Below, one piece after another: positions 1 to 50,061 of a stretch of 50,061 nucleotides of DNA. The notes beneath the pieces were generated by a model. The model was not told where the DNA came from. It saw only the letters and a list, made by a program, of their open reading frames with translations, and did not search any database. Position 1 is the first letter of the stretch; each line of letters begins with the position of its first letter. This DNA comes from Intoshia linei (taxonomy: Eukaryota > Animalia > Orthonectida): contig LWCA01000124.1 in assembly GCA_001642005.1 (NCBI GenBank), positions 1 to 50,061 of the forward strand, given 5' to 3'. A program made the translations under genes and the position numbers.

Positions 1-1
1 T

Positions 2-409
2 TTGTCCGAAAATAATCTCATTTATTCTAATCGCTAATGGTAAAACAAATTCTTTACCGATAGTAAATGGCTTACTCGTTTTAGCAATATAATACGATGC
101 CTCATAAGATGCTAAAAAAAATTTATCTTGTTGGTACATCTGTGTTTCAAACGACGATTTTTGCTTTTCAAATAATTCTAATTTTCTTTCAAAAAATTGA
201 ATAGGTTTATGAGCGTACATAGTATGCTTTGAATTCAAATGTTTTTTTAATTTTGAGGGCTTCATACCTTCGTTTGCTAAAATTTCATTGCATACTACAC
301 AAAAAGGTTGATCTTCATTATTTTGAATTGATGTTGTAAATCCATATTGTAAAAAGGATTTACTGTATCTCCGTTTTCGGTTTTTTGTTTTGTTAGCCAA
401 TGTTTTCAT
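2..409 (-). mobile_element. hAT (Buster/Charlie, ZBED5/SCAND3-like) transposase, N-terminal part; ORF runs off the window start
   Basis: ATG at 409 opens an uninterrupted frame: MKTLANKTKNRKRRYSKSFLQYGFT...QPFCVVCNEILANEGMKPSKLKKHLNSKH...ASYEASYYIAKTSKPFTIGKEFVLP. This contains the BED-type CxxC...HxxxxH finger and the ASY..IAK..KP.TIG..L.LP block typical of Buster transposases. A possible 5' TIR (minus-strand TAGGGGTTGCAAG) ends near 519. Confidence 0.88.
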
Positions 410-990
410 TGATATATTAAAGTTTTTATAGATGAGTTTTAGTAATAGAGTAATTATTTAAATTTTTTACTTTAAGCTTAAAAAAACAACAATGTTAATA
501 AATTTTCTTGCAACCCCTAGTTTGAACGAGCTATTATATATGATGTAACTAGAGTTTTATATATACTTAAGAGTTGTTAGCGACAATTAAATTTAGAATA
601 TTTTTTTCTAATATTTATTGAAAAATGAATCATTACAGTTAATCAAAAAAAACTTTTTTGGAATCCAAGAGTTAAATTTAGTGCTCCGAGAATAATAATT
701 AGTGCAATGGTCAAAAAAGACTGTCTATTATCTAGATCATTGTTTCTTAACCTTTTTTATTGCAGGGCGAACCTGTGAAATAAATAAGAATTTGGCGCAC
801 CTTAAATTTTGATAAAAAAAACATCGACCTTCTAAAATCTGCAAAGATTAAAAATGATTCAAAATATAAAATCATAGTAATACAAAAATACATTTTTTTG
901 GTGACTTAAATTTAGTAAAGAACATTTGATGTATGATGAAATGTTGATATTTTTGTTTTTCACTATATTATTTAATATAAATACATTATA

Positions 991-1230
991 TTAGGTTGAC
1001 TGTTATGTACTACGTACAAACAACACCTAGCTCTGTCGATGGCACACTTTTATTCTTCCAAAAAAATTAATTCACGTTGAAAATTCTACTATTATCAATC
1101 CTTTAAAGGAGTGGTTCCCAAATTTGTTTCAGGTGGAGCCATCATATCACATTACTTTTTACTTTAAAGTAAATTATTCCATCTTAATTTTTTTGTTAAC
1201 ATTTGCGTAAAGAAATTAAAAACAATTGTT
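991..1230 (-). mobile_element. Non-autonomous Helitron, 3' fragment
   Basis: Reverse complement matches the 3' ends of the copies at 14000-14255, 16380-16551 and 21185-21334 (AGAGCTAGGTG.TGTTTGTACGTAGTACATAACAGTCAACCTA). The terminal CTAG has decayed to CTAA. Confidence 0.7.
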
Positions 1231-1296
1231 ATCCCATTTTGTAAATTTATTAGAAAGTATTTATGTATAATATTAAAAATAAAGTAAAAACAGTTC

Positions 1297-1510
1297 AATC
1301 CTAAAAATTGTCATAAATAGCATAAATTCCAGAAAAAATAAAATTAAGAAACCTATTTTGTCATTTTCAATGTGATGACATATATTCAGTATCAATTTAA
1401 TAAATAAATCCTAAAAATTGTCATAAATAGCATAAATTCCAGAAAAAATAAAATTATAAACTATTTTGTTATTTTTAATGTGATAGTACTTATTCAGTAC
1501 CAATTATTAA
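1297..1510. repeat. Local tandem duplication, 2 x ~110 bp
   Basis: AATCCTAAAAATTGTCATAAATAGCATAAATTCCAGAAAAAATAAAATTA occurs at 1297 and again at 1407, and the similarity continues with mismatches. Confidence 0.9.
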
Positions 1511-1816
1511 CGGAATCAGCATTTTAGAAACATATTTCAGATGAATTTTACCAATATTGCAAAGCATTAATAATAGTAATAAATATAAAAATGATAATAA
1601 CAAAGTTGTACTACTTTTTGTAGTTTTAATTTAAATTTTAAACATGATGTTTTGAAAATGAGAATTAAACATTGCGAAGGAATGAATTATATAGATTTTC
1701 ACCCATATTTCTTTAGACGTTTAATGACTTAACGTTTTATTTTTTTTTTTGGTAAAAAATGTACTATGCTAAAGTCAATTTAAATTTATTATTTACTGTA
1801 ATGCATATTATTATAG

Positions 1817-2147
1817 AACTTCAGTAAAAATCGATACAAGTGAATCAACCGTAATATCTGATGATATACCTGAAACCTCTGATATACAAACAAAACCTGA
1901 AAAGCTATCAACCGACAATATTGAACTGGATAAACCGGTTATCAGCATCAAGGAAAATAAAAAGCCAATCAAACTAAAAAAAACACCTACAAAATTAGTT
2001 GTACCAGACGACCCTCAATATTACAACGAATGGCTACCACCCACTGGTATATTTGATATTATATTTTATACCTATAGATTTTATTACTTTTAATCAGATC
2101 AAAAAGGCGACGGAAAACTTGACATGAACGAAAAGTTTGGTTATTAA
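1817..2147 (+). CDS. SLC4A1AP: Kanadaptin (SLC4A1AP), last two exons (1817-2046, 2098-2147); upstream exons not identified
   Basis: Splicing a 51-nt GT-AG intron (2047-2097) gives ...VPDDPQYYNEWLPPTDQKGDGKLDMNEKFGY*. This matches the conserved kanadaptin C-terminus W.PP..Q.GDG.T.LN.K.GY. Confidence 0.82.
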
Positions 2148-2161
2148 GTTTGTACAATAAA

Positions 2162-5100
2162 TTATTTATTTTGTAATTTCGTAATATAGTGTTTAACTAT
2201 GGCGTGACTATAAGAGTAATTTTCCAGATTTGTAGATTTGCTTTCAATTTGCGAAAAGAAACCTTGAACAAAACATGCATATTCAGAAACAACAGATAGT
2301 TTTATGAAAATTTGAGTAACAATTTGTCGTAACTTGAGGGACTGGGAAATATTGAGGTAAATATGAAGAGAATTTACAAGAGGCATTAAATGCTTGAGAG
2401 AGTATATTTTGCATTTAGAAAAAATTAAATCAATGACGGTTAGATAACAATTCTGACACTTGAAAATGTAAGTAGATTGAAAATTAGTTTCAATATTTTT
2501 AAGTTTAGAGTAATTTTGCATATGACTATAAAGATTTTGATCGAAATAGGCAATGGAGTTTTTAAATTCATCCAGATCGGTAGGTTTATATAAAAGTGAT
2601 TCTGGGCCTAAATTAGTTAAATGTTCAATAAGTAATGGTAAAAGTTCAAGAAGAACGCGTCTTTTAACAAACTCGTTTGCTAATTCCAAGAGTACGGTGA
2701 CTACGTTCATCAAATCCTGTTGCATGATAACAGAACTGGAAGACATTTCGTTGAAATACTCAGATTTTTGATCCATAGAACAAATATTTTTAATTTTTTC
2801 AAAAATATTGTCTTTTTTAAGACAATTTGTAATGAGAGAAATTAAGACATGCCAAACCTTGTCAACGTATTGCAAAAACTCAGAATCAGTTAAATAAATA
2901 ATTTGTAAAAGAATAGCTACGGTTTGAAAAGTATTTCTATAGTCTTTCAACTTGTTTGAATTGAGGTTGGTAAAACACTTGCGTAAAATATGATCCAAAC
3001 AAATTTTACCCATTTTGATTTCAACTGAATTTTCTTCAATCGTAACCAATTTTTTGTCTGGTTTTGTATTAGCTTCAATTTCTTTTTTTATCATTGTTTC
3101 GAAATCCTCAAATAAATTTTCCTTGGTAATATTATTATTAACGTGTTTAAGATATTGGCCATCGTTAAAATCGACATTATAACAAAAATAAAGACGTTTC
3201 TTTATAGAAAATGATAATGATCGAAGTAATGTGGAATGTTGTTCAGTGTGTGTAAAACTCGATTCCAAATTAAACAAATTATCCATGATTGGTTCAATAA
3301 GATTGAGACATTTAGAAACATCAGAATTTTCAAAATTTTCATTGGACAAAAATTGAATACACGATGTAATAATAGTAATAGCCACTTGTGAATTGTTTGA
3401 CATGTAAATTGATTTTTCTGTATAAGATACAATAAAATCCATATTATCAGAAATCATTTTTACGAAACCACCAAGATCCCAATTTGAAATGATTTTCAAA
3501 GCTACAATGGAATTGATTCTAACAATATCTATACAACTCATGGAATGATATAAAAGGATACACAAAAATTTTTTCAAAACTTTCCAATTTTCACCATTTT
3601 TAGAATAAAATTTGTAAATATTTGTAACGAATCGTACAAACATGCATTCAAATATTGAAACAAAATTTTCAGTTTTAGATGTTGGGCTAGAATTTAAATA
3701 ATTTTCGTTAAAATATTCTACTAAATCATTCATAATTTGATTTAAACAAGGTGAACATTGGTCTATCAGATTTAAATCTTTTTGCATCTGTTTTGATTGT
3801 ACTTTTTCCTCGTGAATTTCCAAAAACATTATTACAAATAATAAATTGTTGGTATGTTTAGCATATTCACTTTTTACTTTTCTTATTTTTATTGAATCGG
3901 ATTGTTTTTTTAATAATAATTCCTTCTTTTTTTGTAAAGCATTTTTAGGGTCTTTCACAACAATTTCCGGTATTTTATTGGAAATTTTATCAATATTTTT
4001 GCACTCTGAAATCAAATTGGAAATGTTGGAATTTTTAGTATTTAAACTTTCCTTATTTTCATAATCACCAGATGAAACGTCTTCAAAATCATAAAAGTTT
4101 ACATTTTCAGATTTTTTCTTTTTTTCTACATTTTCAAGAATTGGGGAATTTTGAATATTATTAATCTCAGAATCCAATGAATCTTTAGAAATTACTTCGA
4201 CATCGGAATCAGTTTCTTCCAAAACTTTAATAAGTTCGGGACTGGGAGAAAGTTGATAAATAGAGTTTTCATAAACAGATGATACATTATGTTTTGGTTC
4301 AAATTCTGAATAAGGTGTAATATTAACTTTTTCAAAAATTTGCGGTCTTTTGGTGTTAATACATTCGGTACCGTTGAAAATTTTGTTAGAAATTACTAGA
4401 TCAGCTTTATTAGTTACATTTTCGAGTTTGGATTCTGTTTTAGGTTCATAAAACTTTTCAGACCCATAGTTAAGTTTTTTCAAGTCCTTGGAGCTCATTG
4501 AGTTTGAATCGGATAAAAATGACGATTTAGATTTAGAATGACTGTGACTAGACATTCCAAAACTATCCATAATTTTTGATTGTCTCTGAGCCAAATTAAT
4601 TGGATAATCGTATGATGCCTTATTAACTTGCTTATAAGCTGGTTGTAACACAGAACAGCTTTTTCTTTTACACGTACGTGACGCTAATGTTATAGGTTTC
4701 ACTTCTTTATCAAAACCATCTTCTTCATTAGCAAGGTTATTATTAACATCCAAAGTTGACAAACTGTCGGAAAGATTATTTACTTGTCGCTTTTTCTCAG
4801 ACTCATTTTCACCATGAAAACTATTTGACAGTTTTATCGAGTCATCAGATTCTGAAGATGAATTTGATATAGTACATTTCATATTATAAATTGATTCTCT
4901 AGAACTTTTAATATCAGACAGACTGCTCTTGACATAATCATCTTTCTGAGTCGACATATTGGTCTTTTTGATTTTTGAAGTATCCTGATATAAATCGATA
5001 AAACTTTTTAGACTATTAGCTGTGCCGAAATTTTTCAATTTAGACTTTAGTTTTACCGTAAAATTAACCTTTTCCTTAAAATCTTGACACATTTTAGGTG

Positions 5101-8100
5101 TTTGACCATTTTCACTAAATAAAATTTCTGAACTAACAGATTTTTTACTTCTTTTAATCAAATTTTTTGTTCCAGATGGATTTTTCGGCTCATCGTTCTT
5201 TGAAACTTTGGATTTCAATTTATTTTTCATTTTTAAATTTATATTATTTTTTGGATCCTTACATTTAACGGTGCCAACGCTATTGAAATTGTAGTTATTA
5301 AAAGAATCGATTGAATCTGATTCCAGGTCCAATTTTACAAATTGCCTAGGTAAGCTATTAACGGGGGATTTTTTATTTTTACCCTTTTTCTTAAATCCAA
5401 ACTTTGATTTAAGTTTGCTAGAAAACGTTTTTTTTATATTTGGAGAATCAGAGACATTACTTTCATCAACACTCAAGTCTAATGTATTACTAAAATCATT
5501 TCCCATATTCAAATTGTCGGTATAATTTGATTCATAAACATGAGTTGGTTCTATGTACGAATCGCGCAAAATAGATTTCGATGAATTAACTTTTTTAGCA
5601 AGTTTTCTCTGCGGTTTTATAGGCTTTTTTTCCAATGTCGTATCTTTTTCAATATTTTCTTGATTACATTTTTCTTCAACTTTTACAGTATTATCAGAAA
5701 TTGTATCAAAATTAATAGATTCCGGTACAAGAGATTTTACTTGAGGAAAATCTTCTTGAACCTCCATAGTTTGGTCTTCCATATTCAACATTAAATTAGA
5801 ATCAGTATAATGAATAGACGTTTCATCTTCTTCAACATTGTTTGACTGGGGTACTACTGTAGATGTCATAGATAAATTGTCTGAATAATTAGACCATACA
5901 CTTGATAACCGGCTCCTATGTACTGAATTATGTTCATCGTCTTCAAATGACGACTCGCATTCTGGAATTGTTTCAAGGGTAGATAGTTTGCAACCTATTC
6001 TAGACAACGATTTAATTTTCGACATGTTGGTCGACGTATTTGGATCAAGAATATCATAAATAGAATTTTCTACACATTGTGTATCTTCCGGTAATTGCTC
6101 ATTATGTTTCATTAAAATTTCTTCATTCAATTCAGGAAAATTATTACAATCATCAGGATTCGTTTCAAAATTGACACAACTTTTGAAACTTTCATTGTCA
6201 TCGCCGTCACTGATATCTGGAGAAAATGAACATTCCTTAAAATTATCATTTCCAAAGTTAGACGTGGAATTGGATGACATTTTAAAATTCATTTCATCAT
6301 CATCACATTTTTCCCGTTCATTTTCATTAGATTCAGTTTGAATTTGCACCAATATTTCATCATCTTTTAAATTTTTAGAAAGAGATTCAACAGGGTTTTC
6401 AATTGCAATTTTTTCTTTCGAAAATGAAGATTGCTCAAATTTTTCCTTCTCAGATATACACATGGAAATAGATGACATTTTAAAGTCCATTTCATCATCA
6501 TAACATTTTTTTCCTTCATTTTTATTAGATTCAGTTTGGCTTTGTTTACATTGCTCATCGTCGTTTGAATTTTCTGAAAAAATTTCGTCGTAACCAATTT
6601 CAAGTCCACGTTTTGAATGTAACGATTCTTCCAATTCTACCTTGTCAGAAACAGATGACGATTTAAAATCATTAATAATTTCATCAATATTTTCATTGCT
6701 TAGATTAGACTCATTCGTTTTAGAAACAATATTTTGAAATTTCGTTTGTTCACTGTCCATCGATTGAATTGGCTTAAAATTCGTAATAGCTGCAGAATTT
6801 TTATTAAATTTTTTTAATATATTTATAAATTTTTTCTTTATTCTTGGTTTTTCACTTTTAGTAAATTTTTTTTCATATTCAAATTCGTGTTTCGAATTCA
6901 AGTTACAACTTTTGGCATTATTTTCAGTATAATTACTTTTTTCTTCTTCTTTATTATCAATTTCATTTTTTATTTTCAATAGTTGGAATAGATTATTGGA
7001 AAATAAAATTTCATTCGAATTGTCTATATTTGCCTTTTTAGTTGTAGATTCATTTACATTATGAGAAGCTTTAAAATTTGTTACTATATATTGATTAAAC
7101 GTTTCAGTCTCAACATCAGATTCACTTTTATGAGTTTCATAAATTGTAGAGGTTTTTACAATATCATTACAATCAACATTGGATGATTGTGTTTGATTAT
7201 GTTTTAATTTCAGTGCAAAATGTGTTTTTATTCCCATCTTTTTTGAGGGAGATATCAAATTATCCTTTAAATTAGTTTCTGTTTCTTTTATTTCTAAATT
7301 TAATACAAATAAATATGATTGAATGTTTGAGTATAAATTAGATGGGAAATGGTAAATAAGTCTCAATTCTCATACTATAAAAATTATATATTATAAAAAT
7401 TAATAACCAAACTGTCAATCGGGAATTTTCAGATTATTTTTTTTTAAAAAACCTTAAAGAGGAAGATTTTTGAAGATTATTTTTTGACCAAACCTTAAAA
7501 AGGAGGTTTTTTGAAGATTAAACCTCTTTAAGGTTTGGTTTAAAAAAATATGTTCATTAGGGGTGTGAAAGAATTTTTATATAAAAAGTGCACTCTTCCA
7601 CCATATGGACATTTTGAAAATATTCAATTTGCACCCAACCTTACCTCTCAACTGTTAAAAAACCCTGGGGCATCGCATGTAAAGTTTTGAACAATATATC
7701 GCTCACAGCAATTAATATATGACAATTTTCTTAAAAATATTATTTTAAATCTAAAATTTTTTATACAAAAAGCTATAAAGATGATCAAAATTATCGTCTA
7801 GCGAATTATGAACACCGAATTGTTATAAAACCGATTCTAATGAGAAAACTGAATAAATAAAAAAAATATCAATTGAAAATTAATTGTTATAGAAATAATT
7901 ATCACTATGAAATTTACTATACAAAATAAATTAAATTTTGCTCATTATTCATATTTTGACTTTGCCCCAGGGTTTTTTTTAATACTTTTTATGTAATTTT
8001 TTGATAATCGTGTATCATTCAACCCCATCTTCCACGTATGAAGTAGCACTTTTGTATTTTCGCAAAAAAGTGAAAAAATTCACACCCTAATGTTTATAAT

Positions 8101-10726
8101 ATATAATTTTTATACAAGCTAATTCCTATTTAACGGAATTCCTTCATAACATAACGATGCTATAGATACAAAACTTCAACCCCAAAAGTGTACACATTAC
8201 CGGTGAAACATAACTTTAAATATAGTATTAACCAATATTTTGAAATGTTTGGATTTAATCAAGAATGAAAATGTAAATACTCATAAATTGCATCCTTGGG
8301 TTTTTTCATTTTCAAAAAATATAAAAAACTAATTAAATAATTAAGCGTATTAATTTTTAAATTATCTTAAATTATTTTATAAAATTTTGATTAAAATATG
8401 TCAATCCTTAATTTAGAGTAACCTTCACTAGAATATTAAAAATACAATTACCATGACTAGACGAAAAATCCATTTCATGATTTTTTTCTTTTTTGCCAAA
8501 AAATACATCATTTTCCAAAGTCTCAATAGTGCTTAATTTATTAATATTAATATCGTTCAAATTTAAAATGTCATCATTTTTTGAATCAACAGAGTTGGAT
8601 AAAGATTTTTTATGAACAGAATCGGACGTTAAATTTTTTTTTTCCATAAAAACAGAATCTGAAGAACTAAAATTTTCTATATTTTCCAGACTAATATTTT
8701 TAAATTGAAAAGTTTCATTTGATGAATCAAGCAAATCATTCACATGTTTAGCATTAGAATTTGAATTAATACCACTTTTAGATTTAGATTGATATGATTT
8801 ATTTGGAGAAAGTAACGTGCCTTTTTTTTTAAGTTTAGATGCCAATTTAGGATTGATTCTCATTTTACCAGTTGAAGTTTGTTCTTTATTAAAATTGAAT
8901 TGATCCGAACCAAAACTGGATTCTATAGGTAAATGTTTATGGTTCCAAATTGTAATTTGAAATGTAGGCAAATCTTTAAAGGTACACAATAAATATTCTA
9001 AACACTTGTATGGGTTCAGATTAACCAAAGTCCACATTAGTAATTTGATATAGTCCAATTCTTTATTTTGGTTATCTTGCGAAATGTACTTGTATTGAAT
9101 TTTAGAAAATACATTAACTGTACTGTAAATTTGTTGAATTTCAATTTTAAGAGTAATATATTCAATCAAAGAGTACATAATTTTTGTAGACAATAAATCA
9201 TTAACAGTATTATCATTTTCGGTAAACGGAGGTTCAATTAATTTAATGTTGACACTTTGGTTAATAAGAAAAAGTGAAAACTTTGAAAAATTGGAACAAT
9301 TTATCTGTAAAATTTTTTTGTGATCCCATAAAATTGATTTTGAATTAAATTGGTTTAATATACTAATTACCGCATAAATTTCAGTCAATTTATAATTATT
9401 TCCTACGTCTTTAATATCGTTTTTCATTTCTTTTAATTTATCAAAATTTTCATTTAATTGATCAATATTTGAAGTCAATTTATAATGAAAACTATCTAGA
9501 AATGCTGCAGAATTTTTGGCGAATTTGTAAACAAAAATATTGAAAATTAATAACTTGCAATATTTTGAGAATTTATCAGAGGATAACTCTGTATAGTAAT
9601 ACAATAAACTATCCAATATGGACTGATTCATAACCTTTTCAACGGAAGAACAATGCACAAATTTTAATAAAAGAACCAAGATGGACATTTTAGTGGCTTT
9701 TGATGCGTCATGTCGCATTTTCAAAATTTTTTCCATATAAATGAAAAGTTTGGGTAAAACTGACTTGAACCAGTCGGAATTTAGCTGACATCGAAACGAA
9801 TTTGAAGAAACTGTATCATATGTGATGGCTACATTTTGATATAACAAAAATGTAAACAAATAACCCAATAATTGGAGAGAATCGATGACAGTTTTATCTG
9901 AAAAACTGTAAAAAGTACAAAATGTGGAATATATACTTTTGATTATTCCCGGTAAAAAATAGGCCATTGATTCTTTACATAAAATTATGCATTTATTGCA
10001 AAGGTTCATTGCATGTGGTTTTCCAGATTCAAATAAAAAACAGTTTAAAGCAATAATAGAAATGGACCGGATCTTTGATGAATTATGATTAATCTGGTAT
10101 AACAAAAAAGATATAAATGTGCCAATTCGAGTCAGCGTAGTGGTTTCTTGTTCTCCAGGTTTCAACGGTGTATATATTGATATATTGCAATCACCATTTT
10201 TCTTCTTCTTTACGACTGTTCCATATGCTTCTACGGAATCGTCATTGTCCCAATCATCATTTTCCAAATTTACATTTTTTTTACAGCTACCATTTTTCAA
10301 AATTGTTAAATATACATTCAAAATTGATAATAAATTGATTTCGGATGATTTTTCTTTAAGATGTTGGCTAGAAATGATGAGCACTATATATTCAAATACT
10401 TGCTTGTGAAATTGTTGAAATTTTACAAATACTTTAATGTTTGATTTTAAATTTAAGTCTGTTGAATTGAATACTTTTTCTATAAAAAGTCGAGTGAATT
10501 TTAGACTTTCTTCCAATAAATGACTAGATTTTGCATCCAAGTTTTTTATTTTTATCAACATTTTTAAAACCATAAATCTAATTGATGAAAAAATTAAATC
10601 GTAACAATTTAGTAATGTTATTCCATCAATTTTTAACAATAATTTTGATAATGCAGAAATAATTTCCACATTCGGCAATTTCTTCCGAGTCAAAATACAT
10701 TGACAAATTTGAGTTATCTCAGACAT
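2162..10726 (-). CDS. TTI1: TELO2-interacting protein 1 (TTI1) with a ~1,300-aa internal low-complexity insertion; exons 10726-8452 and 7293-2162, ~2,468 aa
   Basis: The N-part has IGTFISFLL...SSKIRSISIIAL...MAYFLPGI and the C-part has ISDNMDFIV, YVDKVWHVL, EFVKRRVLLELLPLL and YIFKCQ...IYLNISQSLKLRQ, which recall TTI1 blocks. The phase-1 donor (CATG|GTAAT, 8452/8451) and acceptor (TTTAG|AA, 7294/7293) join the two long ORFs in frame. Confidence 0.8.
7558..8089. mobile_element. MITE with TAGGG(G)TGTGAA termini (hATm-like) in the TTI1 intron
   Basis: Termini are TAGGGGTGTGAA and TTCACACCCTA, with flanking 8-mers ATGTTCAT and ATGTTTAT (7/8 TSD). Subterminal inverted blocks include AAAAGTGC/GCACTTTT and AAAAACCCTGGGGCA/TGCCCCAGGGTTTTT. 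Confidence 0.75.
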
Positions 10727-11559
10727 TTCTCTATATTAATTATTTTAAAAACATACTGATTGATCTAATGTTTACCTAGTCTTTATCATTTTAATTGTAT
10801 ATATGACAACGTTTCTTTATCGTTACAAAGACAAAATTTTGGCACATATCACATTACATATATGTTTATATTTTTGTCTGTAATTAAAGTTTACTTTAAA
10901 CAGGTGATTATCAAACTTTTTTACTTGTTGAGAATTTCAAGATACACCAATACCTATTTACATAATAAATTATAAAAGTAGATGCAATTTCAATTCTCAG
11001 GAATAACCGTTTTTGAGACCTGATGTAATGTTTTTTATTATTTTATGTAGTTTAAATTATAATGTTACAAAACAACTCTACGCTATATATCATGAATAAC
11101 ATACTAACTGTTAGTATGATATTATGCAATTTGGGGCGTATATAAATAACTCGGAAATAAAATTATTATTGCAGTTCGACCTCGATTTTGGACACCAAAT
11201 TTTGTAAAGTGCTCCAAAACAGGTTTTAATAAATTACTTAATTTTTTATTAATATAATTGTAAATACTTAAATTGTTGCAATGTTATGATTAGGGCCATT
11301 TATGTAACTTTATTCACCTACTAGGTCACGGATTATTAACCTTTTTCCACTTTGCACCCAAAAATTTAATAAACTTAAATTAAACATCGATATGATAAAA
11401 ATACACCAAAACACTGGTTAGTCCAATTTATCAATATAATTTATTTTAGTGAATCCATAAAGAATATAATTATCACTCCACTTTCCTTTTTTTTGACGTA
11501 TGTAAACAGAATTTAACTTTATTTTCGAAACTTCATTCAACTTGATTCTAAGTTAGGAT

Positions 11560-12137
11560 TCCTAATTTATATAAAAGGCTACGCGATTTTTCTTTGTGTG
11601 TGTGTGTGACTTTAATGAAATAACTACCACTCTTAGAATTTTTTAGAGACCAAATTTCAATTACAGTTTTTTCCGGAACGTATAAGATATCTTTCAACCT
11701 CCCAATTTTACATTTTACTGTCAAAAACCCCTATTGTCCCTCTTTTTGAAAATCAAACGTGTTGTAGAATTTAAAAAAACATATACGCTGATACGGATAA
11801 TAAAGTCATAAACATTACTATACGTTTAAATTTAAAAAAATTATATCTTTAGGGCCAAAACCACAAATTACCCTTCTTTTTTTAATGAAAACAGCCCTAG
11901 AATTTTAAAAAATTTACAGGTTTTACAGTTGTATTCTGTTAACACACACAGAGAATTTCAATCTGAATAAGTGACGACTTCACGGTCAAAAAAGCATTTT
12001 AGTATTCATATATTTATTTTCTGAAATATTTTATTGAAACAAAAAATGTGAAATAATTAACTGTCCAAAAATTAAAAAAAAAAGATTATTCTGATAGAGC
12101 TTATTTCAGTTGATATAAATACAAAATTTCAACCCCA
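11560..12137 (+). mobile_element. Non-autonomous Helitron, 3'-truncated copy
   Basis: Begins TCCTAATTTATATAAAAGGCTACGCG followed by a (TG)n tract. It is highly similar to 15793-16290 and 20661-21180, and the similarity stops at AACCCCA. Confidence 0.75.
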
Positions 12138-12459
12138 TTTGTATTTGTGCATATGAAATTTAGATAACAATTCTTAGTGCAAAATGTAAATTTTATCATC
12201 AATTTTTAGTCGGTTGCTCATAAGCTTTAAGTTCAAACAGACTAAGGCTTAGAGTTAGGCTTAGTCACTAACCCAGTTTTTGATATTCATTGACAACGAA
12301 ACGACATTTTTTGTTGTATAACAACGACGTTGACATAATTAAAAAAAATATAATACATATTTTGTATTAAAGTTTAATAAAAAATAAAAAAAAAAATTTT
12401 TTTTATAATTTAAACATACATTCCATTTATGTAATAAAATTAGCCGTTTTGTTATAAAC

Positions 12460-13105
12460 CAGTGTTTTCCAATCTTTTTTATGCTAGGCCCCACTGAAAA
12501 AAATTCGAGCGAATTATAATAAAATAATGATAAAAACAATAATAATGTATTTATTTTTTAGAATTAATGAGACGATTGAGCCTGACGATTCTGACAGAGT
12601 TTATTAATATTAGGTACTAATGTTGTAAGCTTTAATCGTAGATCTCTCCTTTTTGAAATTTGTAGTCTATTTATTTTTTTGTCAGTAAGTCTAAACCCGC
12701 ATTCTGCTATATAAGAGGATGGAAATGGCAACAAAGCAATCCTAGCAAAAGTAGTTAAAATTGAAATTGATAATTTTGAATATTTGAATATAATTTTGAA
12801 TTTTGAATCATTAATTTAGTTAAATTTGAATTCAATAGCCCACTATCATTAAAGATATATTTGTTTTTTGTCATTCTAATAATTACTAATAATTATAATT
12901 TAATAATACAATTAATTGATTCAATTATTACATAACCACTTATAAACCTGAGAATATTGTATAAAATCAACAATAAATTAATTTAAAATTTTCATAATTC
13001 TATAAATTTGTTATATTTCCCAGGTCCCACCAAATTTCCAATGTTTCACAAAAAAGTTCGTCATGCCCCACCAGTGGGGCCTGGCCCCACAGTTGGGAAA
13101 CACTG
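12460..13105 (-). mobile_element. Internally deleted Buster-type hAT element retaining the transposase C-terminus
   Basis: TIRs are CAGTGTTTTCCAA and TTGGGAAACACTG, with a perfect 8-bp TSD TTATAAAC (central TA). Minus strand 12755-12564 reads FARIALLPFPSSYIAECGF...NRLQISKRRDLRLKLTTLVPNINK, then after a frameshift LCQNRQAQSSH*, which is the hAT dimerisation domain end. Confidence 0.92.
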
Positions 13106-13704
13106 TTATAAACAGACTAAATTATCAACATATAGGATGTAAATTTAAATACAAATTGACATTGCTGTCTCTATTTGGGACCTTGAAGGACTCAATTTCT
13201 GTGAATAAAATTTGCGATTAAATAAAGATAAGATTACTTGTTGATTACTATTTCTTGAATGAGCATTTTACTACAAAAAAAAAATACATTCAAATCAAGA
13301 AATTTAATAGATATCAACGTTTTCTAGTTTCAATGTCAGTATATTTCCATTTATAGAATTCTATTCTAAGTTAGTCAATGTAATATTTATGTTTATTTGT
13401 TAGCATGTTTACATCAAGTGTATACTTCCAGTGTATTGTGGTCAATATATATTTTTGTGTAGTTTAAACACAATTTTAAAAATTGATGGACTTGTTTGAA
13501 CTAAAATAAAAAAAAAAATGATTTTTTTATACATAAAATTATGGGCAAAGATATTTTAAATCACTTAAAGATATGTTTTAATTTTAATAATTTGTAACTG
13601 CACAGTGCTCAGTTCGCAGTATTTTTTTCTCATAATAATCAATTACTGTAGAAAATATTATTATTAACAAATTATAATTATGCACTAGACTTGTAACTAG
13701 CTAA

Positions 13705-14255
13705 TAAAAAAAATCAGCCCAAAAATTTAATAAAACATACATTCAGGGACGCGTTTTAAAATCATTAACATTGTCGTTAATATCAACCTTAAAAACGCAT
13801 ACATTCATAGTCAAAACCACAAATTACCCTTTGTTTTAAAAATTAAACATATCCTAAATTTTTTTTAAACGTTAATTCTCGAATAGTTTTTAAGATCATA
13901 AAAATAATCATAAATGGAAACCTCAATAAAATATTTGTACTTTATTTTTAATATTATACACACCTTCTGTCTAATAAATTAAAAAAATGGTATAACAATT
14001 GTTTTTAAAATTCTTTACGCAAATGTTAACAAAAAAAATTAAGATGGAATAATTCACTTTAAAGTAAAAAGTAATGTAATATGATGGTTCCACCTGAAAC
14101 AAATTTGGGAACCACTCCTTTATAGGATTGATAATAGTGAATAGTAGTATTGTTAGGTAAAATTTTCTTATTGAATTTATTTTTCTGGTAGAATAAATAT
14201 GTCAGCCCTCGTCAGTGATAGGATTCTGTTTGTACGAAGTACCTAACAGTTAATG
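13705..14255 (+). mobile_element. Diverged Helitron-family copy (internal and 3' part)
   Basis: Contains CAAAACCACAAATTACCC, the TTTGGGAACCACTCCTTT block and a degenerate terminal hairpin (CTGTTTGTACGAAGTACCTAACAG). The segment 13710-13770 also matches 21870-21930 in reverse. Confidence 0.6.
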
Positions 14256-14607
14256 TAATATTATATAATATATCCTCTAATTATAGGACGAATTTGCAAC
14301 CCATCAGTTTACGCCTGACTTACATTTTAATATTGACTTATAGACTATATACAGCACTCGTTACGAATTAGTTTGTTAAAGTCTATTATACTTAAAAAAT
14401 TTGGAGGTATCCCAATCCACCACTGTAGTGCCGTAACTGGTCTGCAATTTAGGAAAGACTGCATTTCTATGTAAAATATTTAATACAACATAAATATTTG
14501 CTAAAATTAAATGGTAAATATTTAGTAATGTGCTTCATTCAAGTTCGCAATACTGTTTTTACTTAACTGTTTCAACTTTGAATGCAAAATAGGAAATTAT
14601 TTTCTAG

Positions 14608-17600
14608 TTCGATAGATCTACGTGCCAACATTAAAAGAAATGTGGATACTACAATTATGGTTACAATTCAAAAAGATTAATTAAAAATGTCTTAGTTTTT
14701 AGGTAAAATTGACAATTTAACAAAAAAAAATATTGAACTTTCTGATTTAAAGACTGAAAAACTAGTTAGTTCATCATTAAACTTTTCATCATTAATTCAG
14801 GTTGGACCAGTTAATTTTAAAGCCACGATTTGTCTATTACCATCAGTCGTCAGACTAGAATTTGCAAGGAAAATGAATGTAGATAAATAGTTTAAACAAA
14901 TTAAACTTTATTTAGACAAAACAAGTTTCCCATTACACGATTGAACGTGCGAGGTACATTATGTATGTTAGATGTAGAATAGATATATAAAAAGGAAACA
15001 TGTAGAATCTACATTGTAGATAAACAAAAACATAATCACCAATTAAAAATAGTGATCAAATTCTATCTAAACTTTATGATTTTTGTAAGCACATAAATCA
15101 TTTATGATTAATGTTGCATTTTTTGTATACACTGTACTTTCTTAGATTGATCCCATTTTGACTTGTTCTTTAAAGGAAATAAAAATGCATATTGCATATA
15201 CATTTAAATCGATAACGCAAAAGAGTCCGAATGGGTTGCCCGTTGTTTAACTTTCTGACTAATAAACTACGTCGCTTAAGAGTACATTAAAATATTAATT
15301 ACATCATATAAATCACAACCATGTAAATGTAAGAATTACATGTTGCTATATTTGAGATTTTTGTAATATACTGTATTGCAATTTTAAAATATATACAGTA
15401 CAACGTTATCTACTATAAATGTATTATCACCAAAATATGTTCACAAAAGTTAATTTACATTTTTATTTGTTGACACTTACAATCAAGTAAATGTAGCTGT
15501 TTTAACAAATATATAAAATTATTTTAAAAATTAATTTAAACCACATGATATAATTATATAACTTTTTTTATATTATAATATAAAAAAAAATAATATTTTT
15601 CTGTCCGTTACCGTCGCAGGACTCAACTTTTATCACCAGCCCTCAAAAATTAAAAATTGTTTCAAATTCATTGATATATGAACTTTACTTTTTACTTTAT
15701 ACCACAATTTCTTAATCGGTGTTAGCACCCTTAGGGATGTTACAATTAATTTCAAAGTGTGCTAAAAAAATTATTTTCATGAAAAAATAAAATCTTAACT
15801 TATATAATATGCTAGGCGATTTTTGTTTATGTGTGTTACGCTTTATTTAAATAACTACCCGTCTTAGAATTTTATAAAATCCACATTTCAATTACAGTTT
15901 TTTCCGGGACGTATAATAAGATAAATTTCAATCCTCCAATTTTACATATTACGGGTCAAAAACTTCAGTTGTCCCTCTTTTTGAAAATCAAACGAGTTGA
16001 GAATTTAAAAAAATTATATCTTCAGGACCAAAATCCCAAATTACCCTTCTTTTTTTAACGAAAAAATTTACATGTTTTACAGTTGTATCCTGTTAACACA
16101 CACAAAAAATTTCAATCCGAATAAGTGACGACTTATCGGTCAAAAAAGCATTTTAGTATTTATATATTTTTTTCCGAAATATTTTATTATAACAAAAAAT
16201 GTGAAATAATTAACGGTCCAAAAATTAAAAAAAAAATATTATTCTGATAGAGCTTATTCCAGTTGATATAAATACAAAATTTCAACCCCAGAAATCTACG
16301 CATTCCAGATGAAAAATAATTTTTAATATATTATCAACCAATATTTTTCAAATATTTCGATTAAAATAAAAATTAATGTAATGTGATGGTTCTACTTGAA
16401 ACATATTTGGGAACCACTCCTTTAAAGGATTGATAATATTTAATAGTAGCATTTTTAAGTTAGATTTTTAACATGAATTTATTTTTTTATAAAAATGTGC
16501 CCTCGGCAGAGCTAGGTGCTGTTTGTAAGTAGTACGTAACAGTCGAGCTAGTTAATTATATTTTACTTTGTCGATTATATAAGTGGATTAGTTAAATTTA
16601 AGTGAATTTAAATCTTATCAGATACAGATTCTATTTCAATTTTTAATATTTATTGATATTATTAATTATGTTCATATTAATAGGATGATTTTTAAAAATG
16701 TCAATAAAATACAATTTTATGTTCTCATTTTTTATAGAGGTGCTGGAAATAATTGATCTGGATTACGGGGTAGTAAAATTTAGAAACCTACTCTATACTA
16801 TGAACCTGTTCTACTTTTTCATATTAAAATTAAAACGATTGAGAACCACTAGTTTAAGCTGTAAAGTACAAATGTATATAATTAATTTTAATTTAGCATC
16901 AAATCTGTAATTGTGAGGGAACTGGTATTATATGTAGTTTGTAGCCAATCAACCAATAAAAAAATGATTTGTTACATATTCCAGACAAAAACATCTGTAT
17001 GATAAATATACTAGAATGTATATAGAATACTTATAAAATTTAGAACGCCCTGGATGGAATACTTTCCAATTTATTAGATAAAAAATCAAATGTAAAAAAC
17101 TATGGTATACAATGAAATATATAAATTCTAAAAATAAAAAAATTTAGTTAAACTGTCCGATCAAAACTACGTATCTTCGAATTTAATAAAAGCTTGTAAA
17201 TCGAGTGGTAGTGTAGATGAAGATGAATACATTAATATAAAAATGGATGCAAGTATTGATTCACAAAATAATCAAAAAGCTAGAAAATCAAATGATACAA
17301 AATCAATGAAAGACAACATTTTTACTAAAAAATTAAACACATTTAGTGGCCATCGAAAATGTATGAGTTCTTTAAACTATAAAGAAAAACCGAAAGAAGT
17401 AGAACAAAGTTCGGACTATCAAAATGTGGAACCCGATCAAGTTTTCCAAATAAGTCAAAATATAAACATCGATAAAAAACCTTGCCTAAACTGTTTAATG
17501 TTAGACGTCAAAATTGGAAAAGTTGAAAAAAATAATCACAATTTGAGTCTAGAAAATCAAAAATTAAAAAACAAAATTAATGAAATACTAACTCTCAAAT

Positions 17601-17644
17601 TTTTATTTGATGAAAAATTTGAAGACTTGAAATCTTTTTTGTAA
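14608..17644 (+). CDS. Putative PTB/PH-like domain adaptor with tyrosine motifs and a C-terminal coiled coil; 5' end not resolved
   Basis: Exons 14608-14659, 14696-14764, 14801-14878, 14916-14953, 16897-16996, 17044-17104 and 17148-17644 join in frame through GT-AG introns of 36-47 nt plus one of 1.9 kb. The product reads TTIMFLGKI...KATICLLPSVVRL...SIKSVIVRELVLYVVCSQSTNKKMICYIFQTKTSNALDGILSNL, followed by NYVKL, NYVSS, EYINI and DYQNV. Confidence 0.6.
15793..16551 (+). mobile_element. Full-length non-autonomous Helitron (~760 bp) inside an intron
   Basis: Inserted between A and T. The 5' end is TCTTAACTTATATAATATGC and the 3' end is an imperfect hairpin (CTGTTTGTAAGTAGTACGTAACAG) followed by TCGAGCTAG. 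No TSD or TIR is present. Confidence 0.82.
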
Positions 17645-17666
17645 TGTAATTTATTGTTTATTGGTA

Positions 17667-19533
17667 TTAAATTTGTGGTTCTTCTACGCCAAATGTAATG
17701 AATATATTATATAAAATTGACATTGTTTCTTGCGATAATTTTTCTACAATATCTAAAAATTCATTCGTAATTAATAAATATTTATGTAATGCTTCGCAAA
17801 ATCGTTTCGCACAATTTCAGATTAAATCAGCATTTCTCTATATGAGGGGTCGTCAACTTTTTCGACGGATGGGCATATTTTATAATTTTAATAGCTTCGT
17901 GTGTAGCAAATGTATCCTTTATATAAAATGTATATACAATTGCACAATTGAATTTGTATATGTAATTGAAAAATTGAGAAAATTAAAAAATTCTAGAATT
18001 TAAGAAAACCCAATTTCTATACATTTTTTTGAGACTCATGTTTTATCGCAACATTACCTGAAGGTGTGACGCTATCTCTATTTATACCAAGAATATCCAT
18101 CAATTCGAAGGCTATTTCGACATTTTTCAACTAAATTAAAATTATTAATAAAACATTTATATTTAAAGATTAAACCTTCTCCGATAAAGACATAGCACTA
18201 GGGTGAAATCGATGGAGAGGACAGCAAAATTTCCCGCAAATGGATAAAACAACAATCAAATAAAATCCATCATGAAACTAAATTCAATACGGCATACAAA
18301 ACAATAATGTTTGATTTACATCATTCAACAAATTATTAACTTTTAAATTCAAATATGACAATTGATCAGAGAAAAATGTTGTAATATCCTAAAATGTTCA
18401 ATCAAATCAAGTAAATGAAGATATACATTTTTTAATTTAGGTATGGAATTTGGATTTTGTTCGCATAAAACCTCAAAATTTGAACGTGACGCTTCAACTT
18501 GATCTCGAAAATGTTGAGTCAAAAGAACCACTTCCTTTTTACTGTAAAGTTTTCCGTCTACTTTATTAATAATGACTTTAGTCACAGTCAAATTTGGAGT
18601 TAGTTTAGCTTCAATGTTGTAATTGTAGTACAAAGCTATCAGAAAATGTAAAATTTCAATTGAATCGTTATTATTAATTCCTAATCTTCATTATTTCAAT
18701 AAATATTAAACTTAACCATAAGGCGTCCATTTTATAACACGTTCTACATTATTCGGGAATAACACGTCATCGAAGCATTGAATTATCACAGTTAATTTTT
18801 GAATTTGACCTTCTTTTGTATAAGTTAATTCGGGTAGTTTTATTTTTAAATTTTCCAAAACCTCTAAATCACATTGTACAATGTACCTGATTGTTTCAAT
18901 ATGGTTGTGTTTAATATAATTATATTTATAAAAGTTAAAATATAATAATACGTTACAATGGAGTAATCTTTTTAAGACCTTCTGAGGGAGTTTTGAAACA
19001 AATTGTTTAGAACTTTATCTGAGAAATTTGAGAGGGTTTAAAAATAAAATATTTACCATATTATTATAATTATATAAACTCGACCAAAATAAACGAAAAC
19101 TGTATATTATTTAGTTTTTTACCCAAAAGGTTTTGCAAAACTTGTCCGTCTCCTAAATCTGAATATATACTTTTTATGACAATTCTTGTATCGATGAGTT
19201 CTGAATTTATCCATTCCAGCAAACTATTTTGCAAATTAACTATATTTGGGTGTCTTAATGAGACTTTATCTACCATTGTTACTTCATCTGCTTCTTCTGT
19301 TAATATTATAAATTGTAGCTTTTTAGATTTACCAAAAAATGGTTATTCAAAACTTACTTTCCGCCTGCGAAATAAACTCGCTTTTGCTTAATGTATCTCC
19401 AGATATAAGTGTTTTTGCTTCTCCAGCAATTCGATCATCTTGTTTTAATTTAATATTATTTTTATTTTAAATTACATGTTGCTTTTTGAAATTTTTTCTG
19501 TAATTTGCTCAATGTTCCAAATTTTCCTTTCAT
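17667..19533 (-). CDS. PARV: Parvin (two calponin-homology domains), multi-exon
   Basis: Start reads MKGKFGTLSK. CH1 is LLEWINSELIDTRIVIKSIYSDLGDGQVLQNLL and the linker is RSNFEVLCEQNPNSIPKLK. CH2 is FHDGFYLIVVLSICGKFCCPLHRF...NVEIAFELM...DIVEKLSQETMSILYNIF, with the stop at 17667-17669. Confidence 0.9.
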
Positions 19534-20660
19534 TCTCAATAGTATACAATAAAGTTGTTTAAATAATTATATTTGCATACGTACATAAATAATATTCTAT
19601 TTTAATGTTTCAATGAGATATGTGTTGACATTAGAATATTATTATATCTAGCCATCATAATAATATCATATGATTCATATCTAGAGCTGAGCTTGCCCAG
19701 CTCGAGACCACGAAAATGAAAAATTTACCCTAAAAAATTTTCCACATCCATGCATGCAGTTTATGTAGTTTCATATAGCCTTAACGATATATAAGGCTCT
19801 TGACTTGATATTTTAAATTTAACACCTAATTTAATAGTTATGATATTCAATAATATTTTTTAATGCTCAATTTGAAAAAATGAGAAAAAAAAACCCGAAC
19901 TAGCTAGGATGCTAAGGTATGCTACGTTCAGTATCGTTCATATGAGTGACTTTTTAAATCAATTTTCTAATATTTACTGCCGGTTCATACTGCTTTTAGT
20001 AATAATAATATCTGTATCTCGTTTTTACATATCTTTCAAATACAGGATACACATTATGGCTCCTGAACACCCGTTTATTCTATGCAAAAATTTTATAATT
20101 CAATCTTCATTTATTACATATGTATAGGACTACATAAGTTTAAAGTTTTCATTATAGGATTTCTCAGTTAGTTGAAAATATTAAAGATAAATTTTATCTG
20201 AATTTATAAAACTTATAAAAATGTCGAATATTGAAATGATTTCATCATTTGAAAGTTTACAAGAATTCTCCGAAATATTTTTATATTTTGTTGAATCAAA
20301 CGGTATAATAATGATACTTGAACCTTGTAAAAGATAATTTTCGACATTAATTAATGTAAGTAAATTAACTATTAAAGTTTAAAATATATGTTCAAATTTT
20401 GAACTTCAAAAACTATATACAAATTTAATTAATATTTGTTTGTTAAATTCAATTTAAATTCGTTTTACTCTTAATACTATAGACTTAAAAATATTATTTT
20501 TTTACAATAGTACTTAAAAAATATTTGAGTAGAAGCTTTTAAAATACTTTGACCCAGTTTGACTTTCATTTAAATTCATGTCTTTTTTTGAAATTATATA
20601 ATTTTTTGTATTTATATATATTTATATTATATACAATGTATATTATATTATATTGTATAT

Positions 20661-21334
20661 TCTTACTAATATAATATGCTACGCAATATTTGTTTGTGTG
20701 TGTGATCCACTTTATTTCAATAACTACCAGTCATAGAATTTTATAAAGTCCACATTTTTTTCCGGATGATAATAAGATACATTTTAACCTCCTAAACTCA
20801 CATCTTATGGGTCAAAACCCCCAATTATCCTTTTTTTTAAAATCAAACGAGTTGGAGAATTTAAAAAAATATATACGCTGATACAGATTTTAAAATCATG
20901 AACATTATCATAAATTTAAATGCTGATGCGGATTTTAAAATCATAAACATTATCATAAATTTAAATTTAAAAAAATACACTGATGCGGATTTTAAAATCA
21001 TAAACATTATCATAAATTTAAATTTAAAAAAATTTACAGGTGGTACAGTTGTATCCTGTTAATACACACAAAAAATTTCAATCTAGCGACGACTTCACGG
21101 TCAAAAAAGCATTTTAGTATTATTTATATATATTTTATATATACAAAATATTTATTAACAAAAAATGTGAAATAATTAATGATGTGGGAACCACTCCTTT
21201 AAAGGATTGATAATAGTGAATAGTAGGATTTTTAAGTTAGATTTTCAACATGAATTTATTTTTTTGGTAGAATAAAAATTTGCCTTCGGCAGAGCTAGGT
21301 GCTGTGTGTACGTAGTAGATAACAGTCAACCTAG
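20661..21334 (+). mobile_element. Full-length non-autonomous Helitron with an internal tandem expansion
   Basis: The 5' end is TCTTACTAATATAATATGC followed by (TG)n, and the 3' end is hairpin + CAGTCAACCTAG followed by T. Three tandem copies of CTGAT.C.GATTTTAAAATCAT.AACATTATCATAAATTTAAAT lie at about 20877-21030. Confidence 0.82.
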
Positions 21335-21749
21335 TTAATTATATAATAAAAGTTTCTCCATGAAGTGTGTCTCAAATAAACGATTTTTTATTGATGTTTT
21401 TTAATAAATATGATAAGTGTCACATGATCTATGTTATATCTCAAAATTATAATAAATGCAAGCAACTACGCAAAAAAAATGTTAAAAAAACAGAAAAAGG
21501 TAAAGACACAGGGGTTTTTTGTGACAAAAATAAAAAAATTTATATCATTCCGCAGCAATTAAATGGAGATTATTGTCTATATATGTATTTTTTAAATTTC
21601 AAAATTAAGGCCAAATTGGAATAGTCCTAGTACCCAAGGTTTCTATCGGGTAGGTCCTACCCGGTAGGGTCTTGACGAAATGTTTCTAAAATTTAAATTC
21701 TAAAATTAAACTTGAAAGTTTTATTGATGTGTATTCCATTATTATTAGT

Positions 21750-22096
21750 AATAATTTATAAATATTGATAATAAGTAAAAATTATAATGTTTTATTTTTA
21801 AAACAAAGATTAATTTGTGTTGTTTTCACCATGAAAGTATGCGTTTCTGAGGCTGAGATGTACGATAATGATAATGTTTTTAAAACGCGTCCCAGAATGT
21901 ATATTTTATTAAATTTTTGGGCAGATTTAATTTTTAAACAAAATGGCAAATTAGGTTTTTGCCCTGATTGACTCAAATTCTGAAACTGAAAAATAGATAT
22001 AAACACGACCTGGGAAAAACTGTATTAGAAATTGGGTTTTTGAAATTCTACGACTGTCAATTTTTTCATACACATTCAATTTTATATAAGTAAAGA
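21750..22096 (-). mobile_element. Helitron-family 5' fragment (diverged subfamily)
   Basis: The minus strand starts TCTTTACTTATATAAAA...GTCGTAGAATTTCAAAAACCCAATTTCTAATACAGTTTTTCCC, which is similar to the family 5' region and to 13705-13830. Confidence 0.55.
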
Positions 22097-23079
22097 ATAA
22101 TTTAAAACTTAAATTAAAATAAAATTTATACGGACCGGAAAGTTCCCGAAGACCTGAATTTGATAACTACTGTCTTAGTATATTCGCAGTCAAACATTAC
22201 CTCACTGATTCATTTAACTATTATCGTGCAAATTATGTTAATTATTACTTCTAGTATTATTAATGTTTACTTCCCTAATGAGTGGTTTACTGTGTATCCA
22301 AAATGATAAAATATTTATTTAAACAAACATATGATTGATTATATTGATTATATTAAATTTTATATTAAAAAGAATATAATTTGGCACGATTTAACGGGGA
22401 TGAATCATTAATGACATATTTGTTGACATTTCATCATATTATAAATTTTTTTATTTCATAAAAATGTAAATAACTACATGTATTTCAGTTCACTATAAAT
22501 AGAGTAATATTTTTAATAACATTTGTATAGTTTTAAAAATAATAGGAAAAACAATTTTTTTTTGAAATAGAAACGGTACATTGGCATAATCCGGGCAATT
22601 GTTTAATGATTTCTTTTGTTTAAAATCTAAAATTATATTTTACAAGCACCCGATATTTGCATAGTAGGACGACCAAGTTTTATTATTAGTTTTATTAAAA
22701 ATAATTATGACATTGTTATTAATCTTCAATTAATTGATTTTTTTCAATAATTTGTACAAATTAATTGCAATTAAATTGGTTGCAATGAATTAACTCTAAT
22801 TCCTGATACAGGCTGTGCAATTGGAAAGTTGATGTATAATTATATTATATTATAATAGTTATCCAAACAAACAAATAAAATAAAACTTAATATTTAAACG
22901 TTCATAATTTACAAATTAATTAACAATATTTACTTAAACGTATATTTTTTTGGTCATACAGAAATCAATTTTCAGTTATATACAAAAGAAGTATATATTT
23001 AGAAAAATTAATTTGTAAGTTTTGCCGATGTCTGGACCGCTGTGCACTGCATTAGCTCAGTGAAAAAATAAAAATATTT

Positions 23080-23350
23080 TGATTATCATTCCATTTGCAT
23101 TTGCAGGCATTTCATTTCATATAATTAATAATCAACGATTATTATCATCATTAATCAAGGAGAAAATAAAATGTTTTACATATTTAAAGCTTTTAATTTG
23201 AACCGAAAAAGCTTTAGTATAATTATGATGATTGTCGTTTTAAGTTAAAATTTAACGGAAGTTTTGTACTTCAGAAAAATTTACATCCGTTATATTTTTT
23301 TAAATTTTTTCCCTTATAAAGGAATTCCGTTAAATAAGAATTAAATTGTA
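23080..23350 (-). repeat. Dispersed repeat, possibly a Tc1/mariner-type MITE (other copies at 45391-45660 and a terminus at 8113)
   Basis: 23125-23260 is the reverse complement of 45478-45625. All three sites share the terminus TACA...TAATT..TATTTAA.GGAATTCCT, which starts with TA. Confidence 0.6.
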
Positions 23351-23854
23351 TTTACTTTAAAAAATGTTAAAAATTACTGTACAACTAACACACAAGTGAT
23401 AGGATTTATTATAAAAGTGTAGATAAACTCATACATAGTGTACATTGTACATTGGAATTCATATTATGCAAAAATTTAAAATTTAAACAATGTTAATTGG
23501 CTATTTAGTCAGAATTCGAGAAATTAAATTGTTAATAAAATCCCAAAAAATTAAGCTAGGAACAAATTTAAAAAAATTAACTGTATAACTAAACATGGAG
23601 AACAATATTATAAAGTCGATACCACGTTTTAAGGTTCAAAAGCCAATTTCCGTTAAAATAAACTTTAGTTTTAATTTCTCAATAATATTTATAGTGATAT
23701 TTAAAATGACAAATGCAACTCGAATAGATATCGTTAAATGTTTTTGATTGCGAATTAGTTTTTCTATTATAAAAATACACACTTGTAGTGCTAATTGCCC
23801 TTGATTCTTTGATGGATGTGACACCCTAATGTAAATTGTTTTATCAAAAATTAC

Positions 23855-24963
23855 CATGTATTGTATAGGCAGTAATGGAAAATATATATGGATAATGAAA
23901 TCCATCGGTTTTATAAATTTCATCTAATTGTGGCTTTTCTAAGTTATCAAACACAATAATTTCATTAGAAGCATTGTATTTAAAACTATGGGAAATTGAG
24001 GGAACATTATCTTTCAAAAGAAATATTCCTATTCGATCTTTGGGTTGAACCTTTACACATGATAGATTTGCTTCATTTAATAGTATCTAAATAAATATTT
24101 ATTATTATAATCAATGTATAATTTAAATTTTATATTATACAGGTGACATCCATTAATGATGTTATTAAAACCCGTAAATATACCACCCTAATTGTAACAA
24201 AATGGTATAAAGTTAAATACCCATAAAAATATTGGTAAAAGGCAATAAGTAAATAATAAAAATGTTTTTAATATATTTTTATGATTTTCAACCGTACTTT
24301 TTTCGAATGACACATGATACCAGTATAATATTGACAATTTAAAAATGTTTGATATTACGTGATTTAGTCCAACAATTCGTGGTATTATCTTGTAAAAATG
24401 AATATATTGATAAGATTTATGAGGATTATTTTTTGAGTTTCCATTTGAAATAGGTCGCCACAGCTGAATTTCAATGGTTGAAATGGTATCAAAATAAATT
24501 GAAAATGCATAGAGCATACCAGCTGATGTGAAAGATTTTGATAATAAAAAAACGGATCTTGGCCATTCAATTTTTTGGTCACCTTCTGTTGAAGGGTATC
24601 CAAGTGTTTCTGATTCTATACATTATACCAGTGCTTTCCAAAGTTATTATGTCGGGGACACACATTTGAGTCACTAAAAATTCACTAGACCCAAGTCCAC
24701 TTTTTACACATTAAGTCAGTCCACCATATGAATTTAATCTACACGTATTTTACTTTACAATATTTTAAGACTTTGTCACAAACTTTAAATTTTTTTTCGG
24801 TAAACCAGTGTGTCGCCACACAGTTTGGAAAGCTCTGTATTATGTCAAATTGTTATTTTGAATATTAATCATAATTATAATCATTATTACCCATAATAAA
24901 TAAATTATTCGTTAAAACAAAAACAAAAGCTATTTTAAAATGATTGGAAATGTTGAATATCAT
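23855..24963 (-). CDS. Uncharacterised, probably secreted beta-rich protein; exons 24963-24891, 24615-24359 and 24086-23855; last exon unresolved
   Basis: In-frame GT-AG joins give a hydrophobic N-terminus (MIFNISNHFKIAFVFVLT), then SETLGYP...SAGMLYAFSIYFDTISTIEIQLWRP...CVKVQPKDRIGIF...DGFHYPYIFSITAY. Confidence 0.65.
24629..24837. mobile_element. hAT MITE (~210 bp) in intron 1 of the secreted-protein gene
   Basis: TIRs are CAGTGCTTTCCAAA and TTTGGAAAGCTCTG. The flanking 8-mers CATTATAC and TATTATGT look like a decayed TSD. Confidence 0.75.
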
Positions 24964-25799
24964 ATTTTTTAAATTTAATTCATATGAATTAATGTGTATT
25001 TGTATATATTTGTAGTAATGTGAAATTTATCTACATTAAAAATAACTATTCTGCAGACTGTTTGATATATCCAACTAAATAATTCATAAAATAATAATAA
25101 TAATCTATAGAATACTTGCTTAATTAAAATTTATAAAATATTTGTAAATTGCAAAGAATCAATCAGTCAATCTGTTTGTTTTTTAGATCATAACTATTGC
25201 TATATTTATTATTATTTGGTTTTTATTTATTAGTATATATACAAATTATGTCATGTTATGAATCAACTATTTATATAAGGTATATTAAGATTAATTATTT
25301 ACCTACAAACCATTTTTAAATTCAATTCAAATTTTAAATTTCAAATCAAATTTAATTAAGTTGAATAATAATTCACGTTGCTTGTCAAAATTTGAAAATT
25401 GCCTGTAACATATTTATTATAACCACATGAAAGTTTTTTACAAAATGATTATGATATTGTTATCAATCTTCAATTAATTGCAATTAAATTGGTTGAAATT
25501 ATTTAATTCCAATCCCTGTTTATATGGTGATGTCATCAAAGTATATATTCTGTGTACCAATTTTGGTCCTCAAATGAAATCTATTTCTATAGTTGTTGTC
25601 CTTATAATATAAGATACATTATAGGTGTTTGTCTGATTGACTTCCACTTTAACATTTTTAATGTCATTTTTGTAAAGTGATTTATCTGGGTTACTATCTT
25701 GGAGATTATTAACAATTGCTCTATTAATTCCTACCGGACAAAACGGTTTATTTGCATTTTAAGTTGATACATTCTGATTCCTATTATTAAAGTAATGAC

Positions 25800-25962
25800 C
25801 TTTTTTCCATTATTTTTTTAAAAAACACGATTTTACTAAATCATGCCAAAAAACTTTCATTTTTTCATAAATGTTTTATATTTCATTTTTTCTTTAGTTT
25901 CAGAAAAATAAATATTTTGAAATAGGGGTCCGTACTACGGACACTATTTGAATCGGGAACCT
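25800..25962 (-). repeat. Fragment of the MITE family at 45684-46092
   Basis: Reverse complement matches 45690-45840 (TTCAAATAGTGT...TACGGACCCC.ATTTCAAAATATT and GATTTAGTAAAATCGTGTTTTT). Confidence 0.7.
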
Positions 25963-26224
25963 TTCTACTAATTAGAAGTAAAATTATCATGTTTTTGATA
26001 AAAATGTTTTTAATATTGTTTAGTAATTTCGTTTTAATGGTCTGCGATAAATTGTATAATTTTTTACCGGTCTGAGTTTAAAAAAGTTTGGAAACTCCTG
26101 GCCTAACCCGTAAATTGATAAAAACAAATTATTTAAAAATTTTGTTTCGATAGTATTCCATTTATAGTTTTTTTAGTTTTACACAAAGTTAATACACAAA
26201 TTAGAATATTTTAGGAACATTTGT

Positions 26225-26275
26225 CCCTCCAGGGGTGGGGCGGCCGTCCCTGCACCCCGTCTAGATCCACTACTG
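26225..26275 (-). mobile_element. Solo GC-rich hAT (Tip100-like) terminus
   Basis: The minus strand reads CAGTAGTGGATCTAGACGGGGTGCAGGGACGGCCGCCCC, similar to CAGTGGCGGATCTAG-type termini. No partner end was found. Confidence 0.5.
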
Positions 26276-26619
26276 GTTTCGGTGTGACCAATTATTTCAA
26301 AAACTGAATTGATAAATTTAAAAACACAAATTCAGATTTTTCCGGAGGAGAAAGTTAGATAAATTTCACTCTGAGAAATTTATACCTTCACGGGTAAAAA
26401 CACAGTGCCTTTTTTAAAGTGTAAAACTGCAAGCCCTGAATTTTACTATCTATTATTTGTTAGACATGCTTACATTTAACTAATTGAACGCCTATCTTAC
26501 TTTAGATTAATTTAATTCTGTTTGGTATTTCATTGATGTGATTTAATATTCTAAAATAACATGAAATTATTTATTGACAATATTACAGTAAAATAGTTAT
26601 TAAAACTTCACATGAAATT

Positions 26620-27149
26620 ATACCAATGAAATTATATAAATCTTGATTAAAAATGTTTGATATTACGATATTACGTATCTCTTCATCGATTCATCAACCA
26701 TAAGTCTCAAGTTTTGTCTAATTCATAACATAAATAAATATAAAACTATACCTCTTTTATACTCAACGACAATCTGTATGACCGAATTATACGAAAATTA
26801 AAAAATGTTAAAAATTGAAACCTAAAAAAAGTTTGAAAGGTATGTGGTCTTACAGAAGTTATATTAGATATAAGTGCTTCTTATGTCATTTTGACTCAAG
26901 AAAAAAATAATATCATTACTGATAATAACTGAAATGGCTTAAAAAACAGGGTACAGATACATCATCCATTAATCAATAAAGACAAAATCGTATTACCACT
27001 ACTTCATGTGAAGCTCAAATTGGTTCATCATAAATAAAGAAAACAATAAAAATCAACTACCAAAGACATTGCCTTTATTAAACAATATTTTACATGACCT
27101 CAGCAACACAAAACTAATGACTGGTATACTAAATGGCCCACAAATTTGA
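26620..27149 (+). pseudogene. Decayed Chapaev3 (CMC superfamily) transposase fragment
   Basis: Ordered motifs, broken by stops and frameshifts: LFIDSSTISLKFCLIHNINKYKTIPL, YIRYKCFLCHFDSR, HPLINKDKIVLPLLHVKL and LSNTKLMTGILNGPQI. These correspond to Chapaev3 LFIDSS..SLKAVLLHN, YTKY.CFLC.WDSR, PL....I.LPPLHIKLGL and LS.AK.K.GIF.GPQIR. Confidence 0.82.
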
Positions 27150-27987
27150 CAATTCAATTTTTTTTGGGTTTGCTATTTATGATAATGTTTATGATTTTAA
27201 AACCTTCCCACAATTTATGTTGTATAAAATTCTAAGATTTTTATCATTTTTACTAAAAAAGGTAATTTGTTATTTTGTTCGTAAAGATATAAGATTTAGA
27301 AGTTGAAATGTATCATAATGGTGATGATTTAAAAATCTTTATAATATTGTATATTTTTTATAATTCTAGGATTCTTTCGAATTTAAAAAAAAGGATAATT
27401 GGGGTTTTTGACCTTTAAAGATCAATTTCTGAAAATGAAATTTGCGATAAAACATTACCCTTGAAAAATTGTATGGGAAATGAGTATTCTTAAAACTCTA
27501 CACCTCTTACTTTCTTAAATAAATTGGAACAAACAAATATATAGACAAATTGCAAATCCTAGTAAACACCCTAGAAATACAAAAAATTTCCAATTTACAA
27601 GTTACAGTTAAAAAATATCTATTGATAGAAAATTGAAAAAGTTTGAGGTAAACTGCCGCAAGATTTGAAAAATACACTGGCATTGCTGAAATTCAAAAAC
27701 CATTAAAACATGAATACAATGTAATACACACTGTGTATTACACATTTATTTGAAAAAATGTCTTTTTTACCAGTGCATATAAGTTGCTATTTGCAAACCA
27801 ATATTAATCAAACGTTTTAAATTTTATAACAAAAATTCAAGTTTTCTATTATAATAGAAAACTTATATAATATAATTATAGCTGTCACAATATAGCACAT
27901 TATTGATTATTAAAATAAACTGACTGCTTAATTAACAAGTTTTATAAATTTTCTTCATTGTGAACATTAAACATTATTATAGTAACA

Positions 27988-28082
27988 CTAGGTTGACTGT
28001 TATGTACTACGTACAAACAAGATCTAGCTCTGCCGAGGGCACATTTTTATTATACTTAAAAAATAAATTCACATTGAAAAAT
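27988..28082 (-). mobile_element. Helitron 3' terminal fragment
   Basis: The minus strand ends GTGCCCTCGGCAGAGCTAGATCTTGTTTGTACGTAGTACATAACAGTCAACCTAG followed by T. Confidence 0.72.
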
Positions 28083-28821
28083 ATTGGTATATAATTTTTC
28101 AGAATTAGTCATCGCATTGTCATTTTTTTTTTTAGTTTACATCTAATCTACTGGGTATGTTTTTGAATCAATCTATTATCTATCATCTTATCTATCAAAA
28201 ATGACGTCATTTAATTCAAAATCGATAAAATTTTCTCACATGTAAATTTGTAGTTAAAAACGTATACAAAGTATACCTTAATATTCATCACGTTTAAATT
28301 AATCTATTTCAAATAAAAAAATGCATTATAGGCTAATATAAAATTGATTTGATTAAATACTATTAACCCAAAAATTATTTGAATTTAAGATGAAAAGATA
28401 TATGATGTATTTAAACAAAACTCAACCCATTTGAAATTTTTCAATTAGCAGTTTCAAGTAAAGTAAAATACATGATTATTGAGAGATAATTACCTGATTT
28501 CTAAACAATAATTAGGTTGCACGTTCAAAAACAGTAAATATCACCAAGTGCTATGCAAAATAAAATAAATTAATTAAGACGTAAAAGATATTAAGAAAAT
28601 ATAAAGATTTCCCAAGATTTAGTATATTGATTTCATGCATATTATAAATCCAAATAACAAAACATTTAGTCCACCATTATAATAATAATTAAATTAATAT
28701 ATATCATCGTTCATTATAATAATGTAGGTTTGAACCATTTTCAAGTATATTGGACATGACATAATCAATTTGAATTTATACTATCTAAATTTTATCAATT
28801 AATTTTCAAATTTATATTTAA

Positions 28822-31800
28822 ATGATACGAATTTATACAATTATAACTTTTCTAGCTTGCATAGGCAGTAAAAATACTTTTTTTCAAAGTAAAAAATACC
28901 AAGTTGTATATACCCAAGGAGATGTTATGATTGGTGGTATATTTCCAGTTCACAAATCTGAATCCAACAATAAAACTAGATACAAATGTGGTGATATGTG
29001 GCTTTTTAGAGGATTACAGAGAATGGAGGCAATGTTGTTTGCTATTGACAAAATTAATGCCAGCAAAGACTTGCTAGTTGGCATTCAACTAGGCAGTTTA
29101 ATTGTTGATAGTTGTTCATCTGTACATCACGTTTCACAAGAAACATTAAACGCTTTTGTTAGAGGTACTTTACGACACGAAGAAACACCCAGCAGCAGTT
29201 CATGTAGAAATTCTATACAAAAATTAAATTCGCCTTTCAATTTTAAACCAGTAGTGTCAGTTGTAGGTGGAGCATACAGTTCAATTTCCATTGGTGTAGC
29301 CCATTTACTTCAACTTGTCAAAATACCCCAAATAAGGTTGATGAAATTACAGTTTAATAATTATCTATTTTACAATTTAGTTATGCTTCTACTAGCTCCG
29401 CACTAAGTGATAAACTTGAACATCCTCTTTTCGCTAGAACCGTAATGTCAGATTCTCTGCAAGCTAAAGCCATTTCGGACATTATTATTCATTTCAATTG
29501 GTCCTACGTAGCTGTGGTAAGAATTTTTAATAATTTTTTAAAATATACTAGATTTATTCATCTGGAGACTACGGAAGCACCTTTGTCGAAGCATTTAAAG
29601 TCGACATTCAAAGAGCGAAACATGTTTGCATTATGGGATATTTCAAAATAAACAATTTAATGGACCAAAATGATATTACCAATTTGATTGCGAAAATAAT
29701 CCTAAAAGTTAAAATTGTGGTACTTTTTGCTAGAGCGGAAGATATACAAGCTATATTAACAATATACAACAAACACACACATTTTAGAGAACAGTATATA
29801 GAATGGGTAGCATCTGACGGTTGGGGTACACAATCTTTACCAGTAAAAAACAACGAGAAAGCAGCCATAGGTACTTTATCTATTGAATTATCTTCTAATC
29901 ACATACAACCATTCGATGTCTATTTTAAAAATCTCAATTTACAAAATAATAACCGAAATATTTGGTTTAAAGAATTTTGGGAAACTATTCACGAACATAA
30001 TTTTGTTTATAGACAAGAATCTATGATTTCTTATGTCATTCAATCCGTATATGCTGTTGCTTTTGGAATTGAAAAATTTGCAAACAAATATTGCCATAAA
30101 TATTCTATACTTTTAAGGGAATACCTAAAAATAAATTATACAGAAATGGATAGAAATAAAAATATAAAAAATCTTAAAAATGTTTTTAAAAAGGAATGTA
30201 CTCCAAAATTACTGGATGATGGGTTATTATTGTATAAAAGTATTATTTCTCTCTCCAAAAATGGTATATTCAATATTTTATTTTATTTATTGTTAATAAA
30301 ATCAATAATTAACAAAATTTGAAAATTTTAAGTTTTTGAACGGTTTCTGTATGAAATTTTTTTTGAACGATGTCGAATTTCATAGTTAAGGGCAGAGACG
30401 GGGCATTTACTGTTCGAAAGTCGCACTAACTTCCCCCCAAAAAAATTGATTAGGCTTCACTTTTCTTAATAAAATTTAATCAACTACAGCAGTGCTTCTC
30501 ATGGGGATCAATAATTTTATTAGAGGGTGAATACGAACATTTTAGATGATTGGAGTAAATGATAAATTATTAGCATATTTTACTCAATTTAGTAAAATCT
30601 TATGAGAAAAAACCAAAATTTTACATAGCTTATGAGAAATAAACCCTTTTTACCAATATTTTTTTGAAAAATTCCATTTTACCAAAAATTAATATTTTAA
30701 ATATAATATATAATAAATAAAGTAATTTTAAATGAAAATAATTTAACTTGTTCAGAAGGCCGCACCAAATCGTCAATAAAGCCGCATGCGGCCTTAAAGT
30801 CGCACTTTCCCACCTCTGATTTAGGGTCATACTGTTCTAAATTAATAGGTAATGTTGGAAAAAGTTTCCATATTGTGCGGCGAAATTTTTTACTCCAACA
30901 GGGTCACCAAAAAAAATTAAACGGTTGAAAGAGAGACCAAAAATTTTTTAATTTGTATATATGGGTCTAAAAATTGTCATATAATCCAGGGCTTCCCAAC
31001 GGGAGTCATGTGGTCCCCAAGGAGCCAAAGAAATTTTGATATTAATTATAATTCCTCTAAAAATAGATAAAAATATCCTAATGGTGTATTCCAGTGTTTA
31101 TCAAATTTTTTCCATTGGAGAAGATTGGAAGAAATTAAAAAATTTTTCGGTCAAGCAAATAAGATAAAAACAGTTTTATGTTTGTTGGTGCTTACTGAAA
31201 ATCTTTATAGTAATGATTTTGAATGGAAAACCTACCAATATTAGAAAAAAAGTTGTTTCGATCAAAAAACAAAAAAATCTCACATAACTTACCCTTTGTG
31301 AAACGGTATACACCTCGTTTTTAATTTATAGACTGTAATTTATCGGCTGTAGCTGTTGAGCAACACTGGTGTATTCATACAGATGAAAACGTTTTATGAA
31401 ACTTTAAAGTTAGAGTAAGTAAACAAATCTATGAATTGGAATATTTAATATTTGGTAAAAATTAATCCTAAAAATAATCTTTTAAAAATCTTGAACCTTA
31501 AAAAAGACTACAAACAAAATTGATAAATAAATGTACTGTAATTATTTAAGTAGTCAAAATGTTTTCTTATTATAAAAGTTTATATCAATAATAACGTGCA
31601 TAATTATACACCCATCTAATTATTACACCTACGAATATAAATTATATAATATCTAATTTTTATTACATTACAAGTGAAGTATATTGTACATTGTAGTTGA
31701 TTTTTAAAATGTGAAATTAGATCAGTACGTCTCAAAATTTTCCAGACAATATAGAAAACGGAACACTAATGATAGAAATTGTCTTGTGGAACACATATGT

Positions 31801-34782
31801 TGTACATTTAATACACAAATTTTTTCAGATAGATCTAAAGCAGTGGTTCCCAATTGCGGTCCCTGAATCCCTTGTGGTCCAAAACTATTTATCTTGGGGT
31901 CCGTGAGATTCAAATAAAATATTTAAAAATTTTGATCAATTTTAAAATTTTTAATTATTAATAATACGGCATTCATTCAGTAATAGTAAGTTTCTAATTG
32001 TCTAGATATGTAATCACTTTCTTCGTTTAATTAAAATTAAAGTTTGTGAATAATTATTAAAAGTTGGCCTAATTGAATTTTTTATATTTTAGATTCTTTC
32101 GGAAACAATATCCATTTTAATAAGAATGGGGATGGAATTGGTTCGTACAACATAATGAATTTTGTATTCGACAACAGCACTGATTCGTATACGTACAAAA
32201 AAATAGGAGAATGGAAAAATAAACTATTCCTAAATGATTCAGACATACAATGGCCCAATAATCAAAAATTTATCCCAACATCACTGTGTTCAAAAAAATG
32301 TAACAATAACGAGTATGCAAAAATGCAAAATGGTTTATTTAGCTTTTAATTCCAAGGCATTTATCACAGGGTCGTCAAATGTTTGGATTTTATACAAAAT
32401 CCTAGACCAGCGGTTTTCAACGGTTGGCGAATCGCTCACTGGGGGTTTTTCTATTTCATTTCACATAATACATAATCAAAAAAAAAATTTTATTAATAAT
32501 TATTATAATTTATTAATTCTAAAAAGAGTTACATTTTTTATATTGTTAATTACAATGAATATATTAAATTTTAAATTATAATTATACATTATGTTAATAC
32601 TCCGCCAAAAACTAAAATAAGATACAAAAGTATTAAAATTTTTTAAGAGAATTATTGGCTATATGGATCAATTCTTGAAAAAATTGAGTAACGGTAAAAA
32701 CTCGTCACTAACAATTAATTGAAAACGTAAATTTTTTTATCCAAAGAAAACAAGAAAACTAAAAAATTTATGAAAAAATGAAGGGTTTTTATCACAGATT
32801 TGGTAAAATCATATTTTTTAAAAAAATTTTGGAAAAAGGGAATTCTTTATTTTAGGGTTTGCTAAGTCGATTTTTTGCTGAGGGTATAAAATGGTATTTT
32901 TTATTAAATATTATTAAAAATGAGATAAAAGTGGTGTTTTTGAAATGATAATGTAGCGGCGTCTTAGATTTGGGATAAATTCCTAAAATTTAGCAACTCT
33001 GTAATAAATATTAAAAATTTTCCTATAAAAATAAACCAAAGTTGATAACAATTTTTTTATATTTTTGGATCCACTCATTTATATTATACGGACGTTTATT
33101 CATTCATACAGATATTTTTTTCAAAAATCTGATTTTACCAACCTGATGAGAAAAAACCTCTTAATCCAACCTCAAAATAAAAAATGCAAGTATACTAATC
33201 CTTAAGTGTAAAATCCCCTTTTTTCAATATTTTTATTGTGAAAAATACGATTTTACAAAACATTATGAAAAATGACCTCTTAATCCTCCAGTTTCAAATC
33301 TCACATGTTAAATTTTAACATGTAAATTAGACACATCCTGCTGTTGGAGATGTATAAAATGTAACAACTGGGAATACAAATTAAACAGTGCAACATGCAA
33401 AATGTGTCCCGTTGGAAGATGGCCGGATGCAAACAGAACTGGATGTGATCAAATATTTCCTTTTTATTTTAATTTAACCTCTGTATATGCAATTGCTCCA
33501 ATTTTATTGGTTTTATTGTGAATATATAAAATATAATTGTACCATTAATTAGAGCTTAATTGGAATTCTATTTGTAGTTTTAACAGGAATATTATTTTTG
33601 AAAAATATTCAACATCCAGTTGTAAAAGCGAGTGCACGAGAACTGACTACGACAATACTTTTAGGTTGTCTAATGTGCAATTCTAGCGTTTTTCTTCACA
33701 TGATAAAACCTACTCCAATTTTATGCAGTATTAAACAAACAGTTACAACGTGTTCCTTTTCAGTGATATATGCATCAATTCTTATTAAAAACAATCGCTT
33801 GGTCAGAATATTTTACAATACTTACAATAAAAAAAACATTAATTTTATTTCTCCAGCATATCAATTACTTTTCACTTTTTTATTGGTATTTTTGCAGTTT
33901 TTAATTTGTATAATCTCTATTATCATTGAACCACCAAATGTTGAATATTTTCACCCTTACCGAAGACGTCATATTTACATCTTAATGTGCAAATTTAGCA
34001 AAAATAGTTACATTTCTTCTTTTGTTTATATTCTCATTCTTATACTTATCAATACTGGATATGCAGTCAAAACACGAAACGTTCCAGCAAATTTCAATGA
34101 AACAAAATATATAGGTAGATATAATAATATACCCCTCCCATAAATTGTGCAATTAACATAAAACCATCTTAAGTAACATTTCTGAATTGTAGAATTTAAT
34201 TGAAAAATTGTAGATTTTTTATTTCGTGAGCTATTGAGTACTAAGAAAAATTCCGTTGCTTTTGATATAATAATAAAAACTTCTTGTTAAACTAGTCGAC
34301 ACTAATCAGCCAATAGAAAATTATAAAAATCATTTAAATAATTGTTTTTTTACTAAAAATTCCACCTTAAATTACTTTGCACTAAAATTTTGTCTAAATC
34401 CAACTAATTTGTTTTGGAACCGTTAGGTCAAACTTAACCGGTTTTGTGATTCTTAAATATGAAAAATATTTAATACTAATTTCCCAAAATACATAAAATT
34501 TAGGTTTAAGCATGTTTGCTACGTGCATTATATGGTTATCCTTCACTACATTATACTACGGAACCTACAATGTCCACGAGGTAAATTAACATTTTCTTGA
34601 TATAAAGTTTTTAGATACAAACCATGGCCATTTGTTTAACACTGAGCCTGTCAGCGTCAGTAATTATAGTAATACTCTATTTTCCAAAATGCTACAACAT
34701 TCTATATGTAACCCAAAATAGCAACAAATCAATAAAAAATCAATATGATAAAGCAAGTACTAGTTTGAGAAGAATTACTTAA
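28822..34782 (+). CDS. Metabotropic glutamate receptor-like class C GPCR (group II-like motifs), multi-exon
   Basis: Has a signal peptide and Venus flytrap motifs GDVMIGGIFPVH, RGLQRMEAMLFAIDKIN, GGAYSSISI, IPQISYASTS, SGDYG, WVASDGWG and NNNRNIWFKEFWE. The nine-Cys domain is SLCSKKC...CCWRCIKC...CKMC...GC. The 7TM region has [39 protein letters not shown] and YFPKCY, with the stop at 34780-34782. Confidence 0.93.
30393..30818. mobile_element. Charlie/MER30-like hAT MITE in an mGluR intron
   Basis: Termini are CAGAGACGGGGCA and TTTCCCACCTCTG, with flanks GTTAAGGG and ATTTAGGG (6/8). There is a subterminal GCCGCATGCGGC palindrome. It is homologous to 37235-37390 and 41943-42244. Confidence 0.75.
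31841..31915 (+). mobile_element. Solo hAT left end (similar ends at about 738, 30987, 32408 and 45331)
   Basis: CAGTGGTTCCCAA is preceded by ATCTAAAG (an NNNTANNN target) and followed by GGTCCC/GGGGTCCGTG subterminal motifs. No matching right end was seen. Confidence 0.55.
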
Positions 34783-34822
34783 ATTTTATACAAAATATGA
34801 ATATGCATATATTAAATTATAT

Positions 34823-35788
34823 TTAGGTAGTTTCATGTACATTGGGGGTTGGAATAACTTTACTTTCTGTGACTGAGTTTGACTCCATATTGAAAAAAAT
34901 ATAAATGAATGCAAAAAAAATTAATAGAATCATAAAAAATCTCAAACATCGCATTCTTTTAGATTTAATAAAATTTTTTATCGTATATCTATAAATAAAT
35001 TGATAAATTAAATTCATTCTTATATAAATAACCTCAAATAGTAGATTCTTTTGCGTATACTCCATTTTTCAAAAATAGGTATCGTTTTGTCTTGCCAGTC
35101 GTTGATTAGGTGGGTAATGGCTGAACAATAGCTTTACATAACACTAATTATATGGCGAAATACCTTGGCGAGTATGAGATTTTTCGTAATGTGTGCTTTC
35201 TCTGTTAGAGAAATCAACGGAAAAATCATTAGTAGACTTTGGAATAGATTGATCCTAAATAAAAATTAAATAAACTAAAAAATGCAAAATAAAAATACGC
35301 GACAATTGAGATTTTCTGGGTTATATTTGGAAAACCAACTTGAACTTTTAAATCTAGATTCGAGTGCGTCTGCTACAGGGCCACCCATTTTACCGTGTCT
35401 GATAACCAGATCACCGCATGTCGGACACATGGGAAGATTAACATCAGGTTTAGAAGCGTACATCTCCAAACAATTCCAATGAAAAACATCTAATATATAA
35501 GATTCAAGTTTAATTAGGTACAAAAATACCATAGCACAGCAATCGAATGTTTCTTTCATCGTCTTTTATCAATTCCTGTTGGCAAAATCTACAAGTTGCA
35601 TCGTATTCTGGGTCATCTAGCCAGTTTGTATATGATTTTACAATGCACTAAGTTTCTATATGTTGTAACGTTTTTATTTAATTTACCGCATTGTGATCAC
35701 TTAGAATACAATAATCGCAAACATTCACCCTGTGAATGAAACAAAACATTGGCGTAGGTTTTCGTTTCGGACAACTGCACAAACCCAT
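34823..35788 (-). CDS. ZFPL1: Zinc finger protein-like 1 (cis-Golgi, C-terminal TM), multi-exon
   Basis: Reads [34 protein letters not shown]|[22 protein letters not shown]...IRLLCY|DVFHWNCL...CPTC...[11 protein letters not shown], with the C-terminal TM segment [16 protein letters not shown]. Confidence 0.93.
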
Positions 35789-36561
35789 TTTTAATTAGTC
35801 TGTCTTTAAGTTTGTATTGGTTTTGTGACGTATCAATCTGTATCTCAGCAATTCAAAAGCAAAGTACTTGATTTAGATTCTGTGCTTTTAAAAATCAACT
35901 ACTCACTGAAAATTTTAAAATTTTTGTAAATTACATGGCTTAAACTTTATAATAAGCGTACCTGTAATTGTCTGTGAAAAATTATATTTAAACTCTTTGG
36001 TAATAATGAACGATAACTTTATAGATAACGTGGATTTACAAATTTAGTTATTAAGGTTGCATTATAAATTTTGTAATTTAAAAAGTGTGAAATGCAAAAT
36101 ATTTTAAATCCAAGGCTCATTTTCCAAATTGAGCATTTAAAAAAAAATATGTATTATTGTCTATAATATCAACTATTTTGTGTAATATTTAAAATGTCAA
36201 GTTAAAACTGACCCGATTTGTGACTATATGACACTACATGGTTTGCTAAATTTTTTTATAGTCCGTTTTTCATTTTCTGATTACCTCGAAGTAGTAGGTT
36301 CGGCTCTAACTATATGCAAAATATTTTTCCTAAATATATTGAATATGAATATAAAATATGAATTCGCAAGAAATTGTATTCATTTACGAATTGTGTATTT
36401 ATGAATAATTTTTAATTCCATAATTTTATTAAATTCTAATTTTGATACGTAATAAGTTCAAAGTTTGACCAATTATTCGTGAAACGTGAAAAATAAGTCA
36501 GTAACACAAATTATAAATTCAATTATTGTAAAATATTCGAATATCTAATATCGCTCATAAA

Positions 36562-39500
36562 ATGAACGAAAACGTTAAACGTAGTCGTTATTTTAATTCT
36601 CGAGTTGGAAAAGATAAGAATATTAAATCAAGCAAAGACAACTCATATTTCAAAGAAAATAAAGAATTGCCTTATATAGGATTGGTTTGATATATTATTA
36701 AACTTTATAAAACATATTTAGGGTGGTATAAAAAGTAAATTTCACAAAAATTCAATAAAAGCATTACGTAAAACTGAACTCGAATCTATAGAAATTACAA
36801 AATTACACAAAAATTATAATATAGAAACCCCAGGGTAAATTTAATATACCAGTAAATAAACGAGTTTTAGTATAATTGAAAAAAATGAATGTGACGATAA
36901 AGAAATAATCAATCTATCTCAAAATGACATTTCTAAATCTGTAGATATTATTACTGGTCAAAAGGTAATTAATCAACATTTATTTGGTTCAACTTTTAAA
37001 TTTAGAAATTTGATTTACATTTAAACCAATTTGGACCGTACAGAATAAAATATGCTAGAAATGGACGGTATGTTTTGCAGAATTTTACAGTAGTGTTTTC
37101 AATTGTACAATGCACATTAAGATGTCTATGTTAAAGTGGAATTTTTCTTAAAGGATCATTAACATACAATTTGCATTTATGTTGTTTTCATTATTTTTTA
37201 ATTCAGTATGAAACATTGATGTAATATTCTAAATCATTTCTGGGGAAGCAATTACTGTTCGAAGCCCGCTCTAACGTCCAAAAAAAATTAATAAGACCGC
37301 AATTACATCATTGCTTCTCAAGGGGGTGAATGATAAATTGTTAGCTTATTTTATTTAATTTAGTAAAATCTTATGAGAAAAAACCAAAAATATCGTTAGA
37401 ATCGCAAAGGAAAACTACATCAGACTAAATACATATTAAGAAGAAAGATTTTTGAGTGTTAGCTAGTGTAATATTCCAATGCTTAGATTATTCTAAGATA
37501 ATTTGCAAGACGTTCTTATTACTGGTCACCAAAATTTGTTTTAGCACCATACTCTAAAAACGTTTTCGATAAAAATTATTGTATAAGCGTTTAAAGATGC
37601 ATAATACTGTACTATATACAAACATCTATTTTTGATGTGTATTTTTCATAATTCTAGGACTTTTTTGACTTTTAAAAAAAAGGATAATTTGGATTTTTGA
37701 CCTTATAGGAATCATTCCTGAAAATGAAATTTGCGATAAAACATTACCCTCGAAAAACTGTATTATAAATGGGTATTCTTAAAATATGTATATTATATAA
37801 AATGTTAATATGGGCTGTAGCCCAGGGTCACTCATTAAAAAAAGCCCACAAATTAATAAAAGTACTTTACACTTATATCTTTAATTATTATTATATATAA
37901 AGAGATGCCCCAATTTAATAAAAAATACTTCACATTTATATCTTAAGAAACAGTTTATAAGTTTTGAAGTGTGGGAATTCAAATAGCTAGAAAGAAAATT
38001 GTTTAAAGAATCAAAGTTCTGGTAAATTATTCAATTTAAAATATATTCTACAATATTCATCATATAATATTGACATAAAAACTGTTTCAAATAATAATAT
38101 TAAACATTAAAACCTTTCTATTAAGTGAATATTCAAAAAAGAAAATAGGAAATCTTTGATTTTCTCGATTTTTTTGCTGCAGCTATTGATAAACACTACT
38201 GTAAGGTTCACAGCTAAATAGTTTAATTTTGATTATTTTATTGTAAATTACACATTAAATGTCATTACACTATTAATAATATTAGTATTAATTATTATTT
38301 ATATTTAGAATGTTGTTATTGGGTGGTTATCGAGGGCACGTTGCATCTGTTGATTGGCAAAATAAATACGTAAACACTGAAATCAATGTTATGGAAAATA
38401 TTCATGATATAAGGTATAATTTAACTAATTATAGCAAGCTCGTTTAACCTTTCTTCGTCATGGGCCACTATTTCAGTTTGTGAATATCCAAGACTTTAAA
38501 AAGTGATGAATTATAAATTATAATACATTATATTTCATTTGATATGTTATATTGAAATATAATAAATAATTCTAGCTTGGCTGTTTTATTCTTCGTACAA
38601 ACAGCACCTAGCTCTGTCGAGGGCGAACTTTTCTACTTTTAGCAAAAAATAAAATGTTACATAAAAATGGCAGTATTCATTATAACCAATATTTTAAAGT
38701 AATCGTTCCCAAACGTGTCAAGACAATTTTTTATTTTTAAATTTTAGGACCATTAATTATATCAAATTTTTTGCTTTAATTAAATAATTTCCCAAGAAAA
38801 AGGTAAACAGTAAATTGCATTTTTGAACATCAATGATGAACTTAACATTGAAGCTTTTTTATATATTCTAACTGGAAAAAGCAGTATTAAATGTGGTCTT
38901 TTTTTAAATTCTAGGACTTCGGTTTCTTTTAAAAAATTTCCCAAAAAACCCTTTATAAAATATGGTTAAAAATCCCCTAAAAATTATCTTTAAAATTTAG
39001 TACAACCAAAATCCCTAAAAACCCCTTGACAATGTTAAAAATATTACATTAAAAACCCAAAAAATTTTTGAACCTTAGATTAGAATCTTCAAAATATTTT
39101 AAAAATGGGTAAAAAAACTTCTCTTAAAAACCTATCAAATTTTCGATCCAAAATTGTCTTCAAAATCTTTAAAAATTGGTATAAAATTTTCCCTTAACGA
39201 AACCTCAAAAATTTCGTCAAAAAATCAATAATATCAAAATTAAAAACCGTTTATTCTAAATCAATTTGAATAAAATAATGAATTTCCATAATCTTTACAA
39301 TGGCGTAGTCACAATTTTACAAAAAATCATTTAGTATTAAAAAAATTCATTATTGACGAGTCTGACTGTATTTTCATTTTATTAAAAAAGTGTAATTGGG
39401 TTTTTGGTCCTGAATATATATTATTTTTAATTAAAATTTATGATTTTAATTTAATTAGTGTATATTTTTTTAAATTTTAAAACTCGTTTGATTTTCAAAA

Positions 39501-41252
39501 AAAGATAATTGGGGTATTTGACCGGTAAGATGTGAGCTCTGAGATTGAAATTTATCTTACTTTTACGCCGGTAAAAACTAATAGAAATGTGAAATTTTTA
39601 AAATTTTAAGACTTTTAGTTATTCAAATAAATGATGACACACACAGACAGACAAAGAGACAAAGAGTTTTATATAAGTTGGAAGGTTTTGAGCTAAAAAA
39701 AATTTAGCAGCATTAATATTAAAATGTTTTAAATTGTTTCATAAATATAAGTCATAATTCCAGTTTAACTCACCATTTAATATGTCAATAATCCAGATTA
39801 ATCCATGGAATAATACAGAAAAAGTATTAAAATAAGGAGACTACTTTATTCCAAAAAATTCTGGATATATTTTTGAAAAGTGATAATTTATCAAATGTGA
39901 ATGTTTTTATAAATTAGCTGGCTCCAAAATGAAAAATTATTTGCAATAGCTCAAGATAGATGGAGTTATATATACGATAATTCTGGAATAGAAGTTCACT
40001 GTTTAAAGAAATGGTTCAGAATGAACCGTTTACTATTTTTACCTTACCATTTTTTACTTGTCGGATGTGTAATATTTGTATTATTTATTATATGAAATAT
40101 TTATTTAGAATAGCACTAGTAATTTAAAATTCATGGACATTTCTTTGGGTCAAGAAGTATGCGACCACAACACTAAACTGGGCAAATTAATGGTGATGGA
40201 ACAAAACCCACAAAACGCAGTTATATACTTGGGCCATCAAAAAGGTATTTTAATCTAATCTTTTGAAAAAATTTGCAGGTGTGGTTAGTTTGTGGACACC
40301 AAATAACAAAGAAGCAGTTACGCGGGTTTTATGCCACGGTACAACAATTAGAGACATATCGATAGATATATCCGGAAAGTAATTTTTAATATTCAATATT
40401 TATATATTTTTTAAAGATATATGGCGACAACTGCATCTGATTACTATGTAAAAATTTGGGATTTAAGACACACTTATAAAGAACTGGGTAAATTAAAAGT
40501 TCCCTCTACCAATTCAATTTCATTCTCCCAAACAAACATGTTGGCTGTATCTAGCAGTAAAACTGTTTTGGTATATAAGTGTTTATTAGTTTTCCAACAA
40601 TTTAGATATATAATAATGTCGAATCTCAAGTGAATTTATATTTGAAATCAAAATTACCAAACCATATTAACCAACTTCGGTTTTGTCCGTATGAGGATAT
40701 TTTGGGAGTGGGACACGATGGTGGTTTTTCTAGTTTAATTATTCCTGGTTTGTTTATGTTTTCTTGGCTAATTTGTATTTAGGTTCTGCCATTGCTGATA
40801 TTGATACTTATGAAGACAATCCTTTTGAAACTAAAAAACAAAGAAATGAAAAAGAAATTCACATGTTAATTGATAAGGTACATTATGTATTTCAATTGAT
40901 CCATTAATGTCTTAGATTCAACCGGAATTTATCAATGTCGATTCGACAATTTTATCTACTCTTAGACGGCAAACAGACGAAAACAAAATGAAAAATAAAA
41001 TGCAACAATCGGTTTGAATTTTCAAATTTTCATTTCCTCTATATCACAATTTTATAGGGCGCCGTTTCATATCAAAATAAAATTGACGTCAAATTACGAA
41101 ATCGCAAAAAAGGAGCAAATAAAGCTTCCAAAATCATAAAAAGAAAGCAAGGAGTGCGAGAAGAAATTTCTAAAAAGAAATTTAAAAAACCCCCACAAAA
41201 ATTAAATCAAGATTCTACCGAACCTTTCAATGTTTTAAAAAGATTTGAATAA
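36562..41252 (+). CDS. WDR46: WD repeat protein 46 (UTP7/BING4), SSU processome, multi-exon
   Basis: Has KFDLHLNQFGPYRIKYARNGR|MLLLGGYRGHVASVDW, WLQNEKLFAIAQDRWSYIYDNSGIEVHCLK and FLPYHFLL. The BING4CT region is FCPYEDILGVGHDGGFSSLIIPG...NPFETKKQRNEKEIHMLIDK. The protein ends NVLKRFE*. The start codon is inferred. Confidence 0.92.
37235..37390. mobile_element. Truncated copy of the MER30-like MITE in a WDR46 intron
   Basis: CATTTCTGGGGAAGCAATTACTGTTCGAAGCCCGC...TTTAGTAAAATCTTATGAGAAAAAACCAAAA matches 30393-30620 and the copy at 41943. Confidence 0.7.
38572..39682 (-). mobile_element. Diverged full-length Helitron with an internal inserted repeat, in a WDR46 intron
   Basis: The minus-strand 5' end is TCCAACTTATATAAAA followed by a (TCTG/TG) microsatellite. 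The 3' end is GCCCTCGACAGAGCTAGGTGCTGTTTGTACG...CAGCCAAGCTAG. The interval at about 38930-39240 is not found in the other copies. Confidence 0.65.
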
Positions 41253-41265
41253 ATTTTAAATATAT

Positions 41266-41644
41266 TTAATCAGGATAAGGTTGAAATTTTCCTTGATTAG
41301 GATTTGAGTTCATTTCGGGATACTGTGATTTATTTGAATTTGGAGGCATTGTTTGTGAGTTGTATTGTTTCGGAATTTGTTGGTTCATGTTTTGTGGATA
41401 AGCATTGATTGTATGAAATTGTGGATTGGATAAGCCAGGGTGAGTGGAACCACTTTGGATACCCTTTTTCTAAATTTTTTAAGATTTTGATTAAAATTCA
41501 AAAATTTACCTGCATTTTCTTCATTTTTTTTTGTTGCTTTTTCATCTCTTTTTGTTGCTTGTTCAATTTCTTTTTACCATAATCAGAACTCGAACTAGAA
41601 GAACTAGAGCTTGAACTAGATCTATGTTTCTTTGATTTTCCCAT
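41266..41644 (-). CDS. Small (112 aa) Ser-run / Lys-Gln-Met / Pro-Asn-Gln-rich protein; exons 41644-41510 and 41469-41266
   Basis: Reads MGKSKKHR(S)11DYGKKKLNKQQKEMKKQQKKMKKMQ|KKGIQSGSTHPGLSNPQF...FQPYPD*, with a 40-nt phase-0 GT-AG intron. The Ser run uses mixed codons (TCT/AGT/TCA/AGC/TCG), consistent with real coding sequence. Confidence 0.72.
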
Positions 41645-41753
41645 TAATGTAGAATAGACAGATAAATCAATCAACTTTATTATTATTTAATGCATATTGT
41701 AAATTTGTTGCTAGTTGTTACTTTCAGAATTATTTTGTTATTGTATACGTTTT
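41645..41753. promoter_or_regulatory. Probable compact bidirectional promoter (109 bp between divergent ATGs)
   Basis: Inferred only from the head-to-head start codons at 41644 (-) and 41754 (+). No specific motif was identified. Confidence 0.4.
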
Positions 41754-43034
41754 ATGCCAATTATTCCGAACTTTGAAGAAATTATCGACAAAGAAGATAA
41801 TAGTGATTGTTCAAATGAATCGGATTCATATAGTACTTTTATCATTTCGTCTTAATTTTATAAGGGTTACTAACCTATAATTCGCATTTATGTTTTAATT
41901 ATTTTTTAATCCAATATGAAACATTGTTGTAATATTATAAATCATTTGTGGGGAAGCATTTACGGTTCGAAGGCCGCACTAATATCCCAAATAAAATTAA
42001 TAAGACCGCAACTTTATAAAATTTATTTAAATACAGCAGTGCTTCTCATAGGAGTGACTGGTCACCCCAAGGCATGAATAATTTTATTAGAGAGTGAATA
42101 TGAAAATTTTGGATGATTTGGGGTGATGATGATGATACCAAATTTTTTTCAAAATCCCATTTTGCCAAAAATTAATATTTTAAAAATAATTAAAATTGTT
42201 CAGAAGGCCGCATGCGGCCTTAAGTTCACACTTTCTTATTTCTGTTCTAAATAAAGGTTTTTTTTAAACCGGGGGTCGTGAGGATTTGAAAATTTAATTA
42301 ATATATTTTTTATTTGTGTAAATTGATATAATGTTTGGAATATATAGAAAATTTTTGTGTCGCGAATACAAAAAGGTTCTAAACCATTATTATAAATGAA
42401 ATAAATAAACAATTGGATTTTTAAATCATTTTTATATATTTTGGGTAAATGTACTGATATATTCTCGAATTTTAAAATTTACAAATTAGATATTTTATAT
42501 TTTTATTAGAGTACACACCATTGGTCAATGATGATGTCGATAGTAGTGAGTACAGTTTACAAAAATGTATTTTTGATTCGATTTTAGCGAAAACGAGTGT
42601 TGTACAAATTTAAATGAAAATAACATTGATATAAATATTTTAAAAGCATTTATGGTTATTCCATCTTCACAGAATACTAATGATTCAGATCAAGATTCCA
42701 CAAACTCGGTTCAACCGAAAACTAAACCTTCACACATTAAATCAATAAATAACAAGTATTCAAATATAACCTTACCTAAAGTAAAGCTAAATAATACAGA
42801 GGTAATTATTTTTGTATACAAATTTTGATTTGAAATGAATTATTAGCAACATTGTGAAAGTTATGATGAAGGTATGTATTTATGTGCATTAATTGATTAG
42901 TAGAAATTTCTCGACGAGTGGAAAATTTTGTTGGAAAAATACCGAGATTAAATAATGAACCATCTTGGGTAAACTTGTCAGACAAAGAATTTGAATCAGT
43001 GGTGAAAAAAATGTTGAAAAGAAACAATAAATAG
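41754..43034 (+). CDS. MEA1: Male-enhanced antigen 1-like acidic protein, multi-exon
   Basis: Has an acidic N-terminus (MPIIPNFEEIIDKEDNSD), then KYTPLVNDD (compare MEA1 YQPLNQD) and the C-terminus EPSWVNLSDKEFESVVKKML (compare [20 protein letters not shown]). Internal splice sites are partly uncertain. Confidence 0.6.
41943..42244. mobile_element. MER30-like hAT MITE in intron 1 of the MEA1-like gene
   Basis: Reads CATTTGTGGGGAAGCA...GGCCGCATGCGGCC...CACTTTCTTATTTCTG, with flanks TTATAAAT and TTCTAAAT (7/8 TSD). Confidence 0.75.
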
Positions 43035-43042
43035 TTTATTAT

Positions 43043-46000
43043 TTAAACCATCATTCGCGCTCCAGGTAGGTAATATGAGTCCCTCCAAATGTTTGTTTCT
43101 CCAATGTTCTTAACATTTCGTTGACATTGTTTGCTTAATATATTTTTATATATTGTAAAACATAATGTTACCATCTTTTGTATTTATCGCATTGTTCCAA
43201 TAATCGCAAATCTGGAGGTATTTTATCGAATTTATGTTCATCTTCCTCGCGTTTTTTCTTCAAATCGTTCTGATAAAATTTAATACAAATATTTACTAAA
43301 TCGTACCATCTCTAGCCAACTGTCTTCTAATCCCTTTCGATTCAAAAATTGTTTTATATACTTGTTTATTCGTTCATTTTTAACACTAAATTATACCATA
43401 AGTTACGAAAATTCAGTTAATAATAATTTACTCTTCCATGTTCTTTTTCACGAGCATTGCGTCTTGATTGATTTCATTCATAATGCCATTATGATATTTT
43501 ATATTTTTTTCTTTGATTGCATTTAATTGATCGAGGTAAACATTATACGCCCTTTGTCGTTTTAATGCATTTGGTTCCGTGTCATCTCTGTTTGTACTGA
43601 ATGGGCAATCTCTTTTATTTAATATATCATTAAGTTTAATCATTTTATCACGTTGCTTTTGTTTATAGTTTTCCTAGAATTTTTGATATTTAAATTTAGT
43701 CATGTTAGTAAAATAATTACTTGAATTTTTAGAGCATTTCTATATTTTTCTTGAGATTCAAATTTTAACTGTTTTGCATTCTTTCTTTCCTTTTCGATTC
43801 TGTAAAATAAAATGTAAAAATATTTGTTATTAAAATACGATTCTTTGATCCATTTCTGTTCTATTTGCCCTTCTTTTAAATTATCAATTTTTTGTTGTGA
43901 TTTTTCTCCTTCATTTAGTTTGATCTACGTAAATAAATTATTTACCTGTTAGTACATAGTGTAATATGATAGAAATTGATATATTTCACATTCAATTTGA
44001 GACTTGTTTTCCAAAATAAATTACTAATTTATAAAAAAGAATGAAAAACATTCATATATTCATATTTAACTTTGGTTTTAGTAAGAGATCCAAAAATCGG
44101 GATGCGCAGGTATATGTGACTTGTTAAAAGAAACAACGGCGATAGATAAAACATTTTTCACGTTTTAATGATTTAGTTAAAAATGTACATTAACATTACA
44201 AGTCTGTCTGTTATTTTATTAGTTTTTCGAGTGTAATGTTTTATCTGTAAATTTCATTTAATGAAATTGATTCATTTAAGGTCAAAAACCCATTAGCCTT
44301 TTTTTTAAAATAAAAAATGTCCTAGAATTTTATACAACATAAATTGTGGAATCGTTTTTAAAATCTTAAACATTATCAATGATAATTTATCATACATCGC
44401 AAACCCATAAACGTTAATTTTCAATATCAAAACCTCAGATTTCCATTTTTTCTCAGGGTTCTGGTACGATAAGTTTGGCTCTGTAATGGGATGACAAAAA
44501 AGTTTAATAACCACTGATATAATGTATTAAATTGAACTAATTGATGATAATGTCCATCAATGATGGACATTATATTGACAAAAATGTACCTGCTGAATAA
44601 GATCATTTAAATATTTCTTTTGTTTGTCTACTTGAATAGGTGTAATATTTCTTTTATGGAAGACATATGACGTCTAAAGTTTTTACATATATTATAATAC
44701 AATTCCTTATAAAATATGTTAAAGCACAATGAGAATTTATGCGACGCCTGAATCCAGTCAACATAATTATTCAAAAATAAATTTACACCACTCAACCTTG
44801 ATTTATATGTAAAAATTAGCAAAACCTTGCTAAGTATAAATAAATGATGAATCTTACATATTCAAATGTATAATAATAAAGTAAGTATAATATACTCTTG
44901 GACTGATTCTATTATTCTTTGATAGTATAAAAATCATCCAAATATAATTTATTATTTACATCCCTATTTATTTATTATTATTTCCGTTAGAAATTTTTAA
45001 TATAACGCTGGTTTTTAAGTTTGGTTTTGATTAAAACTTATTAGTGAATAATAGATACGTTAAATGATTTATGTTCAGAATTTTTATTTTTTTCGTTATG
45101 CAGCGCTTCTGCTATTCCAAGATTATAAGCAGCTTGTTGTTGATATTTTTTTCGTTTTTCCAATTCAGAATTCTAAATATATTAATCCATTTTTAACTAA
45201 TATAATTTGCTAAAATTGAGCGCAAATATTAGATATATAATTTGATGTAGATGAGATATAATTTAATATTAGATGTATTTACAATTAACTATATATAGTA
45301 TATATTATATACATTTATGTATGTATAGTTCAGTGATTCCCAAAGTGGCCGATTAATTCAGTTGGGGAGATTTTAATCAATATTATGTAGTACAGACTAA
45401 TTTTTATTTAAAGGAATTCCTCGTTAACGGTACAGATTCTTGATAAACGGATTGCATTTTTTGAAGTTAAAAATTGATTCCGTTAAATTTTAACTTAAAA
45501 TGACTAGCATCATAATTATACTAAAGCTTTTTCGGTTTTTAAAAAATTAGCAAATTAAAAGTTTTAAATACGTATAACATTTTATTTTCTTCTTGGTTAA
45601 TGATGATAATAATGGTTGATTATTCATTACATGAAATGACCTGCAAATATAGGATGAAAATAAATTTTTTCATTGTTTTAATCCAGTGTTTCCCGTTCAA
45701 ATAGTGTACGGACCCCCATTTCAAAATATTCATTATTTGGACCTCAAGGGAAAGATGAAATATAAAACATTGATAAAAAAATTAAAGATTTTTCATCGTA
45801 GGATTTAGTAAAATCGTGTTTTTGAAACAAATATTGGAAAACGAGGAATTTTTTGTTTTGTGTTTTGGATTTGGAAGTTGTTACTCGTAAGATTTAGTAA
45901 AATCGGATTTTTCAAAATAATATTGGAAAAGAAGGATATTTCCATAATCAACACTTAGAAACTATAAAATGTTAAAAATTCTCTCATAAAATTTTAAATA

Positions 46001-48445
46001 AACAATAAACATTGATCAAAATTTTTCTATATTTTATTTGAATCTCACGAACCCCCAGGCATATAATTTTGAGCCGCAATCGGGAACCACTGTTTTAATG
46101 TATAATTTGTATATGTATATGTTATGACATAGTGATAATAATTAAAATCAATGTAAGAATATATACATCCAAAATGAGTTTTATTAAATCCCCGCTTACA
46201 GTATAATCCAGTTTATCACAATTCCATACATTGTCTGGCTTATTTTTAGAAATTTTCTTTTTATTTAAATATTTGAAAAAGAATGGAACATTTATTAATA
46301 AATACAGTTAGAAAAACGTTATTTTTAGAGATGACTCAATAGTAACGTAAAAAATATAAATTTTGGCCCATATAATATTTGTTATAATTTTAATTAGTTG
46401 TAACGAAGTTTCTGTTTATATTTATGTAAGATTTTTCGAATAAACCCCCATTATCACATTGAAACTAATTTCTATCCCATCGCTTGTAATTGTTATCACA
46501 TTGACAATTGTTATTCTATTTTGAATTTAGCAATTATAATAATTATCACATCAGTTGTAATTATTTACATTATTACGTTAGTAATTTAATTTAAATATAC
46601 ATGATGAAATATATAGTTTTGTATAGAGAGAATCGACTGTAATACCGGTAGTACCGGTATATCTGTTTTGAAAAGTTTTTTAATGAATCATTGATTAAAA
46701 TTGCTTTAATGGTATTAAAAAATGTTAAAATAAAAGAATGATTTATTTAAAATTTAAATTAGAAAATATGCTTAAATTTTCTTATGACTCTTGAAAATCG
46801 CCTGGAACTAACAATTCTATCCCTGTTTTAATAAAAAATTACTTTTTTGTTAGTGTAATATTCAGTGTTAACCATTTCATTATATTTTTGATACAATTCA
46901 TCTTCATCGGTATCTTGTTGCCTTTTTTGTTCAGAAAAACTGACATAAACATTTTTTCTGTTTTTTTGGTGACACAAATAGCACAATTCTTGCCCACCTG
47001 AGGAATGAAATTCACAAGTACCTACATACATATGTATATTTAAAATTCCAAAATACACTCAACAATAGATCTTAAATCATGAGTTATTCAAATAATTCAT
47101 ACTGGACCCTTCCTTTTTTTATTTGTCATAGCCACCGTAAAATCGACTTAATTTAAGTCTTAAATGCTCATAAATTAAAAATAAATTATTAAGGAATATT
47201 TCATTGGCGCACCTAGAGTTGAAAAAACCGAAATATTCAATATACAATTCGCAAGAGATGAAAAATTGTTTAACTAATCAATTAAATCTTATTGATTAAA
47301 AGGATAATTACTAGCAGCAACTGATTCGCTTTTGATTGAATCAATTTTAGGTAAATTGTTTGGAATCTTGTTTAAATTAATACTGTTTTTGTTTTCAAAA
47401 ATATCAATGTTATCGAAATCTTTTTCATTAATAGTAAGAATGTCATTATTGACTTTATTTTGTGTAGGTTTCAGTGTAAGTTCATTTAAAGATAACCGTG
47501 GAGCAGTTTTTTGAGATTCACAATCATATACTGTAAAAGATGCGGTAGGTATGTTGAATTTATAGTTTTCATTTTGATCAAAAATGTCTTGTTTTGTACA
47601 TTCACTATTAAAAATGTTTTTATCTTTTTGTAAATTGTCATTTGGTAAAGGTTTGGGCCTAATATACAATTATAATAATAAAATGAATAAATAAAAAAAA
47701 TACTTGTTAAATCTTGGCAAAACAACAGTGCTTCTAGATTGAAATGTTGAATTAGTTTTATAAGTTATTAGCGACGAGTAGTCCATAATCTATTATAAAA
47801 TTATATAATAATACTAATGCCTACATTGTTGTATTCAGAATGATCAACTTGGTTATTAATAGATTTTACAAAAGATTTGTAAAATTTCATTTTAGGACAA
47901 TTATCTCGGATGATGAGTTTTCCAAGCGATTTTAATCTAAATTCAACTTTCCCGGTTTGAGCTAATGTCCTATTTAATGTTAAAATAGTTTCATTTATGC
48001 AGTCTTCTATAACGCATCGTTCAATATCTAAATCTCTCGACAAACTGCTTAAATTTAGTGGTTTCACGTTTATATCTAAGTTTTATTACATCACGTATAC
48101 GGTATTATTTACTTGACACATATATGGGACGATTGTAGTTTAATTGGTGAGTTTGAACAATTTTTTCAGATAAAATAAAAATTGGACGAGTGAATGGCAC
48201 AATCCCCTGTGAACTGGTGTAAATACTTTTATTTTCGATAATAAACGTCCCAAATGAACTTATGACAACTCCCTAAATGAAAATGGTATATTTTAATTAA
48301 AAATACAATTTACTTTATCGGACTTCAAATTTGATACAATTTCTTTTGCGACTTGTGTCCAAATCTCGCATGCGTCTAGAATTTGCAATAGTTTATAAAT
48401 AGTAAAATTTTAATTCATACTGCCGACATTCTCTGGTTTTGACAT
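43043..48445 (-). CDS. CCDC81: Coiled-coil domain-containing protein 81 (N-terminal HU/IHF-like domains; cilia/centrosome), multi-exon
   Basis: The N-part has IWTQVAKEI...K|GVVISSFGTF...RP and PLNLSSLS...ERCVIEDCINETILTLNRTL...VEFRLKSLGKLIIRDNCPKMKFYKSF. The middle has GQELCYLCHQK.RKNVYVSF and the C-terminus is NVGETNIWRDSYYLPGARMMV*. The start may lie further upstream. Confidence 0.9.
45684..46092. mobile_element. hAT MITE (~410 bp) in a CCDC81 intron
   Basis: TIRs are CAGTGTTTCCCG and CGGGAACCACTG, with TSD TTTTAATC / TTTTAATG (7/8, central TA). There is an internal direct repeat GATTTAGTAAAATCG...TATTGGAAA. Confidence 0.8.
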
Positions 48446-48909
48446 TTTCCTGTGGTATTTTTCAATTTAAAACACTAATTAAACAGGCCACATTGAGTTA
48501 CTTTTAATAAATTATGTTTAATAGGTAAATCTTTGTTTTCGTTTAATCCAAGGCAATTGTATTAGATTATGCGGAATACAATAAATGTGTATATTAATAT
48601 ATTTCTATATTTCTTGGTTTTTATAGTTCAAATTTACTAAACTTAATATACTCATTGTTTACAAATTTTAATTATTTATCGTACACACTTCTAATCAATT
48701 AATTTTATGATTGCAACAATATGAGTTAAACTACAAGCTCATTTTCTCGTCATTTTCGATAATAGTTTTGAGGTTTCACAATTTTTAGAAACACATGAAT
48801 GCTCATCATCTTTCAGTTGTTAGTTAATAAATAGTTTTCGTTAAAATGTGATTGTAACGTTAAGAACTTGCATGGTGTTAAATATTTTACTGTAATGAGT
48901 TATATAGAT

Positions 48910-49520
48910 CAGCCATTTTCAACGAGGTCCATGTGGACCCTTTGGGGTCAACAGCACTTTTTTGGAGGTCCATGAAAATAATATACATTTATATACATAT
49001 TATAGACATTTTCAGTAACATAAAGGCTCAGAAATACTAATATAAAACGTGCAAATTATGTAAAAGTAAATTCTTTGGTATTAAATTACTTACAAGTGTA
49101 AAAACTGATTGGGAAACCTCCATTGTTCTATTTTTTGAGCAGCGGTTTTATTTAATTATTTTATTAATATTTATGACCGAGCCAAGTTTCTAGTCATAAA
49201 AAAAAGCTTTAAATTTAAAATTGAAAATGGGACAAAAAATCAGTCAATATTCATGATTCTGATACATCAACTAAGGGATATAAAATATTATCTTTTTACA
49301 GGGAAGATAGATAATATAAACTTTTTATTGATGTGATAAAATATATAGTAAACAATTAATAATGTACTGTAAACAATACCTGAAGAACATGTTCCATTTT
49401 GGGAACATTGATGGGTTAAAGGTTAATATTAATAGTTCATCATCTCGTAAAAATAGAGTACTCCATGTTTTTTGTAATATCATCTTAGGGTCCACAGCGA
49501 AAAAGGGTTGAGAATGCCTG
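48910..49520. mobile_element. Buster-type hAT MITE (~610 bp)
   Basis: TIRs are CAGCCATTTTCAAC and GTTGAGAATGCCTG (12/14), with a perfect 8-bp TSD ATATAGAT. GGTCCA/GGACCC subterminal motifs are present. Confidence 0.9.
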
Positions 49521-49719
49521 ATATAGATAGTTTATTTTAAAAAACTGTCAATAAACAAATTTATTAAAAACTAAATATAAAGTACATTGCATTGCCAACA
49601 TTTTAGAATAAATATAATTAACTAAATAATTGCATATTATTTATTTTTTAATTTGTTCAATAATTTTTTTTGTGGAAATTCCGGGAATTTAGTCCCGATA
49701 CTTTTCCAGAGAACAATCA

Positions 49720-49885
49720 CTACCCACAATCATCTTCAAAACCATTTAAAATTTGGGTAAAAAATTCCTCTAAAAATACCAACCAAATTTTAGGACCAAA
49801 AATATCTTTAAAATCTATAAAAATGGGGTATCAAAATTTTTCTAAGTAGAAACCCACAAAACTTGGGTCAAAAAATCAATAATAT
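49720..49885. repeat. Dispersed degenerate A-tract repeat, second copy at about 39050-39235
   Basis: Both copies share TCTTCAAAA...AAAA.T.GGTAAAAAA.T.CTCT.AAAA...GTCAAAAAATCAATAATAT and show an internal ~62-bp periodicity. Confidence 0.55.
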
Positions 49886-50061
49886 GATTCATTAGATACA
49901 TCGATTATTATGTCGCTCTAAGATCTAGTTTATGTTGGTAATTACTTTGGTGGGTTTACCATGTTTTTAGACCATTTGAACAATCTAATGTGTACATTAT
50001 AAATTTGTAATGTATTAGGTCGTTTCATAAGTAATGTCGTTTTTATTGTAACTTTATTATA

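What the first reader, a model, noticed from the sequence alone, without database searches (positions are those of the whole stretch)
3870..8960. TTI1 interrupted by a ~1,300-aa low-complexity insertion, giving a ~2,470-aa protein
Seen: two TTI1-like halves are separated by about 1,300 stop-free codons of Ser/Asn/Lys/Glu-rich sequence spanning the single intron. Such a long open frame is very unlikely to persist neutrally in DNA this AT-rich. The break is sharp: the N-half stops after YKCLEYLLCTF and helical TTI1-like sequence resumes at EYAKHTNNLLFVIMF. Known: TTI1 is normally a roughly 1,000-1,100-aa HEAT/ARM solenoid of the TTT complex that matures PIKK kinases (mTOR, ATM, ATR and others), and its middle region binds TELO2. 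Inference: this is a giant disordered loop in a core chaperone, in an otherwise compact genome. Its many acidic Ser/Thr clusters (SSFEDDE, SSSESDDS, EETDSDVE) could be CK2-type docking sites.
Basis: partly seen in the sequence, partly recalled or inferred. Interest (0 to 1): 0.8.

Follow-up and report, generated by a model that had tools for sequence, protein, structure and literature searches.

The report
TTI1 chaperone with giant disordered loop
In the tiny parasitic worm Intoshia linei, the kinase-chaperone gene TTI1 is spliced into one reading frame that carries about 1,300 extra polar residues in its middle, predicted to be disordered and likely a tolerated loop that still gains in-frame repeat copies, which more than doubles a normally ~1,100-residue scaffold.

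Summary
Real. The minus-strand gene has three coding exons (10789-10776, 10730-8452, 7293-2162) and gives 2,474 aa, identical to Intoshia linei A3Q56_01570. There are two coding-region introns, not one. Spliced contigs from 3 of 3 runs (one study) skip 7294-8451 and run through both insertion borders, so neither misassembly nor routine splicing-out explains it. Pieces of both halves pass curated TTI1 Pfam cut-offs (35.1 and 30.2 bits, cut-off 27), with a weak middle hit in the right order. The ~1,317-aa insert is polar, predicted disordered, charge-blocky and has no homologue found; it is biased rather than truly low-complexity. It holds a 66-aa duplication, and contig arithmetic implies a third in-frame copy in the sequenced samples. 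CK2 sites are not enriched (41 vs 41.8 shuffled). Best reading: a tolerated, duplication-grown loop in the central solenoid (0.6). No orthologue could be retrieved, so its exact structural site, its age and TELO2 binding are untested. The scan had not noted this on other DNA.

The parts
10776..10789 (-). First coding exon (ATG at 10789; 14 coding nt), preceded by 5' UTR
   Evidence: Joint 10730/10776 in runs X2 and X3; spliced product equals P0003
10731..10775 (-).
   Evidence: retained in the X1 contig
8452..10730 (-). Second coding exon: N-terminal helical half plus first ~175 aa of the insert
9662..10147 (-). TTI1 N-terminal TPR/HEAT domain match (aa 200-361; PF24173 positions 134-303 of 330)
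   Evidence: 35.1 bits, E 9.5e-9, curated cut-off 27; coordinates
7294..8451 (-). 1,158-nt GT-AG phase-1 intron inside the insert, holding dispersed repeats
   Evidence: skipped in 3 of 3 runs
3869..8977 (-). Insert, aa 590-1906 (1,317 aa; 3,951 coding nt split by the 1,158-nt intron): Ser/Lys/Asn/Glu/Asp-rich, predicted disordered, alternating acidic and basic blocks
6419..6586 (-). First copy of the 198-nt (66-aa period) tandem duplication, aa 1001-1056
   Evidence: DNA copies 76% alike over 167 nt; protein score 108 vs shuffle maximum 48.5 in 30 shuffles
6221..6388 (-). Second copy of the duplication, aa 1067-1122; a third in-frame copy is inferred here in the sequenced samples
   Evidence: loop contigs of 219 and 194 nt, arithmetic
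2162..7293 (-). Third coding exon (5,132 nt): rest of the insert and the C-terminal helical half, stop at 2162-2164
3338..3565 (-). TTI1 middle-region match (aa 2008-2083; PF21547 positions 1-77 of 90)
   Evidence: 15 bits, E 0.02, below the cut-off of 27
2282..2722 (-). TTI1 C-terminal TPR/HEAT domain match (aa 2289-2435; PF24181 positions 156-269 of 273; a weak further stretch covers positions 49-149)
   Evidence: 30.2 bits, E 4.6e-7, cut-off 27; weak stretch E 0.074

Best explanation
This is the expressed TTI1 gene of the orthonectid Intoshia linei, spliced into one 2,474-codon frame, whose two helical halves likely still fold into the PIKK-chaperone scaffold while a ~1,300-residue polar segment, predicted to be disordered, likely hangs out as a tolerated loop. 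Shown: one frame, two TTI1-matching halves in order, insert kept in spliced transcripts, polar make-up, an internal 66-aa duplication. Inferred: the loop grew by in-frame duplications and insertions at a permissive turn of the central solenoid; selection keeps it open and hydrophilic, because a stop would cut off the C-terminal half that binds TTI2 in human and hydrophobic sequence would aggregate, but does not fix its length or exact sequence. The halves would pack across the loop and go on binding TELO2, TTI2 and RUVBL1/2 to mature TOR, ATM/ATR, TRRAP and SMG1.
For: TTI1 Pfam hits on both sides, collinear. Without the insert the protein is 1,157 aa, close to human TTI1 at 1,089 (PMC8278493), so no large part of the solenoid was replaced. 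Contigs bridge both insert borders in 3 of 3 runs and none of the listed joints skips it. The insert has coding-type composition: D+E+S 30.7% vs 14.7% expected from its own shuffled DNA and 11.1% from intergenic DNA; hydrophobic residues 27.6% vs 41.9% and 50.5%. Length is labile: a 198-nt duplication in the window, and loop contigs whose k-mers add to exactly 198 in X2 (194 + 64 nt, both seen) and X1 (219 nt plus an implied 39 nt), though the window's two copies share only 15 identical bases in a row and would not break a 31-mer graph. Of 14 differences between runs and window in the insert, 13 change the residue. No enrichment of CK2 or S/T-Q sites. In Plasmodium longer low-complexity regions gain longer indels (PMC7534687, passage).
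Against: No orthologue was retrieved, so residues 362-589 and 1907-2007, which flank the insert, match no profile and the loop is not mapped on a structure. The whole protein and the whole N-half alone miss the curated cut-offs. The variation test has no power: the flanks also show 5 replacement to 1 silent. Charge is far more blocky than in shuffles (variance 14.4 vs 7.5 +/- 1.2, 0 of 1,000), which can signal function. A 1,300-aa neutral loop is costly in a parasite with a reduced gene set. Presence of TELO2, TTI2 and PIKKs in this animal was not testable.
Confidence: 0.6

Rival explanations
1. The insert is a working disordered domain: a phosphorylation-controlled tether or scaffold that recruits partners (R2TP, kinases, clients) or drives nuclear import or condensates, perhaps taking over the role of the TELO2 linker.
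For: Strong non-random charge blocks and seven basic clusters such as those at aa 639, 1399 and 1822; polar composition well away from base-composition expectation; human TTT is regulated through CK2 sites in disordered linkers (TELO2 S485/487/491, TTI1 S828; PMC10178989 section 7.1).
Against: CK2 sites at chance level, no DSDD/DSDE motif (that this is the PIH1D1-binding motif is recalled), S/T-Q 4 vs 8.1 expected; copy number of a 66-aa unit appears to differ between window and samples; no Pfam family under E 0.01 in 5 insert pieces.
Confidence: 0.2
2. The insert splits the central, TELO2-binding part of the solenoid, so the protein works as two separately folded modules on a long leash in a remodelled TTT complex, possibly without canonical TELO2 binding.
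For: The insert lies at 51% of the insert-free length, in the central region that binds TELO2 in human (PMC10178989 section 5; PMC8278493); sequence around it has diverged beyond profile detection. Human TTI1 468-1089 is soluble and binds TTI2 without the N-terminal part (PMC8278493).
Against: Helical, hydrophobic sequence runs up to both borders and the insert-free length is near normal, as expected if helices on both sides are kept; PF21547 still gives a weak hit 100 aa after the insert.
Confidence: 0.12
3. The insert is a captured piece of another gene or mobile element (it carries its own intron), fused in frame and possibly removed by proteolysis.
For: Mature codon structure (18 stops per 100 codons in one alternative frame) and an internal intron fit an old coding origin.
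Against: No homologue among 7,988 scored candidates under 1,360 aa (longer proteins were not searched); no domain hits; no terminal or target-site repeats at the borders among 14 direct-repeat families (inverted repeats not searched).
Confidence: 0.06
4. Assembly or annotation artefact, or two adjacent genes merged.
For: No single contig spans the whole coding sequence: all three runs break at 6430-6455, and X2 and X3 also near 9290-9510. All runs are from one study and none is labelled RNA.
Against: The break is explained by the repeat and is bridged by a 64-nt contig in X2; spliced contigs cross both borders; samples differ from the window at 20 sites, so they are not the window's own source reads in sequence; there is no stop between the halves.
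Confidence: 0.02

Closest known systems
TTI1 / Tti1, scaffold of the TELO2-TTI1-TTI2 (TTT) co-chaperone (Pfam PF24173, PF21547, PF24181)
   Same: N-terminal, middle and C-terminal TTI1 profiles in order; insert-free length 1,157 aa vs 1,089 in human; helical HEAT-like halves (Atlas look-alikes were HEAT proteins such as MMS19 and TRRAP at 0.93-0.95).
   Different: About 1,317 extra residues in the centre; so diverged that single-sequence HMMER over 1.84 billion representatives finds only itself.
Low-complexity insertions in Plasmodium falciparum proteins (PMC7534687, passages)
   Same: AT-rich parasite genome, polar Asn/Lys/Ser/Glu-rich disordered sequence inside a conserved protein, length change by indels.
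   Different: Here there are no homopolymer runs (maximum 4), it is one very long block, and it is in an animal. Whether such inserts are proteome-wide in Intoshia was not testable.
Disordered CK2-phosphorylated linker of TELO2 and the TTI1 S828 site (PMC8278493, PMC10178989)
   Same: Acidic Ser-rich disordered segment within a TTT subunit.
   Different: The TELO2 linker is 50-70 aa with a defined PIH-binding site; this insert is about 20 times longer, has no such motif and no excess of CK2 sites.

Membership tests
TTI1 | N-terminal TTI1 TPR/HEAT domain (PF24173) above curated cut-off | tested here: met
   35.1 bits vs 27 on a 242-aa piece; not detected with the whole N-half or two partly overlapping pieces
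TTI1 | Middle TTI1 domain (PF21547) | tested here: inconclusive
   15 bits, E 0.02, below cut-off 27, in the expected order
TTI1 | C-terminal TTI1 TPR/HEAT domain (PF24181) above curated cut-off | tested here: met
   30.2 bits vs 27
TTI1 | Continuous alpha-solenoid fold like solved TTI1 | tested here: inconclusive
   Single-sequence models are mostly helical but pLDDT 38 and 36; Foldseek gave no match at E 0.001 or better and no TTI1 in the listed rows
TTI1 | Length about 1,000-1,150 aa without a giant insert | tested here: not met
   2,474 aa; 1,157 aa without the insert. Human length 1,089 from PMC8278493; the range across species is recalled. This is the variant feature, not a bar to orthology.
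TTI1 | Binds TELO2 (centre), TTI2 (C-terminus) and RUVBL1/2; matures PIKKs | not testable with these tools
   No genome held for this window; partner sequences unavailable
CK2/PIH1D1-type phospho-docking linker | DSDD/DSDE motif or excess of acidic CK2 sites | tested here: not met
   No such motif; 41 vs 41.8 minimal sites, 8 vs 5.0 strong sites. The motif definition is recalled.
MMS19 (top Atlas look-alike for the C-half) | MMS19_N / MMS19_C Pfam domains | tested here: not met
   No MMS19 hit in any Pfam scan; Atlas hits shared under 150 of 256 features, below the same-family level

The most novel reading that the evidence does not exclude
Orthonectid TTI1 has gained a 1,300-residue charge-patterned disordered domain that rewires the TTT complex, acting as its own tether to R2TP or to nascent PIKK chains in place of the TELO2 linker, and its length is tuned by a variable 66-aa repeat.
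Probability: 0.15. Interest if true: 0.75.

Novelty: new variant of a known kind. Interest (0 to 1): 0.45.

Why it matters
TTI1 is an essential scaffold whose centre binds TELO2. A natural, transcribed version with a loop longer than the whole normal protein marks a spot where the solenoid can be opened, which is useful for TTT structure-function work and for tagging. It also gives an animal case of extreme protein growth in a parasite known for simplification, with copy gain apparently still going on. If the loop proves functional, it would show a new way of coupling TTT to its clients. If neutral, it is a striking but familiar kind of parasite insertion.

Tried and rejected
No whole genome is held, so TELO2, TTI2, PIKKs and the proteome-wide rate of such inserts were not checked. 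No RNA holder was listed by record; the three runs are judged to be cDNA from GT-AG joints and empty introns. Orthologue searches failed: C-half word search, 1 of 5,711 candidates (itself); C-half full HMMER, itself only; N-half aa 190-400 of P0001, 0 of 1,679. PDB sequence searches with four queries found nothing. The Atlas gave only generic HEAT proteins. AlphaFold2 on single sequences gave pLDDT 38 and 36, and Foldseek on those models was uninformative. The two-halves complex prediction returned no verdict (score 0.00) and is not used either way. Insert: no homologue under 1,360 aa; best Pfam hit E 0.016 (CARDB), taken as noise. Only one internal repeat beats shuffles; short KLKSK-like recurrences do not. 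Variation tests were not significant: density 14 of 20 differences in 53% of the coding length, p 0.10; no stop among 14 changes has P 0.47 by chance. The poly(A) loose end at 2176 belongs to the convergent plus-strand gene, not to TTI1. Contig depth falls toward the 5' end and was not used. The second human TTT structure paper (Kim et al. 2022) is not held.
Full report
Observation. The minus strand holds two long stop-free frames, 8408-10735 and 2162-7369. A GT donor at 8451 and an AG acceptor at 7294 join them in phase. The spliced frame starts at ATG 10789 and gives 2,474 aa, letter for letter the database protein P0003, annotated as hypothetical protein A3Q56_01570 of Intoshia linei. At the local intergenic stop rate such a run has a probability of about 1e-47.

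Is it expressed as one unit? The runs are not labelled RNA and come from one study, but GT-AG joints and no coverage at 7329-7822 at 97% identity mark them as cDNA. In each run one contig runs from the N-half across the first border and the intron to about 6430-6455, and another runs from 6450 across the second border into the C-half. No listed joint skips the insert; 17 weaker joints were not shown, and contigs drop rare variants, so a rare skipping isoform is not excluded. No single contig covers the whole coding sequence. The samples differ from the window at 20 coding sites and by one in-frame 9-nt insertion, with no stop or frameshift.

Identity. The whole protein gives only a weak TTI1 hit (PF21547, 15 bits, aa 2008-2083). 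Scanned in pieces, aa 200-361 match PF24173 (TTI1 N-terminal, 35.1 bits, E 9.5e-9) and aa 2289-2435 match PF24181 (TTI1 C-terminal, 30.2 bits, E 4.6e-7), both above the curated cut-off of 27. I scanned 7 pieces and 16; the whole N-half and two partly overlapping N pieces gave no hit. Three TTI1-specific families in the right order make the assignment secure. Minus the insert the protein is 1,157 aa, against 1,089 in human (PMC8278493). The protein is very diverged: no orthologue came back from three sequence searches, four PDB sequence searches or Foldseek on low-confidence models. Residues 362-589 and 1907-2007 match no profile, so the insert is placed only as lying after the N-terminal domain and about 100 aa before the PF21547 segment, at 51% of the insert-free length. 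That is the central region that binds TELO2 in human (PMC10178989, section 5). By eye, against human TTI1 as I recall it, the flanking helices look like neighbours around residue 520-530, well before the known S828 loop; this is recalled and untested.

Nature of the insert. FoldIndex is negative in all 13 windows of 100 aa from 601 to 1900 and positive in the 12 outside. A two-change-point fit puts the borders at 600 (588-654) and 1882 (1852-1980). It is biased rather than simple: entropy 3.87 bits against 3.97 and 4.01, longest homopolymer 4. It is not raw intron DNA: D+E+S make 30.7% against 14.7% from its own shuffled DNA and 11.1% from intergenic DNA, and hydrophobic residues 27.6% against 41.9% and 50.5%. 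Acidic and basic blocks alternate more than in any of 1,000 shuffles. The proposed CK2 sites are at chance level (41 vs 41.8; strong sites 8 vs 5.0, p 0.14) and no DSDD/DSDE motif is present. No homologue was found among proteins under 1,360 aa and no credible domain.

How it grows. The insert has one clear duplication with a 198-nt, 66-aa period (aa 1001-1056 and 1067-1122). All three runs break their contigs here. The window's two copies share at most 15 identical bases in a row, too few to break a 31-mer graph. X1 and X2 each hold a short extra contig (219 and 194 nt) that starts at 6450, fits 6265-6450 with 18 differences and does not rejoin downstream; X2 also holds a 64-nt shared contig at 6421-6484. 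Their k-mers add to exactly 198 in X2, and in X1 with an implied 39-nt shared piece. The simplest reading is a third, younger, in-frame copy in these samples, which is either copy-number variation or a copy collapsed in the window's assembly. The matching X3 contig was not in the shown rows. Of 14 differences in the insert 13 are replacements, as neutral change would give, but the flanks show 5 of 6, so this test does not separate them.

Mechanism. The best-supported reading (0.6) is a working TTI1 whose central solenoid tolerates a huge hydrophilic loop. Selection would keep the frame open, because the C-terminal part binds TTI2 in human (PMC8278493), and keep the sequence polar, but would not fix length or letters. 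Rivals are a functional disordered domain (0.2; charge blocks for, no motif excess against), two tethered modules in a remodelled complex (0.12), a captured gene fragment (0.06) and artefact (0.02). Folding of the halves against each other, partner binding and the presence of TELO2, TTI2 and PIKKs in this animal are untested; no genome was held.

Literature. Seen: PMC8278493 (passages and section 9), PMC10178989 (abstract, sections 5 and 7.1), PMC13274921, PMC6543705, PMC7534687 and PMC10771493 (passages). PMC6543705 gives a median I. linei intron of 57 bp. Searches (listings only) showed no paper on an orthonectid TTI1 or on a TTI1 with a giant insert; none of the 25 papers listed contains 'Intoshia'. 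Subscription papers, including the I. linei genome paper and Kim et al. 2022, are not held, and no supplements were read; they could mention this gene. Earlier scan notes held no match to this finding; one unchecked note reports TTI1 fused to a methyltransferase in a protist, another sign that TTI1 architecture can vary.

Verdict. The gene is a TTI1 orthologue with an unusually large, apparently still length-variable disordered insert. It is a new variant of a known kind. The CK2-docking idea has no support from motif counts. Interest 0.45; 0.75 if the insert proves to be a functional tether (probability 0.15).

Noticed in passing
window 10941-11024 and 14526 onward, + strand: A divergently transcribed neighbour has an exon at about 10941-11024 spliced over a 3,501-nt GT-AG intron to 14526 (loose end, located, sites). 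Its first exon overlaps the TTI1 5' UTR head to head.
   Followed up: partly
window 10949-11404, - strand: A 451-nt 5'-UTR intron (GT-AG at 11404/10954) joins an upstream exon at about 11405-11517 in run X3, so TTI1 may have alternative 5' ends.
   Followed up: partly
window 1817-2176, + strand: A convergent gene with a 51-nt GT-AG intron (2045/2097) ends with a poly(A) loose end at 2176, overlapping the TTI1 stop codon tail to tail.
   Followed up: no
window 9569: All three runs carry an in-frame 9-nt tandem insertion in the N-terminal half relative to the window, so small in-frame duplications occur outside the big insert too.
   Followed up: partly
window about 17700-19530, - strand: Multi-exon gene with a calponin-homology match (PF00307, E 3e-4, below cut-off); it looks parvin-like from recall.
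   Followed up: partly
window 28822-34143, + strand: Class C GPCR (ANF_receptor and 7tm_3 above cut-off), with no large insert in the three exons scanned.
   Followed up: no
window 7294-8451, 11100-16900: Introns and intergenic DNA are full of dispersed repeats with very high contig depth, including near-identical blocks around 11600-12200 and 15800-16300.
   Followed up: no
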